Shown: piece by piece, positions 1 through 64,000 of the stretch | How the letters are laid out: every line of letters begins with the position of its first letter | How positions within the stretch are numbered: position 1 is the first letter of the stretch | From: Escherichia coli | GTDB lineage: Bacteria; Pseudomonadota; Gammaproteobacteria; Enterobacterales; Enterobacteriaceae | NCBI RefSeq assembly: GCF_041886205.1 | Contig: NZ_CP169029.1 | Strand: one strand, 5' to 3' | DNA length: 64,000 nucleotides | The notes under the pieces: model-generated | Database searches by the model: none | What the model was told of the DNA's origin: nothing | The model's input: the letters and a program-made list of their open reading frames with translations, nothing else | Translations under genes and position numbers: made by a program

Positions 1-458
1 TTATTGAAAAAGAGCGTTACTTCGTTGATCGGATAATTCGCCGCAACGTACAACGCATTCAGCAGATTAATTTGTCCGTCAGAGCGTAACTCAGCCAGCG
101 GGATTTGTGACCCTGTCACAATGACCGGTTTACCGAGATTCTCGAGCATGAACGACAGCGCAGAGGCGGTATACGCCATCGTGTCGGTACCGTGTAGAAT
201 GACAAAACCATCATAGTCGTCATAGTGCGCTTTAATATCTTCAGCAATATGCTGCCAGTCTTCCGGCGTCATATCAGAAGAATCCATCAACGGCGTATAT
301 TCATGAATGGTGAAATCTGGCATCTCCGGGCGATGGAATTCCGGCATCAGCGCCAGTTGGCGTTGTAGATGACCTGACACCGGAATATAACCCTGCTCGG
401 AACGCTGCATCCCGATGGTCCCGCCCGTGTAGGCGACGTAAATTGATTTCTTTTGCAT
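1..458 (-). CDS. ansA: L-asparaginase I, N-terminal part only (3' end lies beyond window start)
   Basis: Reverse-strand ATG at 456-458 followed by MQKKSIYVAYTGGTIG..., the type-I asparaginase N-terminus; frame stays open to position 1; absent from ORF track because no in-window stop. Confidence 0.85.
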   Translation of the reverse strand, partial: MQKKSIYVAYTGGTIGMQRSEQGYIPVSGHLQRQLALMPEFHRPEMPDFTIHEYTPLMDSSDMTPEDWQHIAEDIKAHYDDYDGFVILHGTDTMAYTASALSFMLENLGKPVIVTGSQIPLAELRSDGQINLLNALYVAANYPINEVTLFFN

Positions 459-579
459 GATATTGATATGAATGATATCGAAAGAGCAAAAGTATATACG
501 TGAGGCAGGAGGAGCGCACCTGATACTATGCGGATAAGGAAATATGGGGCGAGACAGCGGGAAGAGGATTCGTCGAGGT

Positions 580-612
580 AAAAAATAATGTGGCCGACGA
601 TCTGTCGGCCAC
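580..612 (-). terminator. Intrinsic terminator downstream of sppA
   Basis: Perfect inverted repeat gtggccgac/gtcggccac (590-612) followed on the minus strand by a U-run (plus-strand A-run 580-585), 12 bp after the sppA stop. Confidence 0.7.
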
Positions 613-624
613 TCAGTACAAGAC

Positions 625-2481
625 TTAACGCACGTTGGCGCAGGTCAGGCAAAACGCATAACGGTTTTGTGGGTCGTTAAACGCGGCCAGCTTGTCGCTT
701 TCACTTTTAACGGTAGAGGCTACCGAGGCAAGCGGTGCAGGTAACATGGCCTGGAACGCATCTGGCAACATTGCCCGGACAGAACCAGACATGTTGTCCA
801 TCACTTTGTCGAAGAAGGTCGGTTCATCAACGTAGTATTCCAGATGCCACTGTTTCACTTTTGCGAGCTCTGCTGCTTTGGCAACCGCATCATCGAAATC
901 CCCGAGACTATCGACCAGCCCGTTAGCTTTTGCATCCTGACCGGTCCAGACGTGGCCCTGGGCGATTTTATCAATTTGCTCCGGCGTCGAATGACGCGCA
1001 TCAGCAACCAGCGTGATAAAGCGTTTATAGCCATTCTCAATGCTTAACTGCATCATCTGCTGCGCTTCCGGCGGCAGTGCCTTGGTGATAGAAACATCTG
1101 CCAGCGGTGAAGTTGAGACACCATCGGTATGAACACCAATCGAATCCAGACTATTTTCTACGGTGGTGATCACGCCGAAGATACCGATAGAACCGGTCAG
1201 GGTGCTGGGGTTAGCCACAATGTAATTAGCTGGCGTGGAAATCCAGTAACCACCAGATGCCGCCATGCCGCCCATCGATACAACCACAGGCTTACCCGCT
1301 GCCCGGGCTGCTGCCAGTTCAGCGCGAATCACTTCAGACGCGGTAACGCTGCCGCCTGGGCTATTAACACGCAGGACAATCGCTTTCACTTTCGGGTCAA
1401 GGCGAGCGTCGCGGATTTGTGCCGCAGTGGTATCACCGCCAACATTCCCCTGAGTTTCCTCGCCATCCATAATTGCGCCATTAGCGAAGACGACACCGAT
1501 GCTGTCACCGGTATCTGCCGGCGTTTTCAATGCGTAATCGTAATAACTGATGGCGCGATAATTTTTATCAGTCTTACTCCAGCCGAACTCTTTGGTCAGA
1601 GCTTTTTCGATTTCGGCACTCGATGCCAGTGCATCGACCAGCTTGTTTTCCAGCGCATATTTCGCGGTATCGCCACCGGTTTTGGTTAAACCCTCAAGCA
1701 ACCCTTGCGCGCCAGGGAATACCTGCTGAGCAGGGATCTGCCGGTTCGCGGCAACAGTATTCAGATAGTTTTGCCACAGCTCACCAATCCAGCGGCTGTC
1801 AGCTTCGCGGGCTGCCGGTGACATATCATCACGAATAAACGGTTCAACGGCAGATTTATACGTACCCACGCGGAACACATGGGTGGAAACTTTCAGCTTA
1901 TCCAGCAACGATTTGTAGTACAGACCGTTGGTGGCAAAGCCGTGCAGATCAACCACGCCTTGCGGAGACAGCCAAATTTTATTGGCGAAACTGGCGAGAT
2001 AATATTGCCCCTGGCTGTAGTTCTCGCCAACGGCATAAACCGGTTTCCCGCTGTCACGAAACTCTTTCAGGGCTTTGCCGATGTACTGCATAGACGGTTG
2101 GTCGCCGCCTGCGAAGTTTTTCAGATCCATCACGATACCGGTGATATTGCGGTCATCCTTCGCCTGGCGAATGGTATTGACGATATCAAACAGTGAGTTT
2201 TCCTGCAGACGATCGGAACTGGCACCAAGCAGCTGGCGGCTTAATTTACTAAACCGCTGAGAACTGTCGGGTTTATCGACGATCACACCAGAAATGTCCA
2301 GCAGCAGTGCGCCACGACTGGCCGTTTCTTTCGAATCACCACCACTGACCTGCATCCAGATCCCCACACCAACCAGTACGAGAAAAATAAAGAACAGGTT
2401 AAGTACCATTTCACGGACGAAATTCAGCAGACGCCACGTCCATTTAAAAAATCCGGCAATAAATCGCCAAAGGGTTCGCAT
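625..2481 (-). CDS. sppA: Signal peptide peptidase A (protease IV), 618 aa
   Basis: ORF track 625..2625; start moved to internal Met ([12 protein letters not shown]..., ATG at 2479-2481) giving the length I recall for SppA; ClpP/crotonase-like S49 peptidase repeats. Confidence 0.9.
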
Positions 2482-2641
2482 GTATTCTCCCAACTTAAGG
2501 TCACACCTGTCACAGGCGCAATAGATGTGGTTATCGTAATGACCCAACCGGCACTTGTCAGCAGGAATTGCGGACTGTGCTGTAACAAAATCCACTCTCG
2601 TGTTAATTTTGTGAATAAATATCACGACAGGAGTTAATCAA

Positions 2642-3193
2642 ATGGATGCACTCGAACTATTGATCAATCGCCGTAGCGCCTCCCGCCTGGCTGAACCCGC
2701 ACCAACGGGTGAACAACTGCAAAACATCCTGCGTGCGGGTATGCGTGCGCCGGACCATAAGTCCATGCAACCGTGGCATTTTTTTGTGATTGAAGGGGAA
2801 GGGCGCGAGCGTTTCAGCGCCGTACTGCAGCAGGGGGCGATTGCTGCCGGTAGTGATGACAAAGCCATCGACAAAGCCCGTAATGCGCCGTTCCGCGCAC
2901 CGCTCATCATCACTGTGGTGGCGAAATGCGAAGAGAATCATAAAGTCCCCCGCTGGGAACAGGAAATGTCTGCCGGATGCGCGGTCATGGCGATGCAAAT
3001 GGCAGCCGTTGCCCAGGGTTTTGGCGGCATCTGGCGCAGTGGCGCATTAACTGAAAGCCCGGTAGTGCGTGAAGCATTCGGTTGCCGTGAGCAGGATAAA
3101 ATTGCCGGTTTTCTCTACCTCGGTACGCCGCAGTTGAAAGCATCTACGTCGATAAACGTCCCGGACCCGACGCCGTTTGTGACTTATTTCTGA
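2642..3193 (+). CDS. ydjA: NAD(P)H nitroreductase YdjA, 183 aa
   Basis: ORF track 2642..3193; [19 protein letters not shown]... nitroreductase fold. Confidence 0.9.
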
Positions 3194-3309
3194 TAATTGT
3201 CGCGAAACTGTCTGGATTGTGAGCAAAGGCGCAGGAATTCAGACACTCTCACTTATCACTTCACGGAATGAGGGTTACCATACCCGGATTGCATTGACAG
3301 GAGATGTCC

Positions 3310-4353
3310 ATGAGCGAGAACTCGATTCGTTTGACCCAATACAGCCACGGAGCTGGTTGCGGCTGTAAAATTTCCCCAAAAGTGTTGGAAACCATCCTGC
3401 ACAGTGAGCAGGCGAAGTTTGTTGATCCGAATTTGCTTGTGGGTAATGAAACCCGCGACGATGCGGCGGTGTACGATCTGGGCAATGGCACCAGCGTTAT
3501 CAGTACCACCGACTTCTTTATGCCGATCGTTGATAATCCTTTCGATTTTGGCCGCATTGCGGCGACTAACGCCATCAGCGATATCTTCGCGATGGGGGGC
3601 AAACCGATTATGGCGATTGCGATCCTCGGCTGGCCGATTAACAAGCTTTCCCCAGAGATTGCCCGCGAAGTAACCGAAGGTGGTCGCTATGCATGCCGTC
3701 AGGCGGGTATTGCGCTGGCTGGCGGTCACTCCATCGATGCGCCGGAGCCGATTTTTGGTCTGGCGGTAACGGGGATCGTACCGACCGAGCGGGTGAAGAA
3801 AAACAGTACCGCACAAGCCGGATGCAAACTGTTCCTGACGAAACCGCTGGGGATCGGCGTTCTTACCACGGCTGAGAAAAAATCACTGCTGAAACCAGAA
3901 CATCAGGGACTGGCGACGGAGGTGATGTGCCGGATGAACATCGCAGGCGCGTCCTTTGCCAACATCGAAGGCGTAAAAGCGATGACCGACGTTACGGGTT
4001 TTGGTCTGCTGGGCCATTTGAGCGAAATGTGTCAGGGCGCAGGTGTGCAGGCGCGCGTTGACTATGACGCGATCCCAAAATTGCCGGGGGTTGAAGAGTA
4101 CATTAAGTTGGGCGCAGTGCCTGGCGGCACCGAACGTAACTTTGCCAGCTACGGTCATCTGATGGGTGAAATGCCGCGTGAAGTGCGCGATTTGCTGTGC
4201 GATCCGCAAACTTCTGGCGGTTTGCTGCTGGCGGTCATGCCGGAAGCAGAAAATGAGGTTAAAGCTACAGCCGCCGAGTTTGGCATTGAACTGACGGCGA
4301 TTGGCGAACTGGTGCCAGCGCGCGGCGGTCGTGCCATGGTTGAGATCAGTTAA
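3310..4353 (+). CDS. selD: Selenide, water dikinase (selenophosphate synthetase), 347 aa
   Basis: ORF track 3304..4353; second ATG (3310) gives [20 protein letters not shown]...; the active-site residue is an ordinary Cys codon, not UGA. Confidence 0.92.
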
Positions 4354-4357
4354 TTCA

Positions 4358-6319
4358 ATGCGGTTGTTTATTGCCGAAAAACCGAGTCTGGCGCGCGCCA
4401 TTGCTGATGTCCTGCCCAAACCGCACCGTAAAGGCGATGGCTTTATCGAGTGCGGTAATGGTCAGGTGGTGACCTGGTGTATCGGTCACCTGCTTGAGCA
4501 GGCGCAGCCAGACGCCTACGACAGCCGCTATGCGCGCTGGAATCTTGCGGATTTGCCGATTGTCCCGGAAAAGTGGCAATTACAGCCCCGACCCTCCGTG
4601 ACCAAACAACTTAATGTCATCAAACGCTTTTTGCATGAAGCCAGCGAAATTGTTCATGCCGGAGACCCGGATCGCGAAGGGCAATTGCTGGTGGATGAAG
4701 TGCTGGACTATCTGCAACTGGCACCGGAAAAGCGCCAGCAGGTGCAGCGTTGCTTGATAAACGACCTGAACCCGCAGGCGGTTGAGCGGGCGATCGACCG
4801 TCTTCGTTCCAACAGTGAGTTTGTGCCATTGTGCGTTTCTGCGCTGGCGCGAGCGCGTGCCGACTGGTTATACGGCATCAATATGACCCGTGCGTATACC
4901 ATTCTCGGTCGCAATGCCGGTTATCAGGGCGTACTTTCCGTGGGACGCGTGCAGACACCCGTGCTCGGGCTGGTGGTGCGCCGCGATGAAGAGATTGAAA
5001 ACTTCGTGGCGAAAGACTTCTTTGAAGTCAAAGCACATATCGTGACACCTGCCGATGAGCGGTTTACCGCTATCTGGCAACCGAGCGAAGCGTGTGAACC
5101 GTACCAGGATGAAGAAGGGCGCTTGTTACATCGTCCACTGGCGGAGCATGTGGTTAACCGCATTAGTGGTCAACCGGCTATTGTCACCAGCTATAACGAT
5201 AAACGGGAATCAGAATCCGCGCCGCTGCCGTTTTCGCTTTCGGCGTTGCAGATTGAAGCGGCAAAACGCTTCGGTCTGAGCGCGCAGAACGTGCTTGATA
5301 TCTGCCAGAAGCTGTACGAAACGCACAAGCTAATCACTTATCCGCGTTCCGATTGTCGCTATTTGCCAGAAGAACATTTTGCCGGACGCCACGCGGTGAT
5401 GAATGCCATCAGTGTTCATGCACCAGATCTGTTGCCGCAGCCAGTGGTAGATCCAGATATACGCAACCGCTGTTGGGATGACAAAAAGGTCGATGCGCAC
5501 CACGCCATCATCCCGACCGCACGGAGTTCTGTGATCAACCTGACGGAGAACGAAGCGAAGGTCTATAACCTGATTGCCCGTCAGTACTTGATGCAGTTCT
5601 GCCCGGATGCGGTGTTCCGCAAGTGTGTTATCGATCTGGACATTGCCAAAGGCAAATTTGTCGCTAAAGCGCGTTTTCTTGCTGAAGCAGGCTGGCGCAC
5701 GCTGTTAGGCAGCAAAGAGCGCGATGAAGAAAACGACGGCACGCCACTGCCTGTGGTGGCGAAAGGCGATGAGTTGCTGTGTGAAAAAGGTGAAGTGGTA
5801 GAGCGGCAAACCCAGCCGCCGCGCCATTTTACCGATGCAACACTGCTTGCGGCAATGACCGGGATCGCGCGCTTTGTGCAGGACAAAGATCTGAAAAAGA
5901 TCCTTCGTGCGACCGATGGTCTGGGGACAGAGGCAACGCGTGCCGGGATTATTGAACTGTTGTTCAAGCGTGGTTTCCTGACCAAAAAAGGGCGCTATAT
6001 CCACTCCACCGACGCCGGAAAAGCGCTATTCCATTCGCTGCCGGAGATGGCCACGAGACCGGACATGACCGCGCACTGGGAATCGGTGCTGACGCAAATC
6101 AGTGAAAAGCAGTGTCGCTATCAGGACTTTATGCAGCCGCTGGTGGGGACGCTATATCAGCTTATTGATCAAGCCAAACGTACGCCGGTGCGGCAGTTTC
6201 GCGGCATAGTGGCTCCGGGCAGTGGTGGCAGTGCTGATAAGAAAAAGGCTGCACCGCGTAAACGTAGTGCGAAAAAAATTCCGCCAGCAGATGAAGCCGG
6301 AAGCGGGGCGATAGCGTAA
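4358..6319 (+). CDS. topB: DNA topoisomerase III, 653 aa
   Basis: ORF track 4301..6319; internal start [20 protein letters not shown] (ATG 4358) 4 bp after the selD stop; type IA topoisomerase TOPRIM N-terminus. Confidence 0.92.
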
Positions 6320-6446
6320 GCGAGCGAATCTTTCGTGCTATTCGAGTCATATTCTGAAATATCCAGCGGATCAAGAAAATTCGTTGGATATTTTTTTTGC
6401 ATGGATAAAATTATTGCCTCTAAAGTATGTAATAACAGGGAATGTG

Positions 6447-7478
6447 ATGAAAAAAGTTTTATTACAAAACCATCCAGGGAGTGAAAAGTATTCTTTTAAC
6501 GGCTGGGAAATATTTAATATTAATTTAGATCAGGTGATTAAAGAAAATAAACCTATGCTGCTTTGTAAGTGGGGGTTTTATATAACCTGCACTTTCGCTG
6601 CACTGTTAGTTTGTGCAGGTCTTACAGCAAATGGTTTAAGTGATAAAGGCAAAGTGTCCGCTGGCTATGCTTTTCTTTATCTTTTAATTATGGCGGGTTT
6701 GGTTATTCGAGCTGGCTTCAGAGCAAAAAAAGAACAGTTACACTATTATAAGGCAAAGGGTATTGAGCCGCTGAGTGAAGATAAGTTGCAGGCATTGCGG
6801 CTGATTGCACCCAATCGATTCTATAACCAACAGTGGTCTGAATCGCTTGAATTTTGGCCACGTAAGCCTGCATTGGGAACGGATACTTTTCGCTATCATG
6901 TTTTACGTTTTGAATCTGTCGGAGTGACTCGCCAGCGTCGCAAGTCTTTGGATGACAGCTGGGGGATAGTCGATAGCCAAAGTTATATCGCTTTAATGGA
7001 ATATTTTCTTTCAGGTGAGCATGGCTCAAATGCATTTAAAGAACACATGGAAGAAAATCCGCAAGAAGTGATTGCCATGTTAAGTAAGGTTAAGGAATTT
7101 CCTGAGGATTATCTTTATGACTGTACCATCCGTCGAATTGATAAGTCATCTCCACGCTTGATATGGGCTGCCGAGATAGCATGGATAATAGGCTTAACCT
7201 GCTCGACATACCAGAATGGAACGATTGAGGAAGATCTGGCCTGGCACTATATTTTGACTGCCTCGAAAAAAGCCTATGAACTCTTTGAGAGCGAAGAAGA
7301 GTTCCATCGAAACAGTTTGATGGGGTCATGGTACTGGCATGCTTTCTGCTATCGAATGAAACTCATGGACGCTGAGCTGGAAGAAGGTCATCTCTACGAC
7401 GTGGAAATTCTGGAACATTACCGAAAGAAGTGTCGTTGGCCCATTAAAAACCTTCCCTGGGGCACATCCTCAAACTGA
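6447..7478 (+). CDS. ynjI: Inner-membrane protein YnjI (DUF1266 family)
   Basis: ORF track 6384..7478; ATG 6447 is preferred because of the aggga Shine-Dalgarno 6 nt upstream (start is uncertain, GTG 6444 or ATG 6384 are possible); visibly AT-rich compared with flanking genes. Confidence 0.75.
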   Translation: MKKVLLQNHPGSEKYSFNGWEIFNINLDQVIKENKPMLLCKWGFYITCTFAALLVCAGLTANGLSDKGKVSAGYAFLYLLIMAGLVIRAGFRAKKEQLHYYKAKGIEPLSEDKLQALRLIAPNRFYNQQWSESLEFWPRKPALGTDTFRYHVLRFESVGVTRQRRKSLDDSWGIVDSQSYIALMEYFLSGEHGSNAFKEHMEENPQEVIAMLSKVKEFPEDYLYDCTIRRIDKSSPRLIWAAEIAWIIGLTCSTYQNGTIEEDLAWHYILTASKKAYELFESEEEFHRNSLMGSWYWHAFCYRMKLMDAELEEGHLYDVEILEHYRKKCRWPIKNLPWGTSSN

Positions 7479-7508
7479 CCTCTTTGCCGGGGGCGCTGCG
7501 CTTGCCCT

Positions 7509-7580
7509 GCCTACATTAGAGCGTAACTGCAATGAATTGTGCCCATTTGTAGGCCTGATAAGCGTAGCGCCATCAGGCAT
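7509..7580. repeat. REP/BIME-like palindromic element between ynjI and gdhA
   Basis: gtaggcctgataagcgtagcgccatcaggc at 7550-7579 matches the E. coli REP consensus; preceded by an inverted gcctac...gtaggc segment. Confidence 0.7.
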
Positions 7581-7587
7581 TTACAAC

Positions 7588-8931
7588 TTAAATCACACCC
7601 TGCGCCAGCATCGCATCGGCAACCTTCACAAAACCGGCAATGTTCGCGCCCTGCACGTAGTTGGTTTGCTCACCTTCACCACCATGCTCAACACAGGCAT
7701 GGTGGATATCCAGCATGATGTGATGCAAACGTGCGTCAACTTTCTCGGCTTTCCAGCCCAGGCGCGCAGCGTTTTGCGCCATTTCAAGGCCTGACGTTGC
7801 TACACCGCCAGCATTAGCCGCTTTACCCGGTGCAAACAGTACGCCTGCCTGCTGGAACAGTTCAGTCGCTTCGATGGTGGTCGGCATATTTGCCCCTTCG
7901 GCGACGGCTTTAACGCCATTGGCGATAAGCTGATGCGCGGCGTCAACATCCAGTTCGTTCTGGGTGGCGCAAGGCAGGGCGATATCAACCGGTACAGACC
8001 ACGGCTGTTGGCCTTCGAGATAGACCAGACCAAATTCTTTGGCGTAATCAGCCACTCGACCATCGCGGCTGGCTTTGATTTCGATAAGGCGTGCCAGTTT
8101 CTCTTTCGTGAATCCGCTTTCATCAACTACAGTGCCGCTGGAGTCTGACGCAGTGATCACACGAGCACCAAATTCCATCGCTTTTTCGATAGCGTACTGG
8201 GCGACGTTGCCGGAGCCAGAAACGGAAACGCGCATCCCTTCAAAACCCATACCGTGGCGTTTTAACATTGCTTCTGTGAAATAAACCAGACCGTAGCCGG
8301 TAGCTTCCGGGCGAATAAGACTGCCGCCAAATGAAAGGCCCTTACCGGTGAAGACGCAGGAGGTATTGTTGGAGAGCTTTTTCATCATCCCCGCCATAAA
8401 GCCGACTTCACGACCACCAACCCCGATATCACCTGCCGGAACGTCGGTATCCGCGCCCAGGTGGCGATACAGTTCAGTCATCAGCGCCTGGCAAAAACGC
8501 ATCACTTCACCTTCGCTTTTTCCTTTCGGATCGAAATCGCTGCCGCCTTTACCACCGCCCATCGGCAGAGTAGTCAGGGCATTTTTGAAGGTTTGCTCGA
8601 AGCCGAGGAATTTGAGAATGGAGAGGTTAACTGACGGATGGAAGCGCATACCGCCTTTGTACGGGCCGATGGCAGAGCTGAACTGCACACGCCATGCACG
8701 GTTGACCTGTACCTGATTGCGATCATCAACCCATACCACGCGAAACTGGATCACGCGCTCCGGTTCAACCAGACGCTCCAGTAATGACATCTGGCGATAT
8801 TTTGGATTTTGTTCAAGAAAAGGCCAGAGTGTGGTCATTACTTCACGAACGGCTTGCGCGAACTCGGTTTGATTCGGGTCGCGCTTTTGGACATGGTTGA
8901 GGAATGACTCCAGAGAATATGTCTGATCCAT
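7588..8931 (-). CDS. gdhA: NADP-specific glutamate dehydrogenase, 447 aa
   Basis: ORF track 7588..8931; MDQTYSLESFLNHVQKRDP...; GGGKGG active-site motif present. Confidence 0.95.
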   Translation of the reverse strand: MDQTYSLESFLNHVQKRDPNQTEFAQAVREVMTTLWPFLEQNPKYRQMSLLERLVEPERVIQFRVVWVDDRNQVQVNRAWRVQFSSAIGPYKGGMRFHPSVNLSILKFLGFEQTFKNALTTLPMGGGKGGSDFDPKGKSEGEVMRFCQALMTELYRHLGADTDVPAGDIGVGGREVGFMAGMMKKLSNNTSCVFTGKGLSFGGSLIRPEATGYGLVYFTEAMLKRHGMGFEGMRVSVSGSGNVAQYAIEKAMEFGARVITASDSSGTVVDESGFTKEKLARLIEIKASRDGRVADYAKEFGLVYLEGQQPWSVPVDIALPCATQNELDVDAAHQLIANGVKAVAEGANMPTTIEATELFQQAGVLFAPGKAANAGGVATSGLEMAQNAARLGWKAEKVDARLHHIMLDIHHACVEHGGEGEQTNYVQGANIAGFVKVADAMLAQGVI

Positions 8932-9166
8932 AGATATAAAACCCTTATATATTAATACGATTGTGCTTATGTTGTTTATGTCATGTGCTTTTGCAGTTTT
9001 CGACTATACCATCAAGAATGTGACGGTAAGCAAGAAAAAAATGACCCAGGAAAGCAAATTAATAACGAGAGTAATCTCATAACCAAATGCGATAACTCAG
9101 ACGCTAAAGTTTTGCCACCCGGCTACCGTTATCAGTAGCAGAGACAATAACGTTAAGGAGTTCCCT

Positions 9167-9439
9167 GTGAGTCGAGCATTGTTCGCCGTAGTATTAGCAT
9201 TTCCATTAATTGCACTGGCTAACCCGCATTATCGTCCGGACGTGGAGGTAAACGTACCGCCAGAAGTGTTCAGTTCAGGCGGGCAGTCAGCGCAGCCCTG
9301 TACTCAGTGCTGCGTTTATCAGGATAAAAATTATTCTGAAGGGGCGGTAATTAAAGCCGAAGGAATACTGCTGCAATGCCTGCGGGATGACAAAACCCTT
9401 AGCACTAATCCGCTGGTCTGGCGGCGCGTAAAGCCATAA
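9167..9439 (+). CDS. ynjH: Small secreted protein YnjH (DUF1496), 90 aa
   Basis: ORF track 9167..9439; GTG start with aaggag Shine-Dalgarno at 9154-9159; signal-peptide-like N-terminus. Confidence 0.75.
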   Translation: MSRALFAVVLAFPLIALANPHYRPDVEVNVPPEVFSSGGQSAQPCTQCCVYQDKNYSEGAVIKAEGILLQCLRDDKTLSTNPLVWRRVKP

Positions 9440-9812
9440 ACGCCTCTAATAGTGGAATGTCAGCAGGGGCCAGCGGATATTGCAGCGCCTCTTCAGGTGA
9501 GCACCAGACCAGCGCCTGATGTTCATGTGCCTGTAACGTCCCGTGGAAGTCGGGTACGTGCCAGGCATGAAGATGGATAATCCGGCCCGAAACTTCTCGC
9601 TGATGGCTGGCAACATACTCACCCACAGTTGCTTCGATGCCCAGTTCTTCGTTTAACTCACGCACCAGCGCCTGCTGCTGGCTTTCATCCAGCTCGACTT
9701 TACCACCGGCAAACTCCCATAATCCCGCCTGATCGCTTTGGGCGGGGCGTTGCGCGAGTAAAATTTTGCCATCACGTTCAATGATGGCGGCAACAACTTC
9801 AATCATTTTCAT
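9405..9812 (-). CDS. nudG: CTP/dCTP pyrophosphohydrolase (Nudix), 135 aa
   Basis: ORF track 9405..9812; Nudix box GGKVELDESQQQALVRELNEELGI. Confidence 0.9.
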   Translation of the reverse strand: MKMIEVVAAIIERDGKILLAQRPAQSDQAGLWEFAGGKVELDESQQQALVRELNEELGIEATVGEYVASHQREVSGRIIHLHAWHVPDFHGTLQAHEHQALVWCSPEEALQYPLAPADIPLLEAFMALRAARPAD

Positions 9813-9898
9813 AAATTACACACGGGCAGATAAGCGAAAAATGCCATAATATCCGCACTGTTGCTCAATCAGAAAGGCTTTATATTTAAGGAGTGCCT

Positions 9899-10519
9899 GT
9901 GCTAGACCGCCATCTTCATCCCCGGATTAAACCGTTGTTGCATCAGTGCGTGCGGGTTCTTGATAAACCGGGCATTACGCCAGATGGTTTAACATTAGTG
10001 GGATTTGCCATCGGCGTGCTGGCTCTGCCGTTTCTGGCTCTGGGCTGGTATCTGGCGGCGCTAGTCGTCATTTTGTTGAACAGGCTGCTTGATGGTCTGG
10101 ACGGTGCGCTGGCGCGGCGCAGAGGGCTTACCGACGCGGGCGGCTTTCTCGATATTTCTCTCGATTTTCTCTTTTACGCGCTGGTGCCGTTTGGTTTTAT
10201 TCTTGCTGCACCGGAGCAAAATGCCCTGGCAGGCGGCTGGCTGCTGTTTGCGTTTATCGGTACGGGCAGCAGTTTTCTCGCCTTTGCTGCACTGGCAGCG
10301 AAACATCAGATTGATAACCCCGGTTATGCACATAAGTCGTTTTACTATCTGGGGGGATTAACCGAAGGCACAGAAACGATCTTACTGTTTGTGCTGGGAT
10401 GTTTATTCCCTGCATGGTTTGCGTGGTTTGCGTGGATCTTCGGTGCGTTGTGCTGGATGACAACCTTTACGCGGGTGTGGAGTGGGTATCTGACGCTGAA
10501 GTCGCTCCAGCGTCAGTAA
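9899..10519 (+). CDS. ynjF: CDP-alcohol phosphatidyltransferase family inner-membrane protein, 206 aa
   Basis: ORF track 9893..10519; GTG 9899 preferred (aaggag 5 nt upstream); multi-pass membrane protein. Confidence 0.8.
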   Translation: MLDRHLHPRIKPLLHQCVRVLDKPGITPDGLTLVGFAIGVLALPFLALGWYLAALVVILLNRLLDGLDGALARRRGLTDAGGFLDISLDFLFYALVPFGFILAAPEQNALAGGWLLFAFIGTGSSFLAFAALAAKHQIDNPGYAHKSFYYLGGLTEGTETILLFVLGCLFPAWFAWFAWIFGALCWMTTFTRVWSGYLTLKSLQRQ

Positions 10520-10527
10520 TTGCAATG

Positions 10528-11835
10528 TTATTTGCTGCTGTCCGGGCCGCGTTCACCGGTTGCTACCGGATTTTTTGGATCGCTGCTCCATTCGTACCAG
10601 CCGCCGTCGTAAACGGAGACGTTATTCCAGCCCATTGCTCGTGCGTACATAAAGGTTTCGGACGCGCGCCAGCCGGTGCCGCAGTAGAATGAAACTTGCT
10701 GATCTGGTTTGATATTCCATGCTTTCCACATAGCGGTAATATCATCGGCGCTACGCATGGTGCCATCCGGGTTATGGAAATCTTCCATATGCGTCGAGTC
10801 GCTACCAGCGTGTCCCCAACGTGCTCCGGCTATTTCACCTTTTGGTTTAATATAGCTGTAACCGCTGGTCGTACCGATAAATTCTGGCCACGAACGAATG
10901 CTCACCAGCGATGCATCCTGGCGATGCAGCAGTCCACGCGCCTGTTCCATATCAAGCATCAGTTGCGGTTGTGCCGGGATCTTCACGCCGAAATCCGGTT
11001 CCGCTTTCACTTTCGGTGGCGTTCCGCGCTCAACGGGCAGTCCCGCGTCGGACCAGGTTTGCCAGCCGCCGTCCAGCAGGCGGACATCTTTCACGCCAGC
11101 GTAGAGCATAATTTGTGCCACACGCGCTGCAGCGTATACGTCACGCCCGTACAGAATGACCGTGGTGTCATGGCGAATGCCGTGTTTTGCCAGCATCGCT
11201 TTTAGTTGTTCATCAGAAACTTTGTTCCACAGCGGTTCGCTTTCCACTTCGTTGGTATCGATGTAGTCAGCACCGGGAATATGGCTGATAAGGTAAAGCT
11301 TCGGAGCGCCCCAGGCCGCTTCAATGACTTTCCAGTCACCGGCAGGTTTCGCCGTAACCTCTTTACCTTGTTGCAGGTCATGCAGCCATTGCGGATAAAC
11401 CAGCTGCTCAAAGTGCGGCAGTTTTTGCAGACGGGAAGGTTCGCTTAGCGCGTCACTCAGGATGGAGATACGCGTAAAACCTGCTTTTTGCAGACGCGTT
11501 TTGACGGCATCGACATCTTTGTCATTACCGTACAGCGCCACCGGAGCATCGGTTTTCAGGTTATGTTGCTTGATCCACGCGTTGAGCTGTTCGGTGCTCA
11601 TTTTGTCGAGCCAGCTGGCAGAGAGGTTTAAGGCGGCAGGTTCATGACCAGAAGGGCCATTTAAGGTTTGTGGCCAGCCGTTATAAAACGCGCTGGGGCG
11701 AGTATCTATCGCTTTGCCATTTTGTTTCTGAAGCTGGTCAAGTGTAAGAGGCTTCGCCAGTTCAGCGGCCCACGAAGAAGCGCAAGCCAGCCCTAAAGCC
11801 ATTGCCAGCGCGGTCATTTGAGAAACACGTTTCAT
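10528..11835 (-). CDS. ynjE: Periplasmic triple-rhodanese-domain sulfurtransferase, 435 aa
   Basis: ORF track 10528..11850; internal start MKRVSQMTALAMALGLACASSWA (signal peptide); rhodanese active-site Cys context (YCGTGWRA). Confidence 0.88.
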   Translation of the reverse strand: MKRVSQMTALAMALGLACASSWAAELAKPLTLDQLQKQNGKAIDTRPSAFYNGWPQTLNGPSGHEPAALNLSASWLDKMSTEQLNAWIKQHNLKTDAPVALYGNDKDVDAVKTRLQKAGFTRISILSDALSEPSRLQKLPHFEQLVYPQWLHDLQQGKEVTAKPAGDWKVIEAAWGAPKLYLISHIPGADYIDTNEVESEPLWNKVSDEQLKAMLAKHGIRHDTTVILYGRDVYAAARVAQIMLYAGVKDVRLLDGGWQTWSDAGLPVERGTPPKVKAEPDFGVKIPAQPQLMLDMEQARGLLHRQDASLVSIRSWPEFIGTTSGYSYIKPKGEIAGARWGHAGSDSTHMEDFHNPDGTMRSADDITAMWKAWNIKPDQQVSFYCGTGWRASETFMYARAMGWNNVSVYDGGWYEWSSDPKNPVATGERGPDSSK

Positions 11836-11901
11836 CGAAAATCCCGACATTGTAGTTTTGAGTGCGCCATTCTGAAGTGACGCATTGGGAAAAACTTTGC
11901 G

Positions 11902-12555
11902 TTATCGCAGTTTGTTGTAATTTTCTGACCACTGAGCCATATCCAGAACAGAACTATCAGCAGGAACATCCTGGAGATCGTGCGTTACCTGAACGACGGG
12001 GATCGCCAGTTCGCGAACTTCGCTGAACACCCACTGGCGAAAATTATCGCGCAGAGCCACATCAAGACGGCTGAATGGCTCATCCAGTAGCAACGCTTTT
12101 GGCTGAGCGAGAAGGGCGCGAAGCAGAGCAACGCGCGCTCGCTGACCGCCAGACAAAGTGGCAGGATCCTGATGGAAAGCTCCGTCAAGGCCTGAACGCT
12201 CAAGTGCATCATTCACAGCATTACATCGGGCATTCCCCTTAAGTGTCGCCGGTAGCGCCAGCAGTAAATTTTGCCCGACGCTGAACTGGTCAAATAACAG
12301 TGCATCCTGAAAAAGAATGCCAATCTGACGCTGTGCGGTGGGTAGCATGTCAATCCGTTGCTCATTGAGCCATAGCTCACCTGTACAAGAAAACTGTTCG
12401 GCCAGTGCACCAATCATCCATGAAAACAGAGTGGATTTTCCACAGCCAGACGGCCCCATTAACGTGACAATGTCACCTTTATCCACCGTAAAGTTAACGT
12501 TTGTCAGCAAGCGGCTTTCTGGTAAACGTAGCGAAACATTTTTCACGCAGAGCAT
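11902..12555 (-). CDS. ynjD: ABC transporter ATP-binding protein, 217 aa
   Basis: ORF track 11902..12642; start at Met30 (ATG 12553-12555) overlapping the ynjC stop; Walker A GPSGCGKST and LSGGQ signature. Confidence 0.88.
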   Translation of the reverse strand: MLCVKNVSLRLPESRLLTNVNFTVDKGDIVTLMGPSGCGKSTLFSWMIGALAEQFSCTGELWLNEQRIDMLPTAQRQIGILFQDALLFDQFSVGQNLLLALPATLKGNARCNAVNDALERSGLDGAFHQDPATLSGGQRARVALLRALLAQPKALLLDEPFSRLDVALRDNFRQWVFSEVRELAIPVVQVTHDLQDVPADSSVLDMAQWSENYNKLR

Positions 12556-14090
12556 TAGCGGAGTCCTTGTCTGACATAACCTACCCATTTTGCGACTAAC
12601 GCGGTCAGGGCAAAAATAATAAGCGGTAATAGCAGTTGCCATAAAGCCTGGGCGGCGAGAATACCATTGCTGCCGCCGCTGCTTAATGCCACCGCCTCAG
12701 TGGTGAGCGTCGGAAAACGCCCCGCGCCCAGCCACAGCGTCGGCATATACTGCGCAATACTGACTGAAAATCCCACCGCGAAGGCAATCAGCGTAGGGCG
12801 TAGCATAAGCGGACATTTCACGTAAAAGAAGATTTTGGCCCGCGACCAGCCCAGTGTTTGCGCAATCAAAATTAACCGTGAATCAATGCGCTGCCAGGCG
12901 GGTTGCAGGATAAACAGCATCCACGGCATTACCCACAGCAGATGCCCCCAGACCACCGCCGTCCAGCTTCCATCCAGGTTCAGCCATAGCGCCAGCGTGT
13001 ACTGGCCCGCCACCAGTGGCAGGGCGGGTAATAAAATGGGCAACCAGAGCCACAACTGGCGACGCTGTGGCCCCCATTCCAGCCACAGCAGTAACAGGAG
13101 CAAAGCGATGAATGTCGCTACCAGCCCCATTGTCAGGCTGTTGATGAGCGCTTCACTATTGATCGTCGACTGATCCGCGAGGATCGCCAGCAGAACCACA
13201 CACAGCACACCGGTCAAGGGTAAAAAACTCGCCAGCGTAATGCCTGGCAATAAAGGCGTGGCAGGCTTACGAACGCCATCTACGCGGGGAATAGTACGCC
13301 GCCAGCTACGCCATAGCAGATAGCCCAGCAAAACGTAGGCGGCGAGTAACAGCATCAGCAGCAGGCTGGCGAGTGCGCCTTTCGTTTGTTGATCGGCGTC
13401 GCCCTGAGTTAACCACTGCCAGCTAATTACTGCCAGCGTCGGTGGATTACCTGGCCCAAGAATAATCGCCACATCCACGACCGACAGCGACCAGGCCACA
13501 ATCGCCAGCATCGCCATTGCCAGCGCAGGCGCGACGGAGGGCAACAGCAGCCAGTTCAGGCATTGCCAGCGGCTGTAGCCCAGCGAATCCAGCACGATGA
13601 CTTGCTGTACCAGGCGTTTTTCACTCAATACCGCTGCTAAGATCCACAGCAGAAATGCGCTTTCTTTCACTGCAAGGGTGAGGCCCAGACCGATGCCAAA
13701 TCGGTCCATTGGCGGAGTGAAATACGGGAAATAGTCATAAAGCAGCCCTCCGTCAGCAAAGAGCAGCAGGGCGCTGGTGGCAAAAGCCACATGGGGAATG
13801 GCGAGCAGCCACGGCAGACGGGCGCACATACGCTGCCATTTCGGCCCAGGCCACAGCGCCACAATCACCAGCAGGGCAATCAACAACGCCCCGACCGCCG
13901 CGATGGTTGTCGACACCAGCGTTGCCAGTAATGCCTGCGGTAACTGTGGATCGGCAAATAACGCCTGCCAGTGTGTCAACGACAAAGCAGGCGATATCAG
14001 CGTGAGAGCTGCCGGGATCAGCGGTGCATAAATCACCGCCACCATCGCCCACAGCAAAAAGATTAATGCGTACCGTAACGGTGTAGCCAT
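12555..14090 (-). CDS. ynjC: ABC transporter permease (two fused permease domains), 511 aa
   Basis: ORF track 12555..14114; start at Met9 (MATPLRYALIF...); highly hydrophobic. Confidence 0.85.
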   Translation of the reverse strand: MATPLRYALIFLLWAMVAVIYAPLIPAALTLISPALSLTHWQALFADPQLPQALLATLVSTTIAAVGALLIALLVIVALWPGPKWQRMCARLPWLLAIPHVAFATSALLLFADGGLLYDYFPYFTPPMDRFGIGLGLTLAVKESAFLLWILAAVLSEKRLVQQVIVLDSLGYSRWQCLNWLLLPSVAPALAMAMLAIVAWSLSVVDVAIILGPGNPPTLAVISWQWLTQGDADQQTKGALASLLLMLLLAAYVLLGYLLWRSWRRTIPRVDGVRKPATPLLPGITLASFLPLTGVLCVVLLAILADQSTINSEALINSLTMGLVATFIALLLLLLWLEWGPQRRQLWLWLPILLPALPLVAGQYTLALWLNLDGSWTAVVWGHLLWVMPWMLFILQPAWQRIDSRLILIAQTLGWSRAKIFFYVKCPLMLRPTLIAFAVGFSVSIAQYMPTLWLGAGRFPTLTTEAVALSSGGSNGILAAQALWQLLLPLIIFALTALVAKWVGYVRQGLR

Positions 14091-15229
14091 TCTTGTTCCA
14101 GCGCATTTACCCAACCTGCGTGCGGTTCAGCCAGTACCGGCGGCAGATCTTGCGGCATTCTTGATTGCAATGTTTCGCGCTGCCCATCAGGCAGTTTTTG
14201 CGGATCGAGAACAGAAGGATCGCCCCAGACAGCAGGGTCTGCTTTACGCAGTTGTGCATCGGGTGAGAGCAGGAAATTGGCGACAACCTTCGCCGCAGCA
14301 CTGGCATTCGCGTTAGCAGGAATGGTGACAAAATGCACGTTGCCAATCATTCCCTCGCTAAAGCCAAAGCTGTAACTGCTGGCGGGTAAATCGCCGCTGG
14401 CTATTTTTTGCTGCGCATGAGCAGGATTAAAGGTCAGCGACAGGCGCAATGTGCCGGCTTTCAGCAGGGCATCCATCCGCGCGGGCGAAGGCGGAAAATC
14501 CTTTCCTTCGCGCCATAAATACGGATGCAGCGCATCAAGAAATTGCCACAAGGGCGCAGTGACACGGGCGAAAGTCGCATCGTCCGGCGCTTCTTTTAAT
14601 GCGGCGGGATCGGGCGTCAGCATAATCAGCAACTGTTCAAGAAACGCCGTGCCGGTAAAGTCCGGTGGGCGCGGATAGGTAACCGTACCGGGATTGGCTT
14701 TAGCAAACTCCAGTAAGGCTTGCGGCGTTTGTGGTGGCTGTGGCGTAACATCGCGGCGGGCGATAAACGTCAGTTGTGCGCCGCCCCAGGGCGATTCAGC
14801 CCCTTCTGTAGGCACTGAAAAATCTTCCCGCACCGGCAGCTGTGTGTCGACATAGCGCCAGTTGGGCAGAGTCTCCGCCCAGCCTGTTTGTAATAAATTG
14901 GCCTCTTTTAAGGTGCGGAAGTTTTCGCCGTTCACCCAGAGCAGATCCACCGAGCCGCCCGTTTTACGTCCGGCAGCAGCTTCGGTCTGAATGCGCTTCA
15001 CCGCGTCTGCGGCATCCGCCAGACGAACAATCTTCAGGTTTATAGCGTAATGGGTTTTCATCTCGCCGCTAACCCAGTCGAGATAGCGGTTAATTGCGGT
15101 ATCGCCGCCCCAGGCGTTAAACCAGACGGTTTGCCCTTTGGCCTCATTTTTAATTTCCTGCCAGTCACTGGCATGTGTTGCCAAAGAAAACAGCGATAAC
15201 AATCCCAGCAACCACCCACAATGGCGCAT
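14063..15229 (-). CDS. ynjB: ABC transporter periplasmic substrate-binding protein, 388 aa
   Basis: ORF track 14063..15229; signal peptide MRHCGWLLGLLSLFSLATHA. Confidence 0.88.
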   Translation of the reverse strand: MRHCGWLLGLLSLFSLATHASDWQEIKNEAKGQTVWFNAWGGDTAINRYLDWVSGEMKTHYAINLKIVRLADAADAVKRIQTEAAAGRKTGGSVDLLWVNGENFRTLKEANLLQTGWAETLPNWRYVDTQLPVREDFSVPTEGAESPWGGAQLTFIARRDVTPQPPQTPQALLEFAKANPGTVTYPRPPDFTGTAFLEQLLIMLTPDPAALKEAPDDATFARVTAPLWQFLDALHPYLWREGKDFPPSPARMDALLKAGTLRLSLTFNPAHAQQKIASGDLPASSYSFGFSEGMIGNVHFVTIPANANASAAAKVVANFLLSPDAQLRKADPAVWGDPSVLDPQKLPDGQRETLQSRMPQDLPPVLAEPHAGWVNALEQEWLHRYGTH

Positions 15230-15238
15230 CTTCTCTCC

Positions 15239-15787
15239 TTAAAAACGTTTTTCAGGAATACGGCACAGCCCCTGAGCGGGAATGTCCATGGCAGAATTAA
15301 AACGAGCCGACAGATTTTGCAGGCCGATCAATGCCGTCAGTTCGGTGAGCGCCTGAGCGTCAAAATGCGCAGCCAGTCGGGTACGCAGGGCATCATCGAC
15401 CGTTGGCGGTGTGACGCTTGCGGCTTCGGCGTACTCCAGCGCCAGCCGTTCTTCATCGCTGAAGAGCGGGCTTTGCCGCCAGTCAGCCACTGCCAGCAGT
15501 TTATCGCTGCTGCCGGTACGCTCGGCGACTTTCATACTGGTGATATCCACACAAAACTCACACAGGCACATTTGCGCAATGCGCGCGCTGACAAGCGATC
15601 GTACTACCGGATCGAGCGGTGAGCGTTTGCGCTCCAGCCAGCCGACAAACATCGACACCAGATAAAAGATAAACGGGATCCGCCCCCACCAGCGAATGGG
15701 GCTTAGCACCTCGCCGTAATGGCGACGATGCAGCCACGCCTGCGGACGTAAAATGAAAGGAATTTTGTTCAGCGGCGGTAAACCCAT
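15239..15787 (-). CDS. ynjA: Carboxymuconolactone-decarboxylase (AhpD-like) family protein, 182 aa
   Basis: ORF track 15239..15787; start overlaps the ydjZ stop by 1 nt. Confidence 0.85.
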   Translation of the reverse strand: MGLPPLNKIPFILRPQAWLHRRHYGEVLSPIRWWGRIPFIFYLVSMFVGWLERKRSPLDPVVRSLVSARIAQMCLCEFCVDITSMKVAERTGSSDKLLAVADWRQSPLFSDEERLALEYAEAASVTPPTVDDALRTRLAAHFDAQALTELTALIGLQNLSARFNSAMDIPAQGLCRIPEKRF

Positions 15788-16494
15788 CAGGCATTCCTCT
15801 TCTGGCGCTCAAGCCATATTTTCTTCGCCATAAAAATCACCACGCTCAGGGCAAACAGAATAAACAGCCCGGTGACAAACCAGAAAGTGCCGCCCGTTAA
15901 CATGCTACCCGCCCAGGAGTAGACGATGGTCGCGGGTAACTGACCAAGCCCGGTGGCGATAAAAAACGAGCGAAAACGTATTGAAGTCAGACCGGCAGCA
16001 TAGCTGATTGGATCGAAAGGGACAAAAGGCAACAACCGACAGACCAGGATGGTGTGTTTGCCGTAGCGAGTGAAAAAGCCGTCCATACTGTCAAGCACGG
16101 TTTTGCCGGTTAATTTTTCCACCACTTCGCGGCCCATCACTCTGGCGATAAAAAAGCACAGCGCCGCGCCGGCCATCGAACTGGTCCACGACAGCAAGCC
16201 GCCCCAGAACGCGCCAAACAGCGACGCATTGGCAAAGGTGATCAAAAACGCAGGTAGCGGTGCAGCAATGGCCTGTAAAATCATCAACAAGAACGAGACA
16301 ACTGCCGCCAGTGCGCCGTAAGACTGAATAAAGCGTTCTATACCCTGTTGGTCCACGGCGGCAAACGCCGCAACGCTGCGATTGATAAACTCATGGACGC
16401 CGGGAAGCAGCGCCCATGCCAGCAGCACAGCGAACAACAGGATGATGAGGGTTATACGGTAGTACCAGATTTTACGCGATTGCATCTTCATCAT
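15787..16494 (-). CDS. ydjZ: TVP38/TMEM64 (DedA-like) inner-membrane protein, 235 aa
   Basis: ORF track 15787..16494; multi-pass membrane protein. Confidence 0.85.
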   Translation of the reverse strand: MMKMQSRKIWYYRITLIILLFAVLLAWALLPGVHEFINRSVAAFAAVDQQGIERFIQSYGALAAVVSFLLMILQAIAAPLPAFLITFANASLFGAFWGGLLSWTSSMAGAALCFFIARVMGREVVEKLTGKTVLDSMDGFFTRYGKHTILVCRLLPFVPFDPISYAAGLTSIRFRSFFIATGLGQLPATIVYSWAGSMLTGGTFWFVTGLFILFALSVVIFMAKKIWLERQKRNA

Positions 16495-16507
16495 CCTTTA
16501 TCCTGCT

Positions 16508-17185
16508 TTATTCGGTGATTTTAAAGGTAACCGTTGCCAGCGTGTTATCCGCCGGGAGAACTGAGGCATTGCCTTTGAATTTCACTTCGCCGCGTTTTTC
16601 CACCGCACCATAAGTGTATGTTGCATTGCTGACGATGCCGACCGGGCAGCTATCCAGACACACCAGGCAGCCCGTTTTCTTCTCTTCTGCTGCCGTTAAA
16701 TTACCGCCAAAGCGCATGTCCAGTTTCTTGCCATTACTGTCAACAATCACTTCATCGAAGGAATACGCTTTTGCCGCCCCTTGCCAGTTGACCGAAATAT
16801 CCAGTTTGCTGCCTGTGACATGAGTCGTTTCTTTATTATCCATCGTCATGTTTTCGCCCGGCGTACCACCTGCCTCTTTCAGGGCTTCATAAAATGCTTT
16901 CGGGGTCGCATAACCCATAAACAGCGATTTATGTCCGTTGGAGCCATCTTTAAACACAATACCGTGACGAGTGTCGTCGGTGAGGAAACGACCATTAATT
17001 TGCACCAGCATGGTTACCGTATGGTTATTGGCATCGACGCGCAGCGGTTGGCTGTTCGAAAGTCCGTCGTATTCCACTTTTGCCGCCGCATTCTCTTGTT
17101 GATCGCAGCCGCTAAGCCCAGCAACAGCCAGTAAGCAGAGTGCAGCCAGTCCTTTTTTCCATGACACTGAATAATGTTGCAACAT
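16508..17185 (-). CDS. ydjY: Putative lipoprotein YdjY, 225 aa
   Basis: ORF track 16508..17347; start at internal Met (MLQHYSVSWKKGLAALCLLAVAGLSGC, lipobox LSGC). Confidence 0.8.
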   Translation of the reverse strand: MLQHYSVSWKKGLAALCLLAVAGLSGCDQQENAAAKVEYDGLSNSQPLRVDANNHTVTMLVQINGRFLTDDTRHGIVFKDGSNGHKSLFMGYATPKAFYEALKEAGGTPGENMTMDNKETTHVTGSKLDISVNWQGAAKAYSFDEVIVDSNGKKLDMRFGGNLTAAEEKKTGCLVCLDSCPVGIVSNATYTYGAVEKRGEVKFKGNASVLPADNTLATVTFKITE

Positions 17186-17189
17186 CGTT

Positions 17190-17900
17190 CTATCCTTCAT
17201 TTTTTGGGTGAGTAAGTGGGCTGCGGCGCGAAGCAGACAGATCCACATGTTTGTGTCGGGCGTAGAGTTTTGCGAGCTGGACGAGAATAAACAGCGCCAG
17301 GCCCGCCAGACAGAGTTGTAAAATAAAGCGCAGCGTAATGCCTTCATTGGCGAGATCGCTTGCCATCACGGTATAAATAACAATACCGGGCAGGGTCGTG
17401 AGTGCCGAAATAAGGGTATAAGGCCAGAAGGCGATGGTGGTTAATCCGTAAGCGTAATTTTGAATATTGTAAGGAAACAACGGGATTAAGCGGGTCAGAA
17501 TAAGAAAATCAATACCGTTACGCGCAATGCCTTTTTCAATGGCCTGGAAGGTATGGCTATGGCCCACGTATTTCAGCAGTAAATCACGTCCCAGCCAGCG
17601 CGCCAGCAGGAATGAGCACGAGGAGGCCAGCGTTGCGGCAATTAATGAGAGTAGTGTCCCTAAGAGCGGGCCAAAAACTATTCCTCCAGCGATCACCAGT
17701 ATGCTTCCTGGTAACAGAAAGAGGGTGGCAATGATGAATAACAGAATATAGAGGCTATAACCGAACAATCCGCTCTGGCGAATGAGTGTCTGTAAGTGGG
17801 GTAAATCGGTGAGCAGATCGAATAAACCGAAAGCGTGGATAGCGTAAATGACCAGCGCAAAAATAAGACAGGCAAACAGAAAGTTACGCTCAGCGTTCAT
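17190..17900 (-). CDS. ydjX: TVP38/TMEM64 (DedA-like) inner-membrane protein, 236 aa
   Basis: ORF track 17190..17948; start at internal Met (MNAERNFLFACLIF...). Confidence 0.82.
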   Translation of the reverse strand: MNAERNFLFACLIFALVIYAIHAFGLFDLLTDLPHLQTLIRQSGLFGYSLYILLFIIATLFLLPGSILVIAGGIVFGPLLGTLLSLIAATLASSCSFLLARWLGRDLLLKYVGHSHTFQAIEKGIARNGIDFLILTRLIPLFPYNIQNYAYGLTTIAFWPYTLISALTTLPGIVIYTVMASDLANEGITLRFILQLCLAGLALFILVQLAKLYARHKHVDLSASRRSPLTHPKNEG

Positions 17901-18066
17901 CGTGGAGTTTCCTATATCAAACTTGATAATAGAGAAGTGGTCAGACAACTAAAAACGCAGTGACGGTATAACAAAGGACGGCAGGCAACAAATCATTACT
18001 GACAGTTTGTTGATTTTTCTCAAGGTTAATTCTCCTGACCCAGTTTGAGCCAGGAGAGCTGCTAAA

Positions 18067-18873
18067 TTAGCGGCGGAAGGTCGCCCAGACGGGGGCGTGA
18101 TCGGACGGTTTTTCCATGCTGCGAATTTCATAGTCGATGCCGGTTTCTACGCAACATTCTGCCAGCGGTTGGCTGGCGAGCAGCAGGTCGATGCGCAGAC
18201 CACGGTTATCGTCAAAACCTTTTGAGCGGTAATCAAACCATGAGAAACGATCTGCTGTTTGCGGATTAGCATGGCGGAAGGTATCGACCAACCCCCAGCT
18301 CATCAGCCTGTCCATCCATTCGCGCTCTTCCGGCAGGAAAGAGCATTTACCGGTACGCAGCCAGCGCTTACGGTTTTCTTCGCCAATGCCGATATCCAGA
18401 TCTGTAGGGCTGATATTCATATCGCCCATAATCAGTACCGGATTATCACGTTTGAGTTCGGTTTCCAGGTAGTTTTGCAGATTCTGATAAAACTGCGCTT
18501 TTGCCGGGAATTTTATCGGATGGTCGCGGCTTTCACCCTGCGGGAAGTAACCGTTGATCACGGTGACATTACCCAGCAGTGAGGGGATTTCCGCCATAAT
18601 AATCCGCCGCTGCGCCTCTTCGTCGTCACCGGGAAAGCCGCGACGCACGGCAATCGGCGTCTCTTTGGTCAGCAGCGCCACGCCATAATGGCCTTTCTGC
18701 CCGTGATAAAACACGTTGTAGCCGAGCTTCGCCACCTCTTCGAGCGGAAACATATCGTCATGAACTTTTGTCTCCTGCAGGCCAATCACATCCGGTTGGT
18801 GCTTTTCGACGATGGCTTCAAGCTGGTGAGGTCTGGCGCGCAGGCCGTTGATATTAAAAGAGACAAATTTCAT
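18067..18873 (-). CDS. xthA: Exodeoxyribonuclease III, 268 aa
   Basis: ORF track 18067..18885; start [14 protein letters not shown]...; EEP nuclease fold. Confidence 0.93.
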
Positions 18874-19230
18874 AGTCGCTGCCATTTATTCAGATAAAGA
18901 GTGCGTGGATGGTAGCAGAATTTCGCGTTGCTTACTGCCTGTTGTTAAGTGATTTGATCGATGGTTGTTAATGATGTCAACGATGGCGCAAAAAATGCCC
19001 GCTTTTGGTGCGCGCTGCGTCAGAATGGCGCAGTAATTTCCAGTAAATTTCGTCAATGATCACAATTCCAGAATTATATTTTACTTCTGCATAACATTGC
19101 GTTTTTTATTCTTTTTATTCACCCACATCGCAAACGTATTCACTTTATATGCACTTTAAATGCATATGGTTTGGTTATAACTCCTTGATTTCCAGTTAGC
19201 CTCCGCCGTTTATGCACTTTTATCACTGGC

Positions 19231-19246
19231 TGGCACGAACCCTGCA
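19231..19246 (+). promoter_or_regulatory. Sigma54 (-24/-12) promoter of the ast operon
   Basis: TGGCAC-N5-CTGCA at 19231-19246, about 75 bp upstream of astC; the ast operon is known to be NtrC/sigma54 and sigmaS controlled. Confidence 0.6.
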
Positions 19247-19282
19247 ATCTACATTTACAGCGCAAACATTACTTATTATTAA

Positions 19283-25346
<6,064 letters not shown>

Positions 25347-25591
25347 TACTTACCCGCAGAAATCATTCTGCGGGTATTAAGTTGCTTTCTTATAAATTAA
25401 TACAGATTAATCCTGGTTATTTGCTTTATTTATCACCAGTCATCCGGTATAGTTCTTCATAATCTCTGCAAAATCATCGTGTTGTAATATTCTCTCATCA
25501 CTCTCCATCAAATTTTCTTTTTTTCTCCATAATTGGCGCAAAAGTGTTTTTTACACTTTCATTGTTTTACCGTTGCTCTGATTAATTGACG

Positions 25592-25610
25592 CTAAAGTCA
25601 GTAAAGTTAA
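25592..25610 (+). promoter_or_regulatory. Candidate CpxR-type tandem (C/G)TAAA repeats in the spy promoter
   Basis: gctaaagtcagtaaag about 70 bp upstream of spy; spacing is not the canonical N5, so this is tentative. Confidence 0.3.
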
Positions 25611-25675
25611 TCTCGTCAACACGGCACGCTACTTAAGAAAGCCGTAATAAATAACTGAAAGGAAGGATATAGAAT

Positions 25676-26161
25676 ATGCGTAAATTAACTGCACTGTTTG
25701 TTGCCTCTACCCTGGCTCTTGGCGCGGCTAACCTGGCCCATGCCGCAGACACCACTACCGCAGCACCGGCTGACGCGAAGCCGATGATGCACCACAAAGG
25801 CAAGTTCGGTCCGCATCAGGACATGATGTTCAAAGACCTGAACCTGACCGACGCGCAGAAACAGCAGATCCGCGAAATCATGAAAGGCCAGCGTGACCAG
25901 ATGAAACGTCCGCCGCTGGAAGAACGCCGCGCAATGCATGACATCATTGCCAGCGATACCTTCGATAAAGCAAAAGCTGAAGCGCAGATCGCAAAAATGG
26001 AAGAACAGCGCAAAGCTAACATGCTGGCGCACATGGAAACCCAGAACAAAATTTACAACATCCTGACGCCGGAACAGAAAAAGCAATTTAATGCTAATTT
26101 TGAGAAGCGTCTGACAGAACGTCCAGCGGCAAAAGGTAAAATGCCTGCAACTGCTGAATAA
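25676..26161 (+). CDS. spy: Periplasmic ATP-independent chaperone Spy, 161 aa
   Basis: ORF track 25676..26161; signal peptide followed by a highly charged helical protein (MRKLTALFVASTLALGAANLAHA). Confidence 0.95.
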   Translation: MRKLTALFVASTLALGAANLAHAADTTTAAPADAKPMMHHKGKFGPHQDMMFKDLNLTDAQKQQIREIMKGQRDQMKRPPLEERRAMHDIIASDTFDKAKAEAQIAKMEEQRKANMLAHMETQNKIYNILTPEQKKQFNANFEKRLTERPAAKGKMPATAE

Positions 26162-26182
26162 TCTTTCAGCCAAAAAACTTAA

Positions 26183-26245
26183 GACCGCCGGTCTTGTCCA
26201 CTACCTTGCAGTAATGCGGTGGACAGGATCGGCGGTTTTCTTTTC
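26183..26245 (+). terminator. Intrinsic terminator of spy
   Basis: Long near-perfect hairpin (ccgccggtcttgtccac ... gtggacaggatcggcgg) followed by ttttcttttc. Confidence 0.8.
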
Positions 26246-26285
26246 TCTTCTCAAACAGTTGTAAAAAAAGCCTGATCACCACTAA

Positions 26286-27786
<1,501 letters not shown>

Positions 27787-27883
27787 TGTTGACTCCGAAT
27801 GCTGGTTATCTATCCAGTGTAACAGGCGGGGGGCGATTAAAAAAGAGGCGGGTTGATGACAAAGGTTACACCGTCTGACGTGC

Positions 27884-27973
27884 TACGCCTGTCAGGCCTA
27901 TTCGACTCCTGCAATGTATTGAATTTGCAAAGTTTTACAGGCCGGATAAGACGCTTACGCCATATCCGGCATG
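27884..27973. repeat. REP/BIME cluster between cho and nadE
   Basis: acgcctgtcaggcctat and caggccggataagacgcttacgccatatccggcatg flank a ctgcaatgtattgaatttgcaaagtttta linker. Confidence 0.75.
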
Positions 27974-28020
27974 TATAAAGTGTTTGGTGTCGACAATCTC
28001 AGGCGGGGAGGCCGCACTGT

Positions 28021-28848
28021 TTATTTTTTCCAGAAATCATCGAAAACGGTAATTGGTGGACGGCGTTTATGTTCGGTTTTCAGATACCAGTTCTCTATTG
28101 TTCTGGCGACCTGTTCAGGTACGTTTTTCCCTTCCAGATAGTCGTCGATATTGTCATAGGTCACGCCGAGTGCCACTTCATCTGGCAGAGAAGGTCGATC
28201 ATCTTCCAGATCGGCCGTTGGCGCTTTCTTATAAAGGTGTTCCGGGCAACCTAATGCCGCCAGTAACTGTTTACCCTGACGTTTGTTGAGACGATACAGT
28301 GGATTAATGTCCGTACCGCCGTCACCATATTTAGTGAAGAATCCGGTAATGGCTTCTGCTGCATGATCGGTGCCCACCACGACACCGCCGGTCATACCCG
28401 CAATGCTATATTGTGCTTTCATCCGCTCACGCGCTTTTTCATTGCCACGGACAAAATCGCTCAGTTCAATGCCTGCTTCCCGCAATGCCTGCTCGCTGGC
28501 CAATACCGCGCCCTTGATATTAACGGTTAATACGCGATCCGGTTGAATAAAGGCAATGGCATCCTGGCAATCTTGTTCGTCGGCCTGAACACCATAGGGC
28601 AGGCGTACGGCAATAAATTGCAGTGATTCGTTGCCGGTTTCCTGGCGCAGCTCATTAATCGCCATCTGGCACAGCTTTCCGGCAAGCGTGGAGTCCTGAC
28701 CGCCGCTGATCCCGAGCACCAGTGATTTAATGAACGGATAAGTTCGCAGGTAGCTTTTCAGAAAATCGATACTACGACGAATTTCCTCTTCAGCATTAAT
28801 CTGCGGTTTTGCGCCCAGCGCCTTTATTATTTGTTGTTGCAATGTCAT
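28021..28848 (-). CDS. nadE: NH3-dependent NAD+ synthetase, 275 aa
   Basis: ORF track 28021..28848; PP-loop [12 protein letters not shown]. Confidence 0.95.
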
Positions 28849-29049
28849 TGAACCCCTCCAGACAGAAAAGACAAAACTTCCTTAAAGCTAACCCGTTGCC
28901 ACTGAAACGACAAGCGACAGCGGGCTGAATGGTGGTTAAAACGTCATACAGGAATCCTCTGAAAGCGGAGCCGTTTCGTTCATGGGCTTGAAAAAGCGCC
29001 CAATGTATTCCAGGCTTATCTAACACGCTGATAAACAAGAGGACGGAAT

Positions 29050-29388
29050 ATGAACAAGAATATGGCAGGAATTCTGAGTGCAGCGGCGGTATTAACCATG
29101 CTGGCGGGTTGTACGGCTTATGATCGTACCAAAGACCAGTTTGTACAGCCTGTGGTGAAAGACGTCAAAAAAGGCATGAGCCGGGCGCAGGTTGCACAAA
29201 TTGCGGGTAAACCTTCGTCTGAAGTGAGCATGATCCATGCTCGTGGTACTTGCCAGACCTACATCCTGGGTCAACGTGATGGTAAAGCAGAAACCTACTT
29301 TGTCGCGTTAGATGATACTGGACATGTCATCAACTCCGGTTATCAGACCTGTGCTGAATACGACACTGATCCACAGGCTGCGAAGTAA
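29050..29388 (+). CDS. osmE: Osmotically inducible lipoprotein E, 112 aa
   Basis: ORF track 29050..29388; lipobox LAGC. Confidence 0.92.
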
Positions 29389-29420
29389 TCACTTCGTCTG
29401 AAAGCTTGAGTAACAACGGA

Positions 29421-29447
29421 AACCGGCCATTGCGCCGGTTTTTTTTG
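29421..29447 (+). terminator. Intrinsic terminator of osmE
   Basis: accggccattgcgccggt hairpin followed by a T8 run. Confidence 0.8.
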
Positions 29448-29686
29448 GTCTGAGTTCTTAATTATCTTCGCGAATTATTTGCCCGAAATGTGAAGAGGGT
29501 CATAACCGCAGGTCAAGGAGAGACGATTTATAAGGTCAAAGAAATACTATTGCTCAGGTCTATACCGTATACTCCTTTCAGCCACAAAAAAAGTCATGTT
29601 GGTTTCGCAAGTTACCCAGAGCATGGAAGCAGGTTAAGGCTTGCGGAGTGTCTGGCTGACAGATAATCGTCGATGAGGGCAGTTTT

Positions 29687-30007
29687 ATGGAAAAGAAACA
29701 CATTTATCTGTTTTGTTCTGCGGGCATGTCTACCTCTTTACTGGTATCAAAAATGCGCGCACAGGCAGAAAAATATGAAGTTCCGGTCATTATTGAAGCA
29801 TTTCCGGAAACACTGGCTGGTGAAAAAGGTCAGAATGCCGATGTCGTGTTATTAGGGCCGCAGATTGCTTATATGTTGCCCGAAATCCAGCGTTTGTTAC
29901 CCAACAAACCGGTTGAAGTAATTGACTCGCTGCTTTATGGCAAAGTCGATGGTTTAGGCGTGCTTAAGGCTGCGGTTGCAGCGATTAAAAAAGCCGCAGC
30001 AAATTAA
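29687..30007 (+). CDS. chbB: PTS chitobiose-specific EIIB, 106 aa
   Basis: ORF track 29687..30007; phospho-Cys context [10 protein letters not shown]. Confidence 0.93.
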
Positions 30008-30091
30008 TTTATTTTAAATTTTCCCGTCAAAGAGTTATTTCATAAATCAATACCGCAATATTTAAATTGCGGTTTTTAAGGGTATTTTTCT

Positions 30092-31450
30092 ATGAGTAAT
30101 GTTATTGCATCGCTTGAAAAGGTACTCCTCCCTTTTGCAGTTAAAATAGGAAAGCAGCCACACGTTAATGCAATCAAAAATGGCTTTATTCGCTTAATGC
30201 CGTTAACCCTTGCGGGGGCCATGTTTGTATTAATTAACAACGTTTTTCTAAGCTTTGGGGAGGGGTCGTTTTTTTATTCCTTAGGTATTCGCCTCGACGC
30301 CTCAACCATTGAAACACTTAATGGCCTGAAAGGTATTGGCGGCAACGTATATAACGGAACATTAGGGATAATGTCTTTAATGGCACCGTTCTTTATTGGC
30401 ATGGCGCTGGCAGAAGAGCGTAAAGTCGATGCGCTGGCGGCGGGGTTGTTATCCGTTGCAGCATTTATGACCGTCACCCCATATAGTGTCGGTGAGGCCT
30501 ATGCGGTTGGCGCAAACTGGTTAGGTGGGGCGAATATCATCTCCGGGATTATTATTGGCCTGGTGGTGGCAGAAATGTTTACCTTTATTGTCCGCCGCAA
30601 TTGGGTCATTAAACTGCCCGACAGCGTACCTGCTTCAGTATCGCGTTCCTTCTCGGCATTAATTCCCGGCTTTATTATTCTTTCCGTGATGGGGATTATT
30701 GCCTGGGCGTTGAATACCTGGGGCACCAACTTCCATCAGATCATTATGGATACCATCTCAACCCCACTGGCATCGTTGGGTAGCGTGGTGGGCTGGGCCT
30801 ATGTGATCTTTGTTCCACTGCTCTGGTTCTTCGGTATTCATGGCGCGCTGGCGCTGACCGCACTGGACAACGGCATTATGACGCCGTGGGCGCTGGAAAA
30901 TATCGCGACCTATCAGCAATATGGTTCCGTCGAAGCGGCGCTGGCAGCCGGTAAGACCTTCCATATCTGGGCCAAGCCGATGCTGGACTCCTTTATTTTC
31001 CTCGGTGGCAGTGGTGCGACTTTAGGCCTGATCCTGGCTATCTTTATCGCATCTCGCCGTGCTGATTATCGTCAGGTGGCAAAACTGGCGCTGCCGTCCG
31101 GCATCTTCCAGATTAACGAACCGATTCTGTTTGGTCTGCCAATTATCATGAACCCGGTGATGTTTATCCCGTTTGTACTGGTACAACCGATTCTGGCGGC
31201 AATCACCCTCGCAGCGTACTACATGGGCATTATTCCTCCGGTGACCAATATTGCACCGTGGACCATGCCAACCGGTCTGGGAGCCTTCTTTAACACCAAC
31301 GGTAGCGTCGCCGCATTGCTGGTCGCACTCTTCAACCTTGGCATCGCAACGTTAATTTATCTGCCCTTTGTTGTGGTGGCTAACAAAGCACAAAATGCGA
31401 TTGATAAAGAAGAAAGCGAAGAAGATATCGCTAACGCCCTGAAATTTTAA
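30092..31450 (+). CDS. chbC: PTS chitobiose-specific EIIC permease, 452 aa
   Basis: ORF track 30092..31450; polytopic membrane protein. Confidence 0.93.
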
Positions 31451-31500
31451 TCGATGCCGGTACGGGTAATCGTGCCGGTAAGAAGAGAGAGGAACGATGT

Positions 31501-31851
31501 ATGATGGATCTCGATAATATTCCTGATACGCAAACAGAAGCTGAAGAGCTGGAAGAAGTGGTGATGGGGCTTATCATCAACTCCGGACAAGCGCGCAGCC
31601 TGGCGTATGCGGCACTGAAACAGGCGAAGCAGGGCGATTTTGCTGCAGCAAAAGCCATGATGGATCAGTCACGGATGGCATTGAATGAAGCGCATCTGGT
31701 ACAGACGAAACTGATTGAAGGCGATGCGGGCGAAGGTAAGATGAAAGTGAGTCTGGTGCTGGTCCACGCTCAGGATCATTTAATGACGTCCATGCTTGCG
31801 CGTGAACTGATTACTGAATTAATTGAGCTTCATGAAAAACTGAAGGCATAA
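31501..31851 (+). CDS. chbA: PTS chitobiose-specific EIIA, 116 aa
   Basis: ORF track 31501..31851. Confidence 0.92.
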
Positions 31852-31858
31852 GGAGTCG

Positions 31859-32701
31859 ATGATGCAGCCAGTGATTAACGCGCCGGAAATTGCCACTGCC
31901 CGAGAACAGCAGTTGTTTAATGGCAAAAACTTCCATGTGTTTATCTATAACAAAACTGAGAGTATCAGCGGGCTGCATCAGCACGACTATTATGAATTTA
32001 CTCTGGTATTAACCGGGCGTTATTTCCAGGAGATTAACGGTAAGCGCGTGTTACTGGAACGGGGCGATTTTGTTTTTATTCCGTTAGGTTCGCACCATCA
32101 AAGTTTTTATGAGTTTGGTGCCACGCGTATATTGAACGTTGGGATCAGTAAACGCTTTTTTGAGCAGCATTACCTGCCGTTGTTGCCTTATTGCTTTGTC
32201 GCTTCGCAGGTATACCGGACCAATAACGCTTTTCTCACCTATGTGGAAACAGTGATTTCTTCATTGAATTTCCGCGAAACAGGGCTGGAAGAGTTTGTTG
32301 AGATGGTTACTTTTTATGTCATTAACCGTTTACGTCATTACCGCGAAGAACAGGTGATTGATGATGTACCGCAGTGGCTGAAAAGTACGGTAGAAAAGAT
32401 GCATGATAAAGAGCAGTTTAGTGAATCGGCGCTGGAGAATATGGTGACGTTGTCAGCCAAATCACAGGAATATTTGACGCGAGCGACTCAACGATATTAT
32501 GGCAAAACACCAATGCAGATTATTAATGAGATCCGTATTAATTTTGCCAAAAAACAACTGGAAATGACCAACTATTCCGTGACGGATATTGCGTTTGAGG
32601 CCGGTTATAGTAGCCCGAGTTTGTTTATTAAAACGTTTAAGAAATTAACGTCCTTTACGCCTAAGAGCTATCGTAAGAAATTGACTGAATTTAATCAGTA
32701 A
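31859..32701 (+). CDS. chbR: AraC-family dual regulator of the chb operon, 280 aa
   Basis: ORF track 31859..32701; C-terminal AraC-type HTH. Confidence 0.92.
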
Positions 32702-32805
32702 GTCGTTATACCTGACAATTCACATATCTGTCCTGTTGCTGGATTATTTATGTCCGGGGGGGCAGATATGCCAGATATCAGTATTCTGTACTGAAGGGAG
32801 AAATT

Positions 32806-34158
32806 ATGAGCCAGAAATTAAAAGTCGTCACTATTGGTGGCGGGAGCAGCTATACCCCGGAGTTACTGGAAGGATTTATTAAGCGTTATCACGAATTGCC
32901 GGTCAGCGAATTATGGCTGGTGGATGTCGAAGGTGGTAAAGCGAAACTGGATATTATTTTCGATCTCTGCCAACGGATGATTGATAACGCTGGCGTCCCG
33001 ATGAAGCTTTATAAAACGCTGGATCGCCGCGAAGCATTGAAAGATGCTGATTTCGTTACTACCCAACTGCGCGTTGGCCAATTACCGGCGCGTGAACTGG
33101 ATGAACGTATTCCATTAAGTCATGGTTATCTTGGTCAGGAAACCAACGGCGCGGGCGGTTTGTTTAAAGGTCTGCGTACCATTCCGGTGATTTTTGACAT
33201 CGTAAAAGATGTCGAAGAACTTTGTCCGAATGCATGGGTGATTAACTTCACTAACCCGGCGGGAATGGTCACTGAAGCCGTTTATCGTCATACCGGATTT
33301 AAACGCTTTATCGGCGTGTGTAATATTCCGATCGGCATGAAGATGTTTATTCGCGATGTTCTGATGCTGAAAGACAGCGATGATTTATCTATCGATCTGT
33401 TCGGCCTCAACCATATGGTGTTCATTAAGGATGTGCTGGTAAATGGCAAGTCGCGCTTTGCCGAATTGCTTGATGGTGTGGCGTCAGGGCAGTTAAAAGC
33501 GTCCTCTGTAAAAAATATTTTCGATCTGCCATTTAGTGAGGGCTTAATTCGTTCGTTAAATCTGCTGCCATGTTCTTATCTGCTGTATTACTTCAAGCAG
33601 AAAGAGATGCTGGCTATTGAAATGGGCGAATACTACAAAGGCGGCGCACGAGCACAGGTAGTACAGAAAGTCGAGAAACAACTTTTTGAGCTGTATAAAA
33701 ATCCGGAGTTGAAAGTTAAGCCGAAAGAACTGGAACAGCGCGGTGGGGCTTATTACTCTGATGCAGCGTGCGAAGTGATCAACGCTATCTACAACGACAA
33801 GCAAGCTGAACATTACGTTAATATCCCGCATCATGGGCATATTGATAATATTCCGGCAGACTGGGCGGTAGAAATGACCTGTAAGCTGGGGCGCGATGGC
33901 GCGACGCCACATCCGCGCATTACGCATTTCGATGATAAAGTGATGGGGCTGATTCACACCATTAAAGGCTTCGAGATTGCTGCCAGCAACGCCGCACTTA
34001 GCGGAGAATTTAACGATGTGTTACTGGCGCTAAACCTTAGTCCGTTGGTGCATTCCGATCGCGATGCTGAGCTGCTAGCACGCGAGATGATTCTGGCGCA
34101 CGAGAAATGGCTGCCAAATTTTGCCGACTGCATCGCAGAGCTTAAAAAAGCACATTAA
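32806..34158 (+). CDS. chbF: Glycoside-hydrolase family 4 6-phospho-beta-glucosidase, 450 aa
   Basis: ORF track 32806..34158; N-terminal NAD-binding GGGSSYTPE. Confidence 0.93.
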   Translation: MSQKLKVVTIGGGSSYTPELLEGFIKRYHELPVSELWLVDVEGGKAKLDIIFDLCQRMIDNAGVPMKLYKTLDRREALKDADFVTTQLRVGQLPARELDERIPLSHGYLGQETNGAGGLFKGLRTIPVIFDIVKDVEELCPNAWVINFTNPAGMVTEAVYRHTGFKRFIGVCNIPIGMKMFIRDVLMLKDSDDLSIDLFGLNHMVFIKDVLVNGKSRFAELLDGVASGQLKASSVKNIFDLPFSEGLIRSLNLLPCSYLLYYFKQKEMLAIEMGEYYKGGARAQVVQKVEKQLFELYKNPELKVKPKELEQRGGAYYSDAACEVINAIYNDKQAEHYVNIPHHGHIDNIPADWAVEMTCKLGRDGATPHPRITHFDDKVMGLIHTIKGFEIAASNAALSGEFNDVLLALNLSPLVHSDRDAELLAREMILAHEKWLPNFADCIAELKKAH

Positions 34159-34929
<771 letters not shown>

Positions 34930-34939
34930 GTGAGGATGT

Positions 34940-35131
34940 TTGCCAGATGCGGCGTGAACCTTGCATCCAGCGATTAATTCCTACAAAGGCGGCGTAACTG
35001 CGCCGCTTGAGACTGCTGACAAACGCAAAACTGCCTGATGCGCTTCGCTTATCAGGCCTACGTTTTTCCTGCAATATATTGAATTTGCACAGTTTTGTAG
35101 GCCGGATAAGGCGTTCACGCCGCATCCGGCA
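34940..35131. repeat. REP/BIME cluster between chbG and katE
   Basis: ctgcctgatgcgcttcgcttatcaggcctac (35031-35061) and gtaggccggataaggcgttcacgccgcatccggc (35097-35130) around a ctgcaatatattgaatttgcacagtttt linker almost identical to the one at 27903-27936. Confidence 0.75.
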
Positions 35132-35159
35132 TAAACAAAGCGCACTATGTAAATCATTT

Positions 35160-35183
35160 GAGGCGGCGCAATTGCGCCGCCTC
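35160..35183 (-). terminator. GC-rich hairpin abutting the katE stop (probable katE terminator)
   Basis: Perfect palindrome gaggcggcgcaattgcgccgcctc 3 bp from the katE stop; flanking U-run is weak. Confidence 0.5.
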
Positions 35184-35186
35184 CCA

Positions 35187-37448
35187 TCAGGCAGGAATTT
35201 TGTCAATCTTAGGAATGCGTGACCACACGCGGTGTGCTGCCATCAGCGTTAGCAGTTCATCCATAAAACTACCGTCAGCGCTGTCAGCTTCCACAATCCC
35301 TTCTTCACCCTGGTCAGCGACCTTGATTGTTGCTTTAAACTTGCGCGCGTCTCCCGCCAGCGCAATCGGTTTAAGGTGTTTGTAGGCTTCCATCAGGTAG
35401 TAGTTGGCATCGCCGTTGTCAGCGATATCCGCGATATTGCCGCAAGGGACAATGACCGCATCGACCGTCAGCGAAGGTGCACCGGCAAAGGTAGCGGCTA
35501 TAGGCAACACCGTACCGTCATCCGCAGTCACTTCACCCATTCGGGAGTAGAGCAGTTTGGCATGAACGCCTTTGGCCTTCAGGGCCTTGAGAATGGCCAG
35601 AAGGTCTGCCGATCTCACTTCATCATTAAGTAAAATCGCTACCACGCGACCTTTCACATCACCGTCAGGAATGGCGTACAAACTTAAGGATGGATCCTTT
35701 TTCAGACCGTTGACGTCCGGAGGTGGGGTGATATTCAGCTGGTCGTCAGTCAGTTCGATACCGAGATTTTTCGCCACCGCCTGGGCCAGAGTGAGATCAA
35801 TATGCGCCAGCTGGTCAACAACGCGCTCACGAATATACGGACGAACGACTTTGCTTAACTCAAAACTGAAACCATCGACAATATGGCGCTGCTCGAATGG
35901 CGTCTGACTTAGCCAGAACAGACGCGGATGGGAATAATATTCGCCAAACGATGGGCTGCGCTCGCGAACTTTATTTCCTTCCACGCGTTCCTGATATGAT
36001 TCAAAACCGCCGCGTTTCGGTCCCGGCGGTGTTTCGCGCGGCCAGTTATCGTTGATCGAGTTCGGTTCGTAATTCGCCGGGTTAGTGTCGATCCCCATAC
36101 GATGCATGCCATCACGCTGGAAGTTGTGGTAAGGGCAGGTCGGACGGTTAATCGGAATCTCATGGAAATTCGGCCCACCAAGACGACTGATTTGTGTATC
36201 GGTATAGGAGAACAAACGTCCCTGCAACAGCGGATCGTTGGTGAAGTCCAGACCAGGAACAATATGACCTGGATGGAATGCTGCTTGTTCGTTTTCGGCA
36301 AAGAAGTTATCCGGATTGCGATTGAGCACCATTTTGCCGACACGCTGAACGGGCACCAGTTCTTCCGGGATCAGTTTGGTTGGATCGAGAAGATCGAAGT
36401 CGAACTTGAATTCATCTTCTTCAGGAATCAACTGGAAGCCCAGTTCGTATTCCGGAAAATCGCCTGCTTCAATGGCTTCCCACAACTCGCGGCGGTGGAA
36501 GTCCGGGTCACGTCCGGTGAGTTTTTGTGCTTCATCCCAAACGAGTGAGGCTTTACCTGCCAGTGGTTTCCAGTGGAAACGTACAAACGTTGCCTTCCCT
36601 TCGGCATTAATCAGGCGGAAGGTGTGAATACCGAAGCCTTCCATGGTGCGGTAACTGCGGGGGATGCCGCGATCCGACATCGCCCACATCACGTTGTGCA
36701 GAGTTTCAGGTTGCAGAGAAACATAATCCCAGAAAGTATCGTGGGCACTTTGCCCTTGTGGAATTGCCCAGTGCGGTTCTGGTTTTACCGCATGAACAAA
36801 ATCGGGGAATTTATGCGCATCCTGGATAAAGAAGATTGGCGTGTTATTGCCAACGAGGTCAAAAATACCCTCTTCAGTATAGAACTTGGTGGCAAAACCA
36901 CGGATATCACGCACGGTATCGGCAGAGCCAGCGCCACCCTGAACGGTAGAGAACCTAACAAATACTGGGGTGATTTTGTTCGGATCTGAGAGGAAATCCG
37001 CTTTGGTGATATCGCTTAAGCTTTTATATGGCTGGAAATAACCGTGAGCTGCTGATCCGCGTGCATGAACAATACGTTCCGGGATGCGCTCATGGTCAAA
37101 GTGGGTGATTTTCTCGCGCAGAATAAAATCTTCCAGCAGCGTTGGACCACGGTTACCGGCACGCAGTGAGTTTTGATCATCGGCGATGCGCACGCCCTGA
37201 TTAGTGGTCAGCGCATAATTTTCACTGCCTTTGCGTACGTCTTCCAGAGAATTAAGTTTTTCGTTACGTGTATCAGGGGCTTTCAGGCTCCCAGGGGCGG
37301 TAGGTTGTGCACCTGGCGGTGTTGGTTCAGCCGCTGGACGATGAGATCCGTCCTCAGGTGCCAGTGAGTCCATCCCCGGTTTCGCTTCGCTGGAATCGTG
37401 TAGTGGTGACTGGTGCTGATGTAGGTTCTTTTCGTTATGTTGCGACAT
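35187..37448 (-). CDS. katE: Catalase HPII, 753 aa
   Basis: ORF track 35187..37448; large-subunit heme catalase with C-terminal flavodoxin-like domain. Confidence 0.95.
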
Positions 37449-37650
37449 TGAACTCGTCTCCTTAATTTATTACTGAAAGGGCCGCTGTTTGGTCAAAAAA
37501 CTCTCTAACTATAGACCACCAGCCAGATCCCGCTTCGGAGACTATTCTGGAAACGGTGTTATGAAATACACGCAAAGCGGGACGTACAGGGGCTAAATCG
37601 GCTAAACTACAGTTTTTCTAATTTTTAATATGCGTTTAGTGAAGCCAGTA

Positions 37651-37893
37651 ATGAAGAAACCGCTCCGCCAGCAAAACCGCCAGATTATTAGCTATGTCCC
37701 ACGCACGGAACCCGCGCCGCCAGAACATGCGATAAAGATGGATTCGTTTCGTGATGTCTGGATGCTGCGTGGCAAATATGTTGCGTTTGTACTGATAGGA
37801 GAGTCATTTCTGCGCTCACCGGCGTTTACTGTGCCTGAATCTGCCCAACGTTGGGCAAATCAGATCCGCCAGGAAGGGGAAGTGACTGAGTAA
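37651..37893 (+). CDS. cedA: Cell-division modulator CedA, 80 aa
   Basis: ORF track 37630..37893; internal start MKKPLRQQNRQIISYV. Confidence 0.85.
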   Translation: MKKPLRQQNRQIISYVPRTEPAPPEHAIKMDSFRDVWMLRGKYVAFVLIGESFLRSPAFTVPESAQRWANQIRQEGEVTE

Positions 37894-38181
37894 GGATTAC
37901 ATACCTCCCGGTTTTGCCGGGAGTTACATGGCCTGAAATTCTGTATTTCGTTGCTACATTCATTCAAACCACCTGTAACAAAAAGCTGCCTTTGACGAGC
38001 TATTGCTATAAATAAGTGATCTTTTTTCTTTAATTGTTTATTTATTTTAAAATGGTTAAGTTTTGCTAATCATTATGAGCTATTTTTGATAGTTTATCCT
38101 GTGGCGTCGCTCTTAAACTTATATTGTAAATTACTTAGATTTAAATGAGATAATAATTTTGTTAACAATATGAGGTGGGAG

Positions 38182-38986
38182 ATGTTTTCTACAAACTTAA
38201 TACAGAGTAATTATGGTGATTTAAATATTAAAAGTCTGGCTTTTGACTCTTTTAAAGAAAGGCTTGAGTCTACCATGGCGGCACTCACTTTCTTTATATC
38301 AACGGGTCAATGTGACTGCGATGAAATAGCAGAATCAAACTTCAATCGTATGATTGCCTATATGTCTAACATTAACTATGATGCCTCAAAGCCAGGAGCG
38401 CCAGCACTTAGTTTTGATACGTATCTGCAGGACAATGTTAAATATAGAGTGATAATTAATAATCTTTATGGCAGTGAGTTTCGGATAAGAGGTATTAATG
38501 AGAATTTTGTTGGGATGGATTTTACCTGTGAATTCCGACCCGAAAAAATGACGAATATTGATCAATATAAAAAACAGGTTGGTTATTCATTATTTAAGGA
38601 CTATATACTATGAAAAAAATTATATACATCCTGCCGGGAGCATTTTTGCTGCGATTCAAAAAAATGAGAGTCTCCTAAAGTTTCCTTCGATAATATCAAT
38701 GCTTAATATCAATCTTCTTTTTAATCCACTAAATCTTCCGGGAATGGGAAGTGGTGTGCTTGAAGATATTATGAGTATTCCAGATAGTTCACTGAGAAAA
38801 CGTCTCGGGTATGAGGTTTTAAGCTTCTCACTACAGGCACATTCATTGAGCCAGGAATGTATTGATAAGTTGGACATTTTTTTCGCTGACGATCTGTTTA
38901 AATATGAGGCAGTATGCATCGCCGCGATGGAACATTTAAAAAGTAAAGCAACGGCCCCTATACAAAACGGACCGTTGCCAGCATAA
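38182..38986 (+). pseudogene. ydjO: ydjO carrying a +1 frameshift (two overlapping ORF pieces)
   Basis: ORF track 38170..38613 (frame A) and 38558..38986 (frame B) overlap; the span from MFSTNL (38182) to the stop is 805 nt, exactly one nucleotide more than needed for the 267-aa YdjO I recall for K-12. Confidence 0.6.
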
Positions 38987-38989
38987 GAA

Positions 38990-40381
38990 TTAACGGTGTG
39001 CCAGTTCGGCGTCGTCTTCGCTATCCAGAATGGCTTTATCGGTTTGCTTCAGCCACTGGCTGGTCAGCGTGCCAGCTGTCATCGAGCCACTAACGTTTAG
39101 CGCCGTACGGCCCATGTCGATAAGCGGTTCAACGGAGATTAACAGCGCCACCAGGGTTACTGGCAGGCCCATCGCAGGCAGCACAATCAGTGCGGCGAAA
39201 GTTGCACCACCACCGACACCGGCAACGCCTGCGGAACTAACGGTAACAATACCGACCAGCGTCGCAATCCACATCGGGTCCAGCGGGTTAATGCCAACCG
39301 TAGGCGCAACCATCACCGCCAGCATTGCCGGATACAAACCGGCGCAGCCGTTCTGACCAATGGTCGCACCGAAAGAGGCGGCGAAACTGGCGATGGATTC
39401 AGGAACGCCCAGACGACGCGTTTGTGCTTCCACATTCAGTGGGATAGACGCAGCACTGGAACGGCTGGTAAAGGCAAACGTCAGCACAGGCCATACCTTA
39501 CGGAAGTACTTCAGCGGACTCACGCCATTAATGCCCAGCAGAATGCCATGCACTGCAAACATAATCAGCAGACCGAGGTAGGACGCGACAACGAAACTTC
39601 CCAGTTTGATGATGTCTTGCAGGTTAGAACCTGCAACCACTTTGGTCATTAGTGCCAGAACGCCGTAAGGGGTCAACTGCATGACCAGGCGAACCAGTTT
39701 CATCACCCAGCTTTGCAGGGTATCGATAGCGGTTAAGACGCGTTCACCTTTCGGCGCATCATCCTTCAGCAGTTTCAGCGCAGCTACACCGAGGAATGCG
39801 GCAAAAATTACCACGCTGATAATTGACGTCGGATTGGCTCCGGTCAGATCGGCAAACGGGTTTTTCGGGATAAAGGACAAGACCAGCTGCGGAACGCTCA
39901 GGTCAGAGACTTTACCAACATAGTTACTTTCGATGGCGTTCAGACGTGCAGTTTCTGCACCACCCTGAACCAGACCTTCAGCCGTCAAACCAAACAGGTT
40001 GGTGACCAGCACACCGACCAGCGCCGCAATCAGCGTGGTAAACAAAAGCGTACCGATGGTCAGAAAACTGATTTTGCCTAACTGAGATGCGTTATGCAGA
40101 CGGGCAACCGCGCTCAGAATAGAGGCGAAGACTAACGGCATAACGATCATTTGCAGCAGTTGAACATAGCCGTTACCAACGATGTTAAACCACTGTACAG
40201 AATCTTTAAGTACCTGGCTGTCAGAACCATAAATGGTATGCAGGGCAAGGCCAAAAACCACACCCATCACCAAACCCACCAGCACTTTTTTCGCCAGACT
40301 CCACTGTTTGTGGCGGGTCTGAGCCAGCGCAAACAGCAGTACAACGAACACCACGATGTTCGCAATTAATGGAAAGTTCAT
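38990..40381 (-). CDS. tcyP: L-cystine transporter TcyP (YdjN), 463 aa
   Basis: ORF track 38990..40381; dicarboxylate/amino-acid:cation symporter family. Confidence 0.93.
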
Positions 40382-40513
40382 CCCCGTTCTCCTGATCTTA
40401 TTATTTCTATCACTGCGTAGCAGTCATAGTGTTGGCGCAAGATTAACAGAACTGTGAGCTGGCTCTTATATTCAAATGGAATTGCTTATTCCAGAAAGGT
40501 GATTTTTGCCTTT

Positions 40514-41104
40514 TTAGTATTCAACCTGATGCTTAATAAGCCGATGAAACTGGATCTGCAAGGTATTGATCATTTGCGATGACCAACGAACAGCGCTGTT
40601 TTCGGGTAATGAATGAGGCATCCATACCGACCAGACAAATAATGCCATGCAGATAAAACGTTCCAGTTGGTTGCCCTTTTGGGGAACCAGGATAGGTAAG
40701 CGGAAACGCCAGCGGCATGGCCAGAGCAGGGGAACACCGGCGGGTGTCAGCATATCGGCAAGTATGTGGCTTAAATAACCCAGCACCATTCCTTGTAGCG
40801 CATCAGCCGGAATGAACCAGCTTTCAGGAACCTTGAGGTAAAAGGTTGCCAGCAGCGCAAATACCGCCAGCAGACTGTGGGTAAAACCACGATGCCCAAA
40901 AGCGCGGGCGATCGGTTTTGATATCCACTTTAATCGCTGCCCAAGAAACGACTTTGGGTGATCGATATCCGGTAACAAACACGTCAGGATTGCGGAAGGG
41001 ACAATATGCCACCAGTCACCCTGTGCCAGCACGGGCGTCAGCTCGGCATTTTTGGCAAATACCGCACAAGCAATAGAAAAGAGAAGGTGACCTTCCGCCG
41101 TCAT
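40514..41104 (-). CDS. ydjM: LexA-regulated inner-membrane protein YdjM, 196 aa
   Basis: ORF track 40514..41116; start MTAEGHLLFSIACAVFA. Confidence 0.88.
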   Translation of the reverse strand: MTAEGHLLFSIACAVFAKNAELTPVLAQGDWWHIVPSAILTCLLPDIDHPKSFLGQRLKWISKPIARAFGHRGFTHSLLAVFALLATFYLKVPESWFIPADALQGMVLGYLSHILADMLTPAGVPLLWPCRWRFRLPILVPQKGNQLERFICMALFVWSVWMPHSLPENSAVRWSSQMINTLQIQFHRLIKHQVEY

Positions 41105-41118
41105 GATAAAACTCACTA

Positions 41119-41138
41119 AACTGTCGATACGTACAGTA
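41119..41138. promoter_or_regulatory. LexA box (SOS operator) upstream of ydjM
   Basis: CTGT-cgatacgt-ACAG at 41121-41136, a perfect CTGT-N8-ACAG core, 17 bp upstream of the ydjM start. Confidence 0.7.
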
Positions 41139-41229
41139 TAGGATTTTTATACAGTGCAAGGAAGTGGTGACGGTGTAACTCTTTCTCTTAAATTGACGAT
41201 TAATCCGTCAGTTGAATGCAAATTCAGAT

Positions 41230-41263
41230 AAAAAACCAGGGGCAGCGTGATCACTGCCCCTGG
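41230..41263 (-). terminator. Intrinsic terminator of yniC
   Basis: ccaggggcag/ctgcccctgg 10-bp stem followed on the minus strand by a U6 run, 3 bp after the yniC stop. Confidence 0.8.
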
Positions 41264-41266
41264 TCA

Positions 41267-64000: not shown

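Follow-up and report, generated by a model that had tools for sequence, protein, structure and literature searches.

The ynjI locus: product, promoter region and base composition

The window analysed here is a stretch of 64,000 nucleotides of Escherichia coli DNA, identical (100%) to E. coli LHM10-1 over both a 1.6-kb query and the 7.6-kb locus. It carries ynjI on the plus strand between topB and gdhA (6447..7478; RefSeq annotation, 343 aa, WP_000756904.1). The 3′ tail of topB (6170..6319, plus strand, with the stop codon at 6317-6319) forms the left edge of a region that is polymorphic among strains, and the intergenic region between ynjI and gdhA (7484..7587; GC 0.54) contains REP-like palindromic units. 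In strain S3, an IS621 element is inserted between ynjI and gdhA and breaks up the alignment of this region.

The start codon of ynjI had been left undecided between 6384, 6444 and 6447 in the initial annotation. All three codons exist at these positions, but the uncertainty can be resolved, and the sequence favours the ATG at 6447 as the translation start. This codon is universal among the orthologs and is preceded, 6 nt upstream, by AGGGA; the TTG at 6384 falls inside the putative −35 element described below and the GTG at 6444 lacks conservation.

The proposal that ynjI encodes a membrane-anchored DUF1266 protein is borne out by a Pfam match and by two hydrophobic segments. The DUF1266 profile (PF06889) matches aa 167-338 (E = 1.4e-19, 71.4 bits against a cut-off of 27) over profile positions 1-175 of 175, and the hydrophobic segments lie at approximately aa 39-61 and 70-92. 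YnjI proteins are composed of an N-terminal LQNHPG motif and two transmembrane helices, followed by the helical DUF1266 domain, and the window protein carries all the features of the YnjI-type subfamily: a LQNHPG-like motif, two hydrophobic helices, the juxtamembrane signatures EQ..YY and WSETLE.WP, and a C-terminal DUF1266 domain. In a 63-member alignment with the window protein as its first row, 62 members match DUF1266, and the residues Q7, N8, Q97, Y100, W130, L134, P138, W240, W266, F280 and P332 are either invariant or conserved to at least 90%. The AF2 model of the window protein has a pLDDT of 91.9, and YnjI is predicted to be an inner-membrane protein with cytoplasmic N- and C-terminal ends and an all-helical DUF1266 domain. 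No solved fold in the PDB matches YnjI.

In E. coli K-12, ynjI is strongly activated by BglJ-RcsB via a mapped site (PMC3950696). The putative core of this activator box in the window is TATTCTGA (6350..6357, plus strand), which matches wwTTCykA and is the sole match to the published BglJ-RcsB core within 6300-6470; it is positioned here by the motif and not from the figure of that paper. No variation in the block ATTCTGAAATATCCA is seen among the seven orthologous loci, those of other species included. A candidate core promoter can be read downstream (6384..6411, plus strand), with a −35 element TTGGAT at 6384-6389, a 16-nt spacer and a −10 element TAAAAT at 6406-6411, the latter being conserved in six of the seven loci. 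We infer a transcription start around 6418, because the box centre (~6353) plus 65-68 bp (PMC3950696) gives 6418-6421, 7 nt past the −10. The promoter region of the window is 98% identical to that of K-12, with the BglJ-RcsB core intact and the −10 at the right distance from it, which suggests, by motif reading and by extension of the activation known from K-12, that the window gene belongs to the BglJ-RcsB regulon. A generic sigma-70 promoter scan did not call this promoter because its −35 matches at just 3/6 positions, as expected for an activator-dependent promoter.

A conserved hairpin of 16 bp with a 7-nt loop (6356-6394), followed by a T8 run (6391-6398), was detected by a terminator scan (6356..6398, plus strand) and overlaps both the activator box and the −35. 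All 16 pairs persist in the RNAalifold consensus of the seven loci; the 10 outermost are invariant, and among the inner ones two double changes are compensatory and further single changes are consistent with pairing. This element probably corresponds to an intrinsic terminator, which it resembles and which would be that of selD-topB; alternatively, it could be a palindromic protein-binding site. No Rfam family matches the region 6200-7700 at E-values up to 1. At five other loci, the ortholog of ynjI likewise lies in this slot and is accompanied by the promoter block and the hairpin described above.

The description of ynjI as probably H-NS-silenced was overstated: in the one published experiment that we found, carried out in K-12, its expression does rise in a Δhns stpA background, but the increase is only moderate (PMC3950696). 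'Dampened by H-NS/StpA and activator-dependent' fits K-12 ynjI better than 'silenced' and, by analogy, may also apply to the window allele. The gene resembles bgl, leuO, chiA and yidL, which are repressed by H-NS and relieved by activators, in its AT-rich gene and promoter, its BglJ-RcsB box at the canonical distance and some increase in hns stpA cells (PMC3950696). In contrast, chiA and yidL are fully derepressed when H-NS is removed, whereas the effect on K-12 ynjI is moderate and BglJ-RcsB acts as a classical activator (PMC3950696).

The AT-rich islet between topB and gdhA that had been singled out in the initial annotation was recovered by sliding-window analysis, the GC content measured in 400-bp segments falling from 0.53-0.57 in topB to 0.365-0.435 over 6201-7400 and returning to 0.53-0.57 in gdhA. 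The region 6330-7480 has a GC content of 0.410 against a mean of 0.503 for the window (standard deviation of 0.044 for 1-kb segments), and only 2.9% of segments of equal length are as AT-rich. The AT-richness relative to the genome that is expected of an H-NS island is thus present (0.41 against 0.50). The gene itself (GC 0.418, z = −1.8; GC3 0.404, z = −1.3) ranks fourth from the bottom in GC among the 62 annotated genes of the window, after the ydjO pseudogene (0.323), the espL1/arpB pseudogene (0.393) and chbR (0.418), and the intergenic region on its left is at 0.354. The dip is genuine and plainly confined to the locus; its value lies in the low tail of the distribution without being an extreme outlier. 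The islets at cedA-ydjO and arpB, which had been named together with it, are also real and include the lowest-GC genes of the window. Other low-GC stretches are found at the chb operon and osmE (29-33.7 kb), at yniB (~42 kb) and at selO-hemP (59-61 kb).

Allelic states of the topB-gdhA slot

The ynjI gene of the window is a rare, deeply diverged allele inside K-12-like flanks. It has in common with K-12 ynjI (b1762; WP_000756910.1) the slot, the strand, the promoter, the LQNHPG motif, the two transmembrane helices, the DUF1266 domain and the GC content, whereas the protein has 343 instead of 346 aa and the 3′ end of the gene is different. The two alleles are only 68.3% identical in DNA (over 912 nt) and 66% in protein. 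Identity to K-12 is 97-100% in the flanks and in the intergenic region on the left of ynjI as well as over the first ~30 nt of the gene, and it is still 89% over the first 114 nt of ynjI. Differences specific to the allele begin at 6476, which opens a left recombination zone between the two allele classes (6476..6590, plus strand), and the deeply diverged core extends over 6560..7483 (plus strand), with a sliding identity to K-12 of 56-75% per 100 bp. Strain ET201 is K-12-like until ~6555 and window-like from ~6590, and at least two independent left crossovers can be recognized, on either side of a 30-nt stretch common to both classes. The alignment places the right boundary at the 3′ end of the gene (7455..7483, plus strand, with the stop codon at 7476-7478), where the window exhibits a 17-bp gap relative to K-12. 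In this segment, the window differs from Pseudocitrobacter and from locus L005 by a single mismatch, with an identical gap; K-12 and a cryptic Escherichia have in common a longer, different 3′ end with three extra codons. Beyond this point, the region 7484..7587 is 99% identical to K-12 and common to both classes.

The analysis of 5,426 complete E. coli genomes led to the recognition of at least four states of the slot: K-12-type ynjI (~68% identical to the window; 3,487 genomes), window-type ynjI (12 genomes, all at 98.6% identity or more), an empty slot (1,514) and an island encoding Hsp70 and J-Sel1 proteins (~366). Identities of ynjI are bimodal, none of these genomes falling between 80% and 95%. 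The gene is an accessory one in E. coli, since it is missing from 1,927 of these genomes. Window-type alleles differ among themselves by 0.5-1.4%; three of the five carrier strains examined differ from the window by 1-2% over 6-kb flanks, and the allele is therefore present in at least four chromosomal backgrounds. The tail of topB varies with the slot haplotype: the gene is 1962 nt long where the slot holds ynjI, 1956 nt where it is empty and 1947 nt where it is occupied by the Hsp70 island. Over 6100-6299, the identity between the window and the empty haplotype drops to 0.86 and then to 0.70, and the alignment with topB of GF130 is limited to its first 1814 nt. With 36% of the complete genomes devoid of the gene, 0.2% encoding a 66%-identical protein and ~7% carrying the Hsp70/J-Sel1 island, findings made on K-12 YnjI are not automatically transferable to other strains.

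We found no description of a topB-gdhA hotspot in the literature. Chromosomal hotspots where conserved core genes enclose alternative cassettes, and the replacement of alleles by xenologous ones through flank homology, are exemplified by O-antigen, flagellin and restriction-modification loci. The topB-gdhA slot resembles them in that its flanks are conserved, its contents exclude one another and diverge deeply, its boundaries are abrupt and its junctions are mosaic. It differs from them in that one of the swaps involves two versions of one small gene, with no sign of diversifying selection and no mobility genes.

Orthologs of ynjI were detected at three loci among 100,044 species representatives, in a scan with two strict peptide patterns by which some orthologs may have been missed. 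No genuine plasmid or phage copy was found: the sole plasmid 'match' corresponds to a mislabelled 4.8-Mb chromosome and the sole phage 'match' to a 1.9-kb unannotated fragment. No integrase, tRNA, direct-repeat scar or mobility gene was seen at the ynjI locus.

Between the window and K-12, the proportion of synonymous differences in ynjI reaches 0.76, beyond the Jukes-Cantor limit (Nei-Gojobori proportions above 0.75 being an artefact of heavy divergence), dN is 0.21 and 61% of the four-fold sites differ. The neighbouring genes topB, gdhA and selD have a dS of 0.06-0.10 and a dN of ~0.003 between the same two strains, so that ynjI does not diverge as an ordinary allele would. The gene is under purifying selection, with a dN/dS of 0.06-0.19 in all pairs and well below 1 in every segment. 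The dS of K-12-type ynjI is 0.29 with the cryptic Escherichia (flanks, 0.17-0.73) and 1.18 with Pseudocitrobacter vendiensis (flanks, 1.02-1.33), a pattern which points to co-divergence of this type with topB, gdhA and selD back to Pseudocitrobacter (dS ~1.2). The K-12 type may have been inherited vertically and lost in places, or it may have spread long ago through the homology of its flanks.

The window allele branches differently. A four-point bootstrap places it outside the group formed by the K-12 type and Pseudocitrobacter in 99-100% of replicates, whether the whole gene is analysed or only the DUF1266 domain, the most diverged part of window YnjI; the same test is ambiguous for the transmembrane/linker segment alone, and the corresponding node obtains just 39.5% support in a neighbour-joining tree that includes very distant outgroups. 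Four-fold sites are near saturation in all deep comparisons (0.53-0.61); for this reason, we claim no time depth from silent sites, and it is mainly the amino-acid distance that makes the window allele appear deeper, a distance that could be inflated if its protein has evolved faster in this lineage. The window gene is the positional equivalent of K-12 ynjI but, phylogenetically, probably a xenolog.

Origin of the window allele

These data as a whole are probably best explained by a single-gene accessory locus, located in a multi-state slot, whose body was swapped for a diverged allele. According to this explanation, ynjI would have resided between topB and gdhA since before the separation of Escherichia and Pseudocitrobacter, directly after the terminator-like hairpin of selD-topB and under its own promoter, dependent on BglJ-RcsB and partly dampened by H-NS/StpA. 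We infer that the coding body, from approximately codon 10-40 to the stop codon, was replaced by homologous recombination with a deeply diverged version branching outside the Escherichia and Pseudocitrobacter clade, whose donor would be absent from the databases searched. The crossovers would have taken place in the conserved 5′ end of ynjI and at or beyond the stop codon and the REP region, and later recombination with ordinary E. coli DNA may have shortened the foreign tract until only the segment too dissimilar for recombination was left. The import is deduced from the gene tree, since no donor was found, the closest relative outside E. coli being 69-70% identical among 5.8 billion proteins. 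The gene body of the window strain thus appears to be horizontally derived, in the form of a deep allelic replacement.

The absence of an identified donor would also agree with an ancient balanced polymorphism, in which both allele classes were kept in the Escherichia lineage since before the split with Pseudocitrobacter and the window carries the rare one. The presence of the window type in at least four chromosomal backgrounds, its diversity of 0.5-1.4%, similar to that ordinarily seen in E. coli, the recombination of the two classes at the 5′ end, with two left breakpoints, and the multi-allelic nature of the slot itself all go in the same direction. We nevertheless regard this scenario as unlikely: it requires persistence at least to the depth of the Escherichia-Pseudocitrobacter separation (flank dS of 1.0-1.3) of an allele whose frequency is now 0.2%, K-12-clade alleles alone are present in the single cryptic Escherichia found and at both Pseudocitrobacter-like loci, and nothing in the dN/dS of 0.06-0.19 points to diversifying selection.

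The reading initially given to the islet, in which ynjI is an old horizontally acquired island, H-NS-silenced and still AT-rich for want of amelioration, can call upon its low GC content, its patchy distribution (three loci among the species representatives, and missing from 36% of E. coli), the AT-richness of the other slot occupant, the Hsp70/J-Sel1 island (41.4% GC), and the derepression in the K-12 hns stpA mutant, which is, however, moderate (PMC3950696). As regards the acquisition expected of an H-NS island, the K-12 type co-diverges with its flanks, the slot is polymorphic for presence and absence, and the window allele is phylogenetically incongruent. The reasoning that low GC betrays an old horizontal acquisition finds no support, since K-12-type ynjI co-diverged with its flanks to a dS of ~1.2, ample time for amelioration, and its GC3 has nonetheless stayed at 0.40-0.43, against 0.54-0.66 in flanking genes of the five loci compared. 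Purifying selection on the gene, a dedicated activator-dependent promoter conserved across species and the lack of mobile-element copies, integrase, tRNA or direct-repeat scars also speak against this reading, which we consider quite improbable and, as a causal argument, largely refuted. The AT-richness of ynjI is instead a maintained property of the locus and no fading foreign signature, because silent sites have fully turned over and yet GC3 has undergone no amelioration. The locus is a clean case for asking what maintains AT-richness, whether regulation by H-NS/StpA, a mutation bias towards AT together with weak selection, or a lower level of biased gene conversion. Since the two alleles have equal GC contents (0.41-0.42), composition gives no hint of the replacement that we favour for the window allele; in scans, low GC alone is thus misleading about the history of ynjI, and the one probable foreign replacement at the locus goes undetected.

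Finally, a rapid evolution in place of the window allele from the K-12 type within E. coli, by positive or diversifying selection as in surface or immunity proteins, would fit with a divergence that is limited to the coding body, ends at the stop codon and is strongest in the DUF1266 domain, but is effectively refuted by the synonymous divergence (silent sites saturated, against a flank dS of 0.06-0.10), in addition to a dN/dS well below 1 in every segment, the lack of intermediates among the 5,426 genomes and a 3′ end that matches Pseudocitrobacter, including the 17-bp indel.

DUF1266 relatives and possible role of YnjI

The remaining two DUF1266 proteins encoded by K-12 are YbeR and YbeU. 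They are annotated with the same Pfam domain as YnjI but have only 235 aa, which is too short for the N-terminal motif and the transmembrane hairpin, and they are so divergent that they lie beyond the reach of a tblastn search with YnjI. The ybeR and ybeU genes are translationally coupled to J-protein genes, overlapping djlB and djlC by 4 nt beside hscC (ybeQ-ybeR-djlB-ybeT-ybeU-djlC-hscC locus), whereas ynjI of the window is monocistronic, with no adjoining chaperone gene. As a working guess, YnjI could be a membrane-tethered protein-protein adaptor, possibly tied to DjlB and DjlC, which are membrane-anchored J-proteins, and to the Hsp70 protein HscC, the link with chaperones being drawn solely from the overlap of ybeR/ybeU with djlB/djlC next to hscC. 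No Hsp70 or J-domain gene, and no conserved neighbour, was found beside full-length YnjI-like proteins of other taxa (P0008, P0010, P0012 and P0018); for two short DUF1266 proteins, the contigs were too short for informative neighbourhoods.

An extended version of this idea, which we consider very improbable, would be that the topB-gdhA slot holds functionally interchangeable modules of one membrane-associated Hsp70 system. DUF1266 proteins (YnjI, YbeR and YbeU) would then be partner- or client-selecting adaptors for tail-anchored J-proteins, and the deep divergence of the alleles, like their presence or absence, would result from balancing selection in a conflict involving, for instance, phages or membrane-acting toxins. 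In this view, strains would have in the slot either the membrane-tethered DUF1266 gene or a complete Hsp70 with two J-Sel1 proteins. A search of PADLOC-DB gave no match for window YnjI and a marginal 13-bit match for K-12 YnjI; PADLOC retrieved nothing meaningful for YbeR, YbeU or the proteins of the Hsp70/J-Sel1 island, the island matches being weak and located in repeat regions. The co-location of DUF1266 and J-protein genes and the presence of the Hsp70/J-Sel1 island in the ynjI slot nevertheless provide a testable lead on an uncharacterised family and on the poorly understood HscC system.

DUF1266 is mentioned in just one of the papers found, and there it refers to another locus tag, EC042_RS03510 of strain 042, which is taken to be a ybe-locus paralog, judged by its tag number alone. 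Ten longer proteins (394-493 aa) with a C-terminal DUF1266 domain include no fusion with a J-domain; one of the ten has a Cu-amine-oxidase N-terminal domain.

The ynjI allele of the window and its origin

The window is not from K-12, and its ynjI (6447-7478, plus strand) is a different version of the gene from the ynjI of K-12. The ynjI region matches that of E. coli LHM10-1 (pig, China) at 100%. Compared with the K-12 strain J53, selD, topB, the intergenic region before ynjI and the initial ynjI codons are 97-100% identical; between about 6560 and 7483 identity is 56-75% per 100 bp, and from 7484 onward it is back at 99%; the two YnjI proteins share 66% identity. The distribution of ynjI identities is strictly discontinuous across 5,426 complete E. 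coli genomes: 12 carry a window-type ynjI body (98.6-100% identity), 3,487 carry the K-12 type (about 68% identical to the window) and none carries an allele with 80%-95% identity. The gene is absent from the other 1,927 and is thus accessory. Two of the five window-type carriers inspected belong to the clone of the window, and the flanks of the other three (GF4-3, S3 and ET201) differ by 1-2% over 6 kb, so that at least four backgrounds hold this allele. Strain ET201 switches from K-12-like to window-like sequence between 6555 and 6590, whereas the allele-specific differences of the window itself begin at 6476, which implies at least two recombinations between the allele classes in the conserved 5′ end. 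On the right, the window has the last ~30 nt of ynjI, the stop codon and a 17-bp gap in common with Pseudocitrobacter; the 3′ end shared by K-12 and a cryptic Escherichia is longer and unlike that of the window. Insertion sequences were observed at both allele types: an IS621 in the REP region directly downstream of the window-type gene (strain S3, locus L016:7059-8039) and an IS1 interrupting a K-12-type gene (strain JMF1, locus L004:3729-4426).

Relatives of YnjI are scarce (eight clusters among 5.8 billion proteins at E ≤ 1e-5). Among 100,044 species representatives, ynjI was present only in Pseudocitrobacter vendiensis, Escherichia sp. MOD1-EC7003 and one probable contaminant contig. A K-12-type fragment in a contig of the Bacillus coahuilensis m4-4 assembly (L014, 926 bp) is almost certainly E. 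coli contamination. All placeable orthologs sit between topB and gdhA, and the K-12-type gene has co-diverged with its neighbours: dS between K-12 and the cryptic Escherichia is 0.29 for ynjI, 0.39 for topB, 0.17 for selD and 0.73 for gdhA, and between K-12 and P. vendiensis 1.18, 1.22, 1.02 and 1.33, respectively. The gene has therefore occupied this slot since before the split of Escherichia and Pseudocitrobacter. Amino-acid changes accumulate in YnjI at about double the rate of its neighbours (dN 0.097 vs 0.04-0.08 against Pseudocitrobacter), and dN/dS, at 0.06-0.19 in every pair and segment, shows purifying selection on the protein.

At silent sites, the window-type allele is saturated relative to all others compared, and its dN (0.17-0.21) is roughly double that between K-12 and Pseudocitrobacter. 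A four-point bootstrap, run on the whole gene and on the DUF1266 domain, put it outside the clade formed by the K-12 type and Pseudocitrobacter in 99-100% of replicates; placement by the TM/linker segment by itself was ambiguous, and in a neighbour-joining tree including remote outgroups the node placing it outside was weakly supported. Four-fold sites are near saturation in all deep pairs (0.53-0.61), so the extra depth of the window allele rests on protein distance. Neither the 5.8 billion proteins nor the 100,044 species representatives yielded a donor, and a search for plasmid or phage copies of ynjI found none. The most economical reading is that the ynjI body was replaced by the homologous gene of an unsampled enterobacterial lineage, the foreign tract then probably being trimmed via recombination with ordinary E. 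coli DNA. Less probably, the window and K-12 classes represent an ancient balanced polymorphism.

The topB-gdhA interval and the YnjI protein

The window carries a rare and deeply diverged ynjI, probably a replacement allele, in a hotspot with four states (the two ynjI classes, an empty one and an island). Both had gone unnoticed, and we found no paper in the literature describing a topB-gdhA hotspot; the locus is a fresh example of known phenomena, namely replacement hotspots, xenologous allele replacement and AT-rich activator-dependent loci. The empty haplotype (1,514 genomes) is no simple deletion of the K-12 arrangement, since its 76-bp intergenic region is unique in sequence and contains another REP. 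In about 366 of the 5,426 complete genomes, including CFT073, a 6.7-kb AT-rich island (41.4% GC) stands in place of ynjI (for instance in E. coli GF130, locus L027:18219-24888, the same slot as 6320-7587 of the window). Its products are a secreted 266-aa hypothetical protein, a member of the Hsp70 family and two J-domain proteins with Sel1 repeats, none of which convincingly matched known defence systems. About 47 genomes present other states. The final ~150 nt of topB are specific to each slot haplotype: topB measures 1962, 1956 or 1947 nt, and topoisomerase III varies accordingly in its lysine-rich C-terminal tail (6100-6319), so that the polymorphic region extends into an otherwise conserved housekeeping gene. 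Between an empty-site strain and the window, dS is 0.27 for topB and 0.11 for selD and gdhA, which indicates deep coalescence around the indel. In E. coli HS-02 (locus L026:1140-3108) the site is also empty, with a divergent junction (84% identity to the common empty one) and a topB annotated as frameshifted. A second deep two-haplotype patch lies at 10304-10503, in the 3′ end of ynjF adjoining ynjE, where the window and K-12 differ from GF4-3, S3, ET201 and APEC O2-211 by 13-15% over 200 bp, against 0-3% in the surrounding DNA.

The description of the ynjI product as a membrane-anchored DUF1266 protein is supported by a Pfam match at aa 167-338 (E = 1.4e-19) and two hydrophobic segments (about aa 39-61 and 70-92). 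A confident structure model (pLDDT 91.9, pTM 0.89), built from a 63-sequence alignment of full-length relatives, predicts an N-terminal peptide bearing a near-invariant LQNHPG motif, a two-TM helical hairpin with a 10-residue loop, a long helix extending from TM2 and an all-helical DUF1266 domain. Judging from the shortness of the loop and the basic residues that follow TM2, both termini would be cytoplasmic. No convincing match to the model was found among solved structures, nor to YnjI among defence-system profiles, and the distant full-length relatives have no conserved neighbours. In the other two DUF1266 genes of K-12, ybeR and ybeU, the last 4 nt overlap a downstream J-protein gene (djlB and djlC, respectively); both adjoin the Sel1/TPR genes ybeQ and ybeT and the Hsp70 gene hscC (E. 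coli J53, locus L029:4738-12561), which suggests a functional link between DUF1266 and the HscC-type chaperone system. The Hsp70/J-Sel1 set that alternatively occupies the slot matches the kind of genes found beside ybeR and ybeU. Based on these two co-locations, we tentatively raise the rather unlikely idea that YnjI is a membrane-tethered adaptor tied to such an Hsp70/J-protein system. This association was observed in E. coli alone, and no supporting fusions or neighbourhoods were found outside this species; there is a small chance that the locus will lead to what DUF1266 and the HscC system do.

Promoter and start codon of ynjI

The K-12 ynjI promoter is activated by BglJ-RcsB, and mutation of the predicted box abolishes this activation (Salscheider et al., PMC3950696). 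In the window, the sole match to the core wwTTCykA is TATTCTGA at 6350-6357, followed by a weak putative -35 (TTGGAT, 6384-6389) and a -10 (TAAAAT, 6406-6411), which would place the transcription start, at the published distance, around 6418. The initial annotation proposed probable silencing by H-NS; in K-12, ynjI mRNA rises moderately in delta-hns stpA and strongly with constitutive BglJ (PMC3950696), which suggests that H-NS influences the gene rather than silencing it. Downstream of topB and ahead of the -10 lies a predicted 16-bp AU-rich hairpin (6356-6394) followed by T8 (to 6398), which looks like an intrinsic terminator of selD-topB. All seven loci compared, representing at least four species, retain it, and its inner stem shows compensatory changes. 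Since it overlaps the BglJ-RcsB box and the -35, a terminator-like hairpin and an activator site would lie on the same DNA.

Three start codons had been considered (6384, 6444 or 6447), and this uncertainty can be removed: the predicted start is ATG 6447, which is universal in orthologs, preceded by AGGGA 6 nt upstream and used by RefSeq. TTG 6384 was rejected because it is part of the -35, upstream of the presumed transcription start, and because the frame upstream of the ATG contains stop codons in three orthologous loci. GTG 6444 was rejected because three orthologs have GTT or TTC instead.

Base composition

Sliding-window analysis confirmed the AT-rich islet noted at ynjI. In 400-bp windows, GC falls from 0.53-0.57 in topB to 0.365-0.435 over 6201-7400 and returns to 0.53-0.57 in gdhA; it is 0.410 over 6330-7480, compared with a mean of 0.503 for the 64 kb (sd 0.044, 1-kb windows), and 2.9% of windows of equal length are as low. 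Among the 62 genes of the RefSeq table of the matching genome, ynjI (GC 0.418, GC3 0.404) ranks fourth lowest (z = -1.8). The dip is clear and local, yet not extreme.

The initial inference of old horizontal acquisition from this low GC does not hold for the ordinary allele, given the co-divergence with its flanks to dS >1. In the window, K-12, the cryptic Escherichia, P. vendiensis and a Hadza-gut Pseudocitrobacter-like contig, GC3 is held at 0.40-0.43 in ynjI and is 0.54-0.66 in topB and gdhA. Silent sites have been fully replaced between these lineages (dS >1), so a foreign composition had ample time to ameliorate; no amelioration is seen, and AT-richness is a maintained property of the locus. 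Candidate causes are regulation by H-NS/StpA binding, weak selection under AT-biased mutation and reduced biased gene conversion. The probable foreign event is hidden from composition, because the two allele classes are equal in GC (0.418 and 0.413).

The other two islets initially noted, cedA-ydjO and arpB, are also real: the three genes with GC below ynjI are ydjO (37972-38775; 0.323), espL1 (arpB in K-12; 46114-48011; 0.393) and chbR (0.418). The first two, the lowest of the window, are both pseudogenes, ydjO having an internal stop in the LHM10-1-type window strain and espL1 being frameshifted. Further low-GC stretches, absent from the initial annotation, lie at 29000-33700 (osmE and the chb operon, including chbR), 41870-42410 (yniB, 0.421) and 59150-60950 (selO-hemP).

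Follow-up and report, generated by a model that had tools for sequence, protein, structure and literature searches.

Convergent coding overlaps ynjH/nudG and ves/cho of Escherichia coli: probable products of stop-codon drift and transcriptional read-through

Tail-to-tail overlaps of convergent genes reportedly (in work by Rogozin in 2002, Johnson and Chisholm in 2004, and Kingsford in 2007) originate from the loss of a stop codon and the extension of the reading frame to the next stop. Noncontiguous operons of the S. aureus menE-menC-MW1733-ytkD type are a further related arrangement. For E. coli, ExcludonFinder (Sanmartin et al., NAR 2025, PMC12288877) listed 165 convergent excludons with overlapping transcription in at least 50% of 58 RNA-seq sets. 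The excludon concept combines 3' overlap with transcriptional interference and RNase III cleavage, and excludon pairs in general display higher synteny (PMC12288877). The catalogue rests on RNA-seq coverage alone, and the same paper could not validate the convergent excludons with p19 data. Collision-driven termination with overlapping bidirectional terminators at convergent E. coli genes has also been described (Ju 2019, as cited in bioRxiv 10.1101/2022.10.23.513370).

The window analyzed here is a stretch of 64,000 nucleotides from the E. coli chromosome (NCBI RefSeq assembly GCF_041886205.1, contig NZ_CP169029.1). A preliminary description had pointed to two convergent pairs in it, ynjH/nudG and ves/cho, with coding overlaps of 35 and 41 bp, and the idea it attached to them was that of the excludon. 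Both pairs were already known, from annotation, as a figure example (nudG/ynjH) and as catalogue entries; cho-ves and nudG-ynjH stand literally among the convergent excludons of E. coli MG1655 (Table 1 of PMC12288877), from which they do not differ in kind. In both pairs coding sequence is part of the overlap, which is not so in most excludons, whose mean spacer is 95 nt (PMC12288877). Like tail-to-tail overlapping genes, the pairs have a short 3' overlap, an overprinted non-conserved tail and a length set by the first antisense stop. Unlike in the usual tail-to-tail overlaps, the length and phase of ynjH/nudG are unusually stable across the whole family, probably because NudG needs about five or more residues after F125 and the YnjH tail is domain-internal. 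The alternation of strands around this pair, gdhA(-) ynjH(+) nudG(-) ynjF(+) ynjE(-), is reminiscent of noncontiguous operons. Read-through from nudG would run antisense through ynjH toward gdhA, and that from ynjH through nudG toward ynjF. E. coli has three reported noncontiguous operons (PMC12288877), and this one does not belong to them.

The ynjH gene (9167..9439, + strand; 90 aa with a signal-peptide-like N-terminus) and nudG (9405..9812, - strand; 135 aa, Nudix CTP pyrophosphohydrolase) share the 35 nt at 9405..9439. The ves gene (26364..26939, + strand; 191 aa, HutD family) and cho (26899..27786, - strand; 295 aa, excinuclease Cho with a GTG start) share the 41 nt at 26899..26939 in the same codon phase. 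Both lengths agreed exactly with the preliminary description in the ORF listing and in RefSeq, where the members of each pair are adjacent, lie on opposite strands and face each other. The ORF list also contained a longer form of ves. In a 100%-identical E. coli record, RefSeq annotates both overlaps at the coordinates of the ORF listing. Annotations of E. coli B, of a mink isolate, of a B2 strain and of a K-12-type laboratory strain contain them too, and the gene positions that Huang 2020 lists for K-12 (Table S1, PMC7373196) yield identical overlap lengths. An 801-nt stretch spanning the ynjH/nudG overlap was 100% identical to strain LHM10-1 and was found in 5,423 of the 5,426 complete E. 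coli genomes.

Within 9405..9439, the + strand encodes the conserved YnjH tail (T)NPLVWRRVKP and its stop, and the - strand encodes the NudG tail (F)MALRAARPAD and its stop. As read from the sequence, codon positions in both overlaps pair 1 with 1, 2 with 3 and 3 with 2, hence a change in an overlap cannot be silent in both genes at once. In YnjH, residues 33-89 of 90 belong to Pfam DUF1496; in NudG, the NUDIX domain takes up residues 4-125 of 135, and in Ves, HutD takes up residues 8-175 of 191. NudG was matched by PDB 2RRK over all 135 residues with three differing positions; the alignments with solved Nudix homologues reached only NudG residues 120-127. A figure of GWIPS-viz 2018 (PMC5753223) presents strand-specific ribosome profiling of the overlapping nudG and ynjH. 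Pfam, the orthologue tails, PDB 2RRK and the published Ribo-seq figure showed that the reading frames are genuine and translated up to the annotated stops. The use of different stop positions by ynjH and ves, named in the preliminary description as possible counter-evidence, did not apply, as both genes end at their first in-frame stops in frames backed by Pfam and orthologues.

Eighty Enterobacterales loci, Salmonella not among them, were fetched around xthA, a gene located halfway from one pair to the other. The ynjH and nudG genes were convergent neighbours across the whole order. In Enterobacteriaceae their overlap was nearly always 35 or 41 nt, with 44, 26 and 23 nt also encountered, and always 2 mod 3, the phase being constant in about 30 loci. 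Erwinia had an overlap of 8 nt, Yersinia had overlaps of 35, 12, -1, -3 and -4 nt, and gaps of 17-105 nt occurred in Serratia, Rouxiella, Edwardsiella, Hafnia and Rahnella. The YnjH tail TNPL[VI]W.R[VL].., situated inside DUF1496, was kept even without an overlap (Serratia, Yersinia, Hafnia); the NudG tail past the NUDIX domain varied freely in genera without an overlap. In Enterobacteriaceae the NudG tail is the antisense reading of the YnjH tail. The difference between 35 and 41 nt was set by a synonymous Thr codon of ynjH: ACT makes the NudG stop, and with ACG, ACC or ACA the stop is lost and two residues are added. The two states were interspersed within Citrobacter, Enterobacter and Escherichia.

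Where codon 88 of ynjH specifies Val (28 cases), it was always GTA or GTG; GTT and GTC, either of which would place the NudG stop at L128, did not occur. This bias points to selection on the NudG tail as protein. All NudG orthologues retained at least about five residues past the F/W/Y125 position. We infer that a minimal NudG tail is under selection as protein and that this, rather than selection on the RNA overlap, stops the overlap from shrinking. Selection on the arrangement could explain the persistence of the stable ynjH/nudG organization; protein-level selection would be the simpler explanation. Alleles within E. coli were checked with short megablast queries against the 5,426 complete genomes, and a 40-mer at the NudG stop was matched by 4,098 of them, 3,548 exactly.

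In many Enterobacterales genera the nudG/ynjH junction was located about 400 nt past the xthA stop (at about 11.2 kb in each locus), which means that nudG must directly follow xthA on the same strand; loci with nudG near xthA are L019, L020, L024, L030, L033, L034, L044, L046, L049 and others. The block of about 8 kb (ydjX-ydjZ-ynjA-ynjF) between xthA and nudG in E. coli, Citrobacter and Enterobacter looks like an insertion.

The ves/cho overlap measured 41 nt in Escherichia and Citrobacter and 23 nt in Enterobacter and Lelliottia; the other values were 45, 24, 15, 7, 4 and 4 nt and one 28-nt gap, with all three phases represented. Ves ended with ...WLPGH in most genera, Escherichia and Citrobacter carrying an extra SPDQVQ, and the Cho tails past ...YEI.EL differed in length among genera. 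This variation reflects stop-codon drift at a spacer-less junction. The overlap was also polymorphic within E. coli: a 59-mer used as a short megablast query was matched by 4,236 of the 5,426 genomes, and exactly by only one. The window carries a rare allele at 26914, with ves codon 184 being GAT instead of GGT (Ves G184D) and the Cho tail altered too. The sole locus with a ves/cho spacer (28 nt) was that of Enterobacter sp. ENT03 (L043), where a perfect 14-bp, GC-rich hairpin, CCCCTGAACCGGCA...TGCCGGTTCAGGGG, spans the cho stop and the spacer. A terminator or a REP-like element may have been inserted there.

A neutral model of overlap length was built on the 45 annotated CDS of the region, with the distance from the 3' side to the first opposite-strand stop as the measure. 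For the phase 2 mod 3, the median in this first-available-stop model was 41 nt, and at least 35 nt was reached in 71% of cases. Spacers at the window's nine convergent junctions are 109, -35, 8, -41, 46, 3, 40, 52 and 3 nt; the spacer does not exceed 8 nt at five of the nine, so junctions too tight for a terminator are the local norm. The overlaps are statistically not unusual. The other tight convergent junctions are ynjF/ynjE (10519/10528, spacer 8 nt), ydjO/tcyP (38775/38779, 3 nt) and selO/hemP (at about 61.5 kb, 3 nt). The pairs ynjE-ynjF and ydiE-selO are also Table 1 entries of ExcludonFinder (PMC12288877).

Neither overlap matched an Rfam family. Elsewhere in the window, Rfam ES036 (CssrF sRNA) matched the - strand at 27894-27935, in the nadE-cho spacer, and at 35054-35096, just inside the 3' end of the katE CDS (katE from about 34976). 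These matches look more like REP-type repeats than like dedicated sRNA genes. A consensus scan detected no intrinsic-terminator-like sites at or near either junction. The preliminary description had reasoned that neither pair has room for an intervening terminator, and the negative spacers together with the empty scan bear this out. Terminators embedded in the partner gene were considered as well and discarded, the consensus scan being empty near both junctions.

The folding z-scores of the ynjH/nudG junction (-0.6 and +0.7) and of a further junction fold (-0.1) were all unremarkable. A 12-bp stem-loop, ACCUUGCGGUUG-UAAAA-GCCGCAGGGU (26854..26880, - strand), lies inside ves about 18 nt 3' of the cho stop. 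It has no U-tract, and the z-score of the 111-nt stretch was -2.7. All three Escherichia loci had this stem-loop intact, with a single G-U change, and other genera had it in degraded form. It may protect the 3' end of the cho mRNA, or its presence may be a coincidence. Like collision-type pairs, both pairs are convergent and show neither a canonical intrinsic terminator nor a clear Rho signature. The collision model, however, needs a junction hairpin that places the collision; ynjH/nudG is without one, and the one at the cho stop is specific to Escherichia. A conserved junction hairpin serving as a collision-type bidirectional terminator was accordingly rejected, since the z-scores were insignificant except 3' of the cho stop, and no junction hairpin defining uniform 3' ends in both directions was found.

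The Adams 2021 Term-seq tables contained a 3' end at neither overlap, and the SMRT-Cappable-seq supplements made no mention of ynjH, nudG, ves or cho. A long imperfect hairpin with T-runs on the + and - sides occupies the spy-ves interval (26174..26237). Its + side is the spy terminator, with a strong Term-seq 3' end at 26251 (Adams 2021), and its - side contains a terminator-like site (26195..26181). The hairpin is the first terminator-like site facing read-through on the cho strand, reached only after all of ves, and it would shield spy from antisense transcription. Adams 2021 placed a Rho-dependent 3' end at 27752 (- strand), some 25-35 nt into the cho ORF, and also reported sensitivity to bicyclomycin in a region deeper in cho. 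This suggests that premature termination limits cho expression outside SOS conditions.

Published RNA-seq showed that the transcripts overlap in both pairs, and dsRNA was captured on both sides of ves/cho. The RPM values of Huang 2020 (PMC7373196, Table S1c) come from single published tables with one condition set and no replicate statistics for these genes. In the WT, sense and antisense reads amounted to 9.0 and 45.4 RPM for nudG, 7.9 and 19.2 for cho, 80.0 and 2.7 for ynjH, and 156.7 and 4.7 for ves. Antisense reads were therefore 2.4- to 5-fold the sense reads on nudG and cho, and the antisense/sense ratio of genes nearby was about 0.01-0.05 (PMC7373196). The p19-captured dsRNA reached 34.7 RPM versus 9.0 RPM of sense reads for nudG and 65.7 versus 7.9 for cho (PMC7373196). 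The complementarity of the mRNA 3' ends, claimed in the preliminary description, is upheld by the ExcludonFinder entries and by the excess of antisense over sense on nudG and cho.

The p19-captured, RNase III-cut duplexes of 21/22 bp (sequences from Table S3 of PMC7373196) were mapped onto the window. One site is in cho (27106..27126, 167-187 nt past the ves stop, two mismatches to K-12), from which it follows that RNA of the ves strand runs well into cho. Two sites are in ves, at 26779..26799 (100-120 nt past the cho stop) and 26491..26512 (387-408 nt past it). For nudG and ynjH, the accessible part of Table S3 held no p19 dsRNA entries, these genes being represented by gene-level dsRNA RPM only. 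The complementary RNA stretch spans hundreds of nucleotides, far past the coding overlap of 35-41 nt. Antisense reads were spread across nudG and cho, unlike the boundary stop of collision-type terminators.

In the rnc-14 and rnc-38 mutants, the sense reads were 3.8 and 5.6 RPM for nudG, 6.4 and 5.7 for cho, 79.0 and 27.4 for ynjH, and 173.0 and 244.7 for ves (PMC7373196, Table S1c). With no rise of nudG and cho sense reads in the two rnc mutants, no regulatory effect of RNase III is visible. Of the RNase III processing proposed earlier, the cutting of duplexes at ves/cho is supported by the p19 capture. The proposed "mutual" character of the interference was not borne out, expression being strongly lopsided (ynjH 80 and ves 157 RPM vs nudG 9 and cho 8 RPM). 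The strand-specific RNA-seq and 3'-end mapping recommended as a check are largely published; they revealed antisense reads on nudG and cho and no 3' ends at the overlaps. Altogether, the observation is confirmed, and the regulatory role is unproven and unsupported on the available rnc data.

Among the FliA targets identified by ChIP-seq and RNA-seq in Fitzgerald 2014 (PMC4183435) are ves, with RNA-seq values of 18 vs 0 in the fliA deletion, and ynjH, with 29 vs 2. The Salmonella ynjH orthologue STM1300 is FliA-dependent as well. The published FliA promoter motif of ves, AACGTAAATCACCCGAGTTGCCGATAAC, is located at 26284..26311 (+ strand), and its strict form was present in 11 of the 26 related loci carrying ves. 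A predicted sigma-28-like promoter in the ynjH orientation, TAAAGTTT-N12-ACCGTTAT (9105..9132, + strand), was conserved in Escherichia, Citrobacter, Enterobacter, Kosakonia and Lelliottia. The FliA motif that Fitzgerald 2014 (Table 2) gives for ynjH, TAACGTTATTGTCTCTGCTACTGATAAC, matches 9128-9155 in reverse complement; it faces gdhA and overlaps the ynjH Shine-Dalgarno sequence. The published orientation of this motif may be a motif-finder artefact.

A LexA box, CTGGATAGATAACCAG (27802..27817, - strand), precedes the GTG of cho by 15 nt. The coupling of a stress-induced gene to an SOS-inducible nuclease, suggested earlier for ves/cho, thus stands for cho, whereas ves is FliA-dependent and not just stress-induced. 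In the accessible part of the Fitzgerald 2014 supplementary tables, nudG and cho were absent as genes. In each pair the stronger partner (ynjH, ves) is a sigma-28 target and the weaker one (nudG, cho) a mutation-avoidance gene. We regard this parallel as a curiosity and not as evidence, since in our rough judgement two FliA pairs need not exceed chance.

The reading that we favour, with a probability of about 0.7, is that these are two ordinary convergent junctions without spacers, produced by stop-codon drift and read-through, and tolerated rather than selected as a switch. At the coding level, a gene without a nearby stop extended antisense into its neighbour up to the first in-frame stop, so that a non-conserved C-terminal tail of one protein now overlies a C-terminal core that is conserved in the other. 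In this way MALRAARPAD, the NudG tail, overlies the conserved NPLVWRRVKP of YnjH, and in the other pair SPDQVQ, by which Ves is extended, and DPANDQRAS, the tail of Cho, each overlie the conserved core of the other protein. Overlaps of 35 and 41 nt are a typical product of extension to the first stop; in agreement with drift, the first antisense stop gave the overlap length, and the stops varied among relatives. At the transcript level, according to the published data, transcription of the stronger, sigma-28-dependent ynjH and ves runs hundreds of nucleotides into the weak nudG and cho. The lack of an intrinsic terminator together with this read-through of the stronger partner leads to the excess of antisense over sense on nudG and cho and to the duplexes cut at ves/cho. 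Any repression of nudG and cho by read-through would be modest and one-directional, and more likely due to transcriptional interference than to RNase III.

Three other explanations were weighed against stop-codon drift with read-through. The most serious, although we consider it unlikely, is that the pairs are true regulatory excludons: FliA-driven ynjH and ves would repress nudG and cho, SOS-induced cho would repress ves, and the overlaps would be maintained for that purpose. Head-on RNA polymerase collisions and/or cleavage of duplexes by RNase III would then make expression mutually exclusive, and a collision-termination model does exist for convergent E. coli pairs. In its favour are the presence of both pairs in the published excludome (PMC12288877), the excess of antisense over sense on nudG and cho (PMC7373196), the dsRNAs captured at ves/cho, the high dsRNA RPM relative to sense for nudG and cho, the long-standing lack of a terminator at the junctions across Enterobacteriaceae and the sharing of one sigma factor by ynjH and ves. 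Against it, the sense reads of nudG and cho did not go up in the rnc mutants, and nudG and cho were absent as genes from what was accessible of the FliA study supplements. The ves/cho overlap varies freely in length and phase, with a hairpin-bearing spacer of 28 nt in one genus. The excludon paper could not validate convergent excludons by p19 data, and no pair-specific experiment was found in the literature.

That the transcripts do not interact at all, either ending by the stop codons or coming from genes never co-expressed, so that the overlap would exist at the coding level only, is very improbable. The weak expression of nudG and cho, the early Rho-dependent termination inside cho and the absence of Term-seq 3' ends from the overlaps could be quoted for it. 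Strand-specific RNA-seq, with antisense reads at 2.4- to 5-fold the sense reads on nudG and cho, largely refutes it, and so do the dsRNA sites 100-400 nt past the stops on both sides of ves/cho and the overlapping transcription in at least 50% of the 58 RNA-seq sets (PMC12288877). An annotation artefact, with one ORF of each pair miscalled or ending elsewhere, can practically be dismissed. Only the start of ves is ambiguous (TTG at 26301 vs ATG at 26364), which leaves its 3' end unaffected. Pfam or orthologues support each of the four frames up to its C-terminus, NudG matches PDB 2RRK from end to end, and ribosome profiling of nudG/ynjH has been published for both strands (PMC5753223). Moreover, a stop codon cannot be moved by annotation, and an artefact would require a sequencing error in thousands of independent genomes.

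Beyond bookkeeping the finding carries little weight: every E. coli annotation shows the overlaps, the idea is catalogued and the data are mostly published. The ynjH/nudG pair nevertheless illustrates cleanly how convergent genes come to overlap in their coding sequences and how protein constraint then locks the overlap, the NudG tail being slaved to that of YnjH. The interaction runs in one direction, with a FliA-driven gene reading into a repair gene. We consider it a long shot that the flagellar regulon damps nudG and cho by terminator-less read-through in the motile phase and that SOS-induced cho damps ves. If true, FliA-dependent antisense damping of nudG and cho would constitute a small link from motility to genome maintenance, that is, to mutation rate or repair capacity.

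Follow-up and report, generated by a model that had tools for sequence, protein, structure and literature searches.

The ydjX-ydjY-ydjZ-ynjA-ynjB-ynjC-ynjD cluster of Escherichia coli raises the question of what a lipoprotein, two VTT/DedA membrane proteins, a CMD protein and a complete ABC importer are doing in one compact set of genes. We verified all seven genes on the minus strand at positions 11902-17900 of the window (the whole 64,000-nt stretch that was analysed), taking gene coordinates from a 100%-identical RefSeq record and the ORF list. A sequence-only reading of this DNA had described tightly packed genes on one strand, which it did not name, with overlaps of 1 to 28 bp or gaps under 15 bp, and the measured junctions match: ydjX (17190-17900) lies 4 nt from ydjY (16508-17185), which is followed after 13 nt by ydjZ (15787-16494); ydjZ overlaps ynjA (15239-15787) by 1 nt; a 9-nt gap leads to ynjB (14063-15229), which overlaps ynjC (12555-14090) by 28 nt; and ynjC overlaps ynjD (11902-12555) by 1 nt. 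A Shine-Dalgarno-like purine run stands 5' of most internal genes and is weakest for ynjC. The 6-kb block was detected in 5424 of 5426 complete E. coli genomes (with at least 80% of it held by 5312 of the 5424), and this near-universal presence indicates that the cluster is real and not a chance arrangement. Its earlier description as conserved core genome holds within E. coli but not across the Enterobacteriaceae, among which synteny comparison shows ydjY to be accessory.

The ydjX-ynjD operon is already annotated, known to be oxygen-regulated and uncharacterised, and we agree with the sequence-only reading that its function is not established. The proposal that these genes form one system is upheld by their listing as a single operon, ydjXYZ-ynjABCD, directly activated by FNR from a site at -60.5 (PMC3688515). 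The xthA-ydjX intergenic region has, at 18010-18023, an FNR-like box, TTGATTTTTCTCAA, with one mismatch to TTGAT-N4-ATCAA; the transcription start, placed from a TATACC -10 element (17970-17965), would fall ~60 nt downstream of the box centre, in agreement with the published site. The next gene, ynjE (10528-11835, minus strand), is separated from ynjD by 66 nt and is reported to be transcribed from a separate promoter that FNR activates through a site at -41.5 (PMC3688515). The sole promoter-like site in a scan of 9800-18400 was a sigma-70-like TTCAGA-16-TACAAT (11849-11876, minus strand) 5' of ynjE; a search for FNR boxes that allowed up to two mismatches found none at this promoter. One E. 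coli iModulon unites the ydjX-ynjD operon with ynjE, yedEF and yjiLM, and its authors suggested that it is connected with Mo/Se usage (PMC7888660); yedEF encode a putative Se transporter and a sulfurtransferase-like protein of Se metabolism.

YnjE has a signal peptide and three rhodanese stretches (PF00581). It is periplasmic, has no detectable thiosulfate:GSH activity and is poorly active or inactive with thiosulfate or 3-mercaptopyruvate, the conversion of thiosulfate to sulfane sulfur being carried out by PspE (PMC10215317). YnjE is also said to assist molybdopterin synthesis, in the passages of PMC3688515 and PMC7888660 that cite this role; that reported help was counted against the selenium reading developed below. 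Beyond ynjE, ynjF (9899-10519, plus strand, GTG start) encodes a membrane protein of the CDP-alcohol phosphatidyltransferase family (PF01066, 43 bits) with the conserved motif D65-x2-DG-x2-AR-x7-G81-x3-D85-x3-D89, whose best NCBIfam matches, under their cut-offs, are archaetidylinositol-phosphate and PIP synthases. Both genes keep their synteny with the operon in every enterobacterial architecture compared. In Firmicutes and metagenomic contigs YnjF-like genes have YnjB-type importers and VTT pairs as immediate neighbours, and one read-through YnjF~YnjB ORF occurs among unrelated bacteria; two of five YnjF-anchored contexts were without the association. From this gene order we propose that the functional unit may comprise nine genes, ydjX-ynjD with ynjE and ynjF. 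The earlier grouping of the seven genes with ynjE stands, but it had missed ynjF and the separate FNR promoter of ynjE. The nine-gene unit is new here, as are the mobile position of the CMD gene, the accessory status of ydjY, the YdjY-VTT pairing and the neighbourhoods in anaerobes.

Profile matches agree with the families assigned in the sequence-only reading. YdjX (236 aa, identical in the RefSeq annotation) is a COG0398-type inner-membrane protein that matches PF09335 at 93 bits; YdjZ (235 aa) does so at 87 bits, and the two are 26% identical. In published surveys COG0398 DedA proteins are fused most often to disulfide-reductase (MerA-like) domains, and proteins of this group have a likeness to eukaryotic scramblases. 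The lipoprotein YdjY (NF040466 YdjY domain) has the lipobox LSG|C, with an Asp at +2 from which retention in the inner membrane is predicted, and an invariant motif, Cys173-x2-Cys176-x-D-S-Cys180-P. Our cross-phylum synteny sample held 80 YdjY loci from 44 lineages. YdjZ orthologues (200-280 bits) adjoin ydjY in most lineages, and YdjY occurs together with a YdjZ-type VTT protein in 37 of the 44, usually adjacent, so that outside the enterobacteria the two are a near-obligate pair. Across 25 lineages YdjZ has 49 invariant residues, including C113; second, YdjX-like VTT copies are present in 21 of the 44 lineages.

YnjA is a soluble CMD/AhpD-like protein (PF02627, 36.5 bits) with no detected hydrophobic segments and a C-L-C-E-F-C motif (C-x-C-x-x-C), and its top NCBIfam match, under cut-off, is 'YciW-related (seleno)protein' at 101 bits. 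It is 53% identical to the product of a Kluyvera CMD gene upstream of ynjF, and in enterobacteria the YnjA-type gene stands either in the operon or upstream of ynjF, to which it is translationally coupled in Kluyvera-type loci. A Cys- or Sec-based redox protein was always found with the module, whether CMD, Fer4/CCG (16 lineages, often as a VTT fusion), C-GCAxxG-C-C or a PrdB-like protein carrying a UxxC motif; a selenoprotein is among the cluster's own products in Facklamia and Bacillus benzoevorans. The pairing of an ABC importer with thiol and redox proteins, remarked on earlier, is likewise confirmed. YnjC (511 aa, 12 hydrophobic segments) is a fused double permease whose C-terminal half matches BPD_transp_1 and to whose residues 35-235 and 356-501 two separate Firmicutes permeases align. 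The ATPase YnjD (217 aa; PF00005, 103 bits) has the motifs GPSGCGKST, LSGGQ and LLLDEP (Walker A, signature and Walker B), its nearest equivalogs, all under cut-offs, being PhnT2, sulfate and ThiQ ATPases. The periplasmic binding protein YnjB (NF008633, 561 bits; also SBP_bac_8) retrieved only generic cluster-D proteins in a Foldseek search (PhnS-like 4r6y, PotD, ThiB and FutA1, TM 0.55-0.62). No conserved Cys was seen in the YnjB family alignment A2 and no ligand could be read from alignment or fold, which was also counted against the selenium reading.

Neighbours of the module in anaerobes include rhodaneses, Fer4/CCG reductases, YnjB-type importers, YnjF-type transferases, ArsS-type radical-SAM clusters and SelD/YedF/Sec genes. 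Within 10 kb of YdjY, YedF was found in eight lineages and SelD in five; contiguous orders are SelD-YedF-x-YdjY (L085) and Fer4CCG/VTT-YdjY-SelD (L028), while in L089 YdjY-TM4 lies close to YedF, an SclA-like desulfurase and SelD. In Facklamia YdjY is followed by a rhodanese, tRNA-Sec, one 169-aa ORF, SelD, YedF, SelB and SelA. Synteny with Se genes involves at least nine of 44 lineages against a 3% background (P ~5e-6, rough binomial). Many YdjY lineages, Gemella, Finegoldia and Peptostreptococcus among them, have the YdjY-VTT pair only, with no Se gene found nearby, and this was counted against selenium. A rhodanese adjoins the module in 14 lineages, and is YnjE-like beside YdjY in Catonella, Campylobacter and one Peptostreptococcaceae MAG. 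Read from these neighbourhoods, the comparisons show the putative nine-gene unit to be repeatedly tied to selenium, arsenic-sugar and membrane-lipid genes, and not to simple sulfur uptake.

Gene content, spacing, protein families, FNR control, co-expression with yedEF and cross-phylum synteny are established for this locus. Because the iModulon includes yedEF and the synteny includes SelD, YedF, tRNA-Sec and ArsS-type genes, they point to selenium or metalloid handling with a lipid step, and not to the sulfur and thiosulfate emphasised by the sequence-only reading. Our best explanation, which is tentative, is an FNR-induced anaerobic envelope system that would handle selenium or a related chalcogen or metalloid through thiol chemistry, by way of an organic or lipid-linked intermediate that is taken up. 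In the periplasm, YnjE and membrane-anchored YdjY may bind the element, or activate it, in the form of a Cys adduct, which YdjX and YdjZ would carry, as the element or a lipid-linked form, across the inner membrane; in the cytoplasm the CxxC protein YnjA would release or reduce it, a slot that Fer4/CCG, C-GCAxxG-C-C or Sec-containing PrdB-like proteins may fill in strict anaerobes. YnjBCD would import a polar organic partner, for which no thiol ligands are needed, and YnjF is proposed, by analogy, to couple that partner to a lipid or alcohol activated with CDP; the product would be what the VTT proteins might flip. What we infer is which element is handled, which way it moves and all of the chemistry. 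Reviews know of no specific high-affinity Se uptake system in prokaryotes, which was counted in favour of selenium. On the other side, the Sec machinery of Facklamia and B. benzoevorans may be there solely for the cluster's own selenoprotein, and arsenic is an equally good chemical fit for three cysteines, a point given weight by ArsS in eight lineages and TIGR04282/TIGR04283 in nine of the 44. Classical E. coli sel/fdh mutant hunts are not known to have yielded these genes.

The arsenic genes suggest another explanation, which we consider doubtful: a variant of arsenosugar-type salvage in which a lipid-linked head group, organo-arsenic or of another 5-deoxy-pentose type, would be assembled and exported for detoxification or membrane remodelling. 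In anaerobes ArsS, a nucleoside hydrolase (seen in three lineages), an APH-type kinase and TIGR04282/TIGR04283 transferases would make the sugar; in E. coli YnjBCD would import it and YnjF attach it to lipid, YdjX/YdjZ would flip the product outward, and YdjY and YnjE would act outside. As(III) coordination suits three invariant cysteines. In Campylobacter concisus a single run of genes includes ArsS (448 bits, cut-off 300), TIGR04282 (155, cut-off 134) and TIGR04283 (193, cut-off 182) together with YdjY, TM4 and two VTT genes, ars genes lie ~8 kb upstream in a Finegoldia locus, and lipid enzymes recur as LPG_synthase_TM in five lineages and YnjF-like proteins in six. The PetA precedent, in which the specificity of a DedA flippase goes with the head-group synthase encoded in synteny with it (PMC10193950), was counted for this explanation and for the selenium reading alike. 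Nevertheless, ArsS, TIGR04282/3 and the kinase are all absent at this locus in E. coli and relatives, the clusters had no ArsM-like methyltransferase as a neighbour, and in E. coli the genes are regulated together with yedEF and by anaerobiosis, not with ars genes (PMC7888660). The NCBI name 'arsenosugar biosynthesis' carried by ArsS and TIGR04282/TIGR04283 is based only on cyanobacterial ArsS and genome context, and neither ArsS with the importer (P of no overlap ~0.13) nor YnjF with TIGR04282/3 (~0.23) has a significant either/or pattern by hand calculation.

Uptake of a sulfur compound (thiosulfate, polysulfide/S(0) or organosulfur) by YnjBCD, with processing by YnjE and YnjA, is distinctly unlikely. 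The enzymology of YnjE weakens the thiosulfate idea, control is by FNR with no CysB-type or sulfur-starvation regulation reported (PMC3688515, PMC7888660), and YnjF, the VTT pair and YdjY are left unexplained, for all that the unit includes a rhodanese and a CxxC protein and that many of the host lineages reduce sulfur or polysulfide. The matches of YnjC/YnjD to sulfate/thiosulfate CysT and CysA are far under cut-offs (24 bits vs 246-415). In favour of sulfur, CysH, CysD and a CysN-like GTPase (SelB-like by score, which we infer to be CysN) lie directly upstream of Fer4CCG/VTT-YdjY at a Syntrophorhabdaceae locus. Genetic-interaction clustering places ynjABCDEFI with sufCDS and ydhD (PMC3930520) but may be a linkage artefact, all genes lying within ~100 kb (b1654-b1762). 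Very improbable is a role in importing or thiolating Mo/W, or in supplying molybdopterin sulfur for anaerobic respiratory enzymes: the description of YnjE as a molybdopterin-synthase sulfurtransferase, the iModulon authors' proposal and FNR control shared with molybdoenzymes (PMC3688515) favour it, yet YnjE is periplasmic and Moco synthesis cytoplasmic, the YnjC/YnjD matches to ModB, ModC and WtpC are far under cut-offs, YnjB was neither ModA- nor TupA-like in the fold search, and no Moco genes stood beside the module in the 80 loci. It is unlikely, finally, that the locus is a lipid head-group pathway devoid of chalcogen or metalloid, in which a polyol, amine or phosphonate-type alcohol would enter through YnjBCD, a minor phospholipid would be the product of YnjF, and YdjX/YdjZ would share it out between leaflets in anaerobiosis, with unrelated or regulatory roles for rhodanese and CMD. 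The recurrence of YnjF/YnjBCD/VTT adjacency across phyla, the inositol-phosphate-type relatives of YnjF, the PhnS/PotD/ThiB affinity of YnjB and its lack of a conserved Cys, the scramblase likeness and PetA argue for such a pathway; against it, every module variant has a Cys/Sec redox protein, frequently with a rhodanese and YdjY, the operon is co-expressed with yedEF, and in Kluyvera-type loci ynjF is itself coupled to the CMD gene.

On the minus strand, ydjX (17190-17900), ydjY (16508-17185), ydjZ (15787-16494), ynjA (15239-15787), ynjB (14063-15229), ynjC (12555-14090) and ynjD (11902-12555) form a compact run, with ynjE (10528-11835) following 66 nt after ynjD on the same strand and ynjF (9899-10519) lying beyond it on the plus strand. 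These positions, from the RefSeq annotation of the identical record and the ORF list, give junctions of +4, +13, -1, +9, -28 and -1 nt from ydjX to ynjD, and a Shine-Dalgarno-like run precedes most internal genes, the weakest being that of ynjC. The sequence-only reading had described seven tightly spaced genes, which coordinates and junctions bear out with the minus strand as its sole omission, and its family assignments also held (YdjX and YdjZ as VTT/DedA membrane proteins, YdjY as a lipoprotein, YnjA as CMD/AhpD-like, YnjBCD as a complete ABC importer and YnjE as a triple rhodanese). Mechanically called ORFs are longer at the 5' end than annotated for ynjD (11902-12642, 246 versus 217 amino acids), ydjY (16508-17347, 279 versus 225) and ynjE (10528-11850, 440 versus 435); the annotated start of ydjY is backed by homologue alignments and the lipobox. 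The stretch 11902-17900 shows 100% identity to E. coli chromosomes; of 5426 complete E. coli genomes, 5424 match it, and 5312 of these contain at least 80% of it. Base composition (GC 0.48-0.57) offers no hint that ydjY was transferred recently.

Comparison within the enterobacteria widened this operon to a nine-gene unit. Between xthA and nudG, Kluyvera and one Salmonella-labelled contig carry VTT-VTT-YnjB-YnjC-YnjD-YnjE and then, on the other strand, YnjF and an overlapping gene for a CMD (YnjA-type) protein; ydjY is absent from these loci. The CMD protein of the Kluyvera type is 53% identical to E. coli YnjA (PF02627, 36.5 bits against a cut-off of 23) and keeps the C-x-C-x-x-C motif, which reads C-L-C-E-F-C in E. 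coli and C-D-C-A-F-C in Kluyvera. Its gene overlaps the ynjF start in the Kluyvera-type loci (L090:12750-13935; L091:12717-13908), and E. coli has at the corresponding spot an 86-nt nudG-ynjF gap (9812-9899), its CMD gene being part of the ydj-ynj operon; the gene has changed place within a single syntenic block. The YnjF-anchored metagenome set consisted of the best 80 hits, all from Enterobacteriaceae, and thus informs enterobacterial architecture rather than distant associations. Among 40 such contigs, each of at least 9 kb, the CMD gene stands upstream of ynjF with an operon devoid of it in 16, the E. coli type (ydjY present, CMD in the operon) occurs in eight, and seven have CMD in the operon and no ydjY; the other nine end too early to be classified. 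Because of these three architectures, we regard ydjX, ydjZ, ynjA, ynjB, ynjC, ynjD, ynjE and ynjF as kept together, with the CMD gene switching between two transcription units. This eight-gene cohesion and the moving CMD gene argue that ynjE and ynjF are part of the same functional unit as the operon, and show that ydjY is an accessory component in the enterobacterial family. YnjA falls short of the 'YciW-related (seleno)protein' equivalog, at 101 bits against a cut-off of 310.

Every component of the unit is recognized by its family model, and none by any functional equivalog (transporters, UptA, Pcs, PIP synthase, YciW-type). YnjB scores 52.5 bits with SBP_bac_8 (cut-off 27) and 561 bits with NF008633 (cut-off 203); its N-terminal signal peptide ends in THA|SDW, and lipoboxes are found in the Firmicutes homologues. 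The Firmicutes YnjB-type proteins are 30-35% identical to YnjB, with many invariant motifs, including family-specific ones conserved from E. coli to Firmicutes, and no shared cysteine. YnjB homologues among the matches listed were saturated by Enterobacteriaceae; a profile search returned only distant PotD-type proteins and named no ligand, a Foldseek search with the YnjB model found only generic cluster-D binding proteins from which a ligand cannot be inferred, and sequence relatives in the PDB were found for neither YnjB nor YdjY. The C-terminal half of YnjC matches BPD_transp_1 (30.1 bits, cut-off 26.4), and its N-terminal half corresponds in alignment to the first permease of a separate Firmicutes pair; with 12 hydrophobic segments, YnjC is a genuine two-permease fusion. 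In YnjD (PF00005, 103 bits) the GPSGCGKST, LSGGQ and LLLDEP motifs are readable. Judged from sequence, YnjBCD has all three components of, and is predicted to be, a type I (binding-protein-dependent) ABC importer. Its best fold and profile neighbours, ThiBPQ, PhnSTUV, FbpABC and PotABCD, share this make-up of one ATPase, a double permease in fused form (ThiP and FbpB are examples) and a binding protein of cluster D, but all matches fall far under the equivalog cut-offs. No specific thiamine, 2-aminoethylphosphonate, sulfate or molybdate transporter equivalog is reached, every score lying below its curated cut-off (ThiQ 132/245, PhnT2 147/458, PhnU2 34.5/593, CysT 24/246, ModB 23/183).

YnjF matches PF01066 at 43.4 bits (cut-off 22) and reaches no specific synthase equivalog. 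It belongs to a distinct subfamily of proteins of about 200 residues (390 clusters at E <= 1e-30) with the full CDP-alcohol phosphatidyltransferase motif (D-G-x2-A-R-x7/8-G-x3-D-x3-D, in a multi-pass membrane protein) and an extra KSFYY..GL.E.TE; D65, D68, G69, A72, R73, G81, D85 and D89 are invariant in the family alignment. A YnjF-type gene lies inside the module in four Firmicutes lineages, directly before the YnjB-type gene in three and between the 4-TM and VTT genes in the fourth, Formimonas. Distant associations were sought with a representative-library search and five YnjF-anchored contexts. One context holds YdjZ-like, YdjX-like and C-GCAxxG-C-C proteins and a read-through YnjF~YnjB ORF followed by a permease; two have YnjD-type ATPase genes directly upstream, with permeases too in one; and two show no association with the module. 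That read-through ORF (L175:4891-6666, protein P0269, 591 amino acids) joins a YnjF-like transferase to a YnjB-like binding protein that shares 39% identity with YnjB of E. coli; between the two parts a signal-peptide-like junction persists, and the ORF may be a true fusion or two coupled or overlapping genes in one frame. Our literature search found no paper on ynjF function.

The remaining partners are best viewed from YdjY, whose lipobox (LSG|C) is followed by Asp at +2, the inner-membrane retention signal of E. coli. Its label as a 4Fe-4S ferredoxin in some sources was rejected: there are only three cysteines (C-x2-C-x3-C-P), the signal is of the Sec lipoprotein type without a twin arginine, no Fer4 Pfam match was found and PDB E-values are about 0.3. 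A scan of one genome per species gave 80 loci in 44 genus-level lineages, and ORFs within 10 kb were searched with representative queries. A VTT protein, mostly a directly adjacent YdjZ orthologue (200-280 bits), was found in 37 of the 44 lineages, and a small four-TM membrane protein, free or joined to the VTT N-terminus, in at least 22, with the Escherichia loci lacking it. Less frequent neighbours were a Fer4/CCG (HdrD/GlpC-like) protein (16/44, VTT-fused in Desulfobacterota), rhodanese (14/44), a YnjB-type binding protein with permeases (9/44), TIGR04282 and TIGR04283 transferases (9/44), an ArsS-type radical-SAM enzyme (8/44), YedF (8/44), a YnjF-type transferase (6/44), LPG_synthase_TM (5/44) and SelD (5/44); a YnjA-type CMD protein occurred in two, Escherichia and Citrobacter only. 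Selenocysteine replaced a YdjY cysteine in none of 79 motif instances from the 80 loci. Both E. coli VTT proteins exceed the PF09335 cut-off of 33.9 bits (YdjX 93.1, YdjZ 87.1), and the YdjZ type has 49 invariant residues, one of them a cysteine. Assignment to the UptA-type undecaprenyl-phosphate flippases was rejected (NF052604, 27.5 and 36.5 bits for the two proteins against 250). According to the literature, COG0398 DedA proteins, the group of YdjZ, are without the acidic and basic residues found at the re-entrant helix tips of that flippase, resemble eukaryotic scramblases and are most commonly fused to disulfide-reductase (MerA-like) domains.

In several lineages outside the enterobacteria, ArsS-type or selenium genes lie close to the module. 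Campylobacter concisus has one co-directional run of YdjY, 4-TM, a TIGR04282/APH-kinase fusion, VTT, VTT, TIGR04283, DUF6037, Fer4/CCG and ArsS. In Facklamia, the run opens with TIGR04282/kinase, TIGR04283, a PrdB-like protein, (ArsS), a DsbD-type membrane protein, a ResA-like thioredoxin, YdjZ and YdjX, and continues with a nucleoside hydrolase, 4-TM, YdjY, rhodanese, tRNA-Sec, a 169-aa ORF, SelD, YedF, SelB and SelA. The tRNA-Sec of Facklamia languida (L079:11714-11806, 66 bits) sits between the post-ydjY rhodanese gene and selD, and thus makes the Sec machinery (selC, selD, yedF, selB, selA) contiguous with the YdjY-VTT module. The PrdB/GrdB-like ORF (L079:4879-5598, L080:3693-4412, L071:13115-13876) meets a TGA after about 155 codons and, read through it, gives 239-253 amino acids with a conserved SPG-U-YIC-HQ motif; it probably encodes a selenoprotein within the YdjY/VTT clusters of Facklamia and Bacillus benzoevorans. 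Among Desulfobacterota, the orders SelD-YedF-x-YdjY and Fer4CCG/VTT-YdjY-SelD occur, as does YedF together with an SclA-like desulfurase and SelD near YdjY. The module adjoins selD, yedF or Sec genes in Facklamia and several Desulfobacterota, with a rough binomial P of about 5e-6 for lineages that are not fully independent; the E. coli operon is not adjacent to such genes, and its link is co-expression with yedEF only. In a Syntrophorhabdaceae metagenome-assembled genome (L023:4260-7800), genes for CysH, CysD and a CysN-like GTPase, a set for sulfate or selenate activation and reduction, lie immediately upstream of Fer4CCG/VTT-YdjY-ArsS-TIGR04282-TIGR04283; the GTPase scored as SelB-like, and we infer that it is CysN. 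An isochorismatase-family gene lies two genes past ydjY in Sulfurospirillum arcachonense (L002:10605-11165), and isochorismatase-like proteins are listed in a review among genes linked to a SelD-based selenium trait of unknown nature.

The co-expression comes from an E. coli iModulon (independent-component analysis of transcriptomes) composed of the operon, ynjE, yedEF and yjiLM, whose activity rises without oxygen and falls in fnr and arcA mutants (PMC7888660). We tentatively read the E. coli unit as an envelope system for the handling of selenium or another chalcogen, one step of which would use an organic or lipid-linked carrier; we consider this possible rather than probable. This reading was adopted because of three independent kinds of evidence, namely the yedEF co-expression in E. 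coli, the adjacency of SelD, YedF and Sec genes in two distant groups and the thiol-rich, non-thiosulfate chemistry of the unit's proteins, together with the YnjF-YnjBCD-VTT linkage. By analogy with PetA, the recurrence of that linkage indicates a putative lipid-linked or CDP-activated organic intermediate in the mechanism. Two caveats are serious: Sec genes beside clusters that encode their own selenoprotein may be there for that selenoprotein, and ArsS, TIGR04282 and TIGR04283 are now named for arsenosugar synthesis, with three cysteines suiting As(III) equally well. The iModulon members yjiLM, which lie outside the window, are presumably 2-hydroxyacyl-CoA-dehydratase/activator-like genes.

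The unit might instead be an arsenosugar-type lipid salvage pathway, which we consider rather unlikely. The ArsS/TIGR04282/TIGR04283 'arsenosugar biosynthesis' cluster, formerly termed rSAM/selenodomain-associated, has YdjY, TM4, a VTT pair, Fer4/CCG and rhodanese as common neighbours in Campylobacter, Facklamia, Thermincola, Syntrophus and others, and its genes stand beside YdjY-VTT in eight to nine lineages other than the enterobacterial ones; in contrast, E. coli is without ArsS, both transferases and the kinase and has the importer and YnjF instead, and all three of ArsS (TIGR04167), TIGR04282 and TIGR04283 are absent at the Escherichia, Citrobacter, Kluyvera-type and enterobacterial metagenome loci. 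In the literature searched, no paper connects ArsS or selenium with YdjY or VTT proteins. Either/or patterns of ArsS with the importer and of YnjF with TIGR04282/3 were not significant and were dropped as evidence. A chalcogen-free lipid pathway, which is more doubtful, would agree with PetA and PssA/Psd of Bacillus, where a DedA protein is encoded beside a phospholipid head-group synthase and the substrate was predicted from synteny; PetA, however, is of a UptA-like clade, whereas YdjX and YdjZ are two COG0398 paralogues whose lipid and flippase role is putative. In the bacterial phosphatidylcholine synthase route, choline is taken up by an ABC importer before a CDP-DAG-dependent CDP-alcohol phosphatidyltransferase acts. 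The shared logic would be transfer of an imported head-group alcohol onto CDP-diacylglycerol without kinase or cytidylyltransferase, but YnjF reaches only 18.8 bits with the Pcs model, inositol-phosphate synthases being closer, and YnjB is not of the ChoX type. Against a pathway free of chalcogens stands a redox slot that is filled in every module variant by a small Cys- or Sec-based protein (CMD, Fer4/CCG, C-GCAxxG-C-C or PrdB-like).

Uptake of a sulfur compound, close to what the sequence-only reading had proposed, would suit YnjE, a protein with a signal peptide, three PF00581 stretches (117.7 bits) and a C-terminal C-G-T-G-W-R loop; we think it less likely again. YnjE has been reported to have no apparent thiosulfate:GSH activity and to act poorly with 3-mercaptopyruvate (PMC10215317), and its RefSeq (rhodanese/thiosulfate sulfurtransferase-type) product name is thus nominal. 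A genetic-interaction link to suf genes was set aside as firm evidence, being probably due to linkage. A molybdenum or tungsten role is the least likely of these alternatives and very improbable; the iModulon authors suggested molybdenum together with selenium usage (PMC7888660), and YnjBCD stays far below the molybdate equivalog.

Returning to selenium, systems of comparable design are known. YedE/YedF (a proposed selenium transporter and its partner) and TsuA/TsuB (YeeE/YeeD, thiosulfate uptake) likewise pair a membrane transporter with a sulfurtransferase-like protein, and YedE/YedF is tied to the E. coli operon by co-regulation and by YedF beside the YdjY-VTT module in eight lineages. However, the YedE/YeeE family is unrelated to VTT/DedA, and the E. 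coli unit adds an ABC importer, a CDP-alcohol phosphatidyltransferase, a periplasmic triple rhodanese and a three-Cys lipoprotein. The Mer system (MerP/MerT/MerA) offers a functional analogy only, in which cysteines outside capture a thiophilic element, a small membrane protein lets it through and an enzyme of the disulfide-reductase type acts inside, but the sequences are unrelated and mercury genes are absent nearby. A more far-reaching proposal, which we regard as speculative and improbable, is that the YdjY/YdjZ-type VTT module is the missing dedicated route of selenium acquisition and trafficking for selenoproteins in E. coli and many anaerobes. Its E. coli partners would be YdjX, YnjE, YnjA, YnjBCD and YnjF, with a compound imported by YnjBCD being turned by YnjF into the lipid-linked or organic intermediate that serves as carrier. 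If true, this would provide the first physiological substrate for bacterial COG0398 (TMEM41B/VMP1-like) DedA proteins.

The unit bears on two questions, how selenium is specifically trafficked and what is done by COG0398 DedA proteins, the subfamily nearest to human TMEM41B and VMP1; reviews to 2026 know of no specific high-affinity prokaryotic selenium uptake system. Its nine genes belong to the uncharacterized part of the genome that has been studied best among bacteria, and they are turned on in the gut, where oxygen is absent. Comparison ties the E. coli operon to SelD, YedF, Sec and ArsS-type clusters of distant anaerobes, many of which are commensals of the human mouth, gut or skin, and redraws the unit to take in a phospholipid-type transferase, YnjF. 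The genes, the FNR control and the Mo/Se suggestion are already published; the nine-gene unit with its mobile CMD gene, the YdjY/VTT/4-TM module and its distribution, the ArsS-type and SelD/YedF embedding and the YnjF-importer link appear to be new within the searched literature.

The ydjXYZ-ynjABCD operon is directly activated by FNR from a site at -60.5, and ynjE has a separate FNR-activated promoter (PMC3688515). An FNR-like box, TTGATTTTTCTCAA, at 18010-18023 fits the -60.5 site, its distance being about 60 nt from the downstream transcription start that a TATACC -10 element implies. A sigma-70-like promoter precedes ynjE, where a search for an FNR box with up to two mismatches found none. 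Mild induction of ynjA and ynjB upon BaeR over-production has been described in the literature. Rfam searches found no element or riboswitch naming a ligand in window 9000-19500 (E <= 0.1), and in seven foreign loci returned only tRNA-Sec, one tRNA and a Clostridiales-1 motif, none of them ligand-naming; the last (L037:10571-10678, 49.5 bits, gathering score 48) lies between ydjY and a 4TM-VTT gene in Catonella morbi. A near-perfect palindrome, TTGCGTTATCGCAG, spans the ynjD stop codon (11897-11910), with AGTTTTT next on the coding strand, and may act as a weak terminator or bind a protein in the stretch that separates ynjD from the ynjE promoter.

Follow-up and report, generated by a model that had tools for sequence, protein, structure and literature searches.

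The sigma-54 promoter astCp2 and the overlapping gene junctions of the astCADBE operon in an Escherichia coli genome

The astCADBE operon of Escherichia coli K-12 is reportedly transcribed from astCp2, a sigma-54- and NtrC-dependent promoter said to have been described by Kiupakis and Reitzer in 2002, and the ast operon of Salmonella Typhimurium is said to have been treated by Lu and Abdelal in 1999. The classical NtrC-activated sigma-54 promoters glnHp2 and glnAp2 share with ast the tandem upstream NtrC dyads and the activation by looping, and in glnHp2 an architectural protein is situated between enhancer and promoter. At ast this intervening protein is, as summarized in the literature, ArgR with arginine and not IHF as in glnHp2, and the ast enhancer, placed from the sequence at approximately -233 and -253, would lie farther from its promoter than those of glnHp2 and glnAp2. 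The AST pathway is also encoded by aruCFGDBE of Pseudomonas aeruginosa, which has a similar gene content and two succinyltransferase subunits, AruF and AruG, and which to our knowledge is under ArgR-activated control without NtrC or sigma-54.

In K-12, the sigma-54 ChIP-seq peak OS17 of Bonocora 2015 was assigned to astC, its start being predicted 62 nt before the ATG, and was flagged as experimentally confirmed in EcoCyc (PMC4591121). In genomic SELEX, NtrC as well as RpoN holoenzyme gave peaks within the astC/xthA spacer, and astC is counted there with the small number of RpoN promoters that have been confirmed by experiment (PMC8743547). Also NtrC ChIP-seq under nitrogen starvation detected a peak assigned to astCADBE (PMC4066584), and induction of ast under nitrogen limitation has been published. 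ArgR with arginine boosts the sigma-54-dependent ast expression and is not essential for it (PMC3037356). The promoter astCp2 is weak and naturally associated with ArgR, and in synthetic constructs it was a weak NtrC-dependent promoter, among the weakest sigma-54 promoters of the reporter sets (bioRxiv 086108; PMC7045595); its reporter expression was NtrC-dependent and higher than that of the no-promoter control (bioRxiv 086108). RpoS-dependent transcription of ast is well documented too, including transcription from the core astC promoter fragment. In Salmonella Typhimurium, the orthologous promoter TGGCACGAATGCTGCAAT was bound by sigma-54 in vivo, and the operon was listed as NtrC-dependent (PMC3844500).

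The window analyzed here, a stretch of 64,000 nucleotides of an E. coli contig (NZ_CP169029.1), was colinear with K-12 MG1655 over its whole length, from ansA to ppsR, with 97.7–99.1% identity save for two 768-bp insertions. In K-12 the site is surrounded by xthA (divergent), astC, astA, astD, astB, astE and spy, and the five ast genes had the same order and lengths in the window. The xthA–astC spacer (18886–19318) was identical to that of MG1655 in 432 of its 433 positions, the sole SNP being at 18937 on the xthA side, far from the promoter. K-12 astCp2 was matched exactly in its -24/-12 element and upstream dyads, its spacing from the ATG and its A/T-rich blocks, and the operon was built in the same way; the differences consisted of this one SNP together with differences in the coding sequences. 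The comparison with K-12 suggested in the original prediction thus showed an intact operon in the same order, with the only spacer difference outside the motif. The feature is almost certainly the known sigma-54-dependent astCp2 promoter with the astCADBE operon of E. coli, and as such already known.

The motif TGGCAC-N5-CTGCA predicted upstream of astC was found at 19231–19246 on the plus strand as TGGCACGAACCCTGCA. The GG doublet is at 19232–33 and the GC doublet at 19244–45, their 10-nt separation being canonical, and the sole deviation from TGGCAC-N5-TTGCA (and likewise from TGGCAC-N5-TTGCW) is C for T at position -15. The element is intergenic within the xthA–astC spacer and points to astC. 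The transcription start was placed 12 nt past the GC of the -12 element, the Bonocora rule that gives the distance of 62, and the predicted +1 is then A19257, 62 nt 5' of the astC ATG (19319). The 17-mer CTGGCACGAACCCTGCA (19230–19246 in the window) is the motif under the K-12 peak OS17 (PMC4591121). This identity bears out the claim of a sigma-54 promoter, which is not the sole published promoter of the operon as RpoS-dependent transcription has been described too. The reading of the operon as a nitrogen-regulated arginine succinyltransferase pathway is supported by the published sigma-54 and NtrC occupancy of the same sequence in K-12.

By itself the motif was only weakly beyond chance. Exact matches to TGGCAC-N5-YTGCA were expected 0.10 times per shuffled window, at least one being present in 9 of 100 shuffles, and when one mismatch was allowed there were 3 matches in the window against 3.6 expected. 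With a matrix built from 28 Salmonella sigma-54 ChIP sites, astC left out, the ast site scored 18.7 bits, within the range of the training sites (16.1–23.8 bits), while the best scores of shuffled windows, 13.8 ± 2.3 bits, did not exceed 20.1. The proposed weight-matrix check recovered the ast site only as the third in the window after two intragenic sites, in ynjI (20.8 bits) and ynjE (19.4 bits). Since these two outscore the ast site, the sequence alone is not decisive.

The higher scores of the two intragenic sites would suit an alternative in which the ast motif is a silent or chance sigma-54 site and the operon is driven by sigma-S or sigma-70 promoters of the spacer. Such an explanation would also be in line with the large share of E. 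coli sigma-54 ChIP sites that are intragenic (62%), mostly inactive under the tested conditions (PMC4591121), with the rank of astCp2 among the weakest sigma-54 promoters in the reporter sets, with the documented RpoS-dependent transcription, and with a sigma-S-type -10-like sequence, CTACATTT, that overlaps the sigma-54 site. However, the ast site is intergenic, rightly oriented and 62 nt from the ATG by its predicted start, it is listed as experimentally confirmed (EcoCyc, via PMC4591121), and the spacer is bound by NtrC (PMC8743547, PMC4066584). Further against it, the operon is induced under nitrogen limitation, the reporter expression is NtrC-dependent and exceeds the no-promoter control, and the -24/-12 element is the most conserved one of the spacer across nine genera. 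The sigma-S promoter is additional to the sigma-54 promoter and not a replacement for it. A silent or chance site is consequently considered highly improbable. The sigma-54 promoter of ast is real, as its position, orientation and conservation together with the published binding data indicate. In the plus strand of the spacer, a scan with the sigma-70 consensus gave no convincing match.

Within E. coli, the spacer was present in 5424 of the 5426 complete genomes with 90–100% identity. The 60-mer at 19216–19275 was identical in 4524 of these 5424 genomes and the other 900 had one to three differences; in the four variants sampled every SNP was located outside TGGCAC-N5-CTGCAAT. For the comparison across genera, orthologous loci were collected by AstA protein search and contig look-ups, and the set included Escherichia together with Salmonella, Leclercia, Atlantibacter, Raoultella, Kosakonia, Siccibacter, Pseudocitrobacter and Yokenella. 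A scan of genome contigs (298 Gb) with TGGCACGAANNNCTGCAAT was also made for orthologous promoters. This pattern is too short: at least 120 matches were listed, all interpreted as chance matches in unrelated phyla, and tblastn with the five Ast proteins identified no ast locus there, so they were rejected as orthologous promoters.

In all the compared loci astCADBE was preceded by xthA or by xthA and a small insert. In Pseudocitrobacter, the xthA–astC spacer includes an extra gene for a 50-aa Hok/Gef-family toxin (positions 3197–3349 of locus L134), which separates xthA from the ast regulatory region. When aligned, the nine spacers had a mean column identity of 71%. The core at 19227–19262 reached 0.93, the maximum of the spacer, and the remainder varied between 0.61 and 0.80. 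Both GCTGGCA (-28 to -22) and TGCAATCTACATTTACAGCG (-14 to +6) were invariant or nearly so in the nine genera. The three bases 5' of -15 varied freely, and position -15 itself was C or G, never the consensus T. The Salmonella Typhimurium promoter (STM1303; Samuels 2013), TGGCACGAA-NNN-CTGCAAT, has C at -15 as in the window, and differs in the three spacer bases (TGC against CCC).

The conservation between -10 and +6 in the nine genera exceeds what the sigma-54 contacts need. This region includes the putative sigma-S/sigma-70-type -10 sequence CTACATTT (19249–19256, plus strand), which overlaps the sigma-54 melting region and resembles an extended -10 of sigma-S promoters, for which C at -13 is part of the consensus. 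As a sigma-S -10, CTACATTT would explain the published RpoS-dependent transcription from the core astC fragment, and the RpoS-dependent expression known from stationary phase is probably due to a -10 of this type that overlaps the start region. The invariant 20-nt TGCAATCTACATTTACAGCG could then hold two overlapping promoters, so that a poised closed complex of sigma-54 would keep the sigma-S holoenzyme off the DNA and vice versa; this is a tentative proposal, possible and yet rather doubtful. If true, it would represent a conserved either/or switch between expression of arginine catabolism under nitrogen limitation and in stationary phase. Both promoters have already been reported, so only the conserved mutual occlusion would be new, and also this may already be described.

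The same extension of conservation past the sigma-54 contacts could alternatively reflect a protein- or RNA-level element other than a sigma-S promoter at -14 to +6, for example a repressor site or a determinant of 5'-end stability. The Cappable-seq supplements, searched as text, included no start-site entry near astC and thus none for a second promoter, which would be compatible with such an element. Against it are the fit of CTACATTT to the sigma-S consensus, the published RpoS-dependent transcription from the core promoter fragment, and the lack of any matching Rfam family in the ast region and of structure in the untranslated region. An element of this other kind seems quite improbable, and overlapping sigma-54 and sigma-S promoters remain the preferred reading of the block. 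The predicted 5' UTR of astC covers 62 nt (19257–19318, plus strand) from the predicted +1 A19257, with the Shine-Dalgarno (SD) sequence GAGG at 19310–19313. It is A/U-rich and without significant structure (z = +0.84). Two motifs within it, TTAACAT (+23 to +29; 19279–19285) and ATTTAC (+44 to +49; 19300–19306), were conserved in the nine genera with fixed spacing.

Farther upstream, two NtrC-like dyads were distinguished: TGCCCG-N5-GGTGCG at 18996–19012, centred at approximately -253, and TGCGTC-N5-GGCGCA at 19016–19032, centred at approximately -233, both candidate upstream activator sites. They are 20 bp, or two helical turns, apart. Each has three mismatches to TGCACC-N5-GGTGCA, and single-site matches of this quality were present in the window at chance frequency (31 against 32.8 expected). 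The region 18990–19036 was mostly variable across the nine genera, but two TGC.C-N7-G.GC dyads were kept. It is thus the pattern of conservation, and not the count of consensus matches, that suggests these dyads to be NtrC sites. The published NtrC ChIP-seq interval (PMC4066584) covers the promoter and not the dyads 230–250 bp upstream. This placement fits looping combined with the limited resolution of ChIP and does not confirm the dyads.

Between the dyads and the promoter, conserved A/T-rich blocks include several TGAAT/TGCAT half-sites. The ARG-box-like candidate TCTGCATAACATTGCGTT (19086–19103) has a conserved left half, TGCAT/TGAAT, and five mismatches to the 18-bp ARG-box consensus as counted by eye. 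The second candidate, ATTCACTTTATATGCACT (19138–19155; -119 to -102), was the only match in the spacer to WNTGAATWWWWATTCANW with at most three mismatches, and is followed by a half-box at 19159–19176. Over the whole window, ARG-box matches occurred at chance level (10 against 8.3 expected). Also TATTCACT and TATATGCA formed invariant blocks across the nine genera. The A/T-rich ARG-box-like blocks may represent ArgR sites. One further conserved block, AAATTTCGTCAATGATCACAATTCCAGAATTATATTTTA, is located at 19045–19083 (-212 to -174, about 175–210 bp 5' of the ast start). Its GATCACA was invariant, and the mean column identity of the region 19040–19085 was 0.79 in the nine genera. The TCACA half-site of this block is reminiscent of CRP, which is recorded as a lead only; the block could serve either ast, in carbon-starvation control, or the divergent xthA.

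In the proposed mechanism, sigma-54 RNA polymerase would bind as a closed complex on GG (-24) and GC (-12) of 19231–19246. Under nitrogen limitation, phosphorylated NtrC on the two dyads approximately 233 and 253 bp upstream would contact the polymerase by looping of the DNA, and this contact would lead to the formation of the open complex and to transcription from near A19257. When arginine is present, ArgR, bound between enhancer and promoter to the A/T-rich ARG-box-like blocks, would raise the expression further. The exact +1, the bases bound by NtrC and ArgR, the sigma-S -10 and the coupling at three of the junctions are what we infer within this scheme. The single mRNA encodes five enzymes, which together break arginine down to glutamate and succinate with release of two ammonia and CO2.

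The five genes follow each other on the plus strand: astC for succinylornithine transaminase (19319–20539, 406 aa; NF009047, 847 bits against a cut-off of 630), astA for arginine N-succinyltransferase (20536–21570, 344 aa; NF007770 equivalog), astD for succinylglutamate-semialdehyde dehydrogenase (21567–23045, 492 aa; TIGR03240), astB for N-succinylarginine dihydrolase (23042–24385, 447 aa; TIGR03241) and astE for succinylglutamate desuccinylase (24378–25346, 322 aa; TIGR03242). All five proteins were above the curated NCBIfam cut-offs of their own families. AstA scored 346 bits against the cut-off of 459 for the AOST alpha-subunit family, i.e. below it, while exceeding the AstA cut-off. A longer astD reading frame from an upstream ATG at 21510, present in the mechanical list of open reading frames, was rejected in view of RefSeq, TIGR03240 and the gene calls in the eight other genera; in the 492-aa form the match to TIGR03240 sets in at residue 3, which supports the start at 21567 over that at 21510.

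The coding sequences were 97.5–99.2% identical to those of K-12, with 18 amino-acid substitutions altogether (AstC 6, AstA 1, AstD 8, AstB 3, AstE 0). The statement that the operon shows no lesions in this strain was correct at the level of reading frames, as all five were open, of K-12 length and above the NCBIfam cut-offs. The strain carries an intact K-12-like ast operon with a nitrogen-regulated promoter, and arginine should therefore be usable as a nitrogen source. Nothing functional was apparent in the differences from K-12, and the result matters little beyond annotation. A hairpin with an 11-bp stem and a 4-nt loop is located 5 nt past the astE stop (25351–25376, plus strand; -21.7 kcal/mol, z = -6.39) and is the probable terminator of the operon. 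It was not included in the results of the terminator consensus scan because its U tract is weak.

The gene junctions were exactly as claimed, three 4-nt ATGA overlaps and one of 8 nt. The stop of astC and the start of astA overlap at 20536–20539, astA and astD at 21567–21570, and astD and astB at 23042–23045, and astB/astE share the 8-nt ATGGATAA at 24378–24385. These boundaries agree with the RefSeq annotation of K-12. The K-12 annotation lists 46 co-directional pairs of neighbouring genes across the stretch colinear with the window, and eight of these pairs overlap; ast accounts for each of the three 4-nt overlaps and for the single 8-nt one. Across the genera, ATGA was kept in eight of nine at astC/astA, in all nine at astA/astD and in eight of nine at astD/astB. 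The exceptions were Salmonella, whose AstC has two additional residues so that astC and astA overlap by 10 nt, and Leclercia, with 14 nt at astD/astB. Salmonella otherwise has the gene order and the astA/astD, astD/astB and astB/astE overlaps of the window. The 8-nt overlap of astB/astE was present only in Escherichia and Salmonella, the remaining seven genera having gaps of 9–27 nt and a stop codon that adjoins the SD. This comparison adds a minor refinement: in Enterobacteriaceae, purifying selection clearly acts on the -24/-12 core and on the three ATGA junctions.

Each of the four starts is preceded at 5–13 nt by an SD-like motif within the upstream gene (GAGG, GAGGAG, GAGGTGG and GGGAGGGGG), and these motifs are conserved in the genera compared. 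GAGG is located 10–13 nt 5' of the astA ATG, and GAGGAGAAAA before the astD start was invariant in all nine genera. Since each stop/start overlap is combined with an SD-like motif inside the upstream gene, re-initiation on the next gene is possible, and a ribosome terminating on one ast gene could re-initiate on the following one by termination–reinitiation via the overlapping stop and start.

The closest described junctions are the five E. coli ATGA pairs of Huber 2019, which have a 4-nt stop/start overlap and an intragenic SD as at ast, and among which astD/astB is included (PMC6728339). When the K-12 astD/astB fragment (-99 to +30) was analyzed with a dual reporter and an mRNA control, it showed strong coupling, interpreted as termination–reinitiation, and stopping the ribosomes upstream left translation of the downstream gene very low or below detection (PMC6728339). 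The window differs from the K-12 fragment in seven of its 129 positions, none of them within 26 nt upstream of the ATG. The description of the junctions as translationally coupled in the original prediction is accordingly backed by published experiment at astD/astB (PMC6728339), while at astC/astA, astA/astD and astB/astE it is inference only, the coupling at these three being plausible from their sequences.

The folding of the four junction fragments showed that only the RNA of astB/astE was more structured than shuffled sequences (z = -2.77). In this fragment (-99 to +30) the astE SD and AUG are inside a predicted hairpin, and the junction thus differs from the ATGA pairs of Huber 2019 both in its 8-nt overlap and in the hairpin predicted over the initiation site. 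The junction RNAs of astC/astA, astA/astD and astD/astB had no more structure than shuffles. As these three are unstructured and each downstream gene has an SD of its own, independent initiation may contribute.

A more far-reaching possibility would be that the overlaps are a by-product of compact packing, each gene being translated independently from its own SD without coupling. This could be argued from the SD-like motif found 5–13 nt before the start at every junction and from the three junction RNAs whose initiation sites may be accessible. Also, two of the five ATGA pairs were not fully coupled, bioBF being uncoupled and menDH partially coupled (PMC6728339), and the gap of 9–27 nt in seven of the nine genera demonstrates that an overlap is not required at astB/astE. 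Packing would not, however, predict the strong coupling at K-12 astD/astB (PMC6728339), the retention of ATGA in eight to nine of the nine genera at three junctions despite sequence divergence, nor the confinement of the 4-nt and 8-nt overlaps to ast among the 46 K-12 pairs. Independent translation of uncoupled genes is therefore regarded as unlikely, and termination–reinitiation is preferred.

The two intragenic sites with matrix scores above that of the ast promoter are observations of their own. The ynjI site TGGCATGCTTTCTGCTAT (7335–7352, plus strand) corresponds to TGGCATATCTGCTGCTAT in K-12. The ynjE site TGGCACAAATTATGCTCT (11103–11120, minus strand) is in sense orientation, and its K-12 counterpart TGGCGCAGATTATGCTTT is the published ChIP-seq site IS23; compared to this K-12 sequence, the ynjE site of the window strain is nearer to consensus. 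A further sigma-54-like sequence, TGGCACGCAAATTGATAA, is located inside nlpC (59624–59641, plus strand; 16.1 bits) and is the same in K-12. No corresponding entry was found for it in the ChIP-seq table text searched. The ynjI gene itself (DUF1266, approximately 6450–7490) is a strongly divergent allele, with local identity to K-12 of about 67.5%; the region 6001–8000 includes 333 differences from K-12, and the flanking genes are 97–99% identical.

An IS1 copy of 768 bp, absent from K-12, is present at 60614–61381 with 9-bp target duplications CGAACCGTT. It is situated inside ydiV, which encodes an anti-FlhDC factor, at approximately codon 178 of 237, and ydiV is therefore disrupted in the strain. 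The second IS1 (48141–48908) is inverted relative to the first, its InsA (91 aa) and InsB (167 aa) being encoded on the minus strand. It has the target duplication GCTCTGATG and is inserted within the 5' portion of what the K-12 annotation calls the espL1 pseudogene. The two copies differ in 26 of 768 positions and bracket thrS-infC-rplT-pheST-ihfA-btuCED-nlpC. Rfam matches at gathering level were found at 27894–27935 and 35054–35096 on the minus strand and at 52817–52941 and 56781–56939 on the plus strand, and included two ES036 (CssrF), the Phe leader, which is upstream of pheST, and the STnc540 sRNA.

Follow-up and report, generated by a model that had tools for sequence, protein, structure and literature searches.

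Two intergenic REP clusters of Escherichia coli, at nadE-cho and chbG-katE, are very probably BIME-1 copies that share a conserved L linker with a putative IHF site

BIME-1 elements are composed of a z1-type and a y-type REP that are kept apart by a well-conserved long linker, L, which frequently carries a site for IHF (Ton-Hoang 2012, PMC3333891). The L linker is the IHF-binding part of BIME-1 according to this work and likewise according to Nunvar 2010 (PMC2817692) and Delihas 2011 (PMC3184786). For the connection between BIME-1 and IHF, the latter two papers cite Boccard & Prentki 1993 and Oppenheim et al. 1993. In the literature on this family the element has been proposed to act as a topological barrier. 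The second well-described type, BIME-2, consists of y and z2 REPs with a short S linker and is organized in tandem arrays (PMC3333891), and the affinity of gyrase for BIME-1 is lower than for BIME-2 (PMC6379681, PMC2817692, PMC1475751). BIME-1, also named RIB or RIP, and its IHF site have been known since the early 1990s, and the two loci described here are a real but already known feature.

Both loci are located in a stretch of 64,000 nucleotides of the E. coli chromosome (the window), which is reversed with respect to K-12 MG1655 at ~1.80-1.85 Mb. Three REP clusters, located at 7.5, 27.9 and 35.0 kb, were the only ones detected when REP arms and linkers were compared by BLAST with the whole window. 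The second of these (locus 1) occupies the spacer between nadE and cho, the third (locus 2) the spacer between chbG and katE. Both are intergenic and each harbors one REP pair that is not repeated in tandem, i.e. a single extragenic unit as described for BIME-1. The two elements are also present in K-12, where the linkers correspond to positions of about 1,816,226-1,816,245 (chbG-katE) and 1,823,372-1,823,391 (nadE-cho). An earlier note on this DNA had placed the REP clusters at convergent gene ends. This is correct for chbG(+)/katE(-), as well as for ynjI(+)/gdhA(-) at 7.5 kb, but not for locus 1, where nadE and cho are co-directional on the minus strand and the element lies 3' of the nadE stop (28021) and ahead of the cho start (27786). 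The features of both loci are the following:

27859..27871, plus strand: left flank of locus 1, gacaaaggttaca (family consensus acaAAcgcaAaAt), inside the whole-element profile match
27872..27901, plus strand: y-type REP of locus 1, inverted (iREP), ending in ..CAGGCCTAT and partly decayed relative to the consensus TGCCTGATGCGCTACGCTTATCAGGCCTAC
27902..27936, plus strand: L linker of locus 1, 35 nt (core TGCAATGTATTGAATTTGCA, 27910-27929)
27894-27935, minus strand: match to RF02751 at locus 1, 45.1 bits
27912..27924, minus strand: match to the IHF consensus at locus 1, ATTCAATACATTG, 12/13 to WATCAANNNNTTR
27937..27971, plus strand: z-type REP of locus 1, ACAGGCCGGATAAGACGCTTACGCCATATCCGGCA, beginning with ACAGGCCGGATAAG..
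27972..27989, plus strand: decayed right flank of locus 1, tgtataaagtgtttggtg (consensus tgAACAaaGcgcActttg), with the profile aligned to position 144 of 145
34938..34987, minus strand: decayed z-like REP remnant just 3' of the chbG stop, profile E = 3.5e-4, BLAST 18/19 to the z arm
35019..35031, plus strand: left flank of locus 2, gacaaacgcaaaac, inside the whole-element profile match
35032..35061, plus strand: y-type REP of locus 2, inverted, TGCCTGATGCGCTTCGCTTATCAGGCCTAC
35062..35096, plus strand: L linker of locus 2, 35 nt (core TGCAATATATTGAATTTGCA, 35070-35089)
35054-35096, minus strand: match to RF02751 at locus 2, 55.4 bits
35072..35084, minus strand: match to the IHF consensus at locus 2, ATTCAATATATTG, 12/13, preceded by an A-tract on this strand
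35097..35131, plus strand: z-type REP of locus 2, GTAGGCCGGATAAGGCGTTCACGCCGCATCCGGCA, same as the family consensus
35132..35149, plus strand: right flank of locus 2, taaacaaagcgcactatg, inside the whole-element profile match

Both loci read ..CCTA(C/T), followed by 35 nt and (G/A)(T/C)AGG.., so that two inverse REPs direct their GTAG/CTAC ends towards the linker. The left arms (GCCTGATG / GTCTGACG and ..TCAGGCCTA) are y-like, with T/A at the diagnostic stem pair, and the right arms (GGCCGGAT..ATCCGGC) are z-like (z1 or z2). The assignment of the arms to y and z follows this stem pair, which we take to be the rule that distinguishes the types. Folding yields a separate hairpin for each arm at locus 2 and on the plus strand of locus 1. 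The y REP of locus 1, which has the same sequence in K-12, forms its own hairpin on the plus strand and in the centroid structure. Each element is built from a left flank, a y-like REP, the 35-bp L linker, a z-like REP in opposite orientation, with the GTAG/CTAC 'heads' of both REPs facing the linker, and a right flank.

The earlier note had stated that the two loci share a near-identical internal linker, and formal comparison bears this out. The degenerate 28-mer ctgcaat(g/a)tattgaatttgca(a/c)agtttt occurs exactly at 27909-27936 and at 35069-35096, and the window contains no third match with up to three mismatches. The pattern was found 0 times in 100 dinucleotide-preserving shuffles, i.e. 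none is expected by chance. Self-alignment, which had been proposed as the check, gave 28/30 identical positions at a significant E = 9e-8 when one linker was compared by BLAST with the window. A profile of the linker alone, derived from other genomes, recovered both linkers at about E = 2e-8 (2.5e-8 for locus 1 and 1.7e-8 for locus 2). A profile of the whole element matched end to end, including the flanks, at 35017-35154 (E = 8e-45) and at 27856-27998 (E = 4e-31). Thus the homologous unit comprises ~140 bp; BIMEs are indeed present at 27884-27973 and 35031-35131, as had been noted before, but the true units are wider than these ranges. The description of both loci as BIMEs with an L-type linker is supported by the whole-element profile, by the linker length of 35 nt and by the definition in the literature. 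One additional weak match of the linker profile, at 28611-28628 on the minus strand (E = 0.04), is positioned within the nadE coding sequence and was taken as chance.

The linker belongs to a repeat family with many copies per genome. In BLAST searches of 5425 E. coli genomes with the 38-nt linker without arms, the number of detectable places per genome had a median of 20, with ~33 in K-12-type strains, and among the matches listed these places fall outside annotated features. The taxonomic range was scanned with the exact core pattern TGCAATNNATTGAATTTGCA in species-representative genomes. Among the matches listed, the core is present in multiple copies in E. coli, E. albertii, E. whittamii, two further Escherichia and three Pseudocitrobacter species. 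The matches listed from unrelated taxa are single and lack REP arms, which indicates that they arose by chance.

The 89 enterobacterial copies have a common layout, consisting of acaAAcgcaAaAt, TGCCTGATGCGCTaCGCTTATCAGGCCTAC, ~8 variable nt, the core, n-g-a-t-TTT, GTAGGCCGGATAAGGCGTTcACGCCGCATCCGGCA and tgAACAaaGcgcActttg. The flanks are common to these copies although the search pattern did not select for flanks. The family alignment was ascertained via 18 specified core bases, and conservation of the core therein is partly by construction; the BLAST copy count and a set of pairs anchored on the arms lessen this bias without removing all of it. In ~1.15 Mb of DNA, all head-to-head REP pairs spaced 25-35 nt apart harbor the L linker or a variant of it with 1-3 mismatches, with one exception, a 25-nt linker (locus L011) that resembles a remnant of L. 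The polarity of the linker relative to its arms is fixed. A core on the plus strand is accompanied by y-to-z order in 29/29 pairs and a core on the minus strand by z-to-y order in 32/32.

Tandem L-linker BIMEs were observed in Escherichia sp. MOD1-EC7003, with seven units at a 107-bp period, four at 115/230 bp, five at 162 bp and five at 115 bp (L073 2719-3380, L075 7909-8503, L076 13968-14635 and L082). Such arrays would count as 'atypical BIMEs', as BIME-1 is described as single-copy. The array in L073 additionally gives matches to Rfam naRNA4 (RF02564), which span its tail-to-tail junctions. Whole BIME-1 elements of the Escherichia type were furthermore encountered on tiny contigs assigned to Alkalicoccobacillus porphyridii (L018, 720 bp, coverage ~1), Methylobacterium frigidaeris (L060, 261 bp) and a Collinsella MAG (L066, 3.9 kb). 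Contamination with E. coli or mis-binning is the most likely origin of these three.

The putative IHF site ATTCAATAnATTG on the z-to-y (minus) strand agrees with the IHF consensus WATCAANNNNTTR at 12/13 positions in 89/89 copies and at both loci of the window, where the match is written ATTCAATA(C/T)ATTG on the minus strand. The version at locus 2, ATTCAATATATTG, is the commonest in the family (52/89 copies). At locus 1, an A-tract AAAA (plus-strand tttt at 27933-27936) is positioned 8 nt upstream of the IHF match on the same strand. The corresponding T-tract before GTAGG, i.e. an A-tract on the IHF strand, was unconstrained by the search pattern and reads TTTT in 50 of the 89 copies. The second free position of the core is a T in every one of the 89, and the 8 nt adjoining the y arm vary freely across the family. 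The earlier designation of the L linker as a known IHF-binding part of BIME-1 is in agreement with this 12/13 consensus in all family copies and with the literature (PMC3333891, PMC2817692).

Both loci are very probably copies of BIME-1 (RIB/RIP), with linkers that resemble each other by common descent and are kept as a putative IHF site. The near-identity of the two linkers would then reflect their origin within one repeat family. The constancy of the linker would be due to binding of the DNA-bending protein IHF to an A-tract, ATTCAA, 4 nt and TTG on the z-to-y strand. From published BIME-1/RIB work we infer that IHF would bind at these two loci as well. According to the literature on the family, IHF would bend the linker DNA and cause local bending or topological insulation, and the REP hairpins would protect the 3' end of mRNA or attenuate transcription.

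Alternatively, the main role of the elements might be exerted at the RNA level by the REP arms, which would stabilize or attenuate the transcripts of nadE, chbG and katE at their 3' ends, with the linker being a passenger. Two stable REP hairpins were predicted per element on both strands, with z-scores of -2.5 to -4.9, and a consensus scan of 27600-28200 and 34800-35400 predicted no intrinsic terminator in the nadE-cho or the chbG-katE spacer. REP and BIME sequences have been reported to stabilize upstream mRNA and to attenuate transcription (PMC3333891, PMC12306157). However, a passenger linker leaves unexplained why its polarity is fixed and why the IHF consensus is intact in every copy, whereas the 8 nt adjoining the y arm are free to change. 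Furthermore, at locus 1 the linker of the window differs from that of K-12 at 1/35 positions and the z arm at 9/35, with the y arm being identical. A role confined in this way to the arms is possible but rather unlikely. Roles at the RNA level and in IHF binding are not mutually exclusive.

It was also considered whether the linkers are sRNA genes of the family RF02751 (ES036/CssrF) on the minus strand, in which case conservation would result from RNA function. The 43-nt model aligns full-length to the minus-strand linker and the first bases of the y arm at both loci, and with 55.4 and 45.1 bits it exceeds the gathering threshold of 37.6. In Northern blots of S. flexneri 301, CssrF gave a band of ~290 nt that was assigned to the dacB/yhbZ spacer (Peng et al. 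2011, PMC3071730). The minus-strand linkers fall within the 3' regions of katE and nadE in sense orientation, and hence are probably transcribed as part of them. However, among 13 unrelated loci, which come from five species, RF02751 matches the BIME-1 linker at 12, and in each case on the z-to-y strand. RF02751 therefore effectively describes the L motif and not a single gene. The ~290-nt band far exceeds the 43-nt model, and consensus scans of 27600-28200 and 34800-35400 found no promoter-like or relevant terminator-like site adjoining either element, which is a weak negative.

The hairpin of RF02751 is likewise not reflected in the family. In its outer stem 32% of cells are paired, which equals the shuffled expectation (1077/2000 shuffles reach the same value), and all three outer pairs are formed in just 1/89 copies. 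In the inner TGCAA/TTGCA stem, 9/9 natural variants alter one side only and thereby disrupt a pair, and compensatory changes are absent. The linker is conserved at the level of sequence and not of RNA structure, and this pattern, without covariation, is that of a protein-binding site in DNA and not of a structured RNA. It is very unlikely that the linkers represent sRNA genes; matches to RF02751 at such places should be read as the L linker of BIME-1 and not as evidence for an sRNA gene. Two other Rfam-type matches at gathering level were observed in the window, the Phe leader RF01859 (75 bits, 52817-52941, plus strand) and the enterobacterial sRNA STnc540 RF02082 (67 bits, 56781-56939, plus strand).

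The earlier note had moreover named L linkers as known gyrase sites, but the literature does not bear this out. Gyrase does bind REP/BIME DNA generally, with some affinity for BIME-1 observed in gel shifts (PMC1475751, PMC3184786), and every BIME-1 contains a y-type REP, the type preferentially cut by gyrase (PMC6379681). A function of the L linker itself as a binding or cleavage site of gyrase is nevertheless highly improbable. High affinity and cleavage in vivo are attributed to BIME-2 (z2 + y, short linker, tandem) and, within BIME-2, to y REPs, and cleavage takes place in REP loops and stem mismatches and not in linkers (PMC6379681, PMC2817692, PMC1475751). At IHF sites, gyrase cleavage is slightly less frequent than expected (PMC6379681). 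Neither locus has the architecture of BIME-2, each having a single REP pair and a long L.

The cluster at 7.5 kb had been connected with the two others through ctgcaatgaattg, which was thought to be related to the L linker. It comprises the following feature:

7485..7579, no strand assigned: separate REP pair at ynjI/gdhA, not of the L family, with a decayed y-like arm (7485-7514), a spacer of 34 nt (7515-7548) and a y REP (7549-7579)

A REP pair is present there, and ctgcaatgaattg lies within its spacer, at 7527-7539 and not at 7529-7541 as had been given. The proposed relationship to L fails in all comparisons made. The spacer 7515-7548 had no BLAST match to the other linkers at E <= 5, and it was not among the linker-profile matches of the window, which were listed up to E ~28. 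Its alignment with the L consensus scored 6, a value reached by 749/5000 shuffles (15%) and by 932/9079 real 34-mers of the window (10%). The best match to the IHF consensus has three mismatches, compared to one at loci 1 and 2, and the spacer occurs at one place per genome, in 3502/5426 E. coli genomes. The whole-element profile matches this locus with E ~1e-10 to 1e-12, but without preference for either strand, which is what the palindromic REP arms alone would give. Thus the cluster at 7.5 kb represents an independent REP pair whose spacer is specific to this locus, and it should be kept out of the BIME-1 grouping. If a deletion of 5 nt is assumed (CTGCAAT-----GAATT), the spacer can plausibly be aligned by eye as an L linker, but this was rejected, as the alignment is no better than chance and the spacer is repeated nowhere.

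The arms at 7.5 kb are located 6 nt from the stop of a ynjI-like ORF (7478) and 8 nt from the gdhA stop (7588-7590), and they pair with each other to form one long hairpin. REPs within 15 nt of a stop codon have been reported to stall terminating ribosomes, as cited in PMC12306157. The arms of this pair lie inside that distance.

The two BIME-1 loci differ in their distribution among E. coli genomes. The element between nadE and cho is present in all 5425 matching genomes. The allele carried by the window is rare; when 27640-28170 was compared, 8 genomes were at least 99% identical and 5415 were 90-95% identical. The segment from the right flank to the nadE stop (27990-28020) is unrelated to the K-12 sequence. 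Orthologous copies occupy the corresponding position in both E. whittamii and Escherichia sp. E1V33. In the nadE-cho region of Escherichia sp. MOD1-EC7003 (L080 1635-2156), tblastn aligned cho from residue 145 onward only. The BIME-1 there lacks the y arm, and its L core adjoins sequence without REP features. This suggests that a deletion ending in or beside the linker removed the 5' half of cho.

The spacer between chbG and katE is dimorphic in E. coli, with alleles of 257 bp and 46 bp. The 257-bp allele, found in ~1930/5425 genomes (~36%), corresponds to 34930-35186 of the window and contains the decayed REP, a GC hairpin (34989-35006), the BIME-1 and a second GC hairpin, the perfect palindrome GAGGCGGCGCAATTGCGCCGCCTC (35160-35183). 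The z-like remnant at 34938..34987 is part of this allele and is missing from the 46-bp allele. The latter, which occurs in O157:H7 and other strains, is unrelated and forms one long hairpin, AAGGTCACTCCCCAGGGGACGTGACCTT (L122 451-496; L123 1451-1496). The final codons of chbG also differ between the spacer alleles. The 46-bp allele was considered as a clean 'empty site' that would mark the ends of an insertion, and this was rejected, as the whole spacer consists of unrelated sequence.

Upstream of cho, the sequence ctggttatctatccag (CTG-N10-CAG) is found at 27802-27817, 16 nt from the start codon. We take it to be the LexA (SOS) box of cho/ydjQ. The IHF core of the nadE-cho BIME-1 is centered ~100 bp upstream of this putative LexA box. 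This copy might have been co-opted by the SOS-regulated cho promoter as a constant part of its architecture, since it is present in all matching genomes compared to ~36% for the chbG-katE copy, has orthologues in E. whittamii and E1V33, and has a linker that is near-invariant between the window and K-12 (1/35) compared to 9/35 in the z arm. Co-option nevertheless appears improbable. If it had taken place, bending by IHF could insulate cho from nadE read-through or modulate the induction of cho.

As BIME-1 and its IHF site are already described, the value of these loci for discovery is small. Their value lies in annotation, where both spacers can be labeled as BIME-1 repeats.

Compared to known systems, the two loci share with BIME-2 the y-type REP and the general alternation of REP and iREP. 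However, BIME-2 elements are tandem and have S, l, r or s linkers, whereas the loci of the window are single and have an L linker of 35 nt. The reference high-affinity IHF site is H' of lambda attP. The H' sequence used for comparison is reportedly that of the DNA in the crystal of Rice et al. 1996. With this sequence the linkers share an A-tract, 8 nt, a WATCAA-like hexamer, 4 nt and TTG, all on one strand. When anchored on the core, identity to this reported H' sequence amounts to 19/35 at locus 2 and 17/35 at locus 1. The hexamer of BIME-1 is ATTCAA, in contrast to TATCAA in H', and its A-tract has a length of 4 nt instead of 6. The closest relative is BIME-1/RIB/RIP itself, with which both loci share the inverse y and z REPs, the long L linker with an IHF consensus, the single unit, the extragenic position at 3' ends of genes and the presence of tens of copies per genome. 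No essential difference from BIME-1 was found; at locus 1 the y arm and the right flank are partly decayed, and this copy, compared to the usual BIME-1, is located upstream of a promoter, that of cho, as well as downstream of nadE.

Follow-up and report, generated by a model that had tools for sequence, protein, structure and literature searches.

In Escherichia coli K-12, the gene ydjO (b1730, WP_001310874.1, annotated as 'protein YdjO') is 804 nt long, encodes 267 amino acids and lies between cedA and tcyP. YdjO is uncharacterised and exclusive to E. coli and Shigella (PMC11057252). The cedA-ydjO spacer of K-12 is an H-NS-bound 'promoter island' in the datasets of Kahramanoglou et al. and Oshima et al. 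(PMC3661553 Table 1), and is flagged as foreign by two published methods (PMC3661553). Genomic SELEX with K-12 placed a constitutive sigma-70 promoter with an H-NS note in the same spacer (PMC3946193). These reports of H-NS binding concern K-12 and come from ChIP-chip and SELEX (PMC3661553, PMC3946193); our literature search for 'b1730' together with H-NS found nothing relevant.

Searches with the YdjO sequence gave no matches in Pfam, NCBIfam, PADLOC or PDB, and a single match in PHROGs (E = 0.2). A phmmer search of 1.84 billion cluster representatives recovered only fragments of YdjO itself (64-97% identical) and one further protein, P0044. This apparent homologue, 26% identical to YdjO, proved to be an artefact: the DNA encoding it (L019, a Logan contig of 2,042 bp from SRR33321306) is the E. 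coli cedA-ydjO-tcyP sequence with A and G swapped, showing 584 A-to-G and 444 G-to-A changes and leaving T and C unchanged. Swapped runs such as SRR33321306 can seed false remote homologues. Judging from these searches, YdjO is without a detectable homologue outside its own family. The single-sequence AlphaFold2 model of YdjO was unusable, with a mean pLDDT of 36 and a pTM of 0.26.

We analysed a stretch of 64,000 nucleotides from the E. coli contig NZ_CP169029.1, hereafter the window, which contains ydjO at the same place between cedA and tcyP. Unlike in K-12, only the first 125 codons of the window gene read in frame.

The ydjO locus in the window

The order katE-cedA-ydjO-tcyP-ydjM is common to K-12 and the near-identical relatives of the window. 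The window gene is the orthologue of K-12 ydjO both by its position between cedA and tcyP and by nucleotide identity to K-12, which reaches 95.3% over the 901-nt query 38100-39000. The features of the locus are the following:

37630-37893, plus strand: cedA, the 5' neighbour of ydjO
37894..38181, plus strand: the cedA-ydjO spacer, upstream region of ydjO, GC 0.28-0.39
38170..38613, plus strand: mechanical upstream ORF of 147 aa from the ORF listing, beginning 12 nt 5' of the MFSTNL start
38182..38613, plus strand: truncated ydjO frame of 143 aa, from the MFSTNL start to the TGA at 38611-38613
38182..38986, plus strand: ydjO pseudogene of 805 nt between cedA and tcyP (the intact gene has 804 nt)
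38557..38557, plus strand: inserted A, GAAT[A]TTGATC, alignment column 376
38558..38986, plus strand: downstream frame of 142 codons, native YdjO codons 126-267, from the ORF listing and comparison
38990-40381, minus strand: tcyP, the 3' neighbour of ydjO

The original prediction had read the two ORFs at 38170..38613 and 38558..38986 as parts of one gene, ydjO, broken by a +1 insertion. Both are present in the ORF listing in different frames, and the comparison with K-12 bears out the identification: the locus is the same, and the window gene has one base more, with 805 nt from the MFSTNL start to the stop against 804 nt (267 aa) in K-12. The last stop of the downstream frame is the TGA at 38549-38551, while the upstream frame ends at the TGA at 38611-38613. 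These stop positions confirm the interval 38552-38613 that had been proposed for the shift, and the inserted base falls inside it. The predicted AT-richness also holds, as the GC content of the ydjO region is 0.28-0.40 versus about 0.5 in the flanks. A scan of the locus for promoters and terminators did no better than shuffled sequence.

The truncated frame comprises 125 native YdjO residues followed by 18 out-of-frame residues (IDQYKKQVGYSLFKDYIL) and the TGA at 38611-38613. Residues 126-267 of YdjO are encoded exactly in the second frame, which is the arrangement of a 'frameshifted' pseudogene, and the 'TTG start' at 38558 is the Leu126 codon of intact ydjO. In public assemblies, gene callers represent this downstream remnant as an ATG-started ORF of 95 aa that corresponds to window positions 38699-38986 only. 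The window gene has no single unbroken frame of 267 codons, its frame being broken after codon 125. On sequence grounds, it is a pseudogene of the YdjO family and not a functional member.

The inserted base and the intact haplotype

We aligned the window gene to ydjO of K-12, 6EVA, O111:NM 14614 and LR-51, and compared strain 190 in addition. The alignment to K-12, proposed with the original prediction as a check, revealed one extra base, an A at window position 38557 in alignment column 376 (GACGAAT[A]TTGATC versus GACGAATTTGATC). The site is spelled GAATATTGATC in the +A allele and GAATTTGATC where the extra A is missing. Deletion of A38557 in silico restored the ORF of 267 aa, and the comparison thereby establishes, at the level of the aligned sequences, both the lesion and its position. 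The two-ORF layout is not shared by K-12 or strain 190, in which ydjO is intact.

A38557 has a T on either side and is outside any homopolymer; its placement is therefore unambiguous and involves no change in run length. The original prediction had placed the lesion within or beside a short run of A's, which was mistaken: the extra A sits between two T's, and the intact allele reads the same as the window at both candidate sites, the A6 run at 38569-38574 and the t at 38611. The A6 run at 38543-38548 and the A7 runs at 38613-38619 and 38657-38663 likewise have the same length as in the intact allele. Both A6 runs match K-12 in length too, and the K-12 run at 38613-38619 is interrupted by a C substitution that leaves its length unaltered. 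The change thus lies outside mononucleotide runs and is not a homopolymer indel. Of the two outcomes that had been put forward, a true pseudogene or a homopolymer read error, the former stands and the latter falls, there being no homopolymer at the site. Homopolymer slippage is ruled out as the mechanism by the same flanking T's. A GATC (Dam) site occupies 38560-38563, 3 nt 3' of A38557.

Two public loci (L016 and L017) carry an intact ydjO in which A38557 is the only DNA difference from the window inside the gene, and their 6.8 kb of flank shows only 3-4 substitutions relative to the window. Sister genomes with an intact ydjO are GCA_013048285.1 and SRR34028594. The repaired protein of 267 aa also exists in public assemblies (P0017). 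An intact progenitor is thereby identified among the compared sequences. Since this intact haplotype is in circulation and has no in-gene differences other than A38557, the insertion is recent, with no secondary decay.

Without A38557, the window gene has the same length, start and stop as K-12 ydjO, and the two differ at 38 of 804 positions, most of them in the first half of the gene. The differences between K-12 and the repaired allele comprise 15 nonsynonymous and 23 synonymous changes, corresponding to a dN/dS of about 0.15. This ratio indicates past coding constraint, and hence that ydjO was coding before its recent loss; the intact alleles are, as far as the substitution pattern tells, under purifying selection. 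The synonymous divergence from K-12 is uneven along the gene: dS is 0.29 in codons 1-133 (38182-38583) versus 0.05 in the rest (38581-38986). By comparison, tcyP has a dS of 0.04 against K-12, and in cedA there is no synonymous difference at all. The pattern suggests a mosaic or recombinant past for the 5' half of ydjO.

Carriers of the allele and other lesions of ydjO

A 91-nt query with the site at its centre matched the exact +A context in 2 of the 5,426 complete E. coli genomes searched, namely 6EVA, from human faeces in Singapore, and wlxctx60, from faeces of an Asiatic black bear in Japan. In both, PGAP annotates a 'frameshifted' pseudogene (SE698_RS11250 on NZ_CP138428.1 and AC6IW3_RS11285 on NZ_AP045833.1, respectively) that spans exactly window 38182..38986 and is identical in DNA to the window over all 805 nt. 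Neither genome was among the best 15 rows of a 25-kb megablast; their near-identity to the window comes from direct blastn. Leaving IS1 aside, this comparison over 40 kb gave 12 mismatches and 2 gaps for 6EVA, and 3 mismatches and no gaps for wlxctx60. Being near-identical over 40 kb, the window, 6EVA and wlxctx60 belong to one clone.

The exact truncated product of 143 aa (P0001) is recorded in NCBI, ENA and Logan on about 140 contigs. These contigs are largely one clone and represent independent sequencing events, not independent mutations. Among the loci sampled, 7 of 7 contain GACGAATATTGATC, including Logan assemblies of separate runs and a metagenome scaffold. The lesion is thus inherited across independent assemblies, as read from their sequences. 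The allele had originally been called a strain-specific pseudogene. The pseudogene is upheld, but 'strain-specific' is too narrow for an allele found in two complete genomes and ~140 contigs of a clonal lineage; the +A allele is rare and lineage-specific rather than strain-specific.

Several features of the carriers were observed in passing. The metagenome scaffold (L013, ENA ERZ28579183, corresponding to window 35183-41613) carries a +A ydjO identical to that of the window throughout the gene, flanked on either side by clustered substitutions, at 37487-38176 and 40697-41303. Either recombination moved the allele or the metagenome assembly is chimeric. In 6EVA (L007, 11174-12939), chbC is annotated as 'frameshifted' and the annotation of chbB is altered; wlxctx60 (L008) has neither feature. 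This annotation and the 2 gaps of 6EVA reflect either strain-specific lesions or errors in the 6EVA assembly. An IS1 at 48141-48908 is present in the window but not in 6EVA or wlxctx60. The element is complete (768 bp), is flanked by a 9 bp target duplication, gctctgatg, at 48132-48140 and 48909-48917, and lies within the type III effector gene espL1. In 6EVA and wlxctx60, espL1 is already marked by PGAP as a frameshifted pseudogene without the IS1.

The ydjO region is matched in 4,298 of the 5,426 complete genomes (megablast, 901-nt query), and about 1,128 (~21%) gave no megablast match to it. In strain ES4 (L018, NZ_CM184348.1), for example, everything between the 3' part of celF and ydjO, both included, has given way to two copies of IS1 and gene fragments, which illustrates how the region goes missing in about one fifth of complete genomes. 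A CGA-to-TGA stop at codon 119 (window 38536-38538) was found in 941 of the 5,426 genomes, and an A7-to-A8 frameshift, in the run equivalent to window 38657-38663, in 632 (91-nt query, identity band of at least 99%); one genome apparently has one further base in the A8 stretch (a match of 92 nt to the 91-nt query). The two lesions occur together in at least O111:NM 14614, whose ydjO (KP512_RS12555) is annotated as a pseudogene, 'frameshifted; internal stop'. In LR-51 the gene (AABJ61_RS02040) is a pseudogene with 'internal stop'. In both strains the same gene is broken as in the window, but by different, independent lesions (loci L003 and L004); the window gene has neither the TGA at codon 119 nor the A8 shift. 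Overall, at least 22% of the genomes carrying ydjO have a broken copy, and +A38557 is a rare third route to its inactivation. Since other lineages inactivate or lose ydjO in other ways, the gene is dispensable in many backgrounds.

Origin and meaning of the inactivated allele

We consider it highly probable (about 0.93) that the window allele results from a recent single-base insertion that had one origin in a clonal E. coli lineage, was inherited, and truncates and inactivates the dispensable orphan gene ydjO. A spontaneous insertion of A at 38557 would have occurred once in this lineage, and the +A allele would then have been passed on by descent. The insertion would shift the frame after codon 125, and translation from the normal start would yield 125 native and 18 aberrant residues before ending at the TGA at 38611-38613, so that the C-terminal 142 codons would not be translated as part of YdjO. 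As a result, an AT-rich gene that is confined to E. coli and Shigella, and for which H-NS binding is reported in K-12, would have become a loss-of-function pseudogene. The truncated product is presumably non-functional, and the loss of ydjO may well be neutral or nearly so.

Could full-length YdjO still be made by +1 ribosomal frameshifting within 38552-38613, or the two ORFs be expressed as separate polypeptides? The downstream frame is the +1 frame of the upstream one and is open from 38552, and a shift at CUA-UGA (38608-38613) would rejoin the native frame at GAA AAA AAT. However, a single base is all that separates the +A allele from an intact gene, which means that no recoding signal has evolved, and both the orthologues and the immediate progenitor encode YdjO in a single frame. 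A programmed shift of the prfB type is not apparent either: no shift is conserved, and 38552-38613 lacks both a CUU-UGA-C slippery site and an upstream Shine-Dalgarno element at a distance of 3 nt, the closest AAGGA lying about 8 nt upstream. The downstream ORF 'starts' at an internal Leu codon that is not preceded by a Shine-Dalgarno element. Recoding or a split gene is, in our estimate, extremely improbable. We also find it very hard to believe that the extra base is a miscall in the window assembly and that ydjO is really intact in this strain. No assembly error is commoner than a single-base indel, systematic nanopore errors can arise at methylation motifs and the Dam site is close by; moreover, the chbC frameshift annotation of 6EVA, missing from wlxctx60, and its 2 gaps over 40 kb may themselves be assembly errors. 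Against a miscall, the site is no homopolymer, two complete genomes produced by different laboratories in different countries have the same allele, its 143-aa product is on about 140 contigs, and carriers of the allele include several Logan assemblies of separate runs and the ENA metagenome scaffold. A systematic error linked to GATC would recur across lineages, which the +A insertion does not; the allele is restricted to genomes near-identical to the window, and in the close relatives L016 and L017 ydjO is intact. This evidence points to A38557 being a genuine inherited mutation and not a sequencing error.

A different question is whether the loss was selected. Inactivation of ydjO could be advantageous in some niches, and +A would then be one of several convergent adaptive knock-outs and not a case of neutral decay. 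At least three different lesions are known across lineages (+A38557, the CGA-to-TGA change in 941 genomes and the A7-to-A8 shift in 632), deletions or absences of the gene also exist, and the +A lineage comes from humans, a bear and a metagenome. Purifying selection on the intact alleles (dN/dS 0.15) further indicates that ydjO is not simply junk everywhere. Yet the lesion counts reflect clonal expansion and sampling rather than the number of independent events, and the combination of TGA and A8 in at least O111:NM 14614 is what progressive neutral decay after a first hit would give. No phenotype of ydjO is known, and weak expression and weak selection are expected for genes reported to be H-NS-bound. 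An adaptive origin of the allele is very unlikely on this balance, nothing specific speaking for it. The same small chance attaches to the broader idea that positive selection drives the repeated breakage of ydjO, an orphan gene whose presence would carry a cost in certain hosts; if this were true, ydjO would be an 'antivirulence' or antagonistic-pleiotropy locus despite the purifying selection on its intact alleles.

Under the preferred reading of a single inherited insertion, the window allele is an ordinary, already annotated loss-of-function allele of a known uncharacterised gene. The ydjO gene has been proposed as a 'conserved signature' qPCR target for E. coli and Shigella (PMC11057252). 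The amplicon published there falls in a conserved 3' portion of ydjO that the window keeps. Our results are of minor relevance to this use: about 21% of complete genomes gave no match to ydjO, and at least 22% of the carriers have it broken. For the window, the corrected annotation is that ydjO is a pseudogene with its lesion at 38557 and not in a homopolymer. As a single-base insertion whose intact progenitor is in circulation, +A38557 is a clean marker of its lineage.

What the first reader, a model, noticed from the sequence alone, without database searches (positions are those of the whole stretch)
41119..41138. Canonical LexA box in front of ydjM
A perfect CTGT-N8-ACAG core sits 17 bp from the ydjM start, consistent with SOS control of this inner-membrane protein. 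The adjacent sequence contains a second, degenerate half-site.
Basis: partly seen in the sequence, partly recalled or inferred. Interest (0 to 1): 0.15.

Follow-up and report, generated by a model that had tools for sequence, protein, structure and literature searches.

The report
Known tandem LexA operator of ydjM
This is the already described pair of LexA repressor binding sites that puts the E. coli membrane-protein gene ydjM under DNA-damage (SOS) control, so the finding is correct but ordinary.

Summary
On the minus strand, 41138..41119 reads TACTGTACGTATCGACAGTT. Its CTGT-N8-ACAG core ends 17 positions from the A of the ydjM ATG (41104). The window is E. coli chromosome, and this promoter region is identical to K-12 MG1655 across both boxes.

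The core pattern alone is not significant (1 found, 0.77 expected). The wider evidence is strong:
- A matrix built from 18 published LexA sites, with ydjM excluded, ranks this box and the adjacent CACTGTATAAAAATCCTATA (41156..41137) as the two best non-training hits in 64 kb.
- No shuffled window out of 300 gave such a pair.
- Both boxes sit at fixed positions (about 14 and 32 nt before the ATG, 18-nt offset) in 78 of 81 Enterobacteriaceae sequences. They are far better conserved than ydjM third codon positions.

Literature reports tandem LexA sites at ydjM, a heterology index of 9.0, and LexA-dependent induction. The "degenerate half-site" is therefore the documented second box.

Inferred mechanism: the two LexA dimers cover an invariant TATACT -10 element and its spacer, blocking RNA polymerase until RecA-stimulated LexA cleavage.

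The finding is already known and of low interest. The only loose end is an unexplained conserved 28-nt block just upstream of the boxes.

The parts
41119..41138 (-). Proximal LexA box (box 1), TACTGTACGTATCGACAGTT. It has a perfect CTGT-N8-ACAG core and lies 14 nt upstream of the ydjM ATG.
   Evidence: Sequence. The matrix score is 15.0 bits, rank 2 in the window, with 15/20 matches to the consensus. It is present at the same place in all 81 Enterobacteriaceae sequences, with a median score of 18.2, and 80 of 81 score at least 14. It is identical in K-12.
41137..41156 (-). Distal LexA box (box 2), CACTGTATAAAAATCCTATA. The left half is good and the right half is non-consensus. It overlaps box 1 by 2 nt, so the box centres are 18 bp apart.
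   Evidence: The matrix score is 13.3 to 13.6 bits, rank 3 in the window. It is kept at the fixed 18-nt offset in 78 of 81 sequences. The same 20-mer is listed as a LexA site of b1728 in PMC4576408. Tandem sites are cited as experimentally reported in PMC4951493.
41135..41140 (-). Putative -10 hexamer TATACT, straddling the junction of box 2 and box 1. This is an inference; the transcription start was not mapped here.
   Evidence: TATACT is invariant in 81/81 sequences, and it is the -10 of the best sigma-70-like pair in 73/81. CCTATACTG is invariant in alignment A1, including in the two genera that lost the CTGT half of box 2.
41158..41163 (-). Putative weak -35 hexamer, 17 nt upstream of TATACT. 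It reads TTCCTT here, TTCCGT in K-12 and TTCCGC in most genera. This is an inference.
   Evidence: One search gives TTCCGC-17-TATACT in 51 sequences and TTCCGT in 15. CTTCC is nearly invariant. The strict consensus scan found no promoter, so this element is weak.
41162..41189 (-). Conserved block of unknown role directly upstream of box 2. The family consensus is GTGACAAAGAGTTACACCGTCACCnCTT, and the sequence here is AGAGAAAGAGTTACACCGTCACCACTT.
   Evidence: Mean information is 1.69 bits per column across 81 sequences, against 0.95 at ydjM third codon positions and 0.37 further upstream. GTTACA.CGT.AC is invariant or nearly so in A1.
41112..41116 (-). Putative ribosome-binding purine patch, GTGAG here and GTGGG or TCGGG in other genera. 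It ends 7 nt before the ATG. This is an inference.
   Evidence: Sequence. The 14 nt before the ATG are moderately conserved, at 1.32 bits per column.
40514..41104 (-). ydjM coding sequence (196 aa). It is the regulated gene and encodes a YdjM-family inner-membrane protein, a predicted metal-dependent hydrolase.
   Evidence: ORF. RefSeq annotation. Pfam PF04307 YdjM, E = 7e-36.
41234..41265 (-). Intrinsic terminator of the upstream gene hxpB (yniC). It isolates the ydjM promoter from read-through transcription.
   Evidence: One search finds a 14-pair stem with 9 G-C pairs followed by a T run, immediately after the hxpB stop at 41267.

Best explanation
The site is the tandem LexA operator of the E. 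coli ydjM promoter. Two LexA dimers bind two 20-bp SOS boxes that overlap by 2 bp. Box 1 (41138..41119) is a perfect CTGT-N8-ACAG palindrome with a GC-containing spacer. Box 2 (41156..41137) has one consensus half.

Together the boxes cover about 38 bp ending 14 nt before the ATG. This stretch contains the only conserved -10-like hexamer, TATACT, at the box junction, plus the promoter spacer. Bound LexA therefore keeps RNA polymerase off the promoter in undamaged cells.

After DNA damage, RecA-ssDNA filaments stimulate LexA self-cleavage. The boxes are vacated and ydjM is transcribed as a modestly induced SOS gene.

Shown here: the sequence, its matrix score, its rank in the window, its identity to K-12 and its conservation in position and spacing across the family. 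Taken from the literature: LexA binding and LexA-dependent induction. Inferred: the -10/-35 assignment, promoter occlusion as opposed to a roadblock, and any cooperativity between the two dimers.
For: -
- The independent matrix was built from 18 sites in PMC3009722, with ydjM not in the training set. The window's top three hits are the cho box (20.6 bits, a positive control that was in the training set), box 1 (15.0) and box 2 (13.3).
- Leave-one-out scores of real sites range from 6.6 to 27.6. Box 1 scores above dinG, dinB and polB.
- No shuffle out of 300 gave a pair of hits of at least 13 bits within 30 bp.
- 80 loci from about 25 genera of Enterobacteriaceae carry box 1 about 14 nt and box 2 about 32 nt before the ATG.
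- The boxes carry 1.75 bits per column, against 0.95 at third codon positions of the same gene.
- The 56 nt holding both boxes are at least 95% identical in 5417 of 5426 complete E. coli genomes and identical in K-12.
- Literature: (classical SOS gene; HI 9.0; 8.6-fold lexA3 dependence; tandem sites reported; the same two boxes in Salmonella).
- TATACT is invariant in 81/81 sequences and is the best sigma-70-like -10 in 73/81.
Against: - The CTGT-N8-ACAG core alone is expected 0.77 times per window.
- A single 15-bit hit occurs somewhere in 12% of shuffled windows. About 11 such hits would be expected per genome by chance.
- The box is a weak one: HI is about 9 and the spacer contains ACGTATCG instead of TA repeats.
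- No consensus sigma-70 promoter is detected. The -35 is poor, and no mapped transcription start could be found in the data sets searched.
- Induction is modest, at 2.1 to 2.5-fold. A Salmonella gfp fusion gave no detectable fluorescence.
- LexA binding was not tested here, and the primary paper could not be read.
Confidence: 0.93

Rival explanations
1. Only box 1 is a working LexA site. Box 2 is conserved because it is promoter DNA (an A/T-rich spacer and the -10 TATACT), not because LexA binds it.
For: The right half of box 2 (CCTATA) never approaches ACAG in any of the 81 sequences. Its last four bases belong to the invariant TATACT. Citrobacter amalonaticus (L013) and Intestinirhabdus (L025) have lost the CTGT half but keep CCTATACTG.
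Against: The left half [T/C]ACTGTAT is kept at exactly the 18-nt offset in 78 of 81 sequences. A spacer has no evident reason to preserve this. Box 2 is the third-best LexA matrix hit in 64 kb. Tandem LexA binding at ydjM is cited as experimentally reported. The Salmonella study counts two boxes.
Confidence: 0.08
2. The ydjM promoter lies about 60 to 90 nt further upstream, at the CTGAA[A/T]-17-ATTAAT pair assigned by Genomic SELEX. The LexA boxes would then lie in the transcribed leader and act as a roadblock rather than by occluding the -10.
For: PMC3946193 lists CTGAAA-17-ATTAAT as the RpoD promoter in the yniC-ydjM spacer. That sequence is present in the window as CTGAAT-17-ATTAAT, around 41196..41224 on the minus strand. 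The proximal candidate has a very poor -35.
Against: This stretch is not conserved outside Escherichia. In most genera a different upstream gene ends about 25 nt before the conserved block, so it cannot be the family-wide promoter. The hexamer assignment in that paper is a sequence pick inside a SELEX peak, not a mapped start. TATACT is invariant in 81/81 sequences.
Confidence: 0.1
3. The palindrome is a chance match with no regulatory role.
For: The core pattern is expected 0.77 times per window, and the matrix score is modest.
Against: The position, the pairing with a second box, and the conservation across about 25 genera at near-coding-level constraint all argue against chance. So does published LexA-dependent expression.
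Confidence: 0.01

Closest known systems
ydjM (b1728) tandem LexA boxes of E. coli K-12 MG1655. The primary paper, Fernandez De Henestrosa et al. 2000, was not readable here and is cited via PMC4951493. HI 9.0 comes from PMC11228462.
   Same: The sequence is identical over both boxes, the 14-nt leader and the ATG. The gene, the neighbours (hxpB upstream, tcyP downstream) and the strand relationship are the same.
   Different: Nothing differs in the operator. The window differs from K-12 at one base 3 nt upstream of box 2 (window 41159, T here and G in K-12), inside the putative -35. It also differs at three bases further upstream.
Salmonella enterica ydjM (STM14_1605) SOS boxes
   Same: There are two boxes, 14 and 32 nt from the ATG (PMC8072944). 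The Salmonella loci fetched here (L031, L047) show exactly that layout.
   Different: The Salmonella box 1 is TACTGTATGAATTGACAGTT, at 19.5 bits against 15.0 here. The E. coli box is a weaker variant with CG steps in its spacer.
Tandem LexA operators of lexA and overlapping strong-plus-weak SOS boxes of colicin genes
   Same: Two closely set LexA sites, one strong and one weak, overlap at their ends. This is the layout that PMC4951493 describes for colicin genes, where cooperative binding enhances repression.
   Different: Cooperativity at ydjM was not shown by anything read here. From memory and not tested, the centre-to-centre distance is about 21 bp at lexA and about 15 bp at colicin operators, against 18 bp here.
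cho (ydjQ) LexA box in the same window (27800..27819)
   Same: It is a single SOS box a few nucleotides upstream of the start codon of another minor SOS gene, and it is the top matrix hit in the window.
   Different: It uses CTGG..CCAG rather than CTGT..ACAG, is a single box and scores higher (20.6, or 19.4 leave-one-out).

Membership tests
Gammaproteobacterial LexA operator (SOS box) | A 20-bp imperfect palindrome TACTG(TA)5CAGTA with a CTG-N10-CAG core | tested here: met
   Box 1 matches the consensus at 15/20 positions with a perfect CTGT-N8-ACAG core. Box 2 matches at 14/20 with only the left half intact.
Gammaproteobacterial LexA operator (SOS box) | A score within the range of validated sites against a matrix built from independent sites | tested here: met
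   Box 1 scores 15.0 bits and box 2 scores 13.4, against a leave-one-out range of 6.6 to 27.6 for 18 published sites. Both boxes are at the low end. The published HI is 9.0.
Gammaproteobacterial LexA operator (SOS box) | A position overlapping or adjacent to the core promoter of the regulated gene | tested here: inconclusive
   The boxes end 14 nt before the ATG and overlap the invariant TATACT. No mapped transcription start was found, and the strict promoter scan is negative.
Gammaproteobacterial LexA operator (SOS box) | Conservation in orthologous promoters of related species | tested here: met
   Box 1 is present in all 81 sequences. Box 2 is kept at the fixed 18-nt offset in 78 of 81. The boxes carry 1.75 bits per column, against 0.95 at third codon positions.
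Gammaproteobacterial LexA operator (SOS box) | Bound by LexA protein in vitro or in vivo | not testable with these tools
   Binding is reported in the literature only. PMC4951493 cites Fernandez De Henestrosa et al. 2000 for experimentally reported tandem sites. The primary papers are not held.
Gammaproteobacterial LexA operator (SOS box) | [quoted passage not shown] | not testable with these tools
   Literature reports 2.5-fold AZT induction and 8.6-fold reduction in lexA3. A log2 rise of up to 2.6 is seen in a time course, and 2.11-fold induction with nalidixic acid in Salmonella.
Tandem (potentially cooperative) LexA operators | Two LexA boxes within about 10 bp of each other or overlapping, at a conserved spacing | tested here: met
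   The 20-mers overlap by 2 nt. The 18-nt offset is kept in 78 of 81 sequences.
Tandem (potentially cooperative) LexA operators | Cooperative binding of the two dimers | not testable with these tools
   No binding data are available here. The idea rests only on analogy to the colicin operators described in PMC4951493.

The most novel reading that the evidence does not exclude
The invariant 28-nt block immediately upstream of the two LexA boxes (41162..41189; family consensus GTGACAAAGAGTTACACCGTCACCnCTT, with three GTNAC pentamers) may be the binding site of a second, still unidentified regulator. That regulator would most likely be an activator compensating for the very poor -35. ydjM would then integrate the SOS signal with another input, for example envelope or membrane stress. 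A one-mismatch copy of the block's core upstream of the membrane-protein operon ydjX (17960..17972) could belong to the same regulon.
Probability: 0.25. Interest if true: 0.3.

Novelty: already known. Interest (0 to 1): 0.06.

Why it matters
It matters little. The finding confirms that reading raw sequence can recover a genuine, weak SOS operator. It also shows that the operator (two boxes, fixed 18-nt offset, fixed distance to the ATG) is conserved across Enterobacteriaceae. YdjM's role in the DNA-damage response is still unknown, so the promoter architecture is useful background for anyone studying it. That architecture includes the unexplained conserved block, which hints at a second input. 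The LexA box itself adds nothing new.

Tried and rejected
- The bare pattern CTGT-N8-ACAG is not significant on its own. The argument therefore rests on the matrix, the pairing and the conservation.
- The strict sigma-70 consensus scan found no promoter in 40900..41400. A permissive hexamer scoring, using textbook frequencies from memory, was used instead, and it counts only as inference.
- Two alternative -10 candidates, TATAAA inside box 2 and [T/C]ACTGT with GTTACA at -35, score worse and are less conserved.
- I looked for a mapped ydjM transcription start in the supplements of three genome-wide TSS papers (PMC4782308, PMC6131387, PMC3415461). Nothing usable was held.
- The primary papers (Wade 2005, Courcelle 2001, Thomason 2015, Butala 2009) are not in the library. 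A search for the box sequence itself found no paper.
- Rfam has no family in or near the ydjM upstream region.
- By eye, I compared the conserved upstream block with remembered consensus sites for CRP, OmpR, CpxR, GntR/LacI-type and LysR-type operators, and with sigma-24, 28, 32 and 54 promoters. None fitted convincingly and none was tested with a tool.
- I ran no further search on tracing LexA control of YdjM homologues outside Enterobacteriaceae, because the answer would not change the verdict.

Full report
**What is there.** The window is E. coli chromosome. A 1-kb stretch around the finding matches 5423 of 5426 complete E. coli genomes, under the annotations ydjM and hxpB. The local gene order is katE, cedA, tcyP (ydjN), ydjM, hxpB (yniC), yniB, yniA.

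ydjM lies on the minus strand at 40514..41104, with its ATG at 41104. It encodes a 196-aa Pfam YdjM-family protein (PF04307, E = 7e-36).

Read on the minus strand, the upstream region is ...GAGTTACACCGTCACCACTTCCTTG CACTGTATAAAAATCCTA TACTGTACGTATCGACAGTT TAGTGAGTTTTATC ATG. Its CTGT-N8-ACAG core is at 41121..41136. The core ends 17 positions from the A of the ATG, and 14 nt separate the 20-mer from the ATG.

**Is it more than chance?** The bare core is not. There is one match in the window against 0.77 expected, and 56 of 100 shuffles had at least one.

I built a symmetrised position matrix from 18 LexA sites tabulated in PMC3009722, a table that does not include ydjM. The three best positions in the 64-kb window are:
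- the cho (ydjQ) box at 27800..27819, at 20.6 bits; this is a positive control that was in the training set;
- the overlapping 20-mer at 41137..41156, minus strand CACTGTATAAAAATCCTATA, at 13.3 bits.

Leave-one-out scores of the 18 real sites run from 6.6 to 27.6. Box 1 beats dinG, dinB and polB, and box 2 beats polB.

A single hit of 15 bits is not rare. The per-position P is 2.5e-6, which gives about 0.16 expected per window, and 37 of 300 shuffles reach it. Two hits of at least 13 bits within 30 bp occurred in none of 300 shuffles.

**Comparison with other enterics.** A scan of one genome per species returned 80 loci encoding YdjM at 85 to 99% identity. They come from about 25 genera, including Escherichia, Citrobacter, Salmonella, Enterobacter, Lelliottia, Kosakonia, Leclercia, Raoultella, Atlantibacter, Cedecea and Phytobacter.

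In every locus the best LexA matrix hit upstream of ydjM is box 1. It usually lies 14 nt from the ATG, with a range of 13 to 23 nt. In 78 of 81 sequences, box 2 lies exactly 18 nt further upstream.

Mean information content is 1.75 bits per column in each box. The comparison values in the same genomes are 0.95 at ydjM third codon positions and 1.88 at first codon positions.

Within E. coli, the 56 nt that hold both boxes are at least 95% identical in 5417 of 5426 genomes. They are identical in K-12 MG1655.

The usual family version of box 1 is TACTGTATGAATTGACAGTT, at 19.5 bits. The Escherichia version is weaker because of its ACGTATCG spacer.

**What the literature says.**
- ydjM is listed among classical SOS genes (PMC6590174).
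- In MG1655 it has HI 9.0, is induced 2.5-fold by AZT, and its expression after AZT is 8.6-fold lower in lexA3 (PMC11228462).
- Its mRNA rises by up to 2.6 log2 units in a ciprofloxacin time course (PMC11002266).
- PMC4951493 states that tandem LexA sites were experimentally reported for E. coli ydjM by Fernandez De Henestrosa et al. 2000.
- PMC4576408 lists CACTGTATAAAAATCCTATA as a LexA site of b1728.
- The Salmonella orthologue has two boxes at 14 and 32 nt, with HI 9.12 and 12.85, and shows 2.11-fold induction by nalidixic acid (PMC8072944).

The primary papers were not available. Binding itself is therefore taken at second hand.

**How it most likely works.** The strict promoter scan finds nothing. 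A permissive scoring picks TTCC(G/T)(C/T)-17-TATACT as the best sigma-70-like pair in 73 of 81 sequences, and TATACT is invariant in all 81.

TATACT (41140..41135) is made of the last four bases of box 2 and bases 3 to 4 of box 1. With that assignment, box 1 spans roughly -10 to +10 and box 2 spans roughly -28 to -9. Two LexA dimers would then occlude the -10, the spacer and the start site. This is the standard SOS mechanism, relieved by RecA-stimulated LexA self-cleavage.

This assignment also explains why the non-consensus right half of box 2 (CCTATA) is invariant. It explains too why the two genera that lost the CTGT of box 2 still keep CCTATACTG.

These steps are inferences. No mapped start was found.

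A rival promoter is CTGAA[A/T]-17-ATTAAT, about 60 to 90 nt upstream, proposed from Genomic SELEX (PMC3946193). It would make the boxes a roadblock in the leader. However, that stretch is specific to Escherichia. In most genera a different upstream gene ends about 25 nt before the conserved region.

An intrinsic terminator of hxpB at 41265..41234 isolates the promoter from upstream transcription.

**Loose end.** Conservation does not stop at box 2. A 28-nt block (41162..41189) is conserved at 1.69 bits per column. Its family consensus is GTGACAAAGAGTTACACCGTCACCnCTT. Conservation then drops abruptly to 0.37 bits further upstream.

The block holds three GTNAC pentamers, and E. coli has lost the leftmost one. 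With the proposed -10, the block would lie at about -61 to -34. That would fit an activator site next to a poor -35, but I could not identify a factor.

The core GTTACANCGTCAC has four matches with at most one mismatch in the window, against 0.21 expected. One of them lies 50 to 62 nt upstream of ydjX (17960..17972), and two lie in coding sequence. This is weak evidence and was not followed further.

**Verdict.** The finding is real, correctly interpreted and already known. It is the tandem LexA operator of ydjM. Interest is low.

Noticed in passing
window 41162..41189 (minus strand): A 28-nt block directly upstream of the LexA boxes is as conserved as the boxes across 81 Enterobacteriaceae sequences (1.69 bits per column). 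Its consensus is GTGACAAAGAGTTACACCGTCACCnCTT, with three GTNAC pentamers, and E. coli has lost the leftmost one. No known motif was assigned. It may be an activator site next to the weak -35.
   Followed up: partly
window 17960..17972 (minus strand): GTTATACCGTCAC, a one-mismatch copy of the core of that block, lies 50 to 62 nt upstream of the ydjX start, in the same orientation as the gene. The pattern has 4 matches with at most one mismatch in the window against 0.21 expected, and two of them are in coding sequence.
   Followed up: partly
window 27800..27819: The best LexA matrix hit of the whole window, CACTGGATAGATAACCAGCA on the minus strand at 20.6 bits, lies about 15 nt upstream of cho (ydjQ). 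This is the known cho SOS box, and it served as a positive control.
   Followed up: yes
window 41119..41138 versus loci L007 to L081: The Escherichia version of box 1 (spacer ACGTATCG, 15.0 bits) is clearly weaker than the version in most other genera (TACTGTATGAATTGACAGTT, 19.5 bits; median 18.2). LexA repression of ydjM may therefore be looser in E. coli.
   Followed up: partly
window 41159: There is a single-base difference from K-12 MG1655 (T here, G in K-12) 3 nt upstream of box 2, inside the putative -35 hexamer. Three further differences lie in the hxpB terminator and spacer.
   Followed up: no
window 27894..27935 and 35054..35096 (minus strand): There are two Rfam ES036 (CssrF) sRNA matches. 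One lies in the nadE-cho intergenic region, just upstream of the cho LexA box. Other Rfam hits are the Phe leader at 52817..52941 and STnc540 at 56781..56939.
   Followed up: no
window 25422..25441 and 33689..33708: These are the next-best LexA matrix hits, at 11.5 and 10.8 bits. By coordinate mapping to NZ_CP138428.1, the first lies in the spy-astE intergenic region and the second inside celF (chbF). Both fall within the range reached by shuffled sequence, whose mean maximum is 11.95, so they are probably chance.
   Followed up: partly
L001 6226..6516 (window about 43625..43915): The gene between yniA and pfkB is called ghoS (type V antitoxin) by PGAP in strain 6EVA. In the K-12 record it is ydiZ, a putative endoribonuclease. 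This is a naming difference only.
   Followed up: no
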